Below, piece after piece: positions 1 through 24,832 of a DNA stretch of 24,832 nucleotides. The stretch lies in the IMG/VR virus record IMGVR_UViG_2737471828_000007; one strand, 5' to 3'. The DNA is from a virus (lineage: Duplodnaviria; Heunggongvirae; Uroviricota; Caudoviricetes). The notes beneath the pieces were generated by a model, which ran no database searches, was not told the DNA's origin, and was given only the letters and a program-made list of their open reading frames with translations. The translations under genes and the position numbers were made by a program. How positions within the stretch are numbered: the first letter of the stretch is position 1; the number at the start of each line of letters is the position of its first letter.

Positions 1-282
1 GGTGTCATCGACGGAATGCCAGCATGGATTGATATTCCACCGCCAACTCATGAGGAACAAATTGCCGCAGCCGAACTGGAAAAGCAGCAATTGATTAATC
101 AGGCCAACGATTATATGAACAGTAAACAATGGCCTGGTAAAGCGGCGATTGGTCGCCTGAAAGGTGAGGAACTGGCGCAATATAATTTGTGGCTGGATTA
201 TCTGGACGCACTGGAGCTGGTCGATACTTCCGGTGCGCCAGATATTGAATGGCCTACACCTCCGGCAGTTCAGGCCAGATGA
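1..282 (+). CDS. Alternative tail fibre assembly protein, C-terminal part only (5' end outside window)
   Basis: Frame is open from base 1; the C-terminal motif (LDYLDALELVDTSGAPDIEWPTPP) parallels the C-terminus of the minus-strand tail fibre assembly protein; the two genes converge and overlap at their 3' ends. Confidence 0.7.
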   Translation, partial: GVIDGMPAWIDIPPPTHEEQIAAAELEKQQLINQANDYMNSKQWPGKAAIGRLKGEELAQYNLWLDYLDALELVDTSGAPDIEWPTPPAVQAR

Positions 283-862
283 CATCCGGCGCGGTGCTGG
301 TATCTGTTGCCGTCACCGCGTCAATGTAATCCAGCACAGCGTTAAGGCGGGTTGTTTCTGCCTGCGTCAGTTTACGTCCGGCCTGCAATTTCAGTTGAAT
401 CAGACTGATGGAAGCCATAGCAGCATCAATCAGCGACTGGCGCTGTGCTTCTGCCGCGTCTACTGCGCCGCTATATTGTGCCTCGGTATCGGTCACCCAT
501 TTCTCTCCATCCCATTTATCGTATGGCGTTAATGGGGCGATCGTGGTGGTTCCTTCCGGGTATTCTCCCAACTGTGAAATAGTCACAGCTTTGCCAGTAG
601 CCGTGCTGTAAACGGTTTCGCCGCGATGGTCTGCAACGTATTCCCAACCGGTCAAATCAGCCGTCCGGCAGACAGCAAAGCCGTCCTTTTTGCTGATTGG
701 CGCATCCACGCATGAATTGCCTGGAACGCCAACGCCAACGGGAAGATATTCTAACGATGCGGAAGTAAACTCCATCGTTTCTCCGTTGTAGTTGTAAACA
801 GTGATAAAGCCAGCTTCCGTGGCGAACCCGTTTTCATCCAGGGTGATTTCTTTTGTGGTCAT
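254..862 (-). CDS. G: Tail fibre assembly protein (P2 gpG-like)
   Basis: 202 aa ORF immediately downstream of the tail fibre gene; conserved C-terminal tail-fibre-assembly motif; ATG confirmed at 862..860. Confidence 0.85.
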   Translation of the reverse strand: MTTKEITLDENGFATEAGFITVYNYNGETMEFTSASLEYLPVGVGVPGNSCVDAPISKKDGFAVCRTADLTGWEYVADHRGETVYSTATGKAVTISQLGEYPEGTTTIAPLTPYDKWDGEKWVTDTEAQYSGAVDAAEAQRQSLIDAAMASISLIQLKLQAGRKLTQAETTRLNAVLDYIDAVTATDTSTAPDVIWPELPEV

Positions 863-2430
863 TATACTGCCCTTACAATGTAGTTGAATGCAATGTTGCG
901 CGGACGGGTTTCTGAACCACCCACAGCGACGGTTGATCGAGTAGGCTGGTTTACTATTTCCCCGCTGACGTCAGCCGTAACGACGTCGAACCCCGCCGTA
1001 GGATCAAAGTTTTTCAACCCCCATGAACGGTCAAAGTTATGGCTGTGGGATTTAAACGCATCGCCCTGAGTAGACAGCAAAACGCGACCATTATCCGCAC
1101 CGCGCCCGTCATCCCAGCCGCGAATGAATTCACCGCGTAAATCAGGCAATTTATTTGTCGGGTAAGCCTTTGCCAGTTCCGGGTATTCTTCAGCAGAAAA
1201 ATCCGCACCATTGCATTTCAGCCAGCCTGTTGGCGGTGTGGCTGAAGGCCACGGAACAGGCACCCCAACAGGTAATGCTGAGCCTTCTCCCAAACCAAGG
1301 TAATCAAGAACGCCCTGAGTGCTGGTTTTACCAAGAATGGCACGTCCAACACTTGTCAACGCGGTTAACGCGGCACGATCTGCCCCTGTAAAATATGGGA
1401 GTTTATCTGCTGATGTGGCAAGCTCCGCCAGCGCCGTCAGGGTGGCATCCTTCGATTGCTTACCCGCAAGCGCGTTAGTCATGGTGGTCGCAAAATTCGG
1501 GTCATTGCCCAGCGCCGCAGCCAGTTCGTTCAGCGTGTTCAGTGCATCAGGTGACGAATCTACAAGTGCGGCAATCGCGGCCATAACGAAAGCCGTGCTT
1601 GCGATCTGGGTACTATTAGTCCCCTGTGGCGCAGTTGGCGTCGTTGGCGTTCCGGTCAGTGCCGGGCTGTTTAATGGTGCTTTCTTGTTCGTTTCATCCA
1701 TTACCGCCTTAACAGCTTTTGGTGTCGCTGCCAGCGTTTCAGACGTGCTGTTCGTGGCGCTACTGAGCTGAACAATCCCTTTTTGTGTAGTGGTGCCGTT
1801 CTGGGCGGTATATTTCCCGTTAGCCAGGTCATATGCAGCCTTAACCGCTTTCGGTGTTGCGGCCAGTGTTTCTGATTCACTGTTAATTGCACTGCTTAAC
1901 TGAGTAAAACCTTTTGCGGTCAGCGAGGCGTCCGGGTGACGTCGTGACTGTTCGTGCTCTGAGATTTTATCATCCACATATTTGCGGGTTGCCAGAACCA
2001 CAGACGGGTCGATTTTCAGCGTGATAGCTTCGGTGTTCGTGACAACCAGAATCATGCGGATAGTCTGGGTGCGTCCACTGCCTTCCTGCAACTGCGGTTT
2101 GTACGTTTCCGGGCAGTTTGCCACCGCAATGAGTACACCTTCATCATCATAAAGACCAATCTCACGGATCCAGAATCCTCCCTCGTTTTCAGGGATGATT
2201 TGCTCCGCAATAATCTGGCTCTGATTGTTAGGGTCAACACTCAGAAGATTCAGCGGTGCAATGCGTTTCTGGTTAATCAGTTTTGTTTGTGCAGGGTCTG
2301 GTGTTGGTAACACACCATTTGCATCACCAACGGCCATTTGCGTCAGATTCAGCTTACTGCCGAGCATCGTCGCGTTAGCCAGTCGTGCTGCGCCCTGATT
2401 AGTCAGAATGGCGTAGTATTTCACTGTCAT
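862..2430 (-). CDS. H: Tail fibre protein (P2 gpH-like)
   Basis: 522 aa; P2 H-like N-terminus (MTVKYYAILTNQGAARLANA...), internal repeated SETLAATPKAVKA motif; position between I and G. Confidence 0.9.
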   Translation of the reverse strand: MTVKYYAILTNQGAARLANATMLGSKLNLTQMAVGDANGVLPTPDPAQTKLINQKRIAPLNLLSVDPNNQSQIIAEQIIPENEGGFWIREIGLYDDEGVLIAVANCPETYKPQLQEGSGRTQTIRMILVVTNTEAITLKIDPSVVLATRKYVDDKISEHEQSRRHPDASLTAKGFTQLSSAINSESETLAATPKAVKAAYDLANGKYTAQNGTTTQKGIVQLSSATNSTSETLAATPKAVKAVMDETNKKAPLNSPALTGTPTTPTAPQGTNSTQIASTAFVMAAIAALVDSSPDALNTLNELAAALGNDPNFATTMTNALAGKQSKDATLTALAELATSADKLPYFTGADRAALTALTSVGRAILGKTSTQGVLDYLGLGEGSALPVGVPVPWPSATPPTGWLKCNGADFSAEEYPELAKAYPTNKLPDLRGEFIRGWDDGRGADNGRVLLSTQGDAFKSHSHNFDRSWGLKNFDPTAGFDVVTADVSGEIVNQPTRSTVAVGGSETRPRNIAFNYIVRAV

Positions 2431-3035
2431 GCGTTTACTCTCAGATTATCAATTAAATGAATGGCCGGGGCAGGGAAATAATCCCCTTCGACAATAATGG
2501 ACTCCGGGGTGTAGGGATAAACCGTCAGGGCATCGCCGAGATAGCATCCCGTACCAACGAAAATCTTTCCGTTCACACTCAGGCTGATCGCCAGCCCCGT
2601 CAGATGGCGACTTACTGGTTTTGCATCCGCAATAAGGCGCTCAAGTTCCTGATACATTTCATCGGTGATGCCCTGATCAAGTACTCCGACAACAATGCGA
2701 AATGTTCCTGGCTCCTCGTTGAGTTGCCACCACTCCTTTACTTCAATCAGGTAGCCGAGAGGCTCCACGGCTCTTCGCAGTGCGCTGATGGTCCCTTTGT
2801 GTCGGTGTATCAGCCATGCATCACGAATCACCTGTCGTTTTGTCTCTTCCGGCCAGTTGCGATCCCAACGGTCAACGGAAAATGCCCAGGCGAGATAAGG
2901 CAGCAGGTGCACCGGGCAGGTGTCCGGCGACCACAGCGTGTTGAGGTCTACCGGGATGTCTGTAATGCGCGTTCCGACAGCTTCGGCACAACGCATGAAA
3001 CTGCTGGCTGATGGTGGTAACAGTGAATTACTCAT
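2427..3035 (-). CDS. I: Baseplate assembly protein I (P2 gpI-like)
   Basis: Track ORF 2427..3068; start placed at the internal ATG (MSNSLLPP...) so the gene overlaps the end of J by only 8 nt; position between J and H. Confidence 0.85.
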   Translation of the reverse strand: MSNSLLPPSASSFMRCAEAVGTRITDIPVDLNTLWSPDTCPVHLLPYLAWAFSVDRWDRNWPEETKRQVIRDAWLIHRHKGTISALRRAVEPLGYLIEVKEWWQLNEEPGTFRIVVGVLDQGITDEMYQELERLIADAKPVSRHLTGLAISLSVNGKIFVGTGCYLGDALTVYPYTPESIIVEGDYFPAPAIHLIDNLRVNA

Positions 3036-3924
3036 TGCGCCCACCTTCGCTGATGGTGAACGACTCACAGCGCGCCGCCTGTATGTCGCTGATGGCCATA
3101 TTCTGTGTGGGTTCGATTATCTCCACGCGTTGCACACCGTGCACATGCAGTGCGGCAGCAATGGCGGACAACGCCACGTCCTGACCGATAAGCCCCTGCT
3201 CAGCCAGCCACTTCCTGAACGACGATTCAGCCGCCGCCAGAATAGGTTCGGATTCCGGGCCGGGGTAAAAGTACAGTTTTGCATTCAGCCGCCATGTCAC
3301 GATTCTGGCGCTCTGTACAGTAAGGCGGTCGGCCACCGGGCGGGTATCCTCTGCATTCAGAACGGCGCGAACGGTATTAAGCAACGCCTCCGTTGCTGTG
3401 CCGTCGCCTTCAGTGGACAGGATGGAAACCGTCACATTTGCCGGAGACGGACTGATAGCCCGCGCATCACGCACCAGACCGCTGGCGCTGCGGGCAAAAT
3501 ACTCGTATGCACCTGACGGGCCAGCAACACTCAGGCCATCGTACGCCCGCTGCGCCCGCAGTCTCAGCGAGGTGTCACTTTCCATCACTGCGTCGGTGGT
3601 ATCCGTTGCCGGAGTGATGGTCAGGCGCTTTGTGTTCATATTGCCCGCGAGGTTGTCCAGGTCTGTCCCGGCGCTGTGGCTTAACATGCAGGCGCGTGCC
3701 CCCTCATTGACCCGCTGGCGTAACAGCATTTCACGAAACGCTGTTGTCTGGGCGATAACGTTCAGGGGTTCCGATTCCAGCTCCAGCGCGGCGGAGACGG
3801 CTTCACGCTGTTCGGCGGGATAAGCCGCAATCATCATGGCCTTTGTGTCAGCCAGAATTGCCTCAAAGTCAGGCTCCGCGATGATGGCGGGTTCCGGTAA
3901 CTGGGAAAGGTCAACAGCAGGCAT
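3028..3924 (-). CDS. J: Baseplate assembly protein J (P2 gpJ-like)
   Basis: 298 aa ORF with ATG at 3924..3922; P2 J-like sequence and gene order W-J-I. Confidence 0.9.
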   Translation of the reverse strand: MPAVDLSQLPEPAIIAEPDFEAILADTKAMMIAAYPAEQREAVSAALELESEPLNVIAQTTAFREMLLRQRVNEGARACMLSHSAGTDLDNLAGNMNTKRLTITPATDTTDAVMESDTSLRLRAQRAYDGLSVAGPSGAYEYFARSASGLVRDARAISPSPANVTVSILSTEGDGTATEALLNTVRAVLNAEDTRPVADRLTVQSARIVTWRLNAKLYFYPGPESEPILAAAESSFRKWLAEQGLIGQDVALSAIAAALHVHGVQRVEIIEPTQNMAISDIQAARCESFTISEGGRNE

Positions 3925-3927
3925 GAT

Positions 3928-4278
3928 TTACTCTCTCAGCGTGATGGTTAATTCAACATTCTGCATGGTCTGCATGACAGTGCCCGACAGCGTCACCCCG
4001 GCGCGGCCTCCTGCCTTCCAGACAACGTCGATGGCGTCCAGGGCAATGCGGGGTTCCCATCGTGTCAGCGCAATCACGGCAGCACTCATGCATTGCAGAC
4101 GAGTTGTGTTATTCATGGGTTCGTCAATCAAATCAGGCACAAGGCTGCCATATTCCCGTCGCATAACCCGGCTTGCCAGCGGGGTGATCAGGATGTCCCT
4201 GACTGACTGTTTCAGGTGCTCCATATCGTTCAGGTTTCCCGTCCCGTCCGGATTCATTCCTGTGTAGCGGGTTGTCAC
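3928..4278 (-). CDS. W: Baseplate wedge protein W (gp25/GPW family)
   Basis: 116 aa, N-terminus MTTRYTGMN resembles P2 gpW; GTG start with AGGAGG 5 nt upstream. Confidence 0.85.
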   Translation of the reverse strand: MTTRYTGMNPDGTGNLNDMEHLKQSVRDILITPLASRVMRREYGSLVPDLIDEPMNNTTRLQCMSAAVIALTRWEPRIALDAIDVVWKAGGRAGVTLSGTVMQTMQNVELTITLRE

Positions 4279-4841
4279 TGCGGGCCTCCTGTCGAATCGC
4301 TGCCGCCTTTCACGCCACCGTGTTTATGCGTATGCACGGTAATGCCGTTTGAGGTGAAGTTGCCGCCGCTGTGCGTGATATTGCCGCTCATCTTTCCTCC
4401 TTTTGTGACGTCAAGCGTCGCCGTTCTCAGAAGGTTTGTGCATTCCACGACGGGCGTGTCCAGTTTCACGCTGACGGATGCCTGTAAAGTGGCCGTTTTC
4501 ATGCCGCTGGCGCTCAGTGCGCCTGCGTCCGCGTCGTAGCGGAACACCGCGCCGTCCGGCGCGCTGATCACGATTTCTTTCAGGCTTTTGCCGGGGGCCG
4601 GATTGGCATCACTCCACAGGCTGCCAATTATCATGGCGGTTTCCGGGTTGCCGCCAATGCAGGCAATTACCACCTGTTCGCCTGGTGATGGCGGCAGCCA
4701 CACATTGAAGGCTCCCGCGCGCGTGGTGTTCCAGCGCAGCCAGCCTGTTTCCAGTTCGCCGCTGCGAACGCGCACGCGCCAGGACTTCTCATCAACTTCA
4801 GAGATGATCCCGGTGCGGATGATATTGCTCAGCAGTCGCAT
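4275..4841 (-). CDS. V: Baseplate spike/assembly protein V (P2 gpV-like)
   Basis: Track ORF 4275..4856; start placed at internal ATG (MRLLSNIIRTGII...) matching the conserved gpV N-terminus; C-terminal HTHKH motif. Confidence 0.85.
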   Translation of the reverse strand: MRLLSNIIRTGIISEVDEKSWRVRVRSGELETGWLRWNTTRAGAFNVWLPPSPGEQVVIACIGGNPETAMIIGSLWSDANPAPGKSLKEIVISAPDGAVFRYDADAGALSASGMKTATLQASVSVKLDTPVVECTNLLRTATLDVTKGGKMSGNITHSGGNFTSNGITVHTHKHGGVKGGSDSTGGPQ

Positions 4842-4852
4842 GAGTTCTGCGC

Positions 4853-5488
4853 TCACCGTACAGCCTCCGCAATCCGGCCCAGCACCGTGTTATAAATCAG
4901 GCGTTCATCTGCCTGACTGATGCCCAACAGCTCACGTACCGGGTAATCGGTGAAAATGCCCGGCGCAACCTGATCGCGCTCACCGAACTGATGAACGCGG
5001 GCAATACGTGCGGCCACGCCGCTGTAACCCACCGTCACACCGGAAGCATCTGCACGGGCTTTCAGGTAGCGGGCGGTGCGCAGTTTTACGAACATGGGGA
5101 CGCGCTTTGTGCTGTCCTGGTTGATGCGCCGGGTGCGTATTTCCAGAAAACGGTCGATGTCATCCCGGTAAAACGTGCGGATATTGTTTTTATCCTCATC
5201 CCACCCGGTAATGGTTCGCCCGTATTTCCCCGTGTCGTGATGCCAGTTTTTCAGCGTGCGTGCTTCGTTATTCCAGATAAAGCGAATGCGTTCCTGTATC
5301 CGGGTTACACGGCGTTTGCGTGGTGTCCATGCGGTCCCGTCCGGCGCTTTCTGTGACCGGATACGTGCCTGCTGGGCGCGGCGTAAATCCTGTGCCAGCT
5401 TTCTGGCGATGTTATTGATGGCCTGCTGATTCAGGCTGTCGCGGATGGCCTCAAAGGTTTCATCCACGCGGGTGAATGCCTTATCCAT
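4853..5488 (-). CDS. S: Virion morphogenesis / tail completion protein (P2 gpS position)
   Basis: Track ORF 4853..5497 (first M is GTG); ATG at 5488; basic 210 aa protein sitting between R and V. Start uncertain. Confidence 0.7.
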   Translation of the reverse strand: MDKAFTRVDETFEAIRDSLNQQAINNIARKLAQDLRRAQQARIRSQKAPDGTAWTPRKRRVTRIQERIRFIWNNEARTLKNWHHDTGKYGRTITGWDEDKNNIRTFYRDDIDRFLEIRTRRINQDSTKRVPMFVKLRTARYLKARADASGVTVGYSGVAARIARVHQFGERDQVAPGIFTDYPVRELLGISQADERLIYNTVLGRIAEAVR

Positions 5489-5948
5489 CGCTTTCACCCC
5501 ACGTCACATCCTGGAATACATGCGACCAGTCGCCTTCGGAAGATGGCAGGCGGGGTTTTGGCTCCGGCAGGTGTTCTGCCTGCGGTGTGCCCTGACTGCT
5601 GCGCGTGATGCGAACGCGTTCCTGCAGGGGGAGCGTAAACAGGAGATCGGCGCTGTCATCGTCATTGATAACGGCGGAAAATTTGATGTCCTGATTACGC
5701 TCCGGATTGAGCAACAACTGTGGCTGATTTTCGGATAACCACGCCAGCAGCGGCAGCGTGAGGTCGTCCAGCTCTCCGGCGTAATCCATGACAAACATCA
5801 CCATCTGATAGCGGTAAACAAACGAGGGCGTTTCTCCGGTCGTTTCAATGTTGCCGCTCTCCACGAAAATGGTGAATTTTTCCGGGTTAGCCTGACACCA
5901 TCGGCATGAACGGGTCATGGCTTCACGCAGGGAATCAGTTTTCAGCAT
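5481..5948 (-). CDS. R: Tail completion protein R (P2 gpR-like)
   Basis: 155 aa; MLKTDSLREA...LLAWLSENQP resembles P2 gpR; ATG at 5948..5946. Confidence 0.85.
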   Translation of the reverse strand: MLKTDSLREAMTRSCRWCQANPEKFTIFVESGNIETTGETPSFVYRYQMVMFVMDYAGELDDLTLPLLAWLSENQPQLLLNPERNQDIKFSAVINDDDSADLLFTLPLQERVRITRSSQGTPQAEHLPEPKPRLPSSEGDWSHVFQDVTWGESDG

Positions 5949-6225
5949 GGTTGTTGTCCTCGTTGTTCAGTCGTTGCAGCCTGCGCTGTTCCAGTAATTC
6001 AATGGCCCGTTTATCCGCGTTACAGGTTTCCAGTGCATCCAGAAGGCGGTCGCCCCATATACCGAGATTTCCCCATGTGGGAGTGTCAGGGAAGGGGGGA
6101 GGCGTTACCGGTATGGTCAGCGTCTGCGGTATAAGCCGGACTGACGGCGCTGGCAGTGGCGCGTTCTGCGTGCCTGCGCAACCTGTCAGTAAAACGAGCG
6201 TCAGGCAAAGCGTGGGCGCATTCAT
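5935..6225 (-). CDS. lysC: Outer-membrane spanin lipoprotein (LysC/Rz1-like), starting inside the lysB gene in another frame
   Basis: Track ORF 5935..6255 (GTG first); internal ATG gives MNAPTLCLTLVLLTGCAG, a lipoprotein signal with lipobox LTGC; Pro-rich mature part; overlaps the 3' end of lysB as in P2. Confidence 0.75.
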   Translation of the reverse strand: MNAPTLCLTLVLLTGCAGTQNAPLPAPSVRLIPQTLTIPVTPPPFPDTPTWGNLGIWGDRLLDALETCNADKRAIELLEQRRLQRLNNEDNNHAEN

Positions 6226-6493
6226 CTTTTGCAATATCGTTGCGTAGCTGTTCACGTCTGGCCTCTCCGTCCTGATTTCTCTGTTGATTTTCCACGCGGA
6301 GTTGCGCCAGCACCTGCTGCATATCCTGTACCCCGGTGCTGATGATATTCAGGGTGTCGACGGTGCTTTTCAGGGCGCTGGCCTGCGCTTCGTTTCTGGC
6401 GTTCTCCCGGCCCAGTGACCACGACAGACGCATGGATGCTCCCCAGGCGGCAATCAGAAGAAAAGCGACGCCCAGCGTGGGCCAGAGCTTCAT
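6086..6493 (-). CDS. lysB: Inner-membrane spanin (LysB/Rz-like)
   Basis: Track ORF 6086..6637; start placed at internal ATG (MKLWPTLGVAFLLIAAWGAS...) giving an N-terminal transmembrane helix followed by a coiled-coil-like region; directly follows the endolysin. Confidence 0.75.
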   Translation of the reverse strand: MKLWPTLGVAFLLIAAWGASMRLSWSLGRENARNEAQASALKSTVDTLNIISTGVQDMQQVLAQLRVENQQRNQDGEARREQLRNDIAKDECAHALPDARFTDRLRRHAERATASAVSPAYTADADHTGNASPLP

Positions 6494-6882
6494 GCCGGAT
6501 AAACTCCGTGCGGTAACTGAAAATGCGGTCCGTCTTTCAGGGTCTTCCAGTCGCCGCCCCATTCCACCGGAATATTCAGTTCCCGGCTGGCCTGTCTGAA
6601 TGCTGCTGCGATTTTTTCGTACAGCGGCCATTCCCATGACACCTGGCTGCCGATATAAGCCACAACATCCACGGCATGCCCCGTAAGGTGGCGGCTGTTC
6701 ATGGTCTGGCTCTTACCCGTGGCCACAAGTTGCTTCTGGCGGTAACGGCTGCGCAACCCTTCGGTGATACCAAAATCCACTTCCGAGATTTCCAGTGCCC
6801 GTCGGGTCACTTTCACCAGATCAGGATTTACGCCCTGCAAATTCTTTTCGCTCCGGCTGCTGAATTTAAATGTGTTGCTCAT
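6490..6882 (-). CDS. Endolysin, zinc peptidase M15-like (L-Ala-D-Glu peptidase type)
   Basis: 130 aa; H-x6-D (HLTGHAVD) and downstream DGPHFQ His motif typical of LAS/M15 metallopeptidases; located in the P2 K (endolysin) position; ATG with AGGAGAAGGA RBS. Confidence 0.75.
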   Translation of the reverse strand: MSNTFKFSSRSEKNLQGVNPDLVKVTRRALEISEVDFGITEGLRSRYRQKQLVATGKSQTMNSRHLTGHAVDVVAYIGSQVSWEWPLYEKIAAAFRQASRELNIPVEWGGDWKTLKDGPHFQLPHGVYPA

Positions 6883-7202
6883 TCGTCCTTCTCCTTCACC
6901 CTGCGATTAAAGGCCGCAATAACCTTGTCGCGTGCTTTCTCTGCACCCATAAAACCGATTGATGCGCCGATAAACGTCACGGCATCTTCAGGAAACCCGA
7001 AGAAGCGCAACGAGCCGGCCACGGCCATGGCAAGAACGCCGCACGCCAGCGATCCCGTTACGGTCTGAACCAGTGTTCGTCCGTCATAAAGACTCATCAG
7101 CGCGGAAATGCTGACCGCCGCGCCTACTGCATACACCGTTGGCAGGTGGTCAAAGAGCCACGCAATAACCTGCTCTGTGATCCCTGTTTGAATGGTGCTC
7201 AC
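6879..7202 (-). CDS. Holin (class I-like, three hydrophobic segments, charged C-terminus)
   Basis: In-frame part of track ORF 6879..7421; a putative GTG start at 7202..7200 directly follows the stop of X; three hydrophobic stretches and a KEKDE tail; its stop overlaps the endolysin ATG (ATGA). Start codon uncertain. Confidence 0.55.
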   Translation of the reverse strand: MSTIQTGITEQVIAWLFDHLPTVYAVGAAVSISALMSLYDGRTLVQTVTGSLACGVLAMAVAGSLRFFGFPEDAVTFIGASIGFMGAEKARDKVIAAFNRRVKEKDE

Positions 7203-7204
7203 TG

Positions 7205-7405
7205 CTACTCCCCCCACAACTGAATCATTTCTCGTTTCTTCTTCTCCGGCTCCGGCATCTCCACTTCCTGCCCGGCGTCCAGAAATACCTGCTGACAGAG
7301 TCCGGGGTTGGCATCCAGCACCTTTTCGGTGACGCCCTGCGTCGTGCCGTAGTACCGGAAACAGAGCGAATCCACGGTGTCGCCTTCCAGTGCCTTTACT
7401 TTCAT
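7205..7405 (-). CDS. X: Tail protein X (LysM-like, P2 gpX-like)
   Basis: Track ORF 7205..7438; internal ATG gives MKVKALEGDTVDSLCFRYYG...VLDANPGL resembling P2 gpX. Confidence 0.85.
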   Translation of the reverse strand: MKVKALEGDTVDSLCFRYYGTTQGVTEKVLDANPGLCQQVFLDAGQEVEMPEPEKKKREMIQLWGE

Positions 7406-7899
7406 CAGCACAACTCCGCAAAGATTCGTGGGCGGCACAGAATGTCAGAGATGGCCCAGCTCACATCACGCCACAAATCCGATGTCTGTATATCCAGTGC
7501 GTCCGCCCGGCGGTCGCCCTTGTCCGTTGTGTCTGCATCACGATAACGCTCCAGAATCAGGGCGCGCGTGGCGGTATAAACAGCATTGCGCCAGTGCCAG
7601 AGATTGACGCTTTCTCCGTTAATTACGGGTGCCGGAACATCGGCCAGCGTCTGATGGCCAGCCGCCTGCTGTTCCTGCTGCCATGCTTCCAGCTCGCGGG
7701 TAACGTGAGCCACCGCCCCGGTGGCGGTATGCAGCAGGCGGGAGGTGGTCACACGGCCCGGCAGTCGTATCGCCAGACGCAGCTCACGCAGCACAATATC
7801 CGGCCAGAATGCACCCGCTGAAATACGGGTATCACCATCATCGGTATCGGTGATGTCGTCCTCTGCGGGTCCGGGGTTGGTTCTGGCAACCATACTCAT
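7405..7899 (-). CDS. L: Head completion/stabilisation protein L (P2 gpL-like)
   Basis: Track ORF 7405..7908 (GTG first); ATG at 7899 with AGGAG 8 nt upstream; C-terminal ERYRDADTTDKGDRRADALD...LWRD resembles gpL. Confidence 0.8.
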   Translation of the reverse strand: MSMVARTNPGPAEDDITDTDDGDTRISAGAFWPDIVLRELRLAIRLPGRVTTSRLLHTATGAVAHVTRELEAWQQEQQAAGHQTLADVPAPVINGESVNLWHWRNAVYTATRALILERYRDADTTDKGDRRADALDIQTSDLWRDVSWAISDILCRPRIFAELC

Positions 7900-8000
7900 G
7901 GGGTTCACTCCTGAAAAAATCGGGCGGTGGGTGCGCGGTGTAAACGGTCACGGAGTCAAACCGGAACACCGCGCACGCCGCCCGCTGACGGGGTCAGTCG

Positions 8001-8801
8001 TTAACCGCGTTTCGCCTTCTGCGTCGCGGTGGTTTTTCGTGTTGCAGGCTTCCGCGTTGTCTTTTTACTTTTGCTGCTTTCGTCCTGCGCCTGCTGTGTG
8101 CTGGCGTCTTCTGGTGCGGCTGCGGAATCGGCTTTTTTCAGGGCGCGGGAAAGGGTTGCAATCTCGCGTTTCACACCTGCGTTCGGGTTCAGGTGCATTG
8201 CTTCGCGCAGCAGCTTCAGTGACAGGGCCATGCTGTCCGCATCACTCAGGCCACGGCGGGCAAAGGCGCACGCCTTGCATAATTTGGCGCGCACTTCGTC
8301 CGGCATGTCCTGGTCGGTGACAATCTCCCGGAGGGTGTCCAGTGGTTCGATAAAGGCGGACAAATCCGCGTCGGCATCCGTCCCGGCCTGCGTCAGTACC
8401 GGATTGCAGATTTCTTCGGTCAGCACTGTGGCAGCAGTACGGCCAAAGTTATCCGGCATGATGAGGTTGTGACGGACCACATACGCGCCGATACGCAGCG
8501 CAAGCGGAAGATCGCCGCAGTCAATCGCCCACACCATCAGTGTGGCAATCACTTCGTCCTGCTGCCCGCCGTCAGCCTCCAGCGTTCCCTCAATCCAGCC
8601 GGAAAAGTCCGGCAACAACTCTTTTTTGATGGCGGCTTTCGCGCTTCTGGCCTGTACGCCCTTAAGTCGGGCCTGTGCCAGACGCAGACGATACAGCACC
8701 TCTTCATGCGCGGTACGTGCGGCGTGATCCACGCCTTCATTCGCCCGGCCTGCGCGCTGCGCCATCACGTTCTGCCAGTGTTGCTGTGCAGGGGTAATCA
8801 T
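8001..8801 (-). CDS. M: Terminase endonuclease (small) subunit M (P2 gpM-like)
   Basis: 266 aa, basic C-terminal tail; position between N and L; ATG with GGAGAGAAAGA RBS. Confidence 0.85.
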   Translation of the reverse strand: MITPAQQHWQNVMAQRAGRANEGVDHAARTAHEEVLYRLRLAQARLKGVQARSAKAAIKKELLPDFSGWIEGTLEADGGQQDEVIATLMVWAIDCGDLPLALRIGAYVVRHNLIMPDNFGRTAATVLTEEICNPVLTQAGTDADADLSAFIEPLDTLREIVTDQDMPDEVRAKLCKACAFARRGLSDADSMALSLKLLREAMHLNPNAGVKREIATLSRALKKADSAAAPEDASTQQAQDESSKSKKTTRKPATRKTTATQKAKRG

Positions 8802-8846
8802 TCTTTCTCTCCGTTACAGGCGGGCATGACGCCCGCCGTGAGTTGA

Positions 8847-9899
8847 TTAGCTGTCGGCGAACTTCAGGCCAGTGACCATCGCGCACTTGCCATAGTCTTC
8901 AACGACATAAGCGTCATTGATGGACTGGTAGGTGGCGATGCGGTTGTATTCCGGTTCGTCTTTCATCAGACGACGCATTGAACCTTTCTGCCAGTAAATC
9001 GACAGGTTGTTGAACGAGGTGATCAGCATCGTTGCATCCGGGAAGAACGGCGCAAGGAACACGCCCAGCCCGCCAATGGTGCGCGATGACAGGATGAGCT
9101 GCCCGGCGAGTAATTCCGCATTGGGATTCTGGCCGCTGATGCTGTTCAGTACGGGCAGACGCAGCGAGTTAAACAGGTTGCGTCCCATAATCACCACGAG
9201 GTCGTCAGCTTCCTTGTGCCATTCATCCAGCAGGGATGAACGCGCGTCCTGTACCAGTGCATCAGCGTTCGCATACTTACCCGCGTGCGCTACGGTGTTG
9301 TCCATGTTGCGGGAGGTCAGCGTCACGTCATTCATAACGCGTTCGCTGGCGTCGGTTCTGATGTGCTCCAGCCAGCCCACGTTAACGTCCTGAAGCAGCT
9401 TGTTGGTGCTGAAGTTGGACTCATCCGCGTGAGACGTGCCGTTGAAACCGATCATGATGCGGTTAAGCGCCACCTGTCGGGCAATCTGTGCGCTGATGCG
9501 GGACTGAAAATCAGGGTGTGCCGACCAGGCATCAAGCTGCGGATATGAAATAAACGTGTCGTAGTTCACCTGTTCACACTGATATTTGCGGTTTTTCAGA
9601 TCAACCACGTTATTCGGGTTACGGCGTTTTGTGCCGTCATAACTGGTATTCGTGCGCGCAATCGGTCCTGTGGTATCCAGGAGGATTTTTTCGCCTTTCT
9701 GGTCGGTCACGCCGATCACGTTAATTCTTTTCGTAAGTTCGGTACTTTCCTTTGAGGCGTTTTCAAAACGCTGCTGCACCGCGGGTTCCACGGTAAATCG
9801 CGATACCAGTGCAGATACCGGGATATTGTTAAGCGACGCCTGCTGCGCCATATAGCAACCCAGCTTGTTGCGGGTAATATCTGACATCACCAGATTCAT
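8847..9899 (-). CDS. N: Major capsid protein N (P2 gpN-like)
   Basis: 350 aa; P2 N-like sequence (FTVEP...VNYDTFISY...VVEDYG); coordinates from the track (printed positions offset by 1 nt here). Confidence 0.9.
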   Translation of the reverse strand: MNLVMSDITRNKLGCYMAQQASLNNIPVSALVSRFTVEPAVQQRFENASKESTELTKRINVIGVTDQKGEKILLDTTGPIARTNTSYDGTKRRNPNNVVDLKNRKYQCEQVNYDTFISYPQLDAWSAHPDFQSRISAQIARQVALNRIMIGFNGTSHADESNFSTNKLLQDVNVGWLEHIRTDASERVMNDVTLTSRNMDNTVAHAGKYANADALVQDARSSLLDEWHKEADDLVVIMGRNLFNSLRLPVLNSISGQNPNAELLAGQLILSSRTIGGLGVFLAPFFPDATMLITSFNNLSIYWQKGSMRRLMKDEPEYNRIATYQSINDAYVVEDYGKCAMVTGLKFADS

Positions 9900-9922
9900 A
9901 AAAAATTTGCTCCTTTGTCTTA

Positions 9923-10759
9923 TCAGAAGTCAGCCAGCTGGTCGGAGGCTGCGCCCGTTGCGGTGAAGCGGTTCTGCGGATCGCCGTCCTGCGTGCGCAG
10001 TTTTTCCTTCAGTGCTGTCAGCTCTGTGGTCAGTGACGTGATTTTCTGGCGGTCCTGCTGATGGCGGGTTTCCAGCACATTAAAACGGTCGATAATGTCG
10101 GCCTGTGACGTTGCGACGCCTTCCAGCGCTTCCTGAATACGGGAGAAACTGGCGTTATCCGCTTTGCGGCCACGACCAATAATCCCCATTACGCGGTTAA
10201 ACCACTGGGTGCCTTCTTCCTGGCGTTGTTCTGCCATTTCGATGATTTCAGACTCGATGGCTTCGGAGATAAGCGGTGCTTCACCCTTGACACTGTTGAA
10301 CGTCATTACCGCCTGACGTTGCTGTGCCGTGAATTTCAGGCGCTCAGTGCCCAGGCTTGCCGGGGTGTCGGTCATCGCCAGCCCAACCAGATAGGCGCGC
10401 CCGTTAACGGAGAACTGCGGGTGCAGTTCGATACTGGAATAGATTTTCTTGCCGTCCGCGACAAGCTGCTTCATGCGCTCGGTCGGTTCGATTTCTGCAT
10501 ACAGCGCAGTACGTCCGGCCAGCGGACCTTCCGTAATGTCTTCCGTACTCAGTGCGGTGACATCGCCCATTGCGGAAAATTCGCTTGACGGGCATGGCGA
10601 GAGATAGTGCTCAACGTTCACGCGGGCAGCGTAAACATCCGGGTTGAAGTTCTCGGCGGCTTCACGCAGATGCACCGGACTGATTTCACGGCCATCAACA
10701 GTTGATCCGGAGACAGCCACGCGAAACTTTTTGCGGGATGTCTTTTTTTCATTAGCCAT
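9923..10759 (-). CDS. O: Capsid scaffolding protein O (P2 gpO-like)
   Basis: Track ORF 9923..10792; start placed at internal ATG (MANEKKTSRKKFRVAVSGSTVDGR...) which aligns with the gpO N-terminus and has an AGGGG RBS. Confidence 0.85.
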   Translation of the reverse strand: MANEKKTSRKKFRVAVSGSTVDGREISPVHLREAAENFNPDVYAARVNVEHYLSPCPSSEFSAMGDVTALSTEDITEGPLAGRTALYAEIEPTERMKQLVADGKKIYSSIELHPQFSVNGRAYLVGLAMTDTPASLGTERLKFTAQQRQAVMTFNSVKGEAPLISEAIESEIIEMAEQRQEEGTQWFNRVMGIIGRGRKADNASFSRIQEALEGVATSQADIIDRFNVLETRHQQDRQKITSLTTELTALKEKLRTQDGDPQNRFTATGAASDQLADF

Positions 10760-10913
10760 AGTTTTTGCCCCTCTGACTGGTTCTTCAGTCATGATGGCAA
10801 AGCGTAACAGGCTGATACAAAGGGCTTTTGTTGTAAGAAAACGGCCAGAACAGGGGGTTAAGGAGAACGGTTTCGCGCGCGGGTAATCTTCCTGTAATTA
10901 CTCAGGGGGAGCA
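10760..10913. promoter_or_regulatory. Divergent late promoter region between O (leftward) and P (rightward)
   Basis: 154 bp intergenic gap between divergently transcribed head operons, the position of P2 P_O/P_P; contains TGT...ACA partial dyads (for example TGTTGT-N15-ACA near 10829..10852) but no perfect TGT-N12-ACA that I could find. Confidence 0.5.
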
Positions 10914-12665
10914 ATGATTCAGGACGCTTTTGTGCGCCAGCGTGCGCGACAACTTTACTGGCAGGGTTATCCGCCCGCTGAAATATCACGTCTGATGGGA
11001 ATAAACCCGAACACGATTTATGCGTGGAAAAAACGCGACCAGTGGGATGAAACGCCACCCGTGCAGCGTGTCACGCAGTCCATCGATGCGCGCCTCATCC
11101 AGCTTACTGAAAAACAGAATAAAACAGGTGGCGACTTCAAAGAAATAGACCTGCTGACCCGGCAGCTTAAAAAACTGCATGATGGCCAGCCGGATGCGAC
11201 GGCCACAGGAAAGAAAGGCCGGGCGAAAAAACTCAAAAATCATTTCACGCCGGAACAGATTGCCGCACTGCGGGAAAAAATCATCAGCAGGCTGGAGTGG
11301 CATCAGCGGGGCTGGTTTGACTCCCTGACCCTTTGCAGGGGAGCCGGGATACGTAACAGGATGATCCTGAAATCCCGACAGATTGGGGCGACCTGGTATT
11401 TTGCACAGGAAGCACTGCTGATGGCGCTGCGTGACGATGTGGCACAACCTTACCAGCGTAACCAGATTTTTTTGTCTGCGTCGCGTCGTCAGGCGTTCCA
11501 GTTTAAAAGCATTATTCAGAAGGCCGCGGCTGAAGTTGATGTGGAGCTGAAAGGGGGCGATAAAATCATCCTCTCCAACGGCGCAGAACTGCATTTTCTC
11601 GGTACTTCTGCTGCGACGGCACAGTCCTACACAGGCAATTTTTATTTTGATGAATTTTTCTGGGTCAGTCGCTTTGCTGAACTGCGCAAGGTGGCTGGCG
11701 CTATGGCAACCCTCAGCGGACTGCGGCGCACCTACTTCTCCACGCCATCCACCGAAACGCACGAGGCATACGCCTACTGGAACGGCGACCGCTGGAACGA
11801 GAAAAAGGCCTCGCATAAACGCCAGCGTTTTTCTGTGGACTGGAAAACGCTGCATAACGGGCTTATCTGCCCTGACCGGACGTGGCGGCAGATTGTCACG
11901 CTGGAAGATGTGGTTAATCACGGCTGGAAACACACCGATATCGACGAAATTCGTGATGAAAACACCGAAGACGAGTTCCTCAATCTCTATATGTGTGAGT
12001 TTGTCCGCGAAGGGGAATCGGCATTTAACCTGAATATCCTGATTGGCTGCGGTGTTGACGGATACGACGACTGGAAAGACTGGAAACCTTTTGCTCCCCG
12101 CCCGATGGGGAATCGTCCGGTATGGATTGGGTATGACGCAAACGGCAGCAGTGGTAACGGCGACAGCGGCGCTGTGTCTGTGGTGGTTCCTCCGGCTGTT
12201 CCTGGTGGCCGTTTTCGAACGGTGGAGACGCGACGCGTTCAGGGGCTGGAGTTTGAAGAACAGGCCAGAGTCATTGAAGAGTTCACGTGTCGCTACAACG
12301 TGGAACACATCGGCATTGATGTGACGGGCGGGAACGGGGAGGCTGTTTATCAGATAGTGAAACGGTTTTTCCCTGCTGCTATTCCGTACACCTTCACGCT
12401 GTCATCAAAACGGTCGCTGGTACTGAAAATGCTGCAAATAATGCGTGCCGGGCGGTGGGAATACGATCGCGCCGAACGCGAGCTGGTCGCGGCCTTTAAC
12501 GCCGTGCGTAAGGTGAAAACACCGGGCGGCTTTATCACTTACGAAACGGACCGCGCGAGGGGGATCAGCCACGGCGACCTTGCGTGGGCAACCATGCTTG
12601 CTGTCATTAACGAACCGATTGGCGGCGAAGGAGAAAACGAGCGTTTCACGGTTATGGAGTTCTGA
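10914..12665 (+). CDS. P: Terminase ATPase (large) subunit P (P2 gpP-like)
   Basis: 583 aa; ATG at 10914 with GGGGGAG RBS; P2 P-like sequence; followed by Q with ATGA-type overlap. Confidence 0.9.
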   Translation: MIQDAFVRQRARQLYWQGYPPAEISRLMGINPNTIYAWKKRDQWDETPPVQRVTQSIDARLIQLTEKQNKTGGDFKEIDLLTRQLKKLHDGQPDATATGKKGRAKKLKNHFTPEQIAALREKIISRLEWHQRGWFDSLTLCRGAGIRNRMILKSRQIGATWYFAQEALLMALRDDVAQPYQRNQIFLSASRRQAFQFKSIIQKAAAEVDVELKGGDKIILSNGAELHFLGTSAATAQSYTGNFYFDEFFWVSRFAELRKVAGAMATLSGLRRTYFSTPSTETHEAYAYWNGDRWNEKKASHKRQRFSVDWKTLHNGLICPDRTWRQIVTLEDVVNHGWKHTDIDEIRDENTEDEFLNLYMCEFVREGESAFNLNILIGCGVDGYDDWKDWKPFAPRPMGNRPVWIGYDANGSSGNGDSGAVSVVVPPAVPGGRFRTVETRRVQGLEFEEQARVIEEFTCRYNVEHIGIDVTGGNGEAVYQIVKRFFPAAIPYTFTLSSKRSLVLKMLQIMRAGRWEYDRAERELVAAFNAVRKVKTPGGFITYETDRARGISHGDLAWATMLAVINEPIGGEGENERFTVMEF

Positions 12666-13711
12666 TGAGCAGAAAAAATAAAAAAGTGCGCATGAGTTCA
12701 CGCATTGATCTCGCTGATGCGCTCAGGAAAGAATCATCGCTCAGTGCATTCACATTTGATGGTCCTTATCGCCTGACCGGGCATGACCTGCTGGACAATA
12801 TGTACTGTGCTGATAACGGGCGGTGGTATGAAACCCCGGTGGACTGGTACGGTCTGGCAAGAGCTGCCCGGCAAACGTCCTGGCATCAGTCTGCGCTTTA
12901 CTTTAAGCGCAATGTATTACTCGGTTGCTACATCCCGCACCCGCTGCTTTCCCGGCAGGATTTCTCGGCGCTGGCGCTGGACTGGTTTGTGTTCGGTAAC
13001 GCATTCCTTGAGCTTCGAAGCAATATGCTCGGCGAACCGCTTAAATTACGGCACGCACTGGCGAAATACATGCGACGCGGAAGCGATCTTGAATCATGGT
13101 GGTATGTGCAGGATGGCAAGGACGCGTTTCAGTTTCGCCCAGGCAAAGTGTGTCACCTGATGAATCCTGACATTAACCAGGAAATCTACGGCATGCCGGA
13201 ATATCTCGGCGCATTACTCTCGGCCAGCCTGTCTCATTCGGCGGACATGTTCAGAAAACTGTATTACGACAACGGATCCCACGCCGGGTGCATCATCTAC
13301 ATCGGTGCAGCGCAGGTAAACCGCGAAAGCATGGACTCCCTGAAAGAAACGCTACAGGGTGCGCGTGGTGGTGGTGCGTTTAAAAACGTGCTCATTCATG
13401 CGCCCAACGGGGGCAAAGAGGGGGTGCAAATTTTGCCGTTCCAGCAGATCACCGCAAAGGATGAGTTTATGAATGTTAAGGCGGCATCCCGTGATGATGT
13501 GCTGGCTGCGCACCGCGTTCCGCCGCAACTGATGGGGGCGATGCCGGGCGAAAAAAGTGCGTTTGGCGATGTGGAGAAGGCAGCGCGGGTTTACGCAATT
13601 AACGAGCTGATGCCCGTCATGGAGGCTATGAAGCACATCAATGACTGGCTTGGCGAAGAGGTGATCCGTTTTAACTCTTATGCTCTTCTTGATGAAAAAA
13701 CAGCCCCGTGA
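12665..13711 (+). CDS. Q: Portal (capsid-vertex) protein Q (P2 gpQ-like)
   Basis: 348 aa ORF immediately after P; P2 Q-like sequence. Confidence 0.9.
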   Translation: MSRKNKKVRMSSRIDLADALRKESSLSAFTFDGPYRLTGHDLLDNMYCADNGRWYETPVDWYGLARAARQTSWHQSALYFKRNVLLGCYIPHPLLSRQDFSALALDWFVFGNAFLELRSNMLGEPLKLRHALAKYMRRGSDLESWWYVQDGKDAFQFRPGKVCHLMNPDINQEIYGMPEYLGALLSASLSHSADMFRKLYYDNGSHAGCIIYIGAAQVNRESMDSLKETLQGARGGGAFKNVLIHAPNGGKEGVQILPFQQITAKDEFMNVKAASRDDVLAAHRVPPQLMGAMPGEKSAFGDVEKAARVYAINELMPVMEAMKHINDWLGEEVIRFNSYALLDEKTAP

Positions 13712-13727
13712 TGGGGCTGTCCTTTTT
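13693..13727. terminator. Bidirectional intrinsic terminator shared by Q (+) and the convergent gene at 13726..14250 (-)
   Basis: Perfect 7-bp stem CAGCCCC/GGGGCTG with 5-nt loop, A6 run upstream and T5 run downstream; the Q stop codon sits in the loop. Confidence 0.7.
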
Positions 13728-14250
13728 ACCAGAGTTGAACCATTTTCTGGGTGCCGTCAGGCTTGAGATTATCAATTTCAGAGAGAACGTAATATTGAAT
13801 GGCTTCACAAACGGTGGTGTAAGGTGAATTACCTTCTTTAAGTGGCACGATATTATTATTAACGCGAACCTGTATTTCATCGTTATACATTGCGATCGAA
13901 ACAGGAGTGTGCACGAACGCGACTTCGCCAGGTGTGTCGTCAACCACCGTTTCAATACTAAAAGTCAGTTTTCGCTCATCATTGCTGCCCCGTGCTTTGG
14001 GGGTAGCGGCAGGGATCTGGGATAAAGGCATTCTGCGAAATCCTTCGGCTGCTTCCAGTCCGCATGAAACGTAATGCTGGCGATTACCGTCGCTATCTGT
14101 CCAGGTCTGTGATGGCAGCTCCAGCGAGATTTCATAATCATCAACAATGCCCTGGGCAAGGCGTACAAGCGGGGTCAGATCTTCATTGCGGCGAAAGCTC
14201 TCCTTTACCTGCTCCCGTTTTTCTCTTAACTGCTTGTAATTAATGACCAT
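13726..14250 (-). CDS. Hypothetical protein (174 aa), standalone cargo gene next to the expected cos end
   Basis: Track ORF 13726..14289; start placed at internal ATG (MVINYKQLREK...) preceded by GGAGG; convergent with Q; I recognise no family; AT-richer than the flanking structural genes by eye. Confidence 0.65.
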   Translation of the reverse strand: MVINYKQLREKREQVKESFRRNEDLTPLVRLAQGIVDDYEISLELPSQTWTDSDGNRQHYVSCGLEAAEGFRRMPLSQIPAATPKARGSNDERKLTFSIETVVDDTPGEVAFVHTPVSIAMYNDEIQVRVNNNIVPLKEGNSPYTTVCEAIQYYVLSEIDNLKPDGTQKMVQLW

Positions 14251-14289
14251 AAGACAGCCTCCATTGATTTCTTTGCTCGTATTTTGCAC

Positions 14290-14836
14290 TTATGAAGTAT
14301 GATCGGCAAGGTGCCGTATCGCTGACGCGCTTCGCTTGTCTGCTGCTTCGCCGGGGCATAAAAAATTTATGCCCCGACTCTCCAGCTCCTGTATCAATCA
14401 GATAATTTCACGACGCCTTCCAGCTTATTGTCATCATCGACGGTCAGGCTCTTACGCAATCCCGCCGTGCTGACTGCATGTTCTCGTCGCCTCAGTGCGA
14501 TTTTGACGGCCTTATCAGTCACCCCATCAAATCAAAAGTCCTCACGTATTTTTCACGCTCAGCGTGAGAAAGACAGCCATTCTGTTGTGTCGCTGCGACA
14601 TCGTTCAGGGAATGCTGTTTACCCCCTGAAACGCGGGCTGTTCCCCCGTCACCTGCGCGCAGAAAAAGCGCGTTTTTTTGTGCACGCACGGATCCTTGAC
14701 GGATCCAGCCGCCATGCGGGCCGGAAGGGTAAAAAGTCGTTCAAAAAAATTGTGCAAATTTGTGCACTTTTGTGCAAACAAAAAGCGCCCCTGAGGCGCT
14801 TTAGTGTTTTATAGGTTGTGTATATTGGCTGGGTCC
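14290..14836. promoter_or_regulatory. About 550 bp non-coding region with several palindromes and repeats; probable promoter/operator region of the 13726..14250 gene and candidate location of cos
   Basis: No credible ORF (the only track ORF is Arg-rich and low-complexity); 10-bp palindrome GGGGCATAAA/TTTATGCCCC near 14353..14375; TCACGCT-c-AGCGTGA near 14555; TGTCGC-t-GCGACA near 14587; TTGTGCA repeated three times at 10-11 bp spacing near 14749..14778. Confidence 0.5.
14771..14802 (-). terminator. Intrinsic terminator at the end of the parM-parR-orf-orf operon
   Basis: Stem AAAGCGCC/GGCGCTTT with 5-nt loop followed on the minus strand by a T-rich run; about 35 nt downstream of the stop at 14837. 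Confidence 0.65.
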
Positions 14837-15100
14837 TTATCCTGCTGTGCTTTCAACTGATGAGGGGAACAAAATCTTTTCATCAAACCCTGCATTCATA
14901 TCATGGACAGCAACACACCAATCCATTGACGAACGATTATCAAGAGCCTCCATGATTTCATCCATGCGGCGTAGGTCATACAGGTAAATGTTTTTATCGC
15001 CAATGGTGTAAAAACCAATTTTTTTCGGTGATGGACAGCGATCAAGAACGTCCTGTAATTCGCTCAACCATGCTTGTTCTTTTTTTGTCAAAGTTGCCAT
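14837..15100 (-). CDS. Hypothetical protein (87 aa), last gene of the par operon
   Basis: Track ORF 14837..15121 (TTG first); ATG at 15100..15098 with AAGGAGAG RBS, 1 nt after the stop of the upstream gene; no family recognised. Confidence 0.6.
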   Translation of the reverse strand: MATLTKKEQAWLSELQDVLDRCPSPKKIGFYTIGDKNIYLYDLRRMDEIMEALDNRSSMDWCVAVHDMNAGFDEKILFPSSVESTAG

Positions 15101-15101
15101 A

Positions 15102-15533
15102 TCACTCTCCTTTGATGCCAATGTCTACAGCTTGGCAAGCCTCTTTGGTCACCCAGTCAATAGCGTCTTTCCATACTCCAGTTTCGACTGGCGGATTCTC
15201 ACGCTTTACCTGTTCATAGAAACGCACCGCTCTAACCAGTCCATCTGGTACTGCTGGCGCTGGCGGCTCTCGATACATAGGGATAACACGTCGCGGGTCC
15301 GCGTATTTATCTGGCGGACACTGAAATATCTCACCGAAACCATACTGCTTGACATCACGCAGTTCCTCATCATCAGTCCATGCAACAGGTTTCGCTTCCA
15401 GCGATGTGAGTGCGATTTTCAGTGCGATTAACATATTGTGATCGTTTTCATCAAGGCCAAACGGGATGTCTTCACGACACGATTCAAGGTCTGCAATTTT
15501 GCGTTGTAACCATTTTTTGGGGATAGTTGCCAT
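15102..15533 (-). CDS. Hypothetical acidic protein (143 aa), third gene of the par operon
   Basis: ATG at 15533 with GGAGAGGAG RBS, 19 nt after the parR stop; no family recognised. Confidence 0.65.
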   Translation of the reverse strand: MATIPKKWLQRKIADLESCREDIPFGLDENDHNMLIALKIALTSLEAKPVAWTDDEELRDVKQYGFGEIFQCPPDKYADPRRVIPMYREPPAPAVPDGLVRAVRFYEQVKRENPPVETGVWKDAIDWVTKEACQAVDIGIKGE

Positions 15534-15552
15534 AGATGCTCCTCTCCTGTTT

Positions 15553-15867
15553 TCACTCTGGGAAAAATGACTGAATGTTCTTTCTTATCTCGCTAGTGCT
15601 GTGATTGCTTCCGGTGGCAGGTGCGCTGGCATATTTACTCTGAATATTATTCTTGGCTGGCGCAGCTCCTTCTTCCGGCCATTCGGCCAACCAATAGGCA
15701 AATGCAGGATCGCGTTTTATGAGTGCCAGCCCGGCCAGAAAGGCCGCGCGTTGCGCGCGGCTGCGTTCAGAGGCTGGCAGGCTGTCGAGGTAATTACACG
15801 CCTCCCGTTCACTATTGACGGCGACTGGCTTCAGATAGAAACTTATCCGTCTGGTTGGTGTCGTCAT
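15553..15867 (-). CDS. parR: ParR/StbB-like centromere-binding protein (type II partition adaptor)
   Basis: Track ORF 15553..16002; start placed at internal ATG (MTTPTRRISFYLKPVAV...) with AAGGAG RBS, 4 nt after the parM stop; ISFYLKP...LDSLPASERSRAQRAAFLAGLAL resembles plasmid R1 ParR (ribbon-helix-helix N-terminus). Confidence 0.75.
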   Translation of the reverse strand: MTTPTRRISFYLKPVAVNSEREACNYLDSLPASERSRAQRAAFLAGLALIKRDPAFAYWLAEWPEEGAAPAKNNIQSKYASAPATGSNHSTSEIRKNIQSFFPE

Positions 15868-15871
15868 TGGT

Positions 15872-16831
15872 TTACTCCTTGTCCATTGCGTACAGCCCAT
15901 TAACCAGAGCAAACTGTGGCACCCCGTCCGCGATGAAAGTCGCATTAACTCCGCAGGCTTCGCGGATAGCGGGTGCCACAATCTCCGCCCCGCCACCGAC
16001 AACCATCACCCGCCCGTAACCCGAAAAACCCGCCAGCGCGCGGATCACGCGTTGTTTCAGTGTTTCTTCCTTTTCACGAATAACCGCCATCAGGCTGGCG
16101 TAATGCGCGTCATTGTGGATGTGCTGGCGCAGCCAGGCTTCATCATGGCGATGTTCGATAATGGTATTGGCGATGTGGTGACTGGTGCGCATACCGTTAG
16201 TGGCCATCACCGACAGTACGGCATCGGCCATCAGAGAAACGCCTACGTGTGGATCGCAAAACATCTGGCTGATACCTGCCAGTTGCCCCTGAACCTTTGC
16301 CACATCCAGCGTGGTTCCGCCCAAATCCACAATCAGCAGGGATTCAAACGGACTCATGTCAGCCAGTGCCTTAAAGCCAGCCGGAATGGATTCAGGCATA
16401 ACCCGTACGTTACGGATAGTGAATGCTTCGCCGTTCTGGTACTCCACCGGGCGCATAACGTTCGCTTTTTTGCGGTTGATGTTGGTCATGTCCGGCTGTG
16501 CGTTTGTGTCGAAATACTCGCTCAGTGGCAGGGTGACAACCACATCCACCTCCTGTGGCGTGATGCCTGATTTGACCAGCGCGTGATGAATGGCAATGAC
16601 ATTCACATCGCTGTACTGGTATTGCGTGTCGGTCGTCTGGACAAAGCGATCGCTGACCGGATCAAAACCATAGCGCACGCCATCAAGCATATAGTTCGCG
16701 GGCTGCGTGCCACAGAACGGCGCAGACCATTCCGACTTGAAGCTGTTCGGGCTGATGGCGTTGCGGCGTTCGCCGTTCTCAGTCCATGCCAGCTTGATGT
16801 TGGTGGAGCCGTCGTCAATACAAATTTTCAT
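15872..16831 (-). CDS. parM: ParM/StbA-like actin-fold segregation ATPase (type II partition)
   Basis: 319 aa; hallmark ParM motifs IDDGSTNIK, ISPNSF, QYSDVNV..HHAL, VMPESIPAG, DLGGTTLD, GGGAE, LVNG; same length as R1 ParM. Confidence 0.85.
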   Translation of the reverse strand: MKICIDDGSTNIKLAWTENGERRNAISPNSFKSEWSAPFCGTQPANYMLDGVRYGFDPVSDRFVQTTDTQYQYSDVNVIAIHHALVKSGITPQEVDVVVTLPLSEYFDTNAQPDMTNINRKKANVMRPVEYQNGEAFTIRNVRVMPESIPAGFKALADMSPFESLLIVDLGGTTLDVAKVQGQLAGISQMFCDPHVGVSLMADAVLSVMATNGMRTSHHIANTIIEHRHDEAWLRQHIHNDAHYASLMAVIREKEETLKQRVIRALAGFSGYGRVMVVGGGAEIVAPAIREACGVNATFIADGVPQFALVNGLYAMDKE

Positions 16832-16860
16832 GTCGTTTTTCCTTATGTTGATTAATTAAT

Positions 16861-16975
16861 CGTTTACGGGATTCTGAAATCCCGTTTTTGCCTGTTTTAT
16901 GCGCGCTTCATATATCGCGGCGCGTTTTTTGCTCATTTACGGGATTTGTGAATCCCGTTTTTGTCTGTTTTTTGT
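16861..16975. repeat. parC-like repeat region upstream of parM: two direct repeats of about 38 bp, each with a perfect 8-bp inverted repeat, flanking a GC-rich palindrome
   Basis: TTTACGGGATTCTGAAATCCCGTTTTTGCCTGTTTT (about 16863..16900) and TTTACGGGATTTGTGAATCCCGTTTTTGTCTGTTTT (about 16936..16973), about 73 bp apart; each contains ACGGGATT-N4-AATCCCGT; between them CGCGC...GCGCG followed by T6. Overlaps the 3' end of the A ORF. Confidence 0.6.
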
Positions 16976-19733
16976 TTCCACTGGTCAGGCCACCCCGCAG
17001 CAGGTCTGCTTTGCGGCGGGCGCGTTCAGTGGTTTCACTGATTCTCTGTGCGTGCTCTGCGTCGCGGATGGCGCGCAGCATGTCAGAAAGCACGGTAACG
17101 GGTGTTTTCATGGTGTTCTGGTCTTGCTGAAGTGTGGATGCCAGGCGTGCGGCGGCTTCAGGGTCTGATACCCCAAGCTGTTCCAGATAGCTGGCGACCG
17201 GGTTATGGCGGATCTCCGTGCTGCTTACGCCGTGATTACGGCTCAGGCGTTGCCAGAGCTGCGTGATTCGGCTGTCCGGGCGGGTATCCGGTTTGCGTAC
17301 AATTTCAAATCCCTGCGGTGCAATGATGCTGCCGTCAACGTACAGACTGCCGCCCCGTAACAGGTGCTGCATCTGCTGTTCACCGATATGCAGGCCGAGA
17401 GATTCAGCAGACTCCCGCCATTCTTTAGCGAGTAATTCGTAGTTATCAGGCAAAGGCCGCTGCTGTTTGCGGCTCTGTGTCCAGCTCTGCATTTCATCAC
17501 TGCTGTTTTTTGCCTGTTTGTCACGAAGCGAACGCATCAGCGCCCGGCGTTCGTGCCGTTTCAGTGAGCGCATCCATTCGTTCACTTCAACGCCGTCAGG
17601 GAGCTGCGGCCACGGTGCTGGCCGTTCTTTCGGCTGTTCTGTCCCGTTGTTGTCCGTTTCCTGTACACGGGGACAGTTATTGCCACGAGTCCAAGGGGCG
17701 GCAGGGCCGCCCTGAAGGTCAAAACCATTTTCGCGGGCGCTGTCTTCCGCTTCCGGTTTACGTCTTACCAGCTTCCAGTTATCCGGATGCGTGCACACAC
17801 GGGAGGATTCCCCGATGAATGGCGACCAGATCCCGTAAATCTGTACACTCTGTTCGCCGTAATCGTTCAGCTCATCTGCGAGGTCGTAGGCTGTGCGAAT
17901 CAGGTAGTCCTTGCGCGGAACAAGTACGCCACCCTGTTTTTCAATGTAGGTGGCAAAACATCCGGCATCAGCGGCAGCGAGTACCGCATCCATTGCGTCA
18001 TCCTTCAGCCGTTGCGGGCCTTCCGGGTTGCGTGCCATCTGGCTGGCAAGGCGGCGCAGTTCACGCCACACCTGACGGGAGGGGATGCCAAAGAACTGGA
18101 ACTGGCGGACCCGATGAAGGCGCGCCCAGCCGATGGCGCGCTCCACGCTCTCGGCCATTGATTTTCCGGTTTCGTGGTCAACGCGTGGTTTGCCCGTTTT
18201 CGGGTCGATTCCATCCACGGCGCGGCTGTCCAGGTTTTTTCCGATGTAGGTGGCGATGTAGCTGGTTGGCGTGCCTTTGGAGCCGTCGACGTACTCCACC
18301 TTAAAGCGCGGAGTAATATCATTGCCCAGCTCGTGGCGGTCTTCCTGAATGGCAATATCGCGGGTGATGGCCACGATGCTGTCGATTTCTTCCGGATGAG
18401 CAAAGACCATCATATGCCAGTGCACGGTGCCGTCATGGTGAGGCTCCACCGTGCGGATGCCATACCAGCGCAGGCCGTCGCGGTTCAGTTTTTTGCGGAC
18501 CGCCGCAAAAAACGTGTTAACCAGGTAATCGCTGGAGTCGCGCATGGTGGCCCCGTTCCATTTGGGATTCGGATGACCGTTCTCTGTTGTGGCGTGGTAT
18601 TTTGACGGGCAGGTGACAGTCAGAAACACCGCTTTGTCGCCACGGGCTTCGGCCAGAAGTTCCAGTCCCTTCATGGTGGCCATCATTTCTGCCTTACGGT
18701 GAACCGGGTTACTTACTCCCGCGTAATACACTGTCTCGAGATCAATCGTGAAACCGTCTTCGTTTTCCAGTTCGAAGCTCTTCAGGAAGTCGCGGGTTTT
18801 CTCGCGCTGTGCGCGAAACTCGCTTAACGCGTCCTGGCTCAGATAGGGTGATGTTTTTCTGGAAACCAGACAGGCGGCGCGGAGTTGTTCTTCTCTCCAC
18901 TCACAACGTAACAGCCACAGTTTGCGTTTCCACCAGTCCGCACAGGTCAGGCGAAGGATTGCGCCCGGCAGCAGTTCCGTATCCGGTTCGCTCTTGTTCA
19001 GGGCTTCGTAATGTGGCGGCATGATGTGCAGGCGTAATGCGATACGAGCCAGCATCCGGTAAGCCTTCAACATTACATCCATGGTCAGCTCGCCATCTCT
19101 GGCACCAAAGCCATCGCAGAGTGTTTCGAAGGTGCTGCTGAACATCGCCGCGGTCATGGTGGCCAGCGTCTGTATCTGGTGCTTGTTGAGCTGCGGCAGG
19201 TAAAGCAAATCGTCCAGGCGTTCGCGCCCGGCAAGGGAGCGATAACCCGGTGTCAGCCAGCGTCCGTCAGTGCGATCCAGACGTTCGAATATTTTGCGCA
19301 GGGTTCCGCGTGCATAGCGTTCCGCCTGCCAGCTCTTTTTGCCTTTCTGGCGATCGGCTTCCTGTTTTTTGCGCAGGAAAGAGAGGTGGTGGCTCAGTGG
19401 TTCACGCAGATAAACAGGTAGTGCCTTTAGTGTGGCAAAGGCACGGGCTACCGGGTCTTGTTCTGTTGCCCGGCGCTTACTGATGATGCTCTGTGCCAGC
19501 TTTTCACGCTGTCCGGCTTCCTCAAGGGATGCCATGAGTTTTTTACCCATGGCGGATTGTGCGAAAAAGGCTTCTTCCTTCGCTCCCTGTTCTTCCTGTG
19601 CCCTTTTGTCCGCCTCAAGGTAGTAACGGATGGCGCGTTGCAGGTCGGTTTCAGTTTCCTGCCTGCGCTCCGTAAATCTGGCCGGATCAATGGCTGGCCG
19701 TGGTTCATTCCAGCTCCATGCAAACTCACTCAT
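16908..19733 (-). CDS. A: Replication initiation endonuclease A (rolling-circle, P2 gpA-like)
   Basis: Track ORF 16908..19760 (GTG first); ATG at 19733 abuts the stop of the upstream gene; conserved HHDGTVHWHMMVF metal-binding region and YIATYIGKN active-site tyrosine region typical of P2 A. Confidence 0.85.
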   Translation of the reverse strand: MSEFAWSWNEPRPAIDPARFTERRQETETDLQRAIRYYLEADKRAQEEQGAKEEAFFAQSAMGKKLMASLEEAGQREKLAQSIISKRRATEQDPVARAFATLKALPVYLREPLSHHLSFLRKKQEADRQKGKKSWQAERYARGTLRKIFERLDRTDGRWLTPGYRSLAGRERLDDLLYLPQLNKHQIQTLATMTAAMFSSTFETLCDGFGARDGELTMDVMLKAYRMLARIALRLHIMPPHYEALNKSEPDTELLPGAILRLTCADWWKRKLWLLRCEWREEQLRAACLVSRKTSPYLSQDALSEFRAQREKTRDFLKSFELENEDGFTIDLETVYYAGVSNPVHRKAEMMATMKGLELLAEARGDKAVFLTVTCPSKYHATTENGHPNPKWNGATMRDSSDYLVNTFFAAVRKKLNRDGLRWYGIRTVEPHHDGTVHWHMMVFAHPEEIDSIVAITRDIAIQEDRHELGNDITPRFKVEYVDGSKGTPTSYIATYIGKNLDSRAVDGIDPKTGKPRVDHETGKSMAESVERAIGWARLHRVRQFQFFGIPSRQVWRELRRLASQMARNPEGPQRLKDDAMDAVLAAADAGCFATYIEKQGGVLVPRKDYLIRTAYDLADELNDYGEQSVQIYGIWSPFIGESSRVCTHPDNWKLVRRKPEAEDSARENGFDLQGGPAAPWTRGNNCPRVQETDNNGTEQPKERPAPWPQLPDGVEVNEWMRSLKRHERRALMRSLRDKQAKNSSDEMQSWTQSRKQQRPLPDNYELLAKEWRESAESLGLHIGEQQMQHLLRGGSLYVDGSIIAPQGFEIVRKPDTRPDSRITQLWQRLSRNHGVSSTEIRHNPVASYLEQLGVSDPEAAARLASTLQQDQNTMKTPVTVLSDMLRAIRDAEHAQRISETTERARRKADLLRGGLTSGNKKQTKTGFTNPVNEQKTRRDI

Positions 19734-20119
19734 GGCTGGTATCCCGTCACGCGCTGCCACTCCTGCGAGAAGATGGCGGAAAGGCGGTTAAATTCAGCGG
19801 TGTATTCACTCAGCGAGGCACACCCGCCAGCAGTGCGATGCGCCAGCATTGCCGCAAATACGGAGGCCGGGGAGTCATAATACGCCAGCAGTGATTCGCC
19901 GTGTGGTGTCAGGCAGTGCAACGCCAGCCCGTGTGGTGTGAAATCCACGCGGTAGCAGTCGTCTACTGTGAAATAAAGGGTGTCCGCATTCTCCGGTTTT
20001 GTGGTGCGTGCTCTGTTGTCACGACCACGGATGTAGAGATCAAATAATCCCTGAAGAATGGGAGCCAGACGGGTGTCCTGTGTGCGCACCCATCTTGTGA
20101 AGTCATGAGCGTCAATCAT
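19730..20119 (-). CDS. Hypothetical early protein (129 aa) immediately upstream of A
   Basis: ATG at 20119; stop abuts the A start; position equivalent to P2 orf82/orf83; no family recognised. Confidence 0.6.
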   Translation of the reverse strand: MIDAHDFTRWVRTQDTRLAPILQGLFDLYIRGRDNRARTTKPENADTLYFTVDDCYRVDFTPHGLALHCLTPHGESLLAYYDSPASVFAAMLAHRTAGGCASLSEYTAEFNRLSAIFSQEWQRVTGYQP

Positions 20120-20191
20120 GCTGCAATTCTCTTTACTACAGGTGTGCGAAGGCCTCCCGCCGCAAGGTGCAGGAAAGGCCTGGAACAGGAA

Positions 20192-20422
20192 TTAATGGAG
20201 TTTGTTTTGCTGCTGAAAGAGCTGCTGAAGCTCGCGCAGATCATCCGCCAGATAGCTGAAAACAGCGGATGAATAGAGGTTTGAAAGTTCGCAGCTACGC
20301 TCATGCAGCATATTGATGTGCATGATTTTAGCGACGCGGAATGCGCGGGAAAGTCTGCGGTTGATTTCAGTCTGGATGTGACGACGCTCCGCGATAGCGC
20401 GGTGCTGTTTGCGGTTTGCCAT
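20192..20422 (-). CDS. Hypothetical small basic protein (76 aa)
   Basis: ATG at 20422; N-terminus Arg/Lys-rich (MANRKQHRAIAERRH...); lies downstream of a predicted terminator and structured non-coding island. Confidence 0.5.
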   Translation of the reverse strand: MANRKQHRAIAERRHIQTEINRRLSRAFRVAKIMHINMLHERSCELSNLYSSAVFSYLADDLRELQQLFQQQNKLH

Positions 20423-20439
20423 GGTGTTTGGCCTCTTCG

Positions 20440-20660
20440 TTTGTGAGTTTTTGGATACTCACCAACCAGAGTTGAGAATCTCGGGGTGGCGAGACGTACG
20501 GGGTTCTCAACACCGGCAAACGAAGAAACCGGCCCGACCGAAGTCGGCCCCGTACGCCCCACCATAATTCGTGTGCGAAAAAGACGTGGCAATACAGTAC
20601 GCACAAAAAAACCGCTGGCGCGGTTGTGCGCTTCGTTTGTCAGCAGGTTGAGAATCCCGG
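20440..20660 (-). ncRNA. Candidate structured non-coding element inside the early operon (nested inverted repeats, repeated GTTGAGAATC motif, stable tetraloop hairpin)
   Basis: No credible ORF; GTTGAGAATC at about 20471 and 20648 (direct) and inverted at about 20503; 9-bp inverted repeat CGTACGGGG/CCCCGTACG (about 20495 and 20548) enclosing hairpin GGCCCGAC-CGAA-GTCGGCCC, which reads as a UUCG-loop hairpin on the minus (transcribed) strand. Strand and nature (RNA versus DNA site) not established. Confidence 0.35.
20603..20625 (-). terminator. Intrinsic terminator within the early region (minus strand)
   Basis: Stem AACCGC/GCGGTT with 4-nt loop, followed on the minus strand by T7-8. Confidence 0.6.
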
Positions 20661-20747
20661 CACCCGTTTTATGAGGTGCAGCAGAAATGTAACCTGACTG
20701 ATTGCGGCATGGCAAGCGGTTTTTTTGTGTGTGCATGCTCTGATTTC

Positions 20748-21047
20748 TTACTGGTTCAGAAAAAAATCAAAAACCTTGTCAATGCGTTGCAACAGCTCTT
20801 GCTGTATTGCTTCCGGCGTTTCCGGTTCGCCTGGCGCCTCCAATGTCGCGCAGAAATCAGCGATTTCATGATGGAGCGTCAGGCGAATGGCAGGAGCCGT
20901 GGTTCTGGCGTGCTCCAGCTCATCCAGCAATGCCAGCACCGCAGACGGCGAGAGCATTGCGCGAAATGCCAGTAATTTTTGAGGTGTTGCCATTCGTTGC
21001 AGGGCAAATGCCAGTTCGCGTAGCTTCTGGTGGTTGATGGTGCTCAT
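20748..21047 (-). CDS. Hypothetical early protein (99 aa)
   Basis: ATG with AGGAAG RBS; overlaps the stop of the upstream gene. Confidence 0.6.
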   Translation of the reverse strand: MSTINHQKLRELAFALQRMATPQKLLAFRAMLSPSAVLALLDELEHARTTAPAIRLTLHHEIADFCATLEAPGEPETPEAIQQELLQRIDKVFDFFLNQ

Positions 21048-21310
21048 GTTCTGGCTTCCTTCAGTAGCTGGTTAAACATGTGAGTCAGTGGATTGCTACA
21101 CCCGAACGGCATCGGGTTTACGTGGTAAGAAGCCTGGCCTCCAGTTTTGCGAGCGCGACCACCTGTGCTGCGGTTTGTTCTGATGACTAAGCCGCCGCGC
21201 CAAAGTTGGCGTAACTCAGCATTAATGGCTGTGGTTGGAGTATTCAGTGCTGCTGCGATTTCTCCGCCGCTACAACCCGGATGGGTAGCGATGTAGTCCA
21301 GAATGGTCAT
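21044..21310 (-). CDS. Putative winged-helix DNA-binding protein (88 aa)
   Basis: ILDYIATHPGCSGGEIAAALNTPTTAINAELRQLWRGGLV is a typical helix-turn-helix/wing pattern; ATG at 21310. Confidence 0.6.
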   Translation of the reverse strand: MTILDYIATHPGCSGGEIAAALNTPTTAINAELRQLWRGGLVIRTNRSTGGRARKTGGQASYHVNPMPFGCSNPLTHMFNQLLKEART

Positions 21311-21510
21311 CTGCGTGGCTCCTGTACCTGTCGGATAAGATTCACCCGCGCCACGTTGGTGGCGCAGAAATAAGTGCCGTCAGTGAGGTAGATGTGGTGT
21401 GCATCCTTTTCCGAACGATGTTTGTCGATAGTGGTAATCAGTCGTTCGTCGACCTCGTATTCGCGCCCTCTGGAGGTAAAGCGAACGACGGGAAAATGCT
21501 TAATTGCCAT
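21307..21510 (-). CDS. Hypothetical early protein (67 aa)
   Basis: ATG with GGGGGG RBS; overlaps the start of the downstream gene. Confidence 0.55.
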   Translation of the reverse strand: MAIKHFPVVRFTSRGREYEVDERLITTIDKHRSEKDAHHIYLTDGTYFCATNVARVNLIRQVQEPRR

Positions 21511-21534
21511 TGCGCCCCCCTTTGTCCAGTAACC

Positions 21535-21945
21535 CTATGCGTTAAATACGGTGTGTCGGGCGTCATCAATGAATGCAACTTGAGAGCGCTCTATCAGGCG
21601 GAGATTTGTCAGAAGCGCTGATTCCCTTATGGGGTGAGGAGTGATCAGGTATTTGTCCTGTAATCCGGCAATAATGGTGTATCGCTGTAGCTCCGAGCCA
21701 ATTGTGTAAATAAGGCGTCCGGTGTTAGATAAATCCAGTCCGGTGACTGGTTGAGTTTTGAAAAGCGTAAGTTCCGCACCCTGTTCTTCGATGATTTTGG
21801 CGGCTTCTGCCGTGACTTTTGCGACTATCATTGTGTGGGTCGCGACGTCTATATGATTATTTGCTACGGCTTTTTTCGCTACTTCGCTTTCCATCTTTGA
21901 AATTTCTTTCAGTGCTCTGATGATACCTTCTTCTTTTGCGTGCAT
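21535..21945 (-). CDS. Hypothetical early protein (136 aa)
   Basis: ATG with GGAGA RBS; no family recognised. Confidence 0.6.
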   Translation of the reverse strand: MHAKEEGIIRALKEISKMESEVAKKAVANNHIDVATHTMIVAKVTAEAAKIIEEQGAELTLFKTQPVTGLDLSNTGRLIYTIGSELQRYTIIAGLQDKYLITPHPIRESALLTNLRLIERSQVAFIDDARHTVFNA

Positions 21946-22038
21946 TTTTGTATCTCCGTTATCTGCGTGTGCGAATACCTCCGTTAATACGGATGGTTTT
22001 CACGTTTTCTTATTTAATTTGATGTTTTATTTGTATCG

Positions 22039-22152
22039 TTATTCACCAGTGAAAAAACGTTCAATCTTTTTTACTGAATGAATAATTCGCATAATCCCAA
22101 TGGCGCAGGCCACTGAAATAATCAGAGCAAGCCATGAAATAAATATACTCAT
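22039..22152 (-). CDS. Small hydrophobic peptide (37 aa), below the ORF-track size cutoff
   Basis: ATG overlaps the TGA of the upstream gene (ATGA); translation MSIFISWLALIISVACAIGIMRIIHSVKKIERFFTGE gives one predicted transmembrane helix plus a basic tail. Confidence 0.4.
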   Translation of the reverse strand: MSIFISWLALIISVACAIGIMRIIHSVKKIERFFTGE

Positions 22153-22391
22153 GCGATATTCCCCAGCTTATACGGTTCAATATGTTCCCCGCATTCTGCG
22201 GCACAGATTAGCTCGGAAAGTTCGTTAAGTGCATCCAGATCATCAGCGTAAAAAGCCACGTCATACAGACTCCGGATTGCCCTGGTCAATGAGTCACGGG
22301 CTGCACGTTCAGCATGAGCGCCTGATGCACTTAAGCGAAAATAAAAACGCTCAAGTGCTTTGTTAATGAGAGTTTTATATTCTTTGCCCAT
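22149..22391 (-). CDS. Hypothetical early protein (80 aa)
   Basis: ATG at 22391; in the early operon between cox and A. Confidence 0.55.
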   Translation of the reverse strand: MGKEYKTLINKALERFYFRLSASGAHAERAARDSLTRAIRSLYDVAFYADDLDALNELSELICAAECGEHIEPYKLGNIA

Positions 22392-22402
22392 CGCAACGCC
22401 CT

Positions 22403-22681
22403 TTAATCTGCTTTCTGAATTTCAGCTTCTGAATCCATACAAATAATTTCGATATATGGTTCATCGCCATTAACCTGACGTGCCTTTTCAGCTTCGCTAA
22501 TGATTTCTCGCACGGTCTGGTACGGAAGCTCCACAGTCAAGCGCGTACCGTTCAGATAAACGTAAGTAGCTGCGTTTTTTTCGGATGGAACAACTCCGTC
22601 AATGGCTGATGCGCGTAATAACAGTTCACCGCGAAAATCAATAAAACGGATAAATACACCTTGTGCATGCTCTTTGGTCAT
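22403..22681 (-). CDS. Hypothetical early protein (92 aa)
   Basis: Track ORF 22403..22741; start placed at internal ATG (MTKEHAQGVF...) so it does not overlap the upstream gene. Confidence 0.55.
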   Translation of the reverse strand: MTKEHAQGVFIRFIDFRGELLLRASAIDGVVPSEKNAATYVYLNGTRLTVELPYQTVREIISEAEKARQVNGDEPYIEIICMDSEAEIQKAD

Positions 22682-22691
22682 AAAGCACCTG

Positions 22692-23033
22692 TTATAAATC
22701 AGCCTGTTTAATAAAACTTTGCCCGCGAAGCAGACGATCAACCGTGCGTAGTGCTTCGTATAATGTGAAATCCTGCCCGAACTGATTGTCGCCGCAGCTC
22801 AATGCAAAAATGCGGTTTCCGGTAAACGGATTGCGTGGACATTTGCGGACCACGATTCCAGCTTTCTCAATCAGCCAGGCATGCTCGCCGATTTGTTTTA
22901 CTGGGTAGCCATCCGGCGTTGCGTGTGTATCACTCAGGCTGTAGCGGATGTTGCTGCGTGATGCGCTGGTAGCGAAACGGTTAGCGTGGCGTTCAGCACC
23001 ATTACGAAAGCGTGAATTACGTTGCTGTTTCAT
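22692..23033 (-). CDS. Hypothetical early protein (113 aa), first gene after cox
   Basis: ATG with GGGAG RBS; position equivalent to P2 orf78 / 186 cII, but I see no helix-turn-helix. Confidence 0.6.
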   Translation of the reverse strand: MKQQRNSRFRNGAERHANRFATSASRSNIRYSLSDTHATPDGYPVKQIGEHAWLIEKAGIVVRKCPRNPFTGNRIFALSCGDNQFGQDFTLYEALRTVDRLLRGQSFIKQADL

Positions 23034-23051
23034 ATCAAAACTCCCTGCATC

Positions 23052-23378
23052 TCATGCAGCAAAATTAAGAAAGCCTAATCCCAAATCTTCCGCCAGCTTC
23101 TTAGCTTTATTAAGCCAGTGGTTGCGCCAATCTTTACGCTCAGGAGGAAGCTGTTTCGTTGCGTCATAGACCATTTCGAGCCACTCGTTCCATAAGATGA
23201 GGAGGCGGCGTGAACTTCCTTCCTCGCCTAAAACTTCACGCTCAGTAGCCAGAGGGATGAGCCGACGTTCCACCAACTTTCTTACGGCTGATTCGGTCTT
23301 GCCCGTGCGGCGGGCAAATTCATCGACGGTGATGGGGTCTGGGATCTTAAACAATGCCCTCAATAGTTCTTCATTCAT
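23052..23378 (-). CDS. cox: Cox/Apl-like excision and switch regulator
   Basis: Track ORF 23052..23447; start placed at internal ATG (MNEELLRALFKIPDPITVDEFARRTGKTESAVRKLVER...) with GGGAG RBS; small helix-turn-helix protein divergent from the C repressor. Confidence 0.7.
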   Translation of the reverse strand: MNEELLRALFKIPDPITVDEFARRTGKTESAVRKLVERRLIPLATEREVLGEEGSSRRLLILWNEWLEMVYDATKQLPPERKDWRNHWLNKAKKLAEDLGLGFLNFAA

Positions 23379-23473
23379 GTGATAATCTCCCTGTTTGGGG
23401 TATTTCTTGCGACGGATGCCCCAAATCAAACTCATTTGTATAAACATTAATACAGACGTTGGAGAATTGCAAC
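23379..23473. promoter_or_regulatory. Immunity switch region between cox and C (early and repressor promoters with operators)
   Basis: 95 bp between divergent cox and C starts; 7-bp inverted repeat TTTGGGG-N18-CCCCAAA (about 23394..23425) and palindrome TGTAT-N8-ATACA (about 23437..23454). Confidence 0.6.
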
Positions 23474-23776
23474 ATGCGTATGACTATTGGAGAGCGCATA
23501 AAAATCATGCGTGAAAGCGAGAGACTTACTAGCCTCCCGGATACAGCAAAAATGCTTGGTTTAAACCGTGATGCTCTGTGGAGATATGAAAGCGGTAAAA
23601 CTATCCCTAATGCTGAAGTAATTGAGCAAATACTAAACAACCCCAGATTTGAGAAATATGCGTTGTGGTTTATGACTGGAAAAATTGCGCCTGAATCCGG
23701 GCAGATAGCTCCGGCTCTCGCACACTATGGGCAAGAGCCAACGGACTTACCCCCATCCGAAAGGAAAATTGGTTAA
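23474..23776 (+). CDS. C: Immunity repressor C (P2 C-like)
   Basis: Track ORF 23459..23776; start at ATG 23474 with GGAGA RBS; C-terminal WFMTGKIAPESGQIAPALAHYGQ closely matches the P2 C repressor. Confidence 0.85.
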   Translation: MRMTIGERIKIMRESERLTSLPDTAKMLGLNRDALWRYESGKTIPNAEVIEQILNNPRFEKYALWFMTGKIAPESGQIAPALAHYGQEPTDLPPSERKIG

Positions 23777-23842
23777 CCCTTTATTATTCTTACGTTTTAC
23801 AAACTGGAAATGTCTTTCCTCGTTTCACCGGAGGGCTTGCCA

Positions 23843-24832
23843 ATGGCAATTAAAGCGCTCGATGGTGGACGGTATAAAGTGGATGTTAGACCGCGTGGCC
23901 GAAGTGGACGTCGGATTCAGCGGATTTTTAAGAAAAAGGCAGATGCAGTGGCCTTTGAGCGTTATGTTCTCAGCCACATGCACGATAAGGAATGGCTTGA
24001 AAAGCCAACAGAGCAACGTCATCTCTCAGATCTGCTTCCGTTATGGTGGGAATTGGGTGGACGCAATAAGCCATATGCTAACGGCGTTCTAACCAGGTTG
24101 AAAAAAATCATCAAAGAAATGAATGATCCAAGGGTTAGCCAGATTAATGCTCGTTTCATGGCCGCTTATCGAAGCTCCCGTTTATCCTTGGGAGTAAAAG
24201 AGTCTACTGTTCGGCGTGATGAGTCGGATCTCGGAGGAATGTTTACACTCCTGGCAAATGCCGGGGAATTTCACGGAGAAAATCCGCTCCGCGCCCTCCC
24301 CTCTTTGAAACGAAAATCACCCGAAATGACGTATCTCACCACGGAAGAAATCGCCAAATTACTGGATGCAGTAAGCGGTGATGCCCGGCGGATTACGCTA
24401 CTTTGTCTCAGTACTGGTGCGAGATGGGGAGAAGCGAAAAATCTGCGCGCGGAACACATCATCAATAACCGCGTGACGTTTAACAAAACTAAAAACGGAA
24501 AAGTTCGAATTATTCCTGTCTCTGATGAAGTTGTTAGTGAGATCAAAACAAAGAAATCCGGCCTTTTGTTTGACGTCAATTATGAGGAATATCGCAAGGT
24601 GCTTCGCAGTGTTAAGCCTGACCTACCGAAAGGGCAGGCTGTACATGTTCTACGCCATACCTTTGCAGCTCACTTTATGATTAATGGAGGAAATATACTT
24701 ACGCTCCAGCGAATTATGGGGCACGCCACGATCCAGCAAACTATGACCTATGCGCACCTCGCTCCTGATTTCCTCCAGGATGCAATTTCACTTAATCCGT
24801 TAAAAGGAGGTATCCACATTTCATCCACATAA
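23843..24832 (+). CDS. int: Tyrosine integrase (P2 Int-like)
   Basis: Track ORF 23810..24832; start at ATG 23843 (MAIKALDGGRYKVDVRPRGR...) with GGAGGG RBS; conserved LSTGARWGEA, HVLRHTFA, GHATIQQTMTYAH catalytic motifs; TAA stop is the last three bases of the window. Confidence 0.9.
   Translation: MAIKALDGGRYKVDVRPRGRSGRRIQRIFKKKADAVAFERYVLSHMHDKEWLEKPTEQRHLSDLLPLWWELGGRNKPYANGVLTRLKKIIKEMNDPRVSQINARFMAAYRSSRLSLGVKESTVRRDESDLGGMFTLLANAGEFHGENPLRALPSLKRKSPEMTYLTTEEIAKLLDAVSGDARRITLLCLSTGARWGEAKNLRAEHIINNRVTFNKTKNGKVRIIPVSDEVVSEIKTKKSGLLFDVNYEEYRKVLRSVKPDLPKGQAVHVLRHTFAAHFMINGGNILTLQRIMGHATIQQTMTYAHLAPDFLQDAISLNPLKGGIHISST

Follow-up and report, generated by a model that had tools for sequence, protein, structure and literature searches.

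The question raised by this locus is what a stretch of about 550 bp (positions 14290-14836) does in a phage genome when it carries no credible ORF and an unusual amount of structure. It lies in IMG/VR record IMGVR_UViG_2737471828_000007, a DNA of 24,832 nt which, at its full length, is called the window here. An initial annotation of this DNA had proposed operators, a small RNA and/or the cos region for the interval; the first two options were not supported, while the third is the one to which the present analysis leads. With a probability of about 0.85, the interval contains the cos site, used for packaging by cohesive ends, of a P2-family (Peduoviridae) prophage of the P88-like, Xuanwuvirus type. 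At the level of sequence, this reading is strongly supported by the position of the block, by homology in both sequence and spacing, by its conservation among relatives and by its sharing with a satellite-like element. A cos at a P88-type locus is an expected feature of a known P2-family kind, and in all public records examined, RefSeq included, a cos annotation at the block was absent.

The genomic setting is that of a P2-like phage. The window shares 92-98% identity with PhiR44_2, P88 and related phages, contains P2-family Pfam domains and follows the gene order O, P, Q, cos-bearing region, cargo, ParM, gpA. On the plus strand, a gpP-type large terminase subunit of 583 aa (10914..12665; Terminase_5, HTH_23, Terminase_6N and Terminase_6C; 44% identical to P2 gpP) precedes the portal gene Q (12665..13711; Pfam Phage_portal; 47% identical to P2 Q), whose homologue is annotated as portal in PhiR44_2 and P88. 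The minus strand encodes a gpM-type small terminase subunit of 266 aa (8001..8801; Pfam Phage_term_smal, E 5.7e-37; 36% identical to P2 gpM), the cognate gpM and gpP terminase genes thus being carried by the same element as the putative cos block. This block, delimited by comparison at 14618-14776 on the plus strand, is situated 3' of Q, between Q and gpA (16908-19760), which is the P2-family position, and the same arrangement of Q, block and gpA side is found in P88, PhiR44_2, P2 and 186. The distance from Q to cos is 924 bp in the window, ~310 bp in P88 and 167 bp in P2, the last value correcting an earlier statement that cos lies within about 100 bp of the Q 3' end in P2; the long distance in the window is due to an inserted gene.

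In fact, a 631-bp cassette (13687..14317, minus strand) replaces 18 bp of P88 in the alignment to that phage. It gives Q a new C-terminus and also carries a hairpin terminator (13700-13720) and, together with its upstream region up to 14317, an orphan gene. The orphan gene (13726-14250) encodes 174 aa from an ATG preceded by a GGAGG ribosome-binding site, and its 5' flank fills the leftmost ~28 bp (14290-14317) of the interval, which fall outside the conserved region. It belongs to phrog_5091, a family of unknown function, and its homologues were found in Enterobacteriaceae alone, all of them without a functional name. For the orphan and the cargo genes, searches with Pfam and PADLOC gave no match and PHROGs returned only families of unknown function; a defence role, considered for these genes, was dropped for want of a PADLOC or Pfam match. 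Between cassette and block, positions 14378-14617 constitute a weakly conserved spacer which holds incidental palindromes and lies outside the signal.

The core of the packaging signal was identified by alignment. In P2, 186 and the satellite P4, cos comprises a conserved core of 55 bp in which the 5' cohesive ends of 19 nt lie (Ziermann & Calendar 1990, as cited in PMC9594776, PMC3931495 and PMC5694545), and in the accessible P2 literature cos is described solely as this "55-bp core". The initial annotation had missed a P2/186-type core by eye and had suggested alignment with the P2/186 cos regions as a check; with MAFFT, the overlooked, diverged core of the window aligns with the cores of P2, P4 and 186. 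The cosN-like core GGGCTGTTCCCCCGTCACC (14635-14653; minus strand 5'-GGTGACGGGGGAACAGCCC) is identical to P2 cos, GTGCTTTCCCCGCCTCGCC, at 13 of 19 positions, ungapped and with its orientation relative to Q unchanged, so that a P2-type GC-rich core of ~19 nt related to GGCGAGGCGGGGAAAGCAC is present in diverged form. The invariant columns in the alignment with P2, P4 and 186 are CCCC-G-C-C, TTTT and TGCA. As far as the 55-bp P2 core is described in the sources available, its elements (flank, cohesive end, hairpin and TTTTAATGCA) recur in the same order and spacing, with a modest overall identity. Related phages carry intermediate cores, CCCCCGCCTCGCC, which agree with P2 cos in all of their right-hand 12 nt, and, among loci chosen by portal similarity, the 12 nt ahead of the first repeat unit are either of the window type, CCCGTCACCTGC, or those of P2 cos itself, CCCGCCTCGCC. 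The exact register is ambiguous by ~2 nt, since sequence similarity places the core at 14635-14653 and the spacing ruler at 14637-14655. By analogy with P2, GGTGACGGGGGAACAGCCC is predicted to be the 19-nt 5' cohesive end, and it starts with GGTGA, as does the experimentally determined end of phiRSA1.

The cos region could also be correctly placed and the cut lie elsewhere, for instance near 14731, with the P2-like core serving as a binding or bending element. In the linear record of P88_4B11 (LR595891), both termini correspond to 14731/14732, which lies ~80 bp rightward of the predicted core, and a nearby segment, GGGCCGGAAGGG, is moderately conserved, the satellite included. However, the ends of LR595891 join without gap or overlap, no overhang being duplicated or missing, unlike staggered cohesive ends, and the opening of the record was read as arbitrary because of this seamless joining. 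Furthermore, the GGGCCGGAAGGG segment is lost in distant relatives which keep the core and all four repeat units (L009, L015, L037 and L151-type loci), and in alignments the core falls on the cut sites that experiments have defined in P2, 186, P4 and phiRSA1. A cut outside the core is accordingly considered unlikely. The opening point of LR595891 stands as a discordant datum for the predicted core. As regards other records, the predicted core was at the record start in 0 of 18 related phage records, and a scan of IMG/VR with the core pattern for contigs ending at the cut returned 120 matches, all of them internal or in incompletely stored contigs; no measured virion DNA ends for P88-like phages were found in sequence records or in the literature.

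To the right of the core, the sequence TTGTGCA is repeated. It had been reported three times, and these copies do start at 14750, 14760 and 14770, exactly 10 bp apart (units 1-3; 14750..14776, plus strand; offsets of +117/+127/+137 from the core start), but a fourth copy had been overlooked. This copy, unit 0 (14678..14684, plus strand), follows immediately on a run of seven T, begins 45 nt from the core start and is the counterpart of a TAATGCA found at +43 in P2, P4, 186 and phiRSA1. The GTGCA starts are thus 14680 for unit 0 and 14752/14762/14772 for units 1-3, which lie 72, 82 and 92 bp from it, all to the same side of the predicted cut site, roughly in helical phase. Over the whole window TTGTGCA is not enriched (7 copies found, 6.5 expected), and 4 of the 7 copies are clustered within 99 bp on one strand, where ~0.03 would be expected by computation. 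A strongly conserved A7 tract (14743..14749, plus strand), present in most of the portal-chosen relatives, directly precedes unit 1 and may act as an intrinsic bend or form part of the recognition site.

The spacing of these units is shared far more widely than their sequence surroundings. Measured from the core start, NTGCA units occur at 45/117/127/137 in the window, the satellite and phiT5282H, at 43/115/125/137 in P2, at 43/115/125/138 in P4 and 186, and at 43/114/124/143 in phiRSA1; in phiCTX, CTGCR units are located at 44/53/99/115/125. The distance from unit 0 to unit 1 is 72 bp in the window, P2, P4 and 186, and the sequence between units is unrelated between P2 and P4. The repeats R1-R6 annotated close to cos in phiCTX were not adopted as an NTGCA array, the record placing them with attP and IHF-site annotations. 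From this pattern, we infer that units 1-3 constitute a terminase recognition (cosB-like) array; no report of terminase binding to NTGCA units was found for any P2-family phage in the accessible literature.

Repeats phased at 10 bp also invite the idea of a parC-like centromere. Type II centromeres are arrays of iterons of ~10-11 bp, as in parC of plasmid R1, and genes for ParM (StbA_N, ParM_N) and a StbB-family protein are encoded at 15553-16831, 0.8-2 kb to the right of the array. Nevertheless, unrelated cargo separates the array from the par genes, and the array lies downstream of the operon, R1 parC being upstream. Array and partition genes are not inherited together either: many relatives without a ParM match (e.g. 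L011, L019, L021 and L037) have the array, as does the satellite, and ATGCA arrays are found in P2, P4, 186 and phiRSA1, with no partition genes in the record stretches examined. A centromere for the ParM/StbB system is, on these grounds, extremely improbable.

Additional support for the cos reading comes from a satellite-like element of ~12 kb (locus L008), which has no portal, terminase or tail genes and encodes integrases, a primase, an ogr/delta-like gene, an Icd-like gene and a capsid homologue. In a blastn comparison with the window, L008 gave three matches, namely 14618-14776 (81.6%), part of the integrase gene and the C4-RNA region, the first being the sole non-coding block which the two share. 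Elements of this type are carried by about 53-56 E. coli genomes, and the satellite variants diverge immediately past the last repeat unit. A second P88-type cos match was found on 5 of 56 satellite-bearing chromosomes by megablast, a search of limited sensitivity. Such sharing suggests that the element carries the block so as to be packaged by a P88-type helper. The 7-bp inverted repeat TTCAGGG/CCCTGAA (14604-14630), to the left of the core, is missing from the satellite and is, for this reason, not required.

The extent of the signal was defined by its conservation. The relatives taken from IMG/VR were retrieved with a pattern into which unit 0 and a portion of the core had entered, which makes their conservation partly a matter of construction. 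This retrieval bias was corrected with a sample of 39 Enterobacterales loci of other species selected by portal similarity alone. When the layout was defined as TGC[AG] units at spacings of 72 +/- 1 and 10 +/- 1, at most 1.5 kb downstream of Q, it was recognised in 32 (strict) to 36 (loose) of the 39 loci, and in 3 (strict) or 7 (loose) of 117 control stretches. In addition, the block was found in 1140 of 5426 complete E. coli genomes, in most of which the match reaches 14776 and no further. Both in these 1140 genomes and in 74 non-redundant relatives, conservation ends at 14776/14777, directly past unit 3, with variable cargo beyond. A published cos-proximal hotspot lies between gpA and gpQ (PMC9122126), and the conservation edge agrees with it. 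A terminator scan placed the hairpin at which the leftward cargo genes (14837-15533) end at 14782-14802 on the minus strand; it belongs to this variable cargo and not to cos, relatives carrying differing hairpins directly past unit 3.

The TTGTGCA array and the palindromes could instead be operator or promoter elements for the cargo genes or for a late or early transcript. TTGTGC resembles a -35 hexamer, so that overlapping TTGxxx units could be -35-like; in P2, the third ATGCA unit overlaps a TTGAAT near the old promoter, and the old-tin transcript starts ~30 nt past this unit. Against it, a promoter scan of 14290-14836 gave no match, and the right-hand cargo genes, encoded on the minus strand, are transcribed toward the array and terminate at a hairpin of their own. 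Moreover, the units keep fixed offsets whatever the right-hand cargo, across unrelated early regions and in the satellite, and P2, P4 and 186 carry ATGCA units at corresponding offsets. The abundance of inverted repeats, which would also suit operators, is real: counted with arms of at least 6 and loops of at most 8, the interval holds 10 perfect ones (nested versions counted separately, corresponding to 6 distinct hairpins), and 500 dinucleotide shuffles gave a mean of 1.48, 10 being reached in none. The two short palindromes pointed out initially were located, TCACGCT-c-AGCGTGA at 14553-14567 and TGTCGC-t-GCGACA at 14588-14600. The former is perfect in 53 of 67 relatives, with one-sided, uncompensated changes in 14, and is lost in distant relatives; the latter is perfect in 35 of the 67 close relatives, with one-sided breaks in 32. 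As operators they were ruled out by this one-sided decay without compensating changes, and both are probably incidental. An operator or promoter function of the array and palindromes is therefore very unlikely.

The remaining structures were considered in connection with a small RNA or structured transcript, for which the hairpin at 14655-14679 would be the terminator or that at 14352 a structural element. In its favour, the region has stable hairpins, a plus-strand terminator-like site and, from Q to cos, a conserved non-coding tract of ~300 bp. The larger hairpin, CGGGGCATAAA-aaa-TTTATGCCCCG (14352-14376; dG -17.6 / -20.3 kcal/mol; no U-tract), is the perfect palindrome described before as having 10-bp arms, which in reality are of 11 bp. 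It is unchanged in 64 of 67 close relatives, and its pairing cannot, for that reason, be probed by variation. Its P88 counterpart lies ~40 nt past the Q stop, the position of the terminator tQ in P2; ancestrally, the hairpin followed Q, and the cassette displaced it in the window. The GC stem followed by T7 on the plus strand was also confirmed, with a stem of 5-6 pairs at 14655-14673 and the seven T at 14673-14679 (-11.8 kcal/mol, terminator scan), and a GC hairpin with TTTT occupies the corresponding place in P2, P4 and 186.

The stem of this T7 hairpin is weakened by the variants AACGCG / AATGCG in many close relatives and is gone in distant ones, which nevertheless retain T5-7 followed by GTGCA. 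A conserved terminator at this place was accordingly dropped, the T-run being conserved but not the stem. Covariation was found in 0 of the stems tested, the promoter scan detected no promoter-like site, and no Rfam family reached the curated threshold in 14200-14900 (gathering threshold, and also E up to 1), the best match being SprD with 17.7 bits against a threshold of 100 (E 0.35). Together with the uncompensated decay of the short palindromes, these results make a small RNA highly improbable. Nor does the interval contain a credible gene, as the initial annotation had rightly judged: five or six small ORFs (42-128 aa), some of them annotated as hypothetical in P88/PhiR44_2, were rejected as genes. 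Across 67 close relatives they exhibit no excess of third-codon-position variation (e.g. 20/18/16 and 15/13/18), and of the 52-59 distinct alleles, only 0-4 keep the longer ones intact.

Taking the block 14618-14776 as cos, a packaging mechanism can be proposed by analogy with P2. Late in lytic growth, the terminase (gpM plus gpP) would recognise the ~160-bp block and nick its GC-rich core in a staggered manner at ~14635-14655, leaving 19-nt 5' cohesive ends of approximately the sequence given above, after which the DNA would enter the prohead via the portal gpQ. The four GTGCA units, with the T7 and A7 tracts ahead of them, would act as a sequence-specific docking array for terminase, in a cosB-like role. 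gpP is presumed to be the nuclease/ATPase cutting cos, and its N-terminal helix-turn-helix (residues ~6-63, Pfam HTH_23), or else gpM, is the candidate reader of the units; alternatively, a host factor may read them. The 186 record likewise mentions this helix-turn-helix. In the recognition helix of gpP, the 13 GTGCA-type phages examined all have T-[IVL]-Y, and the others have T-V-Q/H or T-L-H.

A broader and more tentative proposal, to which we give somewhat less than even odds as a whole, is that the four phased NTGCA units form a terminase-recognition code of the P2 family, whose first base sets the packaging specificity between helper and satellite. The layout behind it consists of one unit ~31 nt past the CCCCG at the cut site and three more located 72, 82 and ~92-95 bp further on. 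The first base differs by group, the unit being ATGCA in P2/186/P4/phiRSA1, GTGCA in the P88-like phages and the capsid-encoding satellite, and CTGCR in phiCTX, and it might be read by the gpP N-terminal helix-turn-helix. If true, packaging-specificity classes for P2-like helpers and satellites would be defined. The four-unit spacing shared by P2, 186, P4, phiRSA1 and the lineage of the window provides a mutable candidate for terminase recognition and helper-satellite specificity. At a more practical level, a packaging site is placed for a very common E. coli prophage type, and the true signal (~160 bp) is separated from the cargo on both flanks, which aids prophage annotation and the definition of the cos-proximal defence hotspot. 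The delimited block could, in turn, be useful for cosmids or transducing particles with P88-type helpers.

As regards known systems, cos of phage lambda is organised as cosQ-cosN-cosB and includes an IHF site as well as R sites to which the small terminase gpNu1 binds; its overhang is of 12 nt, and lambda packages from concatemers, P2 from monomeric circles. The block is likened to it by layout logic alone, with no claim of sequence or protein homology: both have a nicking site and phased short repeats on one side (putative docking sites in the window), with an A/T tract between them which could bend the DNA. The closest resemblance is with P2, 186 and P4, with which the window shares a position just past the Q 3' end, a GC-rich core in the same orientation, with its 13/19 matches, a GC hairpin with a T-run following the core, a first NTGCA at +43/45 with three others at +115-138, a site common to helper and satellite, and variable cargo abutting the array. 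It differs from them in the core (GGTGACGGGGGAACAGCCC instead of GGCGAGGCGGGGAAAGCAC), in the unit (GTGCA instead of ATGCA) and in the last spacing (10 bp instead of 12-13 bp); compared with P2, moreover, the terminase proteins are 36-44% identical and the cut sites are predicted.

The ends of phiRSA1 have been experimentally determined as 5'-GGTGAGGCGGGG... (PMC5694545), and its likeness to the window resides in the GGTGA start and in ATGCA units at comparable offsets. Both phiRSA1 and phiCTX differ from the window in unit sequences and in the gene content around cos, and phiCTX also has a 21-nt end, with attP/int adjoining cos. Regarding the satellite, L008 resembles P4 and SaPIbov5 in that it is small and integrated, lacks genes for portal and terminase, and possesses a helper-type cos block. 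It is not a close relative of P4, given that its primase shows hardly any similarity to P4 alpha and that no sid or psu is annotated. SaPIbov5 is a cos-type satellite with a capsid homologue, Ccm (PMC8569155), and L008 likewise encodes a homologue of the helper major capsid protein.

By sequence, the window is a P88-type prophage within the P2 family (genus Xuanwuvirus and relatives), and the region around the finding has 92–98% identity to Escherichia phages PhiR44_2, vB_EcoM-569R5, P88 and others. The gene order starts with the scaffold gene O (minus strand), followed by the large terminase gene P (10914-12665) and the portal gene Q (12665-13711), both on the plus strand, the non-coding interval, and then, on the minus strand, the cargo genes (14837-15533), a StbB/ParM pair of type II plasmid partition (15553-16831) and, last in this order, the replication protein gene gpA (16908-19760). 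The corresponding Pfam families are present, and identity to the P2 counterparts is 47% for Q, 44% for P and 36% for M. The ParM/StbB pair lies inside a P2-like prophage bearing an integrase (23810-24832), and is present in many relatives and absent in others.

The interval 14290-14836 is non-coding, in line with the initial annotation, which had seen no credible ORF there: among 67 close relatives no mechanically called ORF has third-position bias, and the longer ORFs are rarely intact. All the features it had listed are present, including two short palindromes (14553-14567 and 14588-14600) and a GC stem followed by T7 (14655-14679), with two corrections. The supposed 10-bp palindrome has arms of 11 bp (14352-14376), and the TTGTGCA repeat, given as triple (14750, 14760 and 14770), has a fourth copy at 14678; these are numbered here as units #0 to #3 from the left. 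The four copies lie on one strand inside 99 bp, and the heptamer is not over-represented window-wide (7 found, 6.5 expected). Moreover, the interval holds 10 perfect inverted repeats (6 distinct hairpins), nested versions of one hairpin being counted separately here and in the shuffles alike, against a mean of 1.48 in dinucleotide shuffles, none of 500 reaching 10.

Part of this structure lies outside the probable packaging signal. On alignment to P88, 631 bp at 13687-14317 stand in place of 18 bp, and homology to P88-type phages restarts at 14318. This cassette supplies a new Q C-terminus, with the last 8 codons rewritten, and carries a hairpin terminator (13700-13720) and an orphan minus-strand gene of 174 aa from the ATG at 14250 (phrog_5091), whose homologues are confined to Enterobacteriaceae and which has no match in Pfam or PADLOC. 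The first ~28 bp of the interval are therefore the upstream flank of this gene and, since the cassette lies on the Q side of cos, cargo is found on both the Q side and the gpA side. The hairpin with 11-bp arms lies, in P88, ~40 nt past the Q stop, where P2 has its terminator tQ, although the hairpin here has no U-tract; being the same in 64 of 67 relatives, it offers no variation against which pairing could be judged. Of the two short palindromes, that at 14553-14567 is perfect in only 53/67 close relatives and that at 14588-14600 in only 35/67; their breaks are one-sided without compensation, both are missing from distant relatives, and on this pattern they are regarded as incidental. Many relatives have a weaker stem at 14655-14673 and distant ones have none, yet the T-run and GTGCA stay, so that the T7 run more likely belongs to the recognition site than to a terminator.

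The signal itself is most probably a cos block, at 14618-14776. No P2/186-type core had been found by eye, but a diverged one is present at the core position, 14635-14653 (GGGCTGTTCCCCCGTCACC), with 13/19 positions as in P2 (GTGCTTTCCCCGCCTCGCC). Searched with a 169-bp query (14632-14800), 1140 of 5426 complete E. coli genomes gave a match, most matches ending at 14776. In a conservation profile of 74 non-redundant relatives, TCAAAAAAATTGTGCAAATTTGTGCACTTTTGTGCA is among the best-conserved blocks and identity falls to zero at 14777, from where the cargo varies from relative to relative, each with a terminator hairpin of its own; that of the window (14782-14802) is part of the cargo and terminates its leftward genes. 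These cargo genes (14837-15533, minus strand; phrog_1714 and phrog_660, two families of unknown function) have ~95% DNA identity to ea22-region genes of lambdoid phages, and the comparison indicates that P2-like and lambda-like phages recently exchanged DNA at the cos-proximal hotspot.

One weaker match of the query (80%) lies outside phage, in a ~12-kb element between hpt and gcd of E. coli C25 (NZ_CP127314.1, ~4532.4-4545.0 kb; locus L008, cos block at 6987-7145). It encodes two integrases, a toprim primase-helicase with only faint likeness to P4 alpha, ogr/delta-like and Icd-like proteins, a regulator and a homologue of the P2-family major capsid protein (423 aa), and its gene content includes no portal, terminase or tail genes. 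The presence of a helper's non-coding block in a packaging-deficient element is the hallmark of a cos site. With this locus, blastn against the whole window gave only three matches: one to non-coding 14618-14776 (81.6%), one to a portion of the integrase gene and one to the C4-RNA region. About 53–56 complete E. coli genomes have an element of this type, some variants diverging exactly past the last TTGTGCA, and it may be a satellite which redirects capsid assembly via its capsid homologue. In the early region of the window (20482-20679, minus strand), two adjoining Rfam matches that pass the threshold, one to C4 antisense RNA (79 bits) and one to isrK (62 bits), point to a P1/P7-style c4/icd/ant-type module; the Icd-like region of the satellite-like locus (12846-13037) shares 67% identity with this stretch.

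Three other readings take the interval as operator/promoter elements or a small RNA, or the array as a parC-like partition site. All three are contradicted: the array occurs in elements without the supposed partner genes, the orientation of the adjoining genes is against them, and promoter or RNA signals are absent. An Rfam search gave no match within the interval. The P88_4B11 record (NC_049391 / LR595891), a linear sequence titled "complete genome", opens inside the block near 14731, ~80 bp to the right of where the cut is predicted. A cut elsewhere in the block, such as at this point, is unlikely, since that segment is not kept in distant relatives and the record ends join seamlessly, with neither gap nor overlap, so that they probably do not represent virion ends.

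Since the IMG/VR relatives had been fetched by a pattern that took in unit #0 and a portion of the core, a second sample was drawn by portal-protein similarity alone, with one genome per species (39 Enterobacterales loci). In the first 1.5 kb downstream of Q, TGC[AG] units spaced by 72 ± 1 and 10 ± 1 were found in 32/39 (strict) to 36/39 (loose) loci and in only 3 to 7 of 117 control stretches. TTGTGCA stands at unit #0 in 34/36 loci and at unit #1 in 31/36, units #2 and #3 being looser. The 12 nt before unit #0 come in two classes, CCCGTCACCTGC (window type) and CCCGCCTCGCC; the latter matches the right part of P2 cos exactly and, on sequence, bridges the window core to that of P2. The core of this second class among GTGCA-type phages is GCTTGCTCCCCCGCCTCGCC, its right 12 nt identical to P2 cos, and it lies ~250-340 nt past Q (loci L151-L153, L156, L158-L160, L167, L169-L172 and L175). 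Compared with it, the window-type core is 2 nt shorter and the T-run region 2 nt longer, which leaves 31 nt from CCCCG to unit #0 in both classes, as in P2. In two IMG/VR loci (L062 and L123, around 8830-8900 of the latter), unit #0 directly abuts the final unit (TTTTTTGTGCAC|TATTGTGCAG), with no 72-bp spacer and two units fewer. This variant adjoins a structural module whose portal identity is just 29-37%, with an ogr-like ORF lying between Q and cos, and may represent a deletion, a recombinant or a short cos type of its own.

Alongside the observed position, homology, spacing, conservation and satellite sharing of the block, and the terminase genes present, established P2 biology suggests that the terminase (small subunit gpM and large subunit gpP) would recognise the block and nick the core, leaving 5' ends of 19 nt, with the four phased GTGCA units and the T7 and A7 tracts as a putative docking array. 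A candidate reader is the N-terminal helix-turn-helix of gpP (Terminase_5 / HTH_23; residues ~1-70, window 10914-11120), a motif also listed for the gpP counterpart in the 186 record. In what is presumed to be its recognition helix, the motif is T-[IVL]-Y in 13/13 GTGCA-type phages examined, T-V-Q/H in P2, 186 and phiRSA1, and T-L-H in phiCTX, so Gln/His goes with ATGCA or CTGCR units and Tyr with GTGCA. That this residue tracks the unit type is no more than a lead, since the groups are distinct clades as well and phylogeny thus confounds the comparison.

It is already well known that P2-like phages have cos sites, that P4 shares them and that a cargo hotspot lies next to cos. For the P88 lineage, no annotation or publication naming the cos site was found in phage records and literature; among the papers compared, descriptions of the P2-type site give only a "55-bp core". 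In Q-to-cos orientation, P2, P4 and 186 share one order: a 19-nt cohesive-end core, a 19-nt GC hairpin, TTTTA, ATGCA, ~66 unrelated bases and three further ATGCA. Measured from the core start, the NTGCA offsets are 43/115/125/137 in P2, 43/115/125/138 in P4 and 186, 43/114/124/143 in phiRSA1, and 45/117/127/137 in the window, the satellite and Enterobacter phage phiT5282H; phiCTX has CTGCR units at 44/53/99/115/125. Units #0 and #1 are 72 bp apart in P2, P4, 186 and the window type alike, while the core register differs by about 2 nt between the two rulers, similarity favouring 14635-14653 and spacing 14637-14655. The ends of phiRSA1 have been determined by experiment (PMC5694545), and its end and the predicted minus-strand cohesive end of the window, about 5'-GGTGACGGGGGAACAGCCC, both start with GGTGA.

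Follow-up and report, generated by a model that had tools for sequence, protein, structure and literature searches.

P88-like P2-family phages carry a ParMRC-type partition module with a candidate two-dyad centromere next to the replication gene

The replication region of P88-like P2-family phages contains a type II (ParMRC) module which, on balance, is probably complete and functional and would segregate the circular, gpA-replicated phage genome in a transient episomal phase. We infer this from the sequences of the motor gene parM, the adaptor gene parR and two palindromic dyads upstream of parM. All coordinates (Table 1) refer to the window, which is the whole stretch of DNA analysed (24,832 nucleotides). 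The cassette itself is already known: it is annotated in RefSeq, and it was noted, together with a proposed episomal state, by Pfeifer 2021 (PMC7969092) and Rousset 2022. Our analysis adds the purifying selection on the module, its perfect co-occurrence with one gpA lineage, a phage-specific ParM clade and the candidate centromere formed by two dyads.

Table 1. Features of the cassette and its surroundings in the window.
Feature	Position	Strand	Description
Portal and terminase	10914-13711	+	
Intrinsic-terminator-like hairpin	14802-14782	-	After the cargo ORFs
Cargo ORF 2	14837-15121	-	94 aa
Cargo ORF 1	15102-15533	-	143 aa, shortly after parR
parR (stbB)	15553-15867	-	104 aa from ATG; StbB/ParR adaptor
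parM	15872-16831	-	319 aa; full-length R1-type actin-fold ATPase
A-tract array	16835-16977	-	8 motifs (A3-6, then C, then G/A) around and between the dyads
parM Shine-Dalgarno	16840-16844	-	AAGGA; inside the A-tract array
Leader	16848-16855	-	TTAATCAA; inside the A-tract array; conserved in Plesiomonas and Hafnia
Proximal candidate centromere/operator (parC site 2)	16866-16885		ACGGGATT-N4-AATCCCGT; core GGG-N10-CCC 16868-16883
Gene A	16908-19760	-	950 aa; P2-type rolling-circle replication endonuclease; Pfam Phage_GPA 5.8e-130
Distal candidate centromere (parC site 1)	16939-16958		Same palindrome; core GGG-N10-CCC 16941-16956
Integrase	23810-24832	+	

Judged by its sequence, the window is a P88-like (Xuanwuvirus) phage of the P2 family, Peduoviridae. 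The cassette region was 94-99% identical in nucleotide sequence to P88, Xuanwuvirus P884B11, PhiSM and others, and the annotated gene order of P88 is the same as that of the window. A sequence-only reading of this DNA had placed the cassette where P2 carries tin and old. This held true, as the cassette occupies the A-to-cos/portal interval, between gene A and the portal gene, and the same interval in P2 contains orf91, tin and old. The two cargo ORFs match PHROG 660 and PHROG 1714, both of unknown function, and the hairpin behind them is probably the 3' end of the transcription unit containing parMR. The cargo segment (14782-15533) varies among relatives, with homology being lost inside or just past parR.

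The two partition proteins proposed from the sequence alone, a ParM/StbA-like ATPase and a ParR/StbB-like adaptor, were both confirmed by Pfam and PDB matches. The profile search of ParM gave StbA_N (1.1e-81) and the ParM C-terminal domain (3.7e-68). Comparison with the solved R1 ParM (PDB 1mwk) showed 46% identity over residues 2-316 (E 2.4e-91). The nucleotide-binding motifs DDGSTNIK, DxGGTTLD and GGGA were invariant when ParM was aligned with four ParMs from plasmids and phage-plasmids. By homology, the parM product is predicted to be the motor that forms filaments in type II partition. Its reading frame was undamaged (319 aa) in 86 of 86 relatives, and its dN/dS was 0.054. These results indicate that the module is under strong purifying selection.

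The parR gene starts 4 nt past the parM stop, and its Shine-Dalgarno sequence lies within the end of parM. A 149-aa ORF with a TTG start, which reaches 16002, overlaps parM and was rejected as parR. ParR matched Plasmid_stab_B (PF10784, 3.8e-25), and its N-terminus matched the ribbon-helix-helix of pB171 ParR/StbB (PDB 2jd3, E 0.005, residues 6-61). There were 50 distinct ParR sequences among the 86 relatives. The strand RRISFYLKP was kept in nearly all of the alleles (RRISLYLKP in one). The alleles form classes, and their linker (residues about 65-92) is hypervariable. The tail NI(Q/R)xxFPE was conserved across the 50 alleles and aligned with the C-terminal residues KKNAMKLIN of an IncF plasmid ParR. 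In R1, the C-terminal end of ParR is the ParM-binding region. The conserved tail of the phage ParR is predicted to be the ParM-binding peptide.

A repeat region upstream of parM had also been claimed, and we found it as two 42-nt direct repeats (16860-16901 and 16933-16974), which are 83% identical and 73 bp apart. Each repeat contains one palindrome with 8-bp arms. It occurs just twice in the window, and two or more matches were obtained in 0 of 100 shuffles. The core of site 2 lies at -52 to -37 from the parM ATG, in the 76-bp intergenic region between A and parM, while site 1 falls within the final codons of gene A (stop codon 16908-16910). The P2-like prophages of Plesiomonas and Hafnia, whose ParMs are only 61-62% identical to that of the window, also have GGG-N10-CCC at the corresponding place before parM (-59 and -55). 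In three diverged lineages, the dyads form a pair at about -125 and -52, 72-73 bp apart, and the background density of the pattern was 0.16-0.41 per kb. The ParRs of all three dyad-bearing lineages have the strand TRR(I/V)SFYL in common. The dyads of the E. coli lineage were also scored as terminator-like hairpins on the plus strand. A protein-binding site is nevertheless favoured, because the hairpin or terminator potential is not kept in the Plesiomonas and Hafnia counterparts. The dyad pair is the candidate centromere, to which ParR would bind.

The A-tract motifs have spacings of 7, 10, 33, 30, 10, 22 and 27 nt, some of which are near multiples of 10.5. Seven motifs fall within 140 nt of the parM start on its upstream side. 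The mean across the window was 0.45 per 140-nt bin, and only 2 of 2470 bins reached seven. The A-tract core CAAAAAC is similar to the CCCAAAAAC iterons upstream of an IncF plasmid parM. Related plasmid loci contain about ten 11-bp iterons, whereas the candidate centromere consists of only two dyads. In type II systems, the repeated ParR sites of parC normally overlap a promoter under autoregulation.

In the mechanism that we propose, ParR dimers would bind the two GGG-N10-CCC dyads, 73 bp apart, through their ribbon-helix-helix N-termini, and the C-terminal tail of ParR would capture the ends of ATP-ParM filaments. Filaments growing between two ParR-parC complexes would then push sister phage genomes apart. 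ParMRC matters only with at least two copies and ongoing cell division. The substrate would be covalently closed circular phage DNA after infection or excision, multiplied by gpA rolling-circle replication, and a dividing cell would pass copies to both daughters until integration or packaging. Evidence for a circular, replicating stage comes from the O157 prophage with parMR (L090), which we take to be the Sp13 prophage of a published study. Sp13 reportedly excises, forms a circle and replicates, with an increase of about 30-fold after mitomycin C (PMC2669165). Whole-phage circles are also present in finished assemblies. The resting state would still be the integrated prophage.

Gene A is located immediately upstream of parM. 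Its product has a lineage-specific C-terminal extension of about 140 aa; other P2-like gpAs are at most 43% identical to it, and the alignment ends at residue about 806. Between A and parM, neither a minus-strand terminator-like site nor a consensus-like promoter was found, so co-expression of parMR with the replication gene fits. parMR is apparently co-transcribed with gene A, although timing deduced from missing consensus signals is weak evidence, and site 2 may overlap a weak promoter under ParR control. When gene A, parM, parR and the three ORFs downstream of parR were scanned, no Pfam or NCBIfam match to a plasmid Rep was obtained. The sole replication protein found was the rolling-circle gpA, and no theta-type plasmid replicon was seen.

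The sequence-only reading regarded actin-type partition as foreign to integrating P2-family phages. Our survey contradicted this view. The cassette was present in 1303 of 5426 complete E. coli genomes (about a quarter, O157:H7 included) and, in the phage collection, in each of the 14 P88-like records. A gpA of at least 84% identity and a ParM of at least 94% identity were found in the same 14 phage records. Apart from these, D6 was the only phage with a detectable ParM homologue in the 50,697-record collection (47% identity). The module was present in all 86 loci compared and co-occurred perfectly with one gpA lineage.

The nearest relatives of ParM come from Plesiomonas, Hafnia, Serratia and Enterobacter, with 54-62% identity. 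The four nearest non-E. coli ParMs examined are in P2-like prophages with the order gpA, ParM, Plasmid_stab_B, cargo, portal. Together with the window ParM they form one neighbour-joining clade, separate from the IncF, IncI and D6 ParMs. No plasmid ParM in PLSDB had 60-95% identity to the window ParM, and the best true plasmid homologue there reached 52%. Recent recombination with a plasmid, as suggested before, is thus not supported, because the closest relatives follow gpA in P2-like prophages and plasmid ParMs do not exceed 52%. Taking this together with the proposed segregation function, we lean towards a module that is fixed in the replication region of P88-like and related P2-family temperate phages and is passed on vertically.

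Co-option of the filament for DNA positioning or exclusion, also considered in the sequence-only reading, may apply. ParM filaments might instead position or spread replicating circles for replication or packaging during the lytic cycle, with inheritance by daughter cells being irrelevant. The apparent co-transcription with the replication gene would agree with this, and a part in productive growth would be consistent with conservation in the active phages P88 and PhiSM. A precedent is the actin-like AlpAC pair of CGP3, which binds upstream of its own genes and without which phage DNA is not replicated efficiently (PMC4446434). However, the module is intact in the O157 parMR prophage (L090), a defective element whose head and packaging genes have been lost to IS elements, so that a benefit in packaging or burst size is hard to invoke. 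In addition, R1-type ParMRC is a bipolar pusher tuned to low-copy pairs, not to pools of copies. We place this explanation on the unlikely side.

It is unlikely that these phages are facultative phage-plasmids, which would live for many generations as low-copy plasmid prophages made heritable by ParMRC. This is the hypothesis of Pfeifer 2021 (PMC7969092, proposed for P88) and Rousset 2022. Finished assemblies do contain whole-phage circular records (NZ_CP148288.1, of 34461 bp and with an int and attP context; CP025923.1; CP025874.1), and the P2-like KS14 is a plasmid prophage, but with RepB and ParA (PMC3091744). Circles in assemblies can, however, be mere induction products, and 1441 of the 1443 cassette copies in complete E. 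coli genomes were chromosomal. PLSDB contained about 8 stand-alone enterobacterial P2-like circles of 30-45 kb. The parMR type is not enriched among them, because it accounts for 1 or 2, against a baseline of roughly 25%. PhiSM, whose ParM is 99% identical to that of the window, lysogenises K-12 by integration at pdxB (PMC6456863), and the only replication function, gpA, belongs to the lytic programme. Of the two marks of a phage-plasmid, the P88-like parMR phages do not show extrachromosomal maintenance, and no plasmid-type initiator was found among the scanned genes of the window (gene A, parM, parR and three ORFs beyond parR). A plasmid-like maintenance stage, as considered in the sequence-only reading, had already been proposed for P88, but it finds little support in finished assemblies, which contain only a few whole-phage circles.

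A role in lysogenic conversion or competition is very improbable. Here ParR, ParM or parC would disturb plasmids, phage-plasmids or superinfecting relatives with a related centromere (partition incompatibility). Such a role would suit the location of the cassette, which borders the P2 hotspot of old, tin and many defence systems, and the ParR allele classes with their hypervariable linker. However, the PADLOC defence-system search of five locus proteins gave zero matches. The module is not variable hotspot cargo, because it is invariant within the gpA lineage, variation starts inside or after parR, and PADLOC was blank; neither variable presence among close phages nor a defence-family match was observed. 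The old and tin genes of P2 are convergent and use their own promoter, while parMR runs in the direction of A, and no consensus-like promoter was found for it. Cross-binding is also unlikely, since the DNA-reading strand of ParR and the dyads differ from plasmid parC. Finally, a decaying relic of an old plasmid-phage recombination, without present function and with nothing in its favour but how odd it is for an integrating phage to carry a partition system, is effectively refuted by the selection data (dN/dS and the intact parM frames), by an arrangement kept across genera at 54-62% ParM identity, and by the conservation of the ATP-binding motifs and the predicted ParM-binding tail.

Segregation of the phage circle, the reading that we prefer, can be compared with known systems. 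The ParMRC of R1/NR1 (StbA/StbB/parC) has the same order of centromere (a candidate one in the phage), parM and parR, a ParM that is 46% identical over its full length and shares all nucleotide-binding motifs, a ParR with a ribbon-helix-helix N-terminus, and A-rich CAAAAAC cores upstream; the tail of the phage ParR aligns with the end of the IncF ParR. Unlike the plasmid-borne R1/NR1 system, the phage version resides in an integrating phage. In the R1/NR1 parC, a strong promoter lies between two blocks of about five 11-bp iterons, whereas the phage has two dyads, no consensus-like promoter and a candidate site 1 inside the upstream gene. The phage ParR (104 aa) is also shorter and has a hypervariable linker, and the phage ParM is in a separate, phage-specific clade. 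D6, a P1-like phage-plasmid, shares the parM-parR order and a ParM of 47% identity, but it is a true plasmid prophage with about ten TCTCA-type iterons upstream, and its ParM groups with those of plasmids.

Partition functions also occur in other mobile elements. The SXT/R391 element is stabilised by srpMRC when it has been excised and is replicated by a relaxase (Carraro et al. 2015, PMC4489591). As in the phage, an actin-type system is carried by a chromosomally integrated element, and an HUH-type nickase copies its transient circle by the rolling-circle mode. Direct and inverted repeats in the 5' region of the motor gene are bound by the srpMRC adaptor, and the system reduces element loss (PMC4489591). 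SrpM and SrpR are, however, only distantly related to R1 ParM and ParR, whereas the phage ParM and ParR are close homologues of them; srpMRC belongs to an integrative conjugative element instead of a phage, and the function was shown experimentally there but is deduced for the phage. AlpC/AlpA of the Corynebacterium prophage CGP3 (Donovan et al. 2015, PMC4446434) likewise combine, in an integrated prophage, an actin-like protein with an adaptor binding upstream of its own operon. Their induction comes early, once the prophage has excised, and they act on phage DNA in circular form (PMC4446434). They differ from the phage module in actin-like family, adaptor and host phylum, and the demonstrated effect is on replication efficiency, not on segregation. 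The Burkholderia phage KS14 (PMC3091744) resembles the P88-like phages in having P2-type morphogenesis genes and a partition function, but it has a RepB initiator, a type I ATPase (ParA) and plasmid maintenance, whereas the P88-like phage has gpA and an integrase and is found integrated.

The discovery is modest, as the genes are annotated and the idea is in print. A broader proposal, that P2-family phages own an ancient phage-specific branch of R1-type ParMRC and that a minimal two-dyad centromere, located where the replication gene ends, makes a rolling-circle-replicated circle heritable in dividing cells, is put forward tentatively, as possible rather than probable. As a type II centromere, the two-dyad candidate site would be very compact and could help to dissect the assembly of ParR on parC. 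If the module partitions an excised or unintegrated circle, it would be the phage counterpart of srpMRC of SXT/R391. Integrative phages, and even defective remnants like that of O157, would then pass through an episomal phase that is regulated and competent for partition, and the line between prophages, phage-plasmids and integrative conjugative elements would be blurred. This would change models of lysogeny establishment, prophage stability and the phage-plasmid boundary, and it would help to explain why about a quarter of the P2-like prophages of E. coli persist and are mobile.

The window carries a P2-family temperate phage in reverse orientation. parM, parR and a pair of repeats follow gene A immediately and in the same orientation, in the interval where the annotation of P2 places orf91, tin and old. 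The parM product was aligned over residues 2-316 with the solved R1 ParM (PDB 1mwk; E 2.4e-91, 46% identity), and its nucleotide-binding motifs DDGSTNIK, DxGGTTLD and GGGA showed no variation when four plasmid or phage-plasmid ParMs were aligned with it. The N-terminus of ParR resembles the ribbon-helix-helix domain of pB171 ParR (PDB 2jd3; E 0.005). Together with the Pfam profiles, these matches showed that the sequence-only reading had named both genes correctly. It was also right about the tin/old-equivalent position and about repeats upstream of parM, which are present as two 42-nt copies. Its observation was thus confirmed, but its interpretation was borne out only in part.

Features of the partition cassette and its surroundings in the window
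Feature	Position	Strand	Remarks
Portal and terminase genes	10914-13711	+	head and tail genes further left
Three ORFs downstream of parR	13726-15533	-	143, 94 and 187 aa; match PHROG 660, 1714 and 5091
Interval with no convincing ORF	14290-14836		about 550 bp
Terminator-like hairpin in this interval	14655-14673	+
Terminator-like hairpin in this interval	14752-14767	both
Terminator-like hairpin in this interval	14782-14802	both
Terminator-like hairpin	14802-14782	-	after two small cargo ORFs; same site as 14782-14802 above
Third half-site AAACGGGAT	15459-15467	+	in the 143-aa ORF
parR	15553-15867	-	104 aa from ATG 4 nt past the parM stop; Pfam Plasmid_stab_B 3.8e-25
parM	15872-16831	-	319 aa; Pfam StbA_N 1.1e-81; ParM C-terminal domain 3.7e-68
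42-nt repeat, proximal	16860-16901		upstream of parM; copies 73 bp apart
42-nt repeat, distal	16933-16974		upstream of parM
Lineage-specific C-terminus of gpA	16908-17340	-	about 140 aa
Gene A, rolling-circle replication endonuclease	16908-19760	-	gpA 950 aa; Pfam Phage_GPA 5.8e-130
Small ORF downstream of the C4/isrK pair	20192-20422
C4 antisense RNA	20482-20569	-	Rfam, 79 bits
isrK Hfq-binding sRNA	20605-20679	-	Rfam, 62 bits
Integrase	start 23810	+

The cassette is 94-99% identical to those of phage P88, Xuanwuvirus P884B11, Citrobacter phage PhiSM and others, whose copies are annotated 'plasmid segregation protein ParM' and 'partition protein'. It was found in 1303 of 5426 complete E. coli genomes, with 1441 of 1443 copies being chromosomal. 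StbA and Plasmid_stab_B occur hundreds of times in the hotspot tables of Rousset et al. (PMC9122126). Pfeifer et al. (2021) counted P88 as a putative phage-plasmid, proposing 'episomal and integrative states' for it (PMC7969092). Magaziner et al. (2019) included the PhiSM gene among fitness cargo and showed integration of PhiSM at pdxB (PMC6456863). Because the cassette is common, annotated and published, the premise that actin-type partition is foreign to P2-family phages that integrate does not hold, nor is the main hypothesis a new one: the finding was already known, with the same hypothesis in print. No functional study of the cassette was found in the literature. A scan for the exact ParM peptide in one genome per species returned only three loci (E. 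albertii, Salmonella and a 'Vagococcus' contig) and was too stringent to measure breadth, so a protein database was used instead. The 'Vagococcus' locus lies on a 226-kb contig (NZ_JBQPOM010000071.1, 'Vagococcus sp. WN89Y') labelled as a Firmicute; its ParM shares 98% identity with that of the E. coli phage, and the contig is most likely enterobacterial contamination or an assembly mislabelling.

The sequence-only reading had also offered a recent plasmid-phage recombination, and this was not supported. In a tblastn search of PLSDB, the identity range from 60% to 95% contained no plasmid ParM. True plasmid homologues (IncI/K, IncF, IncFIC) reached 52% identity at most, and all six records above 95% turned out to be this phage, present within very large replicons or, in one case, as a whole-phage circle of 34,461 bp. 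A recent plasmid origin of the module was rejected on this gap. In the large protein database, the nearest ParMs outside E. coli (54-62% identical) came from Plesiomonas, Hafnia, Serratia and Enterobacter. All four neighbourhoods read had the order gpA, ParM, Plasmid_stab_B, cargo and portal/terminase in P2-like prophages. In a neighbour-joining tree (midpoint-rooted, without bootstrap), the window ParM and those four formed one clade apart from the IncF, IncI, IncFIC and D6 ParMs. Two chromosomal ParMs at 49-50% identity fell outside the phage clade, one in an integrative conjugative element and the other in an integrated Rep3/ParAB plasmid. Within the phage collection, this ParM and this gpA lineage (the latter at identities of at least 84%) are found together in 14 records; every other P2-like gpA there is at most 43% identical and is without the last ~140 residues. 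The linkage to gpA, the phage relatives at 54-62% and the clade together indicate that the module is an old, vertically inherited part of one P2-like phage branch rather than variable hotspot cargo.

The C-terminal extension of gpA is itself specific to the lineage. Alignments with P2-like gpA from outside it end at about residue 806, the extension had no match in Pfam, and the distal parC-like dyad falls within its final codons.

Conservation was analysed in 86 loci, comprising 80 IMG/VR relatives, the window and five further loci. An intact 319-aa parM was present in all of them, with a dN/dS of 0.054 at a mean dS of 0.085. That the module is a functionless relic is refuted by these selection data and can be dismissed. 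ParR was represented by 50 distinct sequences, and nearly all kept the strand RRISFYLKP (RRISLYLKP in one). The helices after this strand were conserved, residues ~65-92 formed a hypervariable linker, and the C-terminal motif NI(Q/R)xxFPE was again conserved. This motif aligns with the extreme C-terminus of IncF plasmid ParR and of other plasmid ParRs; in R1 ParR, the extreme C-terminus is the peptide that docks on ParM. The pattern is as expected from selection for DNA binding and ParM binding.

Variation among the relatives starts inside or after parR. In the homologous loci L010-L089, fetched for comparison with the window, nucleotide homology repeatedly stops inside parR (around codons 18 and 49) or just past it, and the ParR alleles fall into at least two classes with a hypervariable linker. 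The left edge of the exchangeable hotspot seems to lie within parR. The three ORFs between parR and the portal gene, which had no Pfam, NCBIfam or PADLOC match, are candidate hotspot cargo. A search of the window for the P2 cos 19-mer, allowing up to 3 mismatches, gave no match.

Each 42-nt repeat contains the palindrome ACGGGATT-N4-AATCCCGT. The window has no further copy of it, and two matches did not arise in any of 100 shuffles. The final codons of gene A contain the distal copy, and only 76 bp separate gene A from parM. In contrast, the related plasmid loci (IncF, D6, IncFIC, IncI) carry about ten 11-bp iterons in the 250-350 bp upstream of parM. Exactly two GGG-N10-CCC elements were found upstream of parM in the window (-125/-52), Plesiomonas (-131/-59) and Hafnia (-128/-55), against a background density of 0.16-0.41 per kb for this pattern. 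Their spacing is 72-73 bp in the three lineages, about seven helical turns, and the strand TRR(I/V)SFYL is common to all three ParRs. Eight A-tract motifs, whose cores resemble IncF iterons, surround the dyads in the window; seven of them lie within 140 nt upstream of parM, where the window-wide mean is 0.45 per 140-nt bin. A third AAACGGGAT half-site, opposite in orientation to the upstream pair, may be due to chance.

An alternative reading of the repeats is an RNA hairpin or an intrinsic terminator. Elements of the E. coli lineage extend into 8-bp palindromes with plus-strand T-runs behind them and score as terminator-like; folding of the region is also more stable than in shuffled sequences (z = -3.4). 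However, stem substitutions in 55 E. coli-lineage variants gave no consistent strand signal: the variants of hairpin 2 were G-U compatible on the sense strand, those of hairpin 1 on the opposite strand. Plesiomonas and Hafnia retain no more of the elements than the GGG-N10-CCC cores and their spacing, without the stems and T-runs. The RNA reading is unlikely on both counts, and the dyads are likely protein-binding sites, that is, a candidate parC.

No minus-strand terminator was found between gene A and parM, and no promoter upstream of parM at 9 of 12 consensus matches; a single 8-of-12 match ended inside the coding region. The simplest reading is that parMR would lie at the promoter-distal end of the early (replication) transcription unit. 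The P2 annotation gives Pe as the promoter of that unit, with repression in lysogens. Since the leader TTAATCAA...AAGGA upstream of parM is conserved, a weak ParR-controlled promoter overlapping the proximal dyad is possible. Elsewhere in the early region, Rfam detected a C4 antisense RNA and, beside it, the sRNA isrK. The pair lies just upstream of a small ORF that appears to be the counterpart of the 'derepression protein' annotated in P88 and in an O157 prophage. C4 and isrK suggest an RNA-controlled antirepressor switch, which may explain why P88 and the O157 prophage Sp13 respond to mitomycin C and P2 does not.

If parMR is co-expressed with gpA, it would act on the circular phage genome during rolling-circle copying. 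A circular form is documented for Sp13: the prophage is excised, closes into a circle and replicates, and mitomycin C raises it about 30-fold and also increases early-region transcripts (PMC2669165). We take Sp13 to be the defective P2-like prophage of E. coli O157:H7, whose gpA-parM-parR block is intact and adjoins an IS element. In strain NE92 (NZ_CP038316.1, 2137572-2166891) this prophage is flanked by yecA and a tRNA cluster. Its head and packaging genes were lost through IS3/IS1203 insertions, and an IS1203 sits ~80 bp past parR, but int, gpA, parM and parR are intact. The closest functional precedent is srpMRC of the SXT/R391 integrative conjugative elements, which lowers loss of the excised, relaxase-replicated circle (PMC4489591). 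From the probable co-expression, the circular form and this precedent, we consider it somewhat probable that the module segregates a transient episomal phage genome to both daughters, before integration or after excision.

An organiser of lytic replication, as described for AlpAC (PMC4446434), is a less probable role, as the module is kept in the O157 remnant that lacks head and packaging genes. Slightly more doubtful is a stable plasmid-prophage state. Finished E. coli assemblies do contain whole P88-like genomes as circular replicons of their own (NZ_CP148288.1, CP025923.1, CP025874.1), one of which, at 34,461 bp, is labelled a plasmid; these circles may be induction products or true episomes. 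However, chromosomal copies outnumber plasmid copies 1441 to 2, and phages of the parMR type were not enriched among the stand-alone P2-like circles in PLSDB. A function in competition or incompatibility is very unlikely, since the module is fixed within its lineage and PADLOC gave no match for ParM, ParR or the three downstream ORFs. A defence-system reading found no support in the same search.

To the published picture, the present analysis adds a phage-specific ParM clade, its fixed linkage to gene A across genera and strong purifying selection on the module. It also adds a concrete two-dyad candidate centromere, which makes the function of the module directly testable.

Follow-up and report, generated by a model that had tools for sequence, protein, structure and literature searches.

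What is a block of repeated, palindromic DNA doing across the end of a phage replication gene, directly upstream of a parM-parR pair? ParMRC is a textbook example of how plasmids are segregated, and the customary picture of its centromere is one of direct-iteron arrays placed around the par promoter. In the stretch of DNA analysed here (the window, 24,832 nucleotides of a virus record in IMG/VR), a 115-bp interval at 16861-16975 occupies this place in a phage, and an initial annotation had offered two readings of it, ParR-binding centromere repeats or insulators against antisense transcription, which might also hold together. Comparing sequences, we judge it probable that the interval is the cis-acting, parC-type centromere/operator of a type II ParMRC cassette at the distal end of the early operon. 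No published study of the module came to light in the literature on P88, Xuanwuvirus, Peduoviridae, CP-933T and ParM.

The window is a P88-like prophage (Xuanwuvirus, Peduoviridae, P2 family). Megablast with positions 15400-17400 matched 14 phage records at 95-99% identity, among them Escherichia phage P88 and Citrobacter phage Shae_phiSM. The minus strand carries an early operon of the P2 type whose last genes are A, parM and parR, and the same order (A, a 76-bp gap, parM, parR) is annotated in P88 and Shae_phiSM, where A is given as the replication endonuclease. A repressor-like HTH protein and cox are also encoded in the window. The genes and signals on which the following argument draws are these:

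Positions 23810-24832: integrase.
Positions 16908-19760, minus strand: gene A, P2-type replication endonuclease (Pfam Phage_GPA PF05840, E=5.8e-130).
Positions 16839-16859, minus strand: TTAATTAATCAAC block and AAGGA Shine-Dalgarno sequence of parM, near-invariant among 69 variants.
Positions 15872-16831, minus strand: parM, actin-like segregation ATPase (Pfam StbA_N, E=1.1e-81; ParM C-terminal domain, E=3.7e-68).
Positions 15553-15867, minus strand: parR (StbB family), 104 aa (Pfam PF10784, E=8.7e-25).

A 401-bp probe across the A-parM junction found matches in 1370 of 5426 complete E. coli genomes, at 1530 chromosomal places versus 2 on plasmids. P88-like genomes are also filed as separate circular replicons in three finished assemblies (CP025923, CP025874 and NZ_CP148288.1), which is compatible with an episomal phase without proving one. 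The parM gene is intact in all 81 relatives compared, its variable sites numbering 31, 19 and 137 by codon position, and to judge from this alignment it is under strong purifying selection.

The repeats, the dyads and the GC palindrome with its T6 tract are present in the sequence as the initial annotation described them, except that the two direct repeats measure 42 nt each and not 38 bp. They are 83% identical and lie 73 bp apart, start to start. Each contains a perfect 8+4+8 dyad of the form ACGGGATT-N4-AATCCCGT, followed by TTTTTG, and the two dyads are separated by the same 73 bp, or seven helical turns. From the parM side outwards, the site is built as follows, both repeats belonging to one family (D1):

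Positions 16860-16901: proximal 42-nt repeat, intergenic.
Positions 16866-16885: proximal dyad, ACGGGATT-TCAG-AATCCCGT on the sense strand, a putative ParR site.
Positions 16901-16930: central GC-rich dyad (about 16901-16924) and T6 tract (16925-16930), holding the gene A stop codon.
Positions 16933-16974: distal 42-nt repeat, wholly within the gene A frame.
Positions 16939-16958: distal dyad, ACGGGATT-CACA-AATCCCGT on the sense strand, a candidate site for a pair of ParR ribbon-helix-helix dimers.

The ATG of parM starts at 16831, 35 nt from the near end of the proximal dyad. At the other side, the A frame does run through most of these structures, as had been claimed: it takes in all of the distal repeat and the greater part of the central dyad, and its stop codon (16910-16908) falls in the loop of the central hairpin. 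The central dyad occupies the place where plasmid parC sites have their promoter. Within the 24.8-kb window only two matches to the dyad occur, even with three mismatches allowed; shuffled sequence is expected to yield 0.08 matches, and none of 100 shuffles reached two. A P88-like genome likewise has it just twice in 29 kb. When IMG/VR was scanned for the exact dyad, 76 of 119 loci had ParM, the remainder being lone chance palindromes or contigs cut off at one end. The dyad is not a dispersed repeat.

Where does this unit begin? Two loci, one in NZ_CP024223 and one on an IMG/VR contig, carry the same repeats and parMR next to different upstream DNA, and both match the window only as far as the outer edge of the distal repeat, the break falling between 16973 and 16974. 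Read from these junctions, the repeats and parMR travel as one cassette whose edge is 16973/16974. Conversely, two prophages with a closely related A and without parMR lose homology with the window near 17008. Their A proteins end in ...LLQDKGNSEKKK or ...LLHRTR, whereas that of the window ends in ...LLRGGLTSGNKKQTKTGFTNPVNEQKTRRDI; in NZ_CP024223 an unrelated ORF of 155 aa enters the cassette in the same frame and comes to the same end, ...TGFTNPVNEQKTRRDI. The segment in question is:

Positions 16911-16973, minus strand: KQTKTGFTNPVNEQKTRRDI, the 21 codons by which the cassette prolongs gene A up to the stop codon at 16910-16908.

Among 65 distinct close variants, these 21 codons show 6, 6 and 8 variable sites by codon position, K/E and F/L replacements are common, and several tails are frameshifted. 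The other two sense-strand frames are closed right after the distal dyad by TAA and TGA within an invariant GTAAATGA. With a cassette edge that abuts the distal repeat and no stop codon before it, any upstream ORF has to cross the distal dyad. A thus reads through into the cassette for its last 21 codons, which, as far as these variants tell, are under no selection as protein. The overlap between A and the repeats is therefore a by-product of where the cassette starts, and the constraint runs from the DNA to the peptide. The initial annotation had the repeats constraining the A C-terminus and named, as a finding that would speak against it, A homologues ending at the same position without the repeats. 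The first of these relations is better reversed, the tail being a dispensable read-through that lacks codon-position bias, and homologues without the repeats end 19-25 codons earlier. For annotation, it follows that in these phages the replication endonuclease proper stops short of its final 21 codons. We also considered the dyads as a Cox, repressor or Ogr site, or as the A origin, and rejected these candidates because the dyads travel with parMR and not with A, and occur nowhere else in the phage.

The cassette has been kept well beyond E. coli. Measured against the ParM of the window, ParMs of E. coli and close relatives are 91-100% identical, those of Hafnia, Plesiomonas, Serratia and Enterobacter 54-62% (about 61% in Hafnia and Plesiomonas) and plasmid ParMs about 50%. 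All ParMs retrieved in the 54-62% range come from P2-like prophages, in which they are encoded between A and the portal gene, and P2-like phages of at least five genera keep the parMR cassette at the same genomic position. Hafnia and Plesiomonas have pairs of GGG-N10-CCC dyads, 73 bp apart in the former and 72 bp in the latter. Their positions relative to the parM start (about -128/-55 in Hafnia and -131/-59 in Plesiomonas) are close to those in E. coli (about -125/-52). A ATTAATCAA sequence upstream of parM is common to Hafnia and Plesiomonas too. The arms of these dyads are 3-4 bp long, the loops measure 10 nt and no T-run is adjacent. Among 69 distinct E. coli-type variants, the dyad cores GGGA and AA.CCC are invariant and neighbouring positions vary.

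The presumed ligand is recognisable as well. Residues 6-61 of the window ParR, the ribbon-helix-helix region, match the pB171 ParR structure (PDB 2jd3) with E=0.0047. The protein has an N-terminal RRISFYLKP, corresponding to the ribbon-helix-helix beta-strand, and a C-terminal RKNIQSFFPE that contains the family-wide tail motif RKN..FFP. In R1, it is the C-terminal tail of ParR that contacts ParM. At 104 aa the window ParR is shorter than its relatives (116-147 aa). The type of repeat, moreover, tracks the beta-strand motif. A TRR[IV]SFYL motif goes with dyads in four divergent E. coli ParR alleles and in Hafnia and Plesiomonas, and NRK[IC]SFY goes with ATTTTTCT-type iterons in Serratia, Enterobacter, pCTX-M3 and one further locus (L116); other plasmid ParRs have other beta-strand motifs and other iterons. 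This covariation is suggestive, but it is drawn from two clades and confounded by phylogeny. It rests on few lineages because few usable loci were retrieved: searches of IMG/VR with the Hafnia and Plesiomonas ParMs gave 0 and 1 usable loci, and a search of genome contigs gave 18. Taken with the position upstream of an intact parMR, the co-movement as a cassette and the kept dyad spacing of 72-73 bp, the motif match argues for the reading of the repeats as a parC-like, ParR-binding site.

How parMR is expressed bears on what ParR binding at the dyads might do. We scored sigma-70 promoters by at least 4 of 6 matches per hexamer, at least 9 of 12 in total, A2 and T6 in the -10 hexamer and a spacer of 16-18 nt. 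By these criteria 13 of 15 plasmid-type parM upstream regions have a consensus promoter, 91-135 nt from parM and, as placed by eye, between the iteron arrays; none was found in 11 phage-type regions. The best candidate under relaxed criteria, TTCAGA-16-ATTAAT (8/12), is a weak promoter-like pair over the proximal dyad and was given no weight: its start would fall at or within the Shine-Dalgarno sequence. On the sense strand no terminator-like site was found between A and parM, and the terminator-like sites around the operon are:

Positions 14782-14802, both strands: terminator-like hairpin, the likely end of the A-parM-parR transcript and a stop for plus-strand transcripts.
Positions 14655-14673, plus strand: terminator-like site, upstream of the repeat site.
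Positions 13700-13720, plus strand: terminator-like site with a 9-bp stem, upstream of the repeat site.

The sense-strand terminator at 14802-14782 lies after the genes downstream of parR. Since there is no consensus promoter and no intervening sense terminator, parMR would mainly be read through from A, probably when the early operon is derepressed. Dependence on A would leave the filament system silent while the phage is integrated, and ParR bound at the dyads could also damp read-through from A.

One could go further and suppose that the dyads are a mere ParR operator or roadblock that tunes A read-through, in a module that has ceased to be a centromere and survives as what is left of a plasmid par locus, in decay or put to another use. 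We consider this unlikely. While two sites without a promoter of their own, an element found integrated in nearly all genomes and a shortened ParR would all fit such a remnant, decay is hard to reconcile with a parM that is intact in every relative and strongly constrained, with the conserved tail motif of ParR or with retention of the cassette in P2-like phages of several genera. Moreover, a regulator whose only targets are itself and a filament protein is hard to rationalise.

The other reading in the initial annotation was that of three successive terminator-like structures on the plus strand. Their shape and strand are as described: both dyads agree with a simple terminator consensus on the plus strand, a stem-loop and a U-run, and three local plus-strand hairpins of about -10 kcal/mol each (-10.5 for the central one) are each followed by a T-run, with all T-runs on one strand. 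The central GC hairpin and T-run are found on the antisense strand of the Serratia and Enterobacter sites as well as in Escherichia. That these elements serve as intrinsic terminators and shield A and the early operon against antisense transcripts, whether or not ParR binds there too, is nevertheless quite unlikely in our view. No plus-strand gene ends at the site, the plus strand being antisense to parM and A there. The late terminase-portal unit, which heads toward the site, meets 13700-13720 and then 14655-14673 and 14782-14802, so that the nearest plus-strand units are already closed. In Hafnia and Plesiomonas the dyads are kept, but hairpin strength and T-runs are lost. The stems do not appear to be maintained either: arm changes in the 69 variants are one-sided (TA to CA in 18, AT to GT in 23, GC to GT in 14), no compensatory change in the dyad stems was seen among them, and the strand that would tolerate the changes as wobble pairs differs between the proximal and the distal dyad. 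The central GC dyad was paired in either of two registers, and the 69 variants then included a single double change (GC to AT), the others being one-sided, which is unconvincing as compensation on either strand. In addition, the allele most frequently seen behind the distal dyad reads TTTCTG and not TTTTT, which weakens the U-run to UUUC.

The T-runs themselves have another explanation, one that terminator function does not predict, namely their helical phase. When A/T runs of 4 nt or more within the interval are counted and a period of 10.5 bp is taken, the following feature emerges:

Positions 16885-16973: five A/T tracts with predicted intrinsic curvature, centred at 16887, 16896.5, 16927.5, 16960 and 16970.5.

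The phase vector sum of the tracts is 4.77 of 5 at 10.5 bp (P about 0.0015 for random phases), the top value among 4943 sliding 120-bp windows across the 24.8 kb. Comparable phasing is seen in pCTX-M3-type parC sites (5.56 of 6 and 6.24 of 7) and in a Serratia-type phage site (4.08 of 6). The Hafnia and Plesiomonas sites, when scored, showed no phased tracts, and curvature is not clade-wide. The parC of R1 is strongly curved and folds into a U shape with ParR (PMC2241845), and the tracts described here predict, in silico, curved DNA like that of a parC. Because helically phased A-tracts account for both the positions of the T-runs and their placement on a single strand, transcription is needless as an explanation. 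An insulator role is weakened by all of these observations together, that is, by uncompensated stems, by the loss of the terminator shape in relatives, by terminators further upstream and by the phased tracts.

Folding of the whole interval does not discriminate between the readings. The z-scores are low (-5.1 and -5.7), and on either strand the minimum-energy structure consists of the two near-identical palindromes paired with each other, so we set the whole-interval fold aside as evidence. As for the sense (minus-strand) mRNA, it is very improbable that the stem-loops act there in processing, in stability or in coupling A termination to parM translation: the minus-strand hairpins are as stable as the plus-strand ones (-10.7, -8.5 for the central one, and -10.7 kcal/mol), the A stop codon lies in the central loop and several variants of the proximal dyad could still pair as G-U in the sense strand, but the TA to CA change of the distal dyad (18 of 69) is a sense-strand mismatch, compensation is lacking, an Rfam scan of 16600-17200 at E<=1 gave no match, and the 3-4 bp arms of Hafnia and Plesiomonas with their retained spacing fit a protein site and not an RNA helix.

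We therefore return to the parC-type site as the preferred reading. The interval lies directly upstream of parMR, the ParR is of the ribbon-helix-helix type with a conserved tail, and the repeats are locus-specific and co-inherited; direct iterons of about 11 bp flanking a par promoter, the R1 arrangement, are absent. In the parC of pSK41, as in Arc-type operators, two ribbon-helix-helix dimers occupy a unit of about 20 bp, and pSK41 has four contiguous 20-bp repeats, whereas here there are two dyads with 53 bp between them. By the mechanism that we propose, ParR would bind both 20-bp dyads, one dimer pair per dyad, and the distance of 73 bp would place the two on the same face of the helix. 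The phased A-tracts would pre-bend the DNA, the two ParR-bound sites may then fold into a compact complex, and the ParR C-terminal tails in this complex would capture ParM filaments. The substrate to be segregated would be the phage genome as a circle, whether newly injected, excised or replicating.

Several features of the locus sit less easily with a centromere. The element is mostly integrated, and its need for one is not obvious; the site has only two dyads (four half-sites) where R1 has ten iterons; and its palindromic sites are unlike the direct iterons of the nearest plasmid relatives.

In R1, the promoter core of parC, 39 bp long, lies between two sets of five direct iterons of 11 bp (PMC2241845). 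Like the parC sites of R1 and pCTX-M3, the phage site stands directly upstream of parM-parR with two arms flanking a central segment; it shares the 73-bp arm spacing with pCTX-M3, phased A/T tracts with the pCTX-M3 type, curvature with R1, and a ribbon-helix-helix ParR of the StbB/ParR family with plasmid systems. Unlike R1, it has two 20-bp palindromic dyads in place of direct iterons. It also differs from plasmid parC sites in having a GC dyad with a stop codon at its centre and no sigma-70 consensus promoter, in lying half inside an upstream coding frame and in belonging to an integrating phage; its ParM is only about 50% identical to plasmid ParMs.

A precedent on an integrative element is srpMRC of SXT/R391, a functional type II locus with four 13-bp repeats, some of them inverted, whose half-sites are poor binding targets; its expression accompanies excision and transfer, and it is thought to act on the transient circle (PMC4489591). 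The phage locus resembles it as a type II par locus on a normally integrated element with few repeats. On the other hand, SXT/R391 elements are conjugative and not phages, srpC lies outside any coding frame, and SrpR has no recognisable ParR homology, whereas the phage ParR is a clear StbB/ParR homologue; the function of srpMRC has been shown experimentally, whereas that of the phage locus is proposed from sequence comparison. A second parallel is the Corynebacterium glutamicum prophage CGP3, in which AlpAC is needed for efficient viral DNA replication and AlpA, AlpC and alpS are used after induction for viral DNA transport (PMC4446434, PMC5539076). There, too, an integrated prophage combines cis sites with an adaptor that binds DNA and a filament protein of the actin type; however, the proteins and the host phylum are unrelated, the alpS sites differ and the adaptor is not a ribbon-helix-helix protein of the ParR family.

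We put forward a broader proposal, tentatively and with less than even confidence: P88-like prophages may carry a working, promoter-less ParMRC within their early lytic operon, with a minimal, pre-bent centromere of two dyads that segregates or positions the excised, injected or replicating circle and not a plasmid prophage. If this is true, the module would be a proteobacterial counterpart of CGP3 AlpAC and SXT srpMRC, and it might explain why these phages are occasionally recovered as circular replicons. The site looks like a stripped-down parC, with two palindromic dyads and phased A-tracts, no promoter and half of its length inside a coding frame. Should it prove functional, it would define a minimal centromere usable by ParR and ParM and offer a simple and abundant model, found in roughly one in four complete E. 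coli genomes, and it would mean that P2-like phages use an actin-like motor in an episomal or lytic phase.

Reading frames that run into the par site from upstream were found in several relatives of the window. In some P88-like prophages, a 155-aa ORF lies between gene A, which encodes the replication endonuclease, and the par cassette (locus L004 from NZ_CP024223, 4209-4676 of the locus, minus strand; also the IMG/VR contig L058). This ORF contains CxxC pairs (MIKYCRQCGRELHYKEKFYFSDHICCRC...) and has no match in Pfam; in RefSeq, the stretch is labelled a 'DNA replication protein' fragment. The ORF enters the distal repeat in the frame that A uses in the window, and the two products have a 16-residue C-terminal tail in common. 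Gene A of Plesiomonas likewise runs across the distal dyad (locus L089, 3868-3897), while in Hafnia (locus L087, 3873-3961) a 167-aa ORF of unknown function crosses the distal dyad and stops within the proximal one. Given these Plesiomonas and Hafnia cases, upstream ORFs entering the par site are therefore recurrent in this phage clade.

A different parC layout is seen in P2-like phages of Serratia and Enterobacter (loci L090, 3880-3945; L091, 3880-3950; L096; L117), namely a single long inverted repeat, GGGAAC-GAAATAGAAAAAT ... ATTTTTCTATTTC-GTTCCC, around a GC hairpin. This layout has AACAGGCAAAAACGGGA in common with the window and contains motifs similar to plasmid iterons; such sites may be intermediate between the plasmid type and the dyad type.

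As judged by sequence comparison, the putative dyad-binding protein ParR (15553-15867) is a mosaic with respect to its counterparts in three related elements (L112, L113 and L115). The ParM proteins of these elements are 80-93% identical to that of the window, and the dyads are the same in L113 and L115, where the contig includes the upstream region. Their ParR alleles agree with the window's over the initial ~14 residues (RRISFYLKP) and in the FPE tail at the C-terminus, whereas most of the remaining sequence is divergent. The window's ParR also lacks a middle segment found in the ParRs of Hafnia, Plesiomonas, Serratia and plasmids, and the megablast match to P88 starts only at window position 15815, within parR.

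The segment between the portal gene and parR contains the following features:

13726-14289, minus strand, ORF
14428-14814, plus strand, ORF
14837-15121, minus strand, ORF
15102-15533, minus strand, ORF
14655-14673 and 14752-14802, terminator-like hairpin cluster between accessory genes

None of the four ORFs has a Pfam match. The segment 13726-15533 is different in P88, where a ClpX-type zinc-finger gene is located, and appears to be the variable cargo region of P2-like phages. The hairpin cluster, in which 14782-14802 was flagged on both strands, includes GCGCGCAGAAAAAGCGCGT followed by T7, similar to the central GC dyad and T6 of the par site.

A P88-type A-parC-parM region (ParM identity 98%) on a 226-kb contig of the Vagococcus sp. 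WN89Y (Firmicutes) assembly and an enterobacterial plasmid-type parM in a Lachnospiraceae MAG (L094 and L108, respectively) probably both reflect contaminated or wrongly binned public assemblies. Complete P88-like genomes (31-38 kb, with the integrase) have also been deposited in finished E. coli assemblies as circular replicons of their own (CP025923.1 and CP025874.1 in the phage collection; NZ_CP148288.1, or L111, in the plasmid collection), whereas the remaining copies lie almost exclusively on chromosomes (1530 places versus 2). These circular replicons could stem from spontaneous induction or from a plasmid-like carrier state.

Follow-up and report, generated by a model that had tools for sequence, protein, structure and literature searches.

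An IsrK/C4-type RNA cassette ahead of an epsilon homolog in the early operon of a P88-like Escherichia coli prophage

The block of small genes between cox and the replication gene A is an ordinary, widely common early operon of a P88-like E. coli prophage, and its small genes are conserved. Its most interpretable feature, absent from a first-pass annotation of the same DNA, is an RNA regulatory cassette together with a gene for an epsilon-type anti-repressor candidate. We put at about 0.7 the probability of the following reading: a conserved early operon from a P2-family, P88-like prophage (Xuanwuvirus, Peduoviridae), in which an RNA gate acts on the anti-repressor-like gene orf76 and possibly also on orf129 and A. 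The window analysed here is the whole stretch of 24,832 nucleotides, and all positions refer to it.

Organization and distribution of the early operon

One E. coli chromosome is 100% identical to the region and P88-like phage genomes are 89–94% identical; of 5426 complete E. coli genomes, 1467 contain matches to the region and 1184 contain the RNA cassette. Ten minus-strand open reading frames (ORFs) lie between cox and A, with lengths, from cox towards A, of 113, 92 (112 if an upstream TTG start is used), 80, 37, 136, 67, 88, 99, 76 and 129 amino acids (Table 1). The PGAP annotation of the identical chromosome shows this same set, in agreement with the first-pass annotation, which had counted about ten small genes of 37 to 136 amino acids. 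The latter had also described the genes as densely arranged, each stop overlapping the next start; this holds for four of the 11 junctions, which are 4-nt ATGA overlaps, but not for six gaps of 10–93 nt and one of 325 nt. This last gap (20423–20747), the sole long non-coding one, holds a promoter-like site and two Rfam RNA families.

The operon can be read in three parts: cox followed by eight small genes of lineage-restricted families; a putative RNA immunity cassette of the P4/P1 type, made up of the promoter-like site, an IsrK/seqA-like leader with a predicted intrinsic terminator and a C4/CI-like antisense RNA; and the epsilon homolog orf76, followed by the variable orf129 and A.

Table 1. 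Features of the early block and its immediate surroundings, in order from C to A.
Feature	Position	Strand	Evidence and remarks
C, immunity repressor, P2 C family	23474..23776	+	52% identity to P2 C (E=4e-34); HTH Pfam matches; outside early block
cox	23052..23378	-	First gene of early operon; Pfam Phage_Cox 27.8 bits (cut-off 27.5); BLASTP against P2 Cox 3e-7
orf113, DUF4761, conserved core gene	22692..23033	-	PF15958 E=7e-69; phrog_2492; 59/59 loci
orf92 (ATG start), conserved core gene	22403..22681	-	phrog_3800 E=7.5e-59; 59/59 loci; PGAP CDS 279 nt
orf80, DUF4754, conserved core gene	22149..22391	-	PF15946 E=2.8e-54
orf37, 37-aa hydrophobic single-helix membrane peptide	22039..22152	-	58/59 loci, 84-100% identity
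orf136, accessory gene in variable slot	21535..21945	-	phrog_9338 E=8.5e-70; 32/59 loci
orf67	21307..21510	-	phrog_3459 E=1.1e-45; 4-nt overlap with orf88; 59/59 loci
orf88, winged-helix (MarR-type wHTH) DNA-binding protein	21044..21310	-	PF12802 29.1 bits (cut-off 27); phrog_1687; 52/59 loci
orf99, Ead/Ea22-like N-terminal segment	20748..21047	-	PF13935 22.8 bits, under cut-off 27; phrog_4144 E=3.3e-62
Promoter-like site	20687..20715	-	TTGCCA-17 nt-TTACAT, consensus scan; ends 8 nt upstream of IsrK 5' end
IsrK / P4 seqA-like leader RNA	20605..20679	-	Rfam RF01394 62 bits (gathering score 50)
C4 / P4 CI-like antisense RNA	20482..20569	-	Rfam RF01695 79.2 bits (gathering score 45), full model matched
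Downstream target sites	20432..20478	-	a2 = 20471-20478; b2 = 20433-20443
eta-like read-through frame, 206 codons (speculative)	20116..20736	-	+1 frame; spans promoter-like site, IsrK, C4 and whole orf76
orf76, P4 epsilon 'derepression' homolog, candidate anti-repressor	20192..20422	-	PF25738 29.3 bits (cut-off 27); 59/59 loci
orf129, gene in variable slot	19730..20119	-	Directly upstream of A, 4-nt overlap; 15/59 loci
A, replication endonuclease	16908..19733	-	PF05840 E=5.7e-130; last gene of transcription unit

Conserved small genes and variable slots

The genes had been taken for ORFans, a description that does not hold, since nine of the ten match PHROG families in profile searches (E from 3e-38 to 8.5e-70) and the region recurs in E. 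coli genomes and P88-like phages as given above. Two have Pfam DUF assignments and one falls in the 'Derepression' (P4 epsilon) family. The small-gene families are limited to the Escherichia/Salmonella/Citrobacter P88-like lineage. What remains of the original interpretation is that most of the proteins carry no assigned function and that no B or CII homolog is present; the genes themselves belong to conserved, lineage-restricted families.

The product of cox is named 'Cox family DNA-binding protein' by PGAP. Variation in orf113 falls mainly in the third codon position, and in orf37, whose counterpart in P88 is annotated as a membrane protein, it is distributed 9/4/15 over the three codon positions. 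All 62 homolog clusters of orf80 come from Escherichia or near relatives. The winged helix noted at first reading was recovered as Pfam MarR_2 (E=1.1e-6) in orf88. Its neighbour orf67 also matches residues 84–135 of the 246-aa phrog_19053, residues 162–243 of which match orf88, and orf67 is thus probably a partner of the winged-helix protein. The final gene ahead of the RNA cassette is orf99, a homolog of which carries the PGAP label 'ash family protein, incomplete' in another genome. Homologs of orf136, an accessory insert, are found in E. coli and Shigella only, and in its AF2 model (mean pLDDT 66.8) confidence is confined to a helical hairpin at the N terminus.

Among related loci with enough flanking sequence, five ORFs (orf113, orf92, orf80, orf67 and orf76) are present in all 59 and orf37 in 58, a pattern more in keeping with core roles in the phage than with arms-race cargo.

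The replication end and the absent B gene

The product of A matches 186 A (BLASTP 4.5e-98) and P2 A (1.9e-82). It bears a C-terminal extension of about 200 aa without domain assignment. Upstream of it, orf129 is unrelated to P4 orf151. The first-pass annotation had recognised no P2 B gene in the block, nor any product the size of P2 B or 186 CII. None of the ten ORFs is a match for P2 B (166 aa) or for 186 CII (169 aa), and in tblastn against the window the two proteins reached E values no better than 0.26 and 0.40. DUF4754 (orf80) was considered as a relative of P2 B and proved a weak lead, with an hhalign probability of 2.5%. The annotated early operon of 186 likewise contains no B homolog, and the missing B is therefore no anomaly within the family. 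Replication of 186 depends on host DnaC.

The RNA cassette and covariation of its parts

The two hexamers of the promoter-like site are invariant at nearly every base among 39 distinct relatives, and the site probably serves as the promoter of the cassette. IsrK carries two target copies, a1 (20647–20654) and b1 (20631–20639), and ends in a nearly invariant terminator, a terminator-like hairpin (20610–20625) followed by T7. The C4 RNA is predicted to fold with a minimum free energy of -48.6 kcal/mol, leaving unpaired its two specificity segments, b' (the complement of 20517–20525) and a' (the complement of 20504–20511), and its 3' terminus is CCACCC. These loops are complementary both to the IsrK sites and to sites over the ribosome-binding site of orf76, where b2 overlaps the Shine-Dalgarno sequence AAGAGG (20432–20437). 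Exactly three copies of the 9-mer CAAACGAAG and three of the 8-mer TTCTCAAC are present in the window, all of them inside the cassette.

IsrK copies, C4 loops and orf76-proximal sites co-vary as three partners. Across the 39 distinct sequences, 93.5% of cells between the C4 loops and a2/b2 are paired, as against 70.1% after shuffling and 39–50% in slid controls, with 139 double-changed cells against 38.5 in shuffled data. For a1/b1 the corresponding figures are 95.6% against 68.7%, and 145 double changes against 38.6. The 82 P88-like loci contain 16 a'/b' combinations, which assort freely with respect to at least 11 C-repressor clusters.

orf76 and the C repressor

Pairwise BLASTP aligns orf76 with P4 epsilon at 1e-8 and 29% identity. 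Epsilon itself, a full-length member of PF25738, scores 170 bits; the score of orf76 is barely over the cut-off. The candidate target of orf76 is the C repressor. In P2 C, T67 and I70 are needed for binding of P4 E and are the sites of E-insensitive and weakened mutants (PMC2995052), and the equivalent helix-5 residues are kept in the C protein of the window. The allele type of orf76 follows the helix-5 motif of C (25/25 versus 6/35, uncorrected for relatedness). However, orf76 (83–100%) is far more conserved than C (34–100%), so that it is not obviously an anti-repressor strictly cognate to C.

A proposed switch and its alternatives

By analogy with P1 c4-icd/ant, P4 CI-seqA/seqC and Gifsy-1 IsrK-AnrP, systems of which the homologous mechanisms are published (PMC4825925, PMC3632133, PMC10111431), we infer the following scheme. 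In a lysogen, the cassette promoter would be active, most transcripts would end at the IsrK terminator, and read-through RNA would be processed into C4. Its b' and a' segments would then pair with b2 and a2 of the mRNA, and orf76 would stay untranslated because b2 covers its Shine-Dalgarno sequence. One might further conjecture that the untranslated message would allow Rho-dependent polarity to lower orf129 and A as well. The IsrK sites a1/b1 may aid termination and processing, as in the P4 model, or may titrate C4 and so release orf76, as in the Gifsy-1 model. Its release would allow orf76 to bind C and so commit the phage to lytic development.

The second option for IsrK can be taken further, with IsrK as an activator and the cassette serving to trigger induction instead of conferring immunity, which we hold to be possible at odds clearly below even. 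Both C4 target words are copied exactly in IsrK and co-vary with the C4 loops, overexpression of Gifsy-1 IsrK increases translation of the anti-repressor by a factor of more than 100 and IsrK is required for induction of that prophage (PMC4825925), P88 was obtained from mitomycin C-treated cultures (PMC5285337), and a search of the window for a LexA box found none. Yet the same elements confer immunity in P4 through premature termination (PMC3632133, PMC10111431), and many specificity types that vary independently of C are what one expects of a trans-acting immunity determinant. One role does not preclude the other. A distinctly unlikely variant makes translation of the eta-like frame the switch: ribosomes on Pe transcripts would read this frame through IsrK and C4, open up the terminator as well as the C4 structure, and pass by coupling into orf129 and A, whereas transcripts from the internal promoter would terminate because they lack the start codon. 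This frame is open in 59 of 61 variants, which are closely related, so that its openness amounts to roughly one observation. Its ATG lies at most 14 nt from the stop of the upstream gene in several different contexts, its end forms an ATGA overlap with the start of the following gene, and an eta mechanism has been described for P4 (PMC10111431). The frame matches Pfam Phage_ASH at E=7.7e-4, under the Pfam cut-off (the P4 ORF overlapping CI RNA scores 59.7 bits), but over orf76 this frame shows no codon periodicity, and the GC-rich window has many stop-free alternative frames of at least 200 codons.

Two other readings concern the proteins rather than the RNAs. On a reading suggested by the first-pass annotation, the block serves chiefly as a store of proteins for host takeover and anti-defence, carried as small unrelated cargo genes, and we consider this unlikely. 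Seven of the ten ORFs have no assignable function or fold, P88 itself has different inserts at the variable orf136 and orf129 slots, and GC falls to 0.41 over 22001–22500. Against it, the remaining small genes occur in 48–59 of the 59 loci at high identity, as expected of core phage functions, no ORF of the block matched the defence-related models, and the one interpretable part has a regulatory and not an anti-defence character. One of the small proteins might also stand in for the helicase loader P2 B without being homologous to it, making the absence of B only apparent. This is very improbable: A has the unassigned extension described above, but none of the proteins resembles B in sequence or profile, and 186 replicates with an early operon in which no B homolog is annotated. 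The RNA gate on orf76 in a conserved early operon remains the preferred reading.

Comparison with known systems

One of the closest parallels is the immunity region of P4, ordered PLE - seqA - CI RNA - seqC - kil/eta - epsilon - alpha. Both Rfam families recur there, at the CI and seqA loci, and stand in the same order upstream of epsilon-family and replication genes, two recognition segments are each repeated up- and downstream, with the downstream b site over a Shine-Dalgarno sequence, and the types are combinatorial in both (13 combinations in 79 P4-like loci, 16 in 82 P88-like loci). The carrier here, however, is a complete P2-family phage of the helper type and not a satellite, its replication gene encodes an A-type nickase rather than the alpha primase, and it shares no recognition type with the sampled P4-like loci. 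The wiring differs as well, because the first ORF after seqC in P4 is kil/eta, with epsilon about 250 nt further on, whereas here the epsilon homolog comes first.

In immI of P1 and P7 (c4 RNA - icd - ant), an antisense RNA is cut from the transcript under its own control and follows an a1 b1 / a' b' / a2 b2 logic; c4 of P1 controls an anti-repressor and acts as a second immunity determinant beside the protein repressor. The present cassette resembles it in antisense-RNA logic and in its predicted anti-repressor output and second-determinant role, and the Rfam C4 family was defined on such RNAs. It differs in having an epsilon-type anti-repressor of 76 aa instead of Ant and in lying within a replication operon. 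The IsrK - STnc1160/orf45 - AnrP system of Salmonella Gifsy-1 likewise combines IsrK and its terminator, a read-through transcript, a downstream C4-like RNA and a regulated anti-repressor (PMC4825925), but the prophage is lambdoid, a coupling ORF (orf45) lies upstream, the anti-repressor is of another family and the output is the antiterminator AntQ. Sequences 67–74% identical to the RNA part of our window occur in 143 phage records, for the most part those of lambdoid Stx-converting phages.

With the early operons of P2 and 186 the block shares the C/Cox-type switch, the terminal A-type nickase and a gene that runs into the start of A (compare 186 orf84). Homologs of P2 orf78, B and orf80-83 and of 186 cII, fil, dhr and orf79-84 were undetectable in the block, and P2 and 186 have neither of the two Rfam families of the C4/IsrK cassette. 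The cassette would represent a known kind of antisense-RNA switch, here placed within a P2-family early operon.

Organisation of the early operon

Over 19730-23447, the window is 100% identical to part of the chromosome of E. coli 23CRST001, and 1467 of the 5426 complete E. coli genomes searched have a match to this region. The best matches in the phage collection are P88-like phages (genus Xuanwuvirus, family Peduoviridae) with identities ranging from 89 to 94%. In the PGAP annotation of the identical chromosome, the genes for an integrase and a P2 C-type repressor are followed by the divergent cox, ten small genes and A, and then by ParM, a partition protein and P2-type late genes. From this identity and gene order, the block at 19730-23033 (minus strand) is identified as the early operon of a P88-like prophage. 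As such, it is an ordinary and very common P88-type early operon.

Listing the ORFs in all six frames yielded ten minus-strand ORFs between cox and A, named here by their length in residues, and these agree with PGAP and with the ten or so small genes of 37 to 136 aa that the first-pass annotation had counted. Third codon positions hold most of the variation among relatives in all 8 ORFs tested, which indicates that the ORFs of the block are real genes. They had also been described as tightly packed with overlapping stops and starts. This is only partly true: four of the junctions from cox to A are 4-nt overlaps, including that of the start of A with the end of orf129, but six are gaps of 10-93 nt and one is a gap of 325 nt (20423-20747). 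The GC content is 0.41 over 22001-22500, a stretch spanning orf92, DUF4754 and orf37, compared to ~0.55 elsewhere.

Features of the cox-to-A region and its RNA cassette. The ten small ORFs agree with PGAP; presence was counted in 59 IMG/VR loci with sufficient flanking sequence.
Feature	Coordinates	Strand	Description	Presence
cox	23052-23378	-	upstream bound of the ten-ORF block	
orf113 (DUF4761)	22692-23033	-	113 aa	59/59
orf92	22403-22681	-	92 aa	59/59
orf80 (DUF4754)	22149-22391	-	80 aa	59/59
orf37	22039-22152	-	37 aa	58/59
orf136	21535-21945	-	136 aa, variable slot	32/59
orf67	21307-21510	-	67 aa	59/59
orf88 (winged helix)	21044-21310	-	88 aa	52/59
orf99	20748-21047	-	99 aa	48/59
Promoter-like site	20715-20687	-	TTGCCA-17-TTACAT, 8 nt before IsrK 5' end	
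IsrK / P4 seqA-like leader (RF01394)	20605-20679	-	62 bits (gathering score 50)	
a1	20647-20654		copy of TTCTCAAC	
b1	20631-20639		copy of CAAACGAAG	
IsrK terminator	20610-20625	-	hairpin + T7, terminator scan	
C4 antisense RNA, P1 c4 / P4 CI (RF01695)	20482-20569	-	79.2 bits (gathering score 45)	
C4 b' loop	20517-20525		complement of CAAACGAAG	
C4 a'	20504-20511		complement of TTCTCAAC	
a2	20471-20478		copy of TTCTCAAC	
b2	20435-20443		copy of CAAACGAAG	
orf76	20192-20422	-	76 aa	59/59
orf129	19730-20119	-	129 aa, variable slot	15/59
A, replication endonuclease	16908-19733	-	941 aa	58/59

P2 A and 186 A align with the A protein only over residues ~98-745, and Pfam covers residues 185-504; a C-terminal extension of ~200 aa carries no family assignment by BLASTP or Pfam. 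Directly downstream of A lies the gene for a ParM segregation ATPase (15872-16831, minus strand) and, beside it, that for a plasmid partition/stability protein (15556-15867, minus strand). The two raise the possibility of plasmid maintenance for this P2-family prophage, as with P4, P1 and N15, phages that likewise employ C4-type RNAs. Past the partition genes, a ClpX-type zinc-finger protein, a hypothetical protein and a second Ead/Ea22-like protein are encoded at 14049-15492 (minus strand), the position at which 186 carries its LexA-controlled tum anti-repressor.

Small proteins of the block

The P2 B (166 aa) and 186 CII (169 aa) proteins of the reference genomes were used as queries. In tblastn searches of the window, P2 B gave nothing better than E = 0.26 and CII a best value of E = 0.40, and BLASTP and phmmer returned no CII match below E = 0.5. 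DUF4754 was considered as a remnant of P2 B and rejected: BLASTP and phmmer gave E = 0.009-0.02 (28-sequence database), but the hhalign probability is 2.5%. The view that the block holds no recognisable P2 B gene was thus upheld. The lack of P2 B is not remarkable, however, as the annotated 186 early operon likewise contains no B homolog. When every P2, 186 and P4 early protein was compared with the window proteins, all against all, only three links were obtained, namely Cox with P2 Cox, A with 186 A and P2 A, and orf76 with P4 epsilon. None of the ten small ORFs could be assigned to an early protein of P2 or 186. For orf129, no alignment was obtained with P4 orf151, and E values of 0.13-0.19 with P2/186 orf83 are at chance level.

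The label "ORFans" did not survive the family searches. Nine of the ten ORFs match PHROG families (E values from 3e-38 to 8.5e-70), homolog clusters were obtained for orf129 (20), orf136 (73) and DUF4754 (62), essentially all from Escherichia/Shigella, and the region itself recurs in more than a thousand E. coli genomes. The small ORFs are conserved, lineage-restricted families of unknown function. P88 carries other inserts in the orf136 and orf129 slots. In a genome-contig collection with one genome per species, only three loci contain orf76, from E. albertii, Salmonella enterica and a "Vagococcus" contig. The last (L088, NZ_JBQPOM010000071.1) is labelled "Vagococcus sp.", a Gram-positive genus, yet its IsrK-C4-orf76 module is of the enterobacterial type and its orf76 is 83% identical to that of the window; assembly contamination is the probable cause.

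Pfam matches in the block comprise DUF4761, DUF4754, a MarR-type winged helix, "Derepression" and a sub-threshold Ead/Ea22 segment. The winged helix already noticed at 21044-21310 was confirmed, with orf88 scoring 29.1 bits against PF12802 (MarR_2, cut-off 27) over residues 2-53 and profile positions 9-61; the full-length MarR architecture (~140 aa, with flanking dimerisation helices) is absent from this 88-aa protein. In the 246-aa family phrog_19053, the wHTH forms the C-terminal part, equivalent to orf88, and the middle part matches orf67. Since the two genes overlap by 4 nt and represent successive parts of one family, orf67 and orf88 probably work together as a regulator. The Ead/Ea22-like match (PF13935) concerns only residues 25-51 of orf99, at 22.8 bits and below the cut-off of 27. 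In another genome, the orf99 homolog bears the PGAP name "ash family protein, incomplete"; the ash comparison covered 20748-21047 and 20116-20736 of the window, L166 1232-1519 and L003 8168-8584.

The orf37 product is a conserved single-helix membrane peptide. The orf136 model is confident for a helical hairpin at the N-terminus but not for the C-terminal part, and that of orf129 consists of four strands and two helices at moderate confidence. Homologs of orf129 are named "inositol monophosphatase" at NCBI, which looks like a propagated mis-annotation, as no Pfam or NCBIfam match was obtained. PDB sequence searches with orf136, orf129, orf113 and orf76 gave nothing below E = 0.18, NCBIfam provided no name and PADLOC no relevant match for any ORF of the block, and no publication on DUF4761 or DUF4754 was retrieved. 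Of the profile and structure searches per ORF that the first-pass annotation had recommended, the profiles identified orf88 (winged helix) and orf76 ("Derepression"), and the fold search with orf129 gave no match.

An IsrK-C4 cassette in the 325-nt gap

An Rfam scan of the window returned exactly two matches above the gathering score, IsrK and C4, both located on the operon strand within the 325-nt gap, which the first-pass annotation had overlooked. The C4 match extends over the full model (positions 1-87 of 87), and the 3' tail CCACCC is visible in its sequence. As a member of this family, C4 would be cut out of a longer transcript by RNase P and act in trans on immunity. Its fold has the family's long stem and two hairpins, leaving the two recognition segments, the b' loop and a', unpaired. 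Their target words, CAAACGAAG (9 nt, chance expectation 0.24) and TTCTCAAC (8 nt), each occur three times in the whole window, always in the cassette. Downstream of C4, the order from 5' to 3' is a2, a small hairpin, b2 and the start of orf76, with b2 overlapping the Shine-Dalgarno sequence AAGAGG, 9 nt before the orf76 ATG. Taken without orf76, the IsrK-C4 part aligns at 67-74% identity with 143 phage records (including H40-H70), mostly Stx-converting lambdoid phages, in which it is usually unannotated.

Covariation of the recognition sites

Pairs in the intermolecular helices were counted in an alignment of 40 module sequences, of which 39 are distinct; they come from IMG/VR, E. albertii and Salmonella. 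Between the C4 loops and a2/b2, 93.5% of the cells pair, compared to 70.1% in column shuffles (0 of 500 reach the observed value); between a1/b1 and the C4 loops the values are 95.6% and 68.7%. Cells changed on both sides number 139 against 38.5 in shuffles for the former and 145 against 38.6 for the latter, and sliding the helices by 1-3 columns lowers pairing to 39-50% and 26-55%, respectively. The 82 P88-like loci contain 16 a'/b' combinations, which assort freely with at least 11 C-repressor clusters; seven of the combinations are found together with the C type of the window itself. The RNA code is thus selected to stay matched at three sites, and its diversification does not follow the type of the protein repressor. 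Such a pattern marks a specificity determinant that acts in trans.

P4-like satellites show a similar diversification, with 13 combinations in 79 loci. These 79 loci and the 82 P88-like loci share no a' segment, b' loop or combination, and with no recognition type common to both sets, RNA cross-talk between satellite and helper is not supported.

orf76 and the C repressor

PGAP names orf76 "derepression protein". Its score against the Pfam model "Derepression" (PF25738) is marginal, 29.3 bits for a cut-off of 27, while P4 epsilon, around which the model is built, reaches 170 bits. A pairwise BLASTP comparison of orf76 with P4 epsilon yields an E value of 1e-8 at 29% identity. In P4, the match to Phage_ASH (PF10554) comes from the ORF overlapping the CI RNA, whereas epsilon matches PF25738; PF10554 served as the marker for epsilon in a published census of P4-like satellites (PMC8628076).

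The C repressor of the window is 52% identical to P2 C and conserves residues T67 and I70, at which mutations in P2 C abolish or weaken P4 E binding (PMC2995052). A helix-5/C-terminal motif is common to all C alleles, and the DNA-binding halves differ. The repressors of the window (23474-23776, plus strand) and of the related loci L086-L165 form at least 11 clusters whose identity to window C ranges from 34 to 100%, with the conserved motif KY..W......GQ(I/V)(A/S)P. The cox allele co-varies with C, and the window's cox type is found in only 20 of 59 loci. Allele type I of orf76 accompanies 25 of 25 C alleles with KYALWFMTGKI and 6 of 35 others, counts that are uncorrected for relatedness. From the retained T67 and I70, the shared helix-5 motif and this association, we infer that orf76 is a candidate anti-repressor of the phage's own C, which it would bind and keep from binding DNA.

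Discussion

The distinctive content of the operon appears to be a P4/P1-type IsrK-C4 switch coupled to an epsilon-type anti-repressor gene, ahead of A. With P1 c4 and P4 CI, the ribosome-binding site of the first downstream ORF is occluded, which leaves the message open to Rho and silences the distal genes. This silencing is summarised in PMC10111431 and PMC3632133. Were occlusion of this type to operate in the window, the occluded ORF would be the epsilon homolog itself, and the distal genes orf129 and A. Based on this correspondence, we propose that C4 would keep orf76 off, and probably A too, on transcripts from the cassette promoter, and that it would act likewise on superinfecting genomes with the same RNA type. 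IsrK might serve as a termination co-factor or as a decoy. Contrary to the silencing by P1 c4 and P4 CI, short IsrK of Gifsy-1 acts in trans to activate translation of an anti-repressor operon and promotes induction (PMC4825925).

A LexA box was considered as the induction input and rejected, as the sole CTGT-N8-ACAG match lies inside A with a GC-rich spacer, leaving no LexA box in the window. P88 has been recovered from mitomycin-C-treated cultures (PMC5285337). In P4, translation of eta from upstream transcripts overrides termination (PMC10111431), and the cassette could be subject to similar control through a 206-codon frame (20736-20116, minus strand) that spans the promoter-like site, both RNAs and, in the +1 frame, all of orf76. 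This frame is open in 59 of 61 variants, its ATG lies at most 14 nt from the stop of whichever gene is upstream, and it ends in an ATGA overlap with the start of the next gene. It also has a sub-threshold match to Phage_ASH, of which the P4 ORF spanning the CI RNA is a clear member. However, coding periodicity is absent across orf76 and this GC-rich window has many other long frames that stay open, and we consider its translation as an eta-like override unlikely. Anti-defence or host-takeover roles are possible, especially for orf136 and orf129 in the variable slots, although no result here points to them.

Textbooks present P2 as the phage that cannot be induced and P4 epsilon as the satellite's tool for derepressing it. 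A more far-reaching reading, tentative at a probability of roughly 0.3, is that P88-like phages, as potential helpers of P4-type satellites, have a two-key immunity of their own, formed by C (at least 11 types) and an independently assorting RNA code (at least 16 a'/b' types). The code would gate an anti-repressor of the epsilon type that fits helix 5 of the C made by the same phage and, by polarity, A. The RNA switch would then act as both induction trigger and superinfection barrier in a P2-family phage with neither a RecA-cleavable repressor nor a LexA-controlled anti-repressor, and satellites would have borrowed their epsilon "weapon" from helpers or share it with them.

A complete seqA/CI-type cassette with an epsilon homolog lies here inside the early operon of a P2-family lineage that about one in four complete E. 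coli genomes contains. This location suggests that RNA-based immunity and anti-repression belong natively to the way in which helper-type phages are regulated, and it offers a testable handle on induction and mutual exclusion of P88-like prophages, for which the naturally co-varying loop and target types form a ready specificity table. With regard to annotation, the one "empty" gap of the operon is its most informative part.

Cassettes of this type are already known from P1, P7, N15, lambdoid prophages and PICIs, and the literature equates IsrK with P4 seqA and C4 with P4 CI (PMC3632133, PMC4825925, PMC10111431). We found no description in the literature of an isrK-C4 cassette in P2-family phages; the window adds such a phage to a known kind of system, with unusually clear natural covariation. 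In Rfam scans, both families are also present in P88, whereas P2 and 186 contain neither, unlike the window. In P4, the isrK family is matched by the seqA leader and the C4 family by the CI RNA, with epsilon downstream of them, and the layout of its recognition sites is that of the window cassette, although the words differ.

Follow-up and report, generated by a model that had tools for sequence, protein, structure and literature searches.

The window (the whole stretch of DNA that was analysed, 24,832 nucleotides) carries early-operon genes of a P88-like (Xuanwuvirus) prophage of the P2 family, a full-size phage with its structural genes present. Like P2 and 186, it has an int-C-cox layout and a gpA-type gene at the end of the early operon. 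The end of a 99-aa open reading frame (ORF) at 20748 and the start of a 76-aa ORF at 20422, both on the minus strand, are separated by 325 bp (20423-20747), as stated in the initial annotation. A mechanical 206-aa ORF (20736..20116, minus strand) crosses this stretch, which is therefore a gap only if the 206-aa ORF is not a gene; the evidence given below indicates that it is not. The RefSeq record that was checked leaves the 325 bp without annotation. In some RefSeq and GenBank records the stretch bears the doubtful label of an 'ash family protein' or of a hypothetical protein. The suggestion that P2 has no comparable gap was also correct: no gap in its early operon exceeds about 63 bp, and isrK and C4 matches (see below) and an epsilon-like gene are all missing from both P2 and 186. 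A 1-kb region that includes the island was matched in 1422 of 5426 complete E. coli genomes. The genes that follow the gap, in the direction of transcription, are:

20192..20422, minus strand: 76-aa ORF of the P4 epsilon ('derepression protein') family, the gene expected to be directly controlled by the RNA cassette described below.
19730..20119, minus strand: 129-aa ORF (phrog_3237), with a function-less label; its stop and the gene A start share 4 nt in RefSeq.
16908..19760, minus strand: gene A, a P2-type rolling-circle replication endonuclease (Pfam PF05840, 433 bits); its RefSeq start is at window position 19733.

The 76-aa ORF is named 'derepression protein' in RefSeq. It matches Pfam PF25738 just above threshold (29.3 bits, gathering score 27) and P4 epsilon at 29% identity (BLASTP, E 1e-8), and a scan of contigs with this protein returned three close relatives only. 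The known target of P4 epsilon is the P2 C repressor, to which the repressor of this prophage is 52% identical, and by analogy the 76-aa protein may be an anti-repressor. The 129-aa ORF has no similarity to P4 orf151.

The initial annotation proposed a covariance-model search of the gap. With Rfam, this placed two RNA families in tandem on the transcribed (minus) strand, both above their gathering scores. The first is isrK (RF01394; 62.0 bits, gathering score 50, E 2.8e-11, model positions 1-77 of 77), and the second is C4 (RF01695; 79.2 bits, gathering score 45, E 2.9e-14, model positions 1-87 of 87). The main elements are:

20686..20715, minus strand: putative sigma-70-type promoter of the isrK-like RNA, located by consensus scan.
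20605..20679, minus strand: isrK-like leader RNA, 75 nt (RF01394), with two 5' hairpins and a Rho-independent terminator.
20603..20625, minus strand: intrinsic terminator of isrK, AACCGC-GCCA-GCGGUU followed by a U-tract.
20482..20569, minus strand: C4/CI-type antisense RNA, 88 nt (RF01695, clan CL00128).

The putative promoter has a -35 hexamer TTGCCA (20715..20710), an 18-nt spacer and a -10 hexamer TACATT (20691..20686), and the isrK RNA start at 20679 lies 7 nt downstream of the -10 hexamer. Its sequence is invariant among 47 relatives, and a promoter-like pair of hexamers is equally far from the isrK start in P4 (TTGCCT/TATAGT), Stx phage PA2 (TTGACT/TATATT) and PhiR49_2 (TTGATT/TACACT). 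At the other end, the intrinsic terminator noticed earlier at about 20603..20625 proves to be that of isrK, with a stem at 20625..20610 and then a run of seven U that begins at GGUUUUUUU. None of the 47 relatives shows a change in the stem; P4 and the Stx phages have different stems, which are still paired. At the sequence level, the promoter of its own and the Rho-independent terminator that characterise isrK are both present, and both are conserved in relatives; Hfq binding is a further hallmark of that family. No covariation was found in the isrK hairpins or the terminator among the 47 close relatives, where the helices are conserved or changed on one side only; these structures draw their support solely from the Rfam model and the distant relatives. 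A second promoter-like site before C4 (20592..20564) was a consensus match only; its -35 hexamer varies in relatives and P4 does not have one, and it was given no weight.

The C4-like RNA is closed by a stem of 17 bp and contains two hairpins, one with the loop cUUCGg and the other carrying the loop a'. The closing stem pairs a 17-nt arm at 20487-20503 with one at 20548-20564 and encloses the cUUCGg hairpin. It includes the 9-bp repeat CGTACGGGG/CCCCGTACG, which accounts for the long-range repeat around a tetraloop hairpin that had been described previously. Over 47 sequences, pairing in the internal helices amounts to 99.9%, 100% and 100%, and five pairs are changed on both sides. Between isrK and C4 lie 35 nt, compared with 107 nt in P4.

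Two sets of repeats connect these elements. The 10-bp motif of the initial annotation, twice direct and once inverted, was confirmed: GTTGAGAATC occurs exactly at 20471-20480 and 20647-20656, and inverted with one mismatch (GTTGAGAACC) at 20502-20511. These are the only three matches in the 24.8-kb window, all within 186 bp, while the count alone is not significant window-wide (at least 3 matches in 24 of 100 shuffles). A second triple, which had not been listed, is formed by CAAACGAAG at 20435-20443 (minus), 20517-20525 (plus) and 20631-20639 (minus). Here there are 3 exact matches against 0.24 expected, a number reached in none of 100 shuffles. Each triple consists of one segment of C4 and two complementary targets, one inside isrK and one after C4:

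20647..20659, minus strand: b1 = CGGGAUUCUCAAC, in the second isrK hairpin; complementary to b', 12/13 paired.
20631..20639, minus strand: a1 = CAAACGAAG, in a single-stranded isrK linker; complementary to the C4 loop a'.
20517..20528, minus strand: a' = UUUCUUCGUUUG, loop of C4.
20504..20511, minus strand: b' = GUUGAGAA, junction of C4; the pairing with b1 reaches CCCCG, to 20499.
20471..20482, minus strand: b2 = GAGAUUCUCAAC, beginning at the last base of C4; downstream target of b'.
20443..20462, minus strand: leader hairpin GUGAGU-(8 nt)-ACUCAC, between b2 and a2.
20432..20443, minus strand: a2 = CAAACGAAGAGG, downstream target of a'; 12/12 paired, including 2 G-U pairs.

The GTTGAGAATC triple thus represents b', b1 and b2, and the CAAACGAAG triple represents a', a1 and a2. 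The b'-b2 interaction has 8 contiguous pairs, or 9/10 as counted in the comparison of 11 loci. The 3' half of a2 is the Shine-Dalgarno sequence GAGG of the 76-aa ORF, 9 nt before its AUG at 20422, and an overlap of a2 with GAGG or GGAGG just before the ATG is found in 11 of 11 loci, P4 included. The leader hairpin is 92% paired in relatives, with one-sided changes only and no covariation, and it may serve to bring b2 and a2 to roughly the spacing that separates b1 from a1 in isrK.

The alignment of relatives recommended earlier was made with 47 distinct close relatives, and a wider comparison used 11 loci from four phage groups, P4 included. In all 11 loci, each of the two C4 segments fits both of its targets, a' those in a1 and a2 and b' those in b1 and b2. 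Among the 47 relatives, compensatory changes were found between a' or b' and both sets of targets: in 7 of 12 pairs for a'-a2, 4 of 8 for b'-b2, 7 of 9 for a1-a' (in which 100% of cells are paired) and 4 of 8 for b1-b'. When the partner was slid by 1-3 columns as a control, 25-55% of cells were paired, against 95-96% observed; for the isrK targets and C4 the figures are 95.5% against 26-55%. There are 14 a-types and 5 b-types among the 47 relatives, and identity is 69% in the specificity columns, against 93% over the remainder of the cassette. G-U pairs occur in these interactions, which is consistent with RNA pairing rather than recognition of DNA.

Among the closest known systems is the immunity region of P4, which runs from the promoter PLE through seqA, CI RNA and seqC to epsilon, orf151 and alpha. 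There IsrK corresponds to seqA and C4 to CI, and CI RNA pairs with seqA and seqC, leading to termination before the replication genes (PMC3632133, PMC4825925). The systems of P4, P1, P7 and N15 are structurally similar (PMC3632133). P4 contains the same pair of Rfam families in the same order and on the same strand (C4 74.9 bits, isrK 60.8 bits), and a promoter equally distant from the isrK-like start. Its loop and junction segments can each pair with two targets, one upstream and one downstream, and of these the a-type downstream target covers GGAGG. As in the window, the RNA cassette of P4 is followed on the same strand by an epsilon-family gene and, at the end of the operon, a replication gene. 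The isrK-like RNA is the counterpart of the P4 seqA region and of the c4 a1/b1 element, although the c4-a1b1 family (RF03163) has no match in the window; P4 scored 44.1 against 46.7. The two systems also differ. P4 is a satellite, and its replication gene encodes the alpha primase-helicase, whereas that of the window encodes a P2 gpA nickase (PF05840), a different protein family. The epsilon-like ORF of the window directly follows C4, whereas in P4 another ORF starts after seqC and epsilon lies about 245 nt past the end of the C4 match. Finally, the cassette of P4 heads its own operon, while that of the window lies inside the operon of the C-repressed early promoter, and the two epsilon proteins share the low identity given above.

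The c4 RNA of P1 and P7 is the founding member of RF01695. In the immI region of these phages, the ribosome-binding site of the ORF that comes first downstream is reportedly where a2 and b2 are bound by a' and b' of c4 (Citron and Schuster in 1990, and later work). The c4 RNA is said to block expression of an anti-repressor by polarity, with look-alikes a1 and b1 upstream, and heteroimmunity is said to arise from changes in the loops. The downstream genes are unlike those of the window, being icd/ant rather than the epsilon-like ORF, the 129-aa ORF and gene A.

Lambdoid and Stx phages carry the same isrK and C4 pair. In the isrK-orf45(STnc1160)-anrP locus of Gifsy-1 of Salmonella, isrK has its own promoter and a leaky terminator (PMC4825925), features also predicted for the window. 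The segment downstream is conserved in nucleotides and not in protein, gives an RNA of about 80 nt, is complementary to the middle of IsrK and is followed by an anti-repressor (PMC4825925). Gifsy-1 is however lambdoid, its anti-repressor AnrP is not epsilon-like, and there is no replication gene downstream; in the published model IsrK is an activator and the C4 region is a translated leader ORF. Among the P2-family phages compared, 186 has a small ORF translationally coupled to A and an anti-repressor, Tum, that is controlled by LexA, while P2 is not known to have an anti-repressor.

It is concluded, with a probability of roughly 0.8, that the island is a self-contained antisense-RNA immunity cassette, homologous to the P4 seqA-CI-seqC and P1/P7 c4 regions, inserted in the early operon of a P88-like prophage. 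Membership of the two RNA families, homology to P4, the complementarity, the three-way covariation and the overlap with the ribosome-binding site are all shown by the sequences themselves. The element belongs to described RNA families, and no new principle is involved. The RNA immunity switch of the satellite P4, the plasmid-prophage P1 and lambdoid prophages is therefore also present in helper-type phages of the P2 family. In these it is wired to an epsilon-like gene and to gene A, an arrangement that suggests a way in which they might be induced, in contrast to P2, and how one immunity system could be common to helper and satellite or be contested between them.

By analogy with these systems, the cassette might work as follows. 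The conserved promoter (20715..20686) would start the 75-nt isrK-like RNA, and most transcripts would end at the intrinsic terminator. The 88-nt C4-like RNA would be carried by transcripts that read through and by those from the upstream early promoter, and would be excised as a stable, tRNA-like small RNA, as in P1 and P4; for the C4 family this means cutting by RNase P and 3' trimming to about 77-90 nt. Its exposed loop a' and junction b' would then bind a2 and b2, which lie in the leader that follows C4. Since a2 covers the Shine-Dalgarno sequence of the 76-aa ORF, this ORF would not be translated, and the untranslated leader would undergo premature, probably Rho-dependent, termination. This would also silence the 129-aa ORF, through translational coupling, together with the replication gene A, which is likely to be the last gene affected by polarity from the cassette. 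The look-alikes b1 and a1 in isrK might play either of two parts: that of seqA in P4, which helps C4 to act while the transcript is being made, or that of IsrK in Gifsy-1, which titrates C4.

Three readings of the island had been put forward from the sequence, namely regulated termination or antitermination, a processed small RNA, and an array of protein-binding sites. Homology favours the first two: the P4 and Gifsy-1 systems use premature termination together with a translational block (PMC4825925, PMC3632133), and the characterised C4/CI relatives are cut from a longer transcript. The third is not upheld, as discussed below. The two RNA families, the second complementary set and the overlap with the ribosome-binding site had been missed.

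The role of isrK is where the known systems diverge, since it is needed for immunity in P4 and is an activator in Gifsy-1, and the sequence fits either. A variant of the main explanation, rather than an alternative to it, is that the isrK RNA acts in trans, opening the structure or serving as an anti-antisense RNA, and so permits translation of the epsilon-like ORF under stress, with C4 functioning mainly as a structure in cis that holds the read-through mRNA in an inactive state. In Gifsy-1, where the conserved orf45 region yields the processed STnc1160 RNA of about 80 nt, IsrK provided in trans pairs with orf45, and translation of the anti-repressor downstream rises about 140-fold (PMC4825925). 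A predicted fold of the transcript from isrK to the AUG pairs b1 and a1 with b' and a' in cis, like 'structure A' of Gifsy-1; a1-a' is fully paired across the relatives, and phage P88 is induced by mitomycin C (PMC5285337). On the other hand, the same two elements confer immunity, that is repression, in P4 (PMC3632133), and the a'-a2 pairing over the Shine-Dalgarno sequence co-varies as strongly, as expected if C4 is a repressor. The sequence of the locus says nothing about the stoichiometry of the two RNAs. We consider the chances of this variant to be somewhat below even.

The presence of a terminator inside an operon could be explained by means of a further element:

20712..20732, minus strand: A-tract element ACACACAAAAAAACCGCUUGC, directly 5' of the -35 hexamer, with a 4-nt overlap with the hexamer.

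This element is complementary at 19 of 21 positions to the 3' arm and U-tract of the isrK terminator, with 15 contiguous pairs. It would be present only in transcripts from the early promoter, where pairing with the terminator would allow read-through to gene A, whereas transcripts from the isrK promoter would stop. In the minimum-energy fold of 20745..20598 (-54.8 kcal/mol, z -4.7), the helix between A-tract and terminator does replace the terminator hairpin, and the element is invariant in the 47 relatives even though the sequence immediately 5' of it diverges. We nevertheless regard such promoter-dependent termination as unlikely. Both arms are invariant, and so covariation provides no test. 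The A run lies at -47..-41, the position of a proximal UP element, and is trivially complementary to any U-tract, while the adjacent 5' arm of the terminator should win kinetically. Nor is an antiterminator conserved across groups: a complement upstream of the terminator is lacking in P4 and in the loci L009, L010 and L011, and the partial complement in PA2 does not follow the change in the terminator seen in L009.

A wider proposal, which is equally tentative, builds on the antisense cassette. The cassette could form a hypervariable second layer of immunity, made of RNA, that gates gene A and an epsilon-type anti-repressor of the phage's own P2-C-like repressor. Mix-and-match types (at least 14 a-types and 5 b-types in phages that are otherwise nearly identical) would decide cross-repression or cross-induction among co-resident P2-like prophages or P4-like satellites, and the 21-nt A-tract element would make the internal terminator promoter-specific.

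It is very improbable that the gap encodes a regulatory protein of the 'Ash family' or of the P4 'cI' kind, in the form of the 206-aa ORF. A stop-free frame does cross the cassette in 44 of 47 relatives, the 'ash family protein' calls noted above exist, and there are weak matches to PHROG families of transcriptional repressors and regulators and to Pfam Phage_ASH (PF10554); this last scores 20.3 bits against a gathering score of 26. The numbers of variable columns are however 35, 44 and 44 for codon positions 1, 2 and 3, with no excess at the third position, and variation is concentrated in the RNA-complementary segments. The open frame is not conserved either, being a different one in 7 of the 44 stop-free relatives, with indels of 1 and 2 nt, and the 206-aa ORF shares 300 nt with the epsilon-like gene, in another frame. 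In P4, the 'cI protein' coding sequence covers the CI RNA gene, and the immunity determinant was reportedly identified as RNA by Forti et al. in 2002. The protein-coding reading was rejected on the Pfam score, the codon phase and the lack of a conserved frame.

Just as improbable is an array of DNA operators for a phage protein, as three copies of the 10-mer in 186 bp, direct and inverted, might indicate. The inverted copy is part of a structured RNA gene, changes in the copies occur jointly as complements with G-U pairs tolerated, and the 5 b-types and 14 a-types occur among phages with nearly identical proteins. Operators would need a binding protein co-varying with the sites, and no variable protein gene of that kind was noted beside the cassette, which is 93% identical outside its target segments. 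This reading was rejected on the RNA-type covariation with G-U pairs.

With its clean three-way covariation, the clade is well suited to the study of RNA-based heteroimmunity. The P88-type C4, for example, is heterotypic to that of the window, with a' CUGUAGUUG and b' UGUGGAAA. The a'/b' specificity of the window, searched as a 31-nt exact pattern, matched only 9 viral contigs, and among those checked it was not found in other kinds of element. Three of the nine are P88-type (L096 and the new L102 and L103), and the other six had already been retrieved through the epsilon-like ORF.

The gap between the end of the 99-aa ORF (20748) and the start of the 76-aa ORF (20422), both on the − strand, is 325 bp long, in agreement with the initial annotation. 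The early operon, also on the − strand, runs in the order cox, several small ORFs, a MarR-like ORF, the 99-aa ORF, the gap, the 76-aa ORF, a 129-aa ORF and gene A, the P2-type replication gene (PF05840, 433 bits). The covariance-model check that had been proposed was made by scanning the window with Rfam, and gave exactly two matches above gathering score, both on the − strand and both within the gap. The island belongs to two curated RNA families, isrK and C4 antisense RNA, and to one well-studied regulatory system. Its features are as follows.

20715..20686, − strand: predicted sigma-70-type promoter, TTGCCA-18 nt-TACATT, 7 nt 5' of the isrK start
20679..20605, − strand: isrK (RF01394), 62.0 bits against a gathering score of 50
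20647-20656: exact copy of GTTGAGAATC
20631-20639, − strand: copy of CAAACGAAG
20625..20610, − (transcribed) strand: terminator stem, followed by a U-tract
20569..20482, − strand: C4 antisense RNA (RF01695), 79.2 bits against a gathering score of 45
20548-20564 with 20487-20503: 17-nt arm pair enclosing a UUCG hairpin
20517-20525, + strand: copy of CAAACGAAG
20502-20511: inverted copy of GTTGAGAATC, one mismatch
20471-20480: exact copy of GTTGAGAATC
20435-20443, − strand: copy of CAAACGAAG

The repeats and the terminator noticed from sequence in the initial annotation were all recovered, and are parts or targets of these two RNAs. Its intrinsic terminator on the transcribed strand is that of isrK. 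The 9-bp long-range repeat around a tetraloop hairpin belongs to the 17-nt arm pair; repeat and hairpin correspond to the C4 closing stem and its first hairpin. The 10-bp motif GTTGAGAATC, described as present twice in direct and once in inverted orientation, has no further match anywhere in the window; the inverted copy is the single-stranded junction b' of C4, and the direct copies are b1, in the second isrK hairpin, and b2, whose first base is also the last of C4. The earlier list did not include the CAAACGAAG triple (three exact matches, with 0.24 expected), which consists of the C4 loop a' (UUUCUUCGUUUG) and two complements of it: a1, located in the linker of isrK, and a2 (20443..20432). 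The sequence of a2 is CAAACGAAGAGG; the Shine-Dalgarno sequence of the 76-aa ORF, 9 nt upstream of the AUG, is formed by its 3' half. No paper describing an isrK and C4 cassette in P88-type phages was found in a literature search: the P88 genome paper does not mention it, and those found to name Xuanwuvirus are unrelated. In the RefSeq annotation examined, the gap carries no RNA feature. The identification is of value chiefly for annotation, for connecting helper phages with satellites, and as a natural set of covariation data.

The pairing was tested in 11 loci from four groups (P88-type, P4, two Stx-phage types and other lambdoid phages). In all 11, a' has its complements in a1 and a2, and b' in b1 and b2, despite group-specific sequences; the 3' end of a2 is always GAGG or GGAGG, just 5' of a start codon. 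A further 80 viral contigs, each encoding the 76-aa protein at ≥87% identity, were then added, and 47 distinct cassettes were aligned in all. Within C4, five pairs of the internal helices have changed on both sides, and the helices are 99.9-100% paired. Changes on both sides were also seen in 7 of the 9 a1-a' pairs (100% paired), 7 of 12 for a'-a2, and 4 of 8 for each of b1-b' and b'-b2. Overall, 95-96% of cells are paired, compared to 25-55% in a control in which the partner was slid by one to three columns. The target interactions include G-U pairs, which suggests that the pairing takes place between segments of − strand RNA. Distinct triplets number 14 for a and 5 for b, and 17 combinations of them occur; mean identity is 69% in the 60 specificity columns against 93% in the other 256. 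This is the pattern expected of heteroimmune antisense systems. The initial annotation had called for such a comparative alignment, and had named lack of conservation as counting against its reading; because the paired regions are conserved and compensated in relatives, that objection falls away.

The a and b types are mixed: a' GAUCUCUUGUAG, for instance, is accompanied by any of three b' segments, which suggests that the two loops have recombined or that each has diversified independently. On its left side the cassette is sharply bounded at CACAAAAAAACCGC (alignment columns 1-50, window approximately 20733-20765). 5' of this boundary, at least four unrelated classes of sequence are represented among the relatives and the genes upstream differ, being for example an Ead/Ea22-like ORF in the window and a lipoprotein/serine-protease gene in P88, so that the cassette behaves like a module.

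The P4 genome has both Rfam matches in the same order: isrK at the seqA leader (8692..8615, 60.8 bits) and C4 at the CI RNA (8507..8420, 74.9 bits). As in the window, the epsilon gene (8175..7888) lies 3' of the RNA pair, with the replication gene, alpha, further on. IsrK has already been equated with seqA and C4 with CI, and in P4 the CI RNA, released from the leader by processing, forms pairs with both seqA and seqC, leading to termination before the replication genes (PMC3632133, PMC4825925). The pair is also found in Stx and other lambdoid phages, and in Gifsy-1 lies 5' of the anti-repressor gene anrP (PMC4825925). There, the isrK-anrP interval is conserved at the nucleotide and not the protein level and yields a processed RNA of about 80 nt, and short IsrK pairs with this interval to activate translation (PMC4825925). 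P2 was expected to have no comparable gap, and indeed the largest in its early operon is about 63 bp; the early regions of P2 and 186 gave no Rfam match.

In the proposed mechanism, transcription would start at the predicted promoter, whose hexamers have counterparts equally far from the isrK start in P4, PA2 and PhiR49_2. Most of these transcripts would end at the isrK terminator, and C4 would be carried by those reading through and by early-operon transcripts from upstream. The a' and b' segments of C4 would then bind a2 and b2, occluding the ribosome-binding site of the epsilon-like 76-aa ORF; the transcript scheme and this pairing are supported at the sequence and comparative level. We infer that C4 would first be excised, by analogy with P1 and P4, and that the untranslated RNA would be left open to Rho, so that Rho-dependent termination would extend the silencing to the 129-aa ORF and gene A. 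The annotated coding regions of these two overlap by 4 nt (RefSeq start 19733; 31 nt with a mechanical GTG start at 19760), and the overlap (19730-19760) suggests translational coupling, like that annotated for orf84 and A of phage 186. A 6-bp hairpin (20462..20443) between b2 and a2 would leave these targets spaced about as closely as b1 and a1, which are decoy copies of both. In the predicted fold of the whole transcript from isrK to the AUG, b1 and a1 pair with C4 in cis, resembling 'structure A' of Gifsy-1. By analogy, isrK might aid repression, as in P4, or relieve it, as in Gifsy-1. A second promoter-like site (TTGCCA-17 nt-AATTAT, 20564-20592, − strand) reaches into the 5' end of C4. 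It is unlikely to be a conserved promoter, its −35 being TCGCCA in many relatives, with no equivalent in P4.

Just 5' of the −35 hexamer of the isrK promoter, and slightly overlapping it, are 21 nt (20732..20712) of which 19 can pair with the 3' arm of the isrK terminator and its U-tract; the resulting inverted repeat (20712-20732 and 20599-20619) flanks the promoter and most of isrK. The element could be an antiterminator for upstream transcripts, or simply a UP-like A-tract. As an antiterminator it would let transcripts from the early promoter read through while those from the isrK promoter terminate, and the minimum-energy fold of an upstream-started transcript does contain the long-range helix in place of the terminator. 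We consider this role unlikely, however: both arms are invariant in the 47 relatives, a run of A at −47..−41 occupies the position of a proximal UP element, and no counterpart exists in P4 or in most lambdoid cassettes.

An ORF of 206 aa runs through the gap (20116-20736, − strand), and might imply that the gap codes for protein. Its translation has a sub-threshold likeness to Pfam Phage_ASH (20.3 bits against 26) and a weak one to PHROG families annotated as transcriptional repressor or regulator, and some records annotate an 'ash family protein' here. However, variable columns are not enriched at the third codon position (35, 44 and 44 at positions 1, 2 and 3), and the open frame is not constant among relatives, which have small indels. 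The P4 RefSeq record still has a 137-aa 'cI gene product' CDS (8168-8584) over the CI RNA gene. Most likely, these Phage_ASH and repressor-type families are products of translating a conserved RNA gene. The RNA-type covariation of the repeats speaks against the array of protein-binding sites also suggested initially.

The window is a P2-family prophage of P88 type, genus Xuanwuvirus. E. coli strain 23CRST001 is 100% identical over a 1-kb query, and its prophage adjoins pheL and pheA; phages P88, P884B11 and others are 87-93% identical, and the 1-kb region is matched in 1422 of 5426 complete E. coli genomes. The 76-aa ORF falls in the Pfam 'Derepression' family of P4 epsilon (29.3 bits against 27), and aligns to epsilon with 29% identity (E 1e-8). 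P4 epsilon inactivates P2 C, to which the prophage repressor is 52% identical, and we infer an anti-repressor activity for the 76-aa protein. Directly 3' of gene A (approximately 15553-16831, − strand), this integrated prophage has a ParM-type plasmid segregation gene and a partition/stability gene, arranged likewise in P88. In record L094 (19870-21001), from a genome 100% identical over 20100-21100, the tail-fibre assembly gene adjoining the window start (1-100) is annotated as partial and is followed by an IS4-like ISVsa5 transposase, which raises the possibility that this copy of the prophage is truncated and defective. A P88-type cassette is also present, together with an epsilon-like gene 83% identical to that of E. 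coli, in a contig labelled Vagococcus sp. WN89Y, which is probably contamination or a mislabelled enterobacterial contig.
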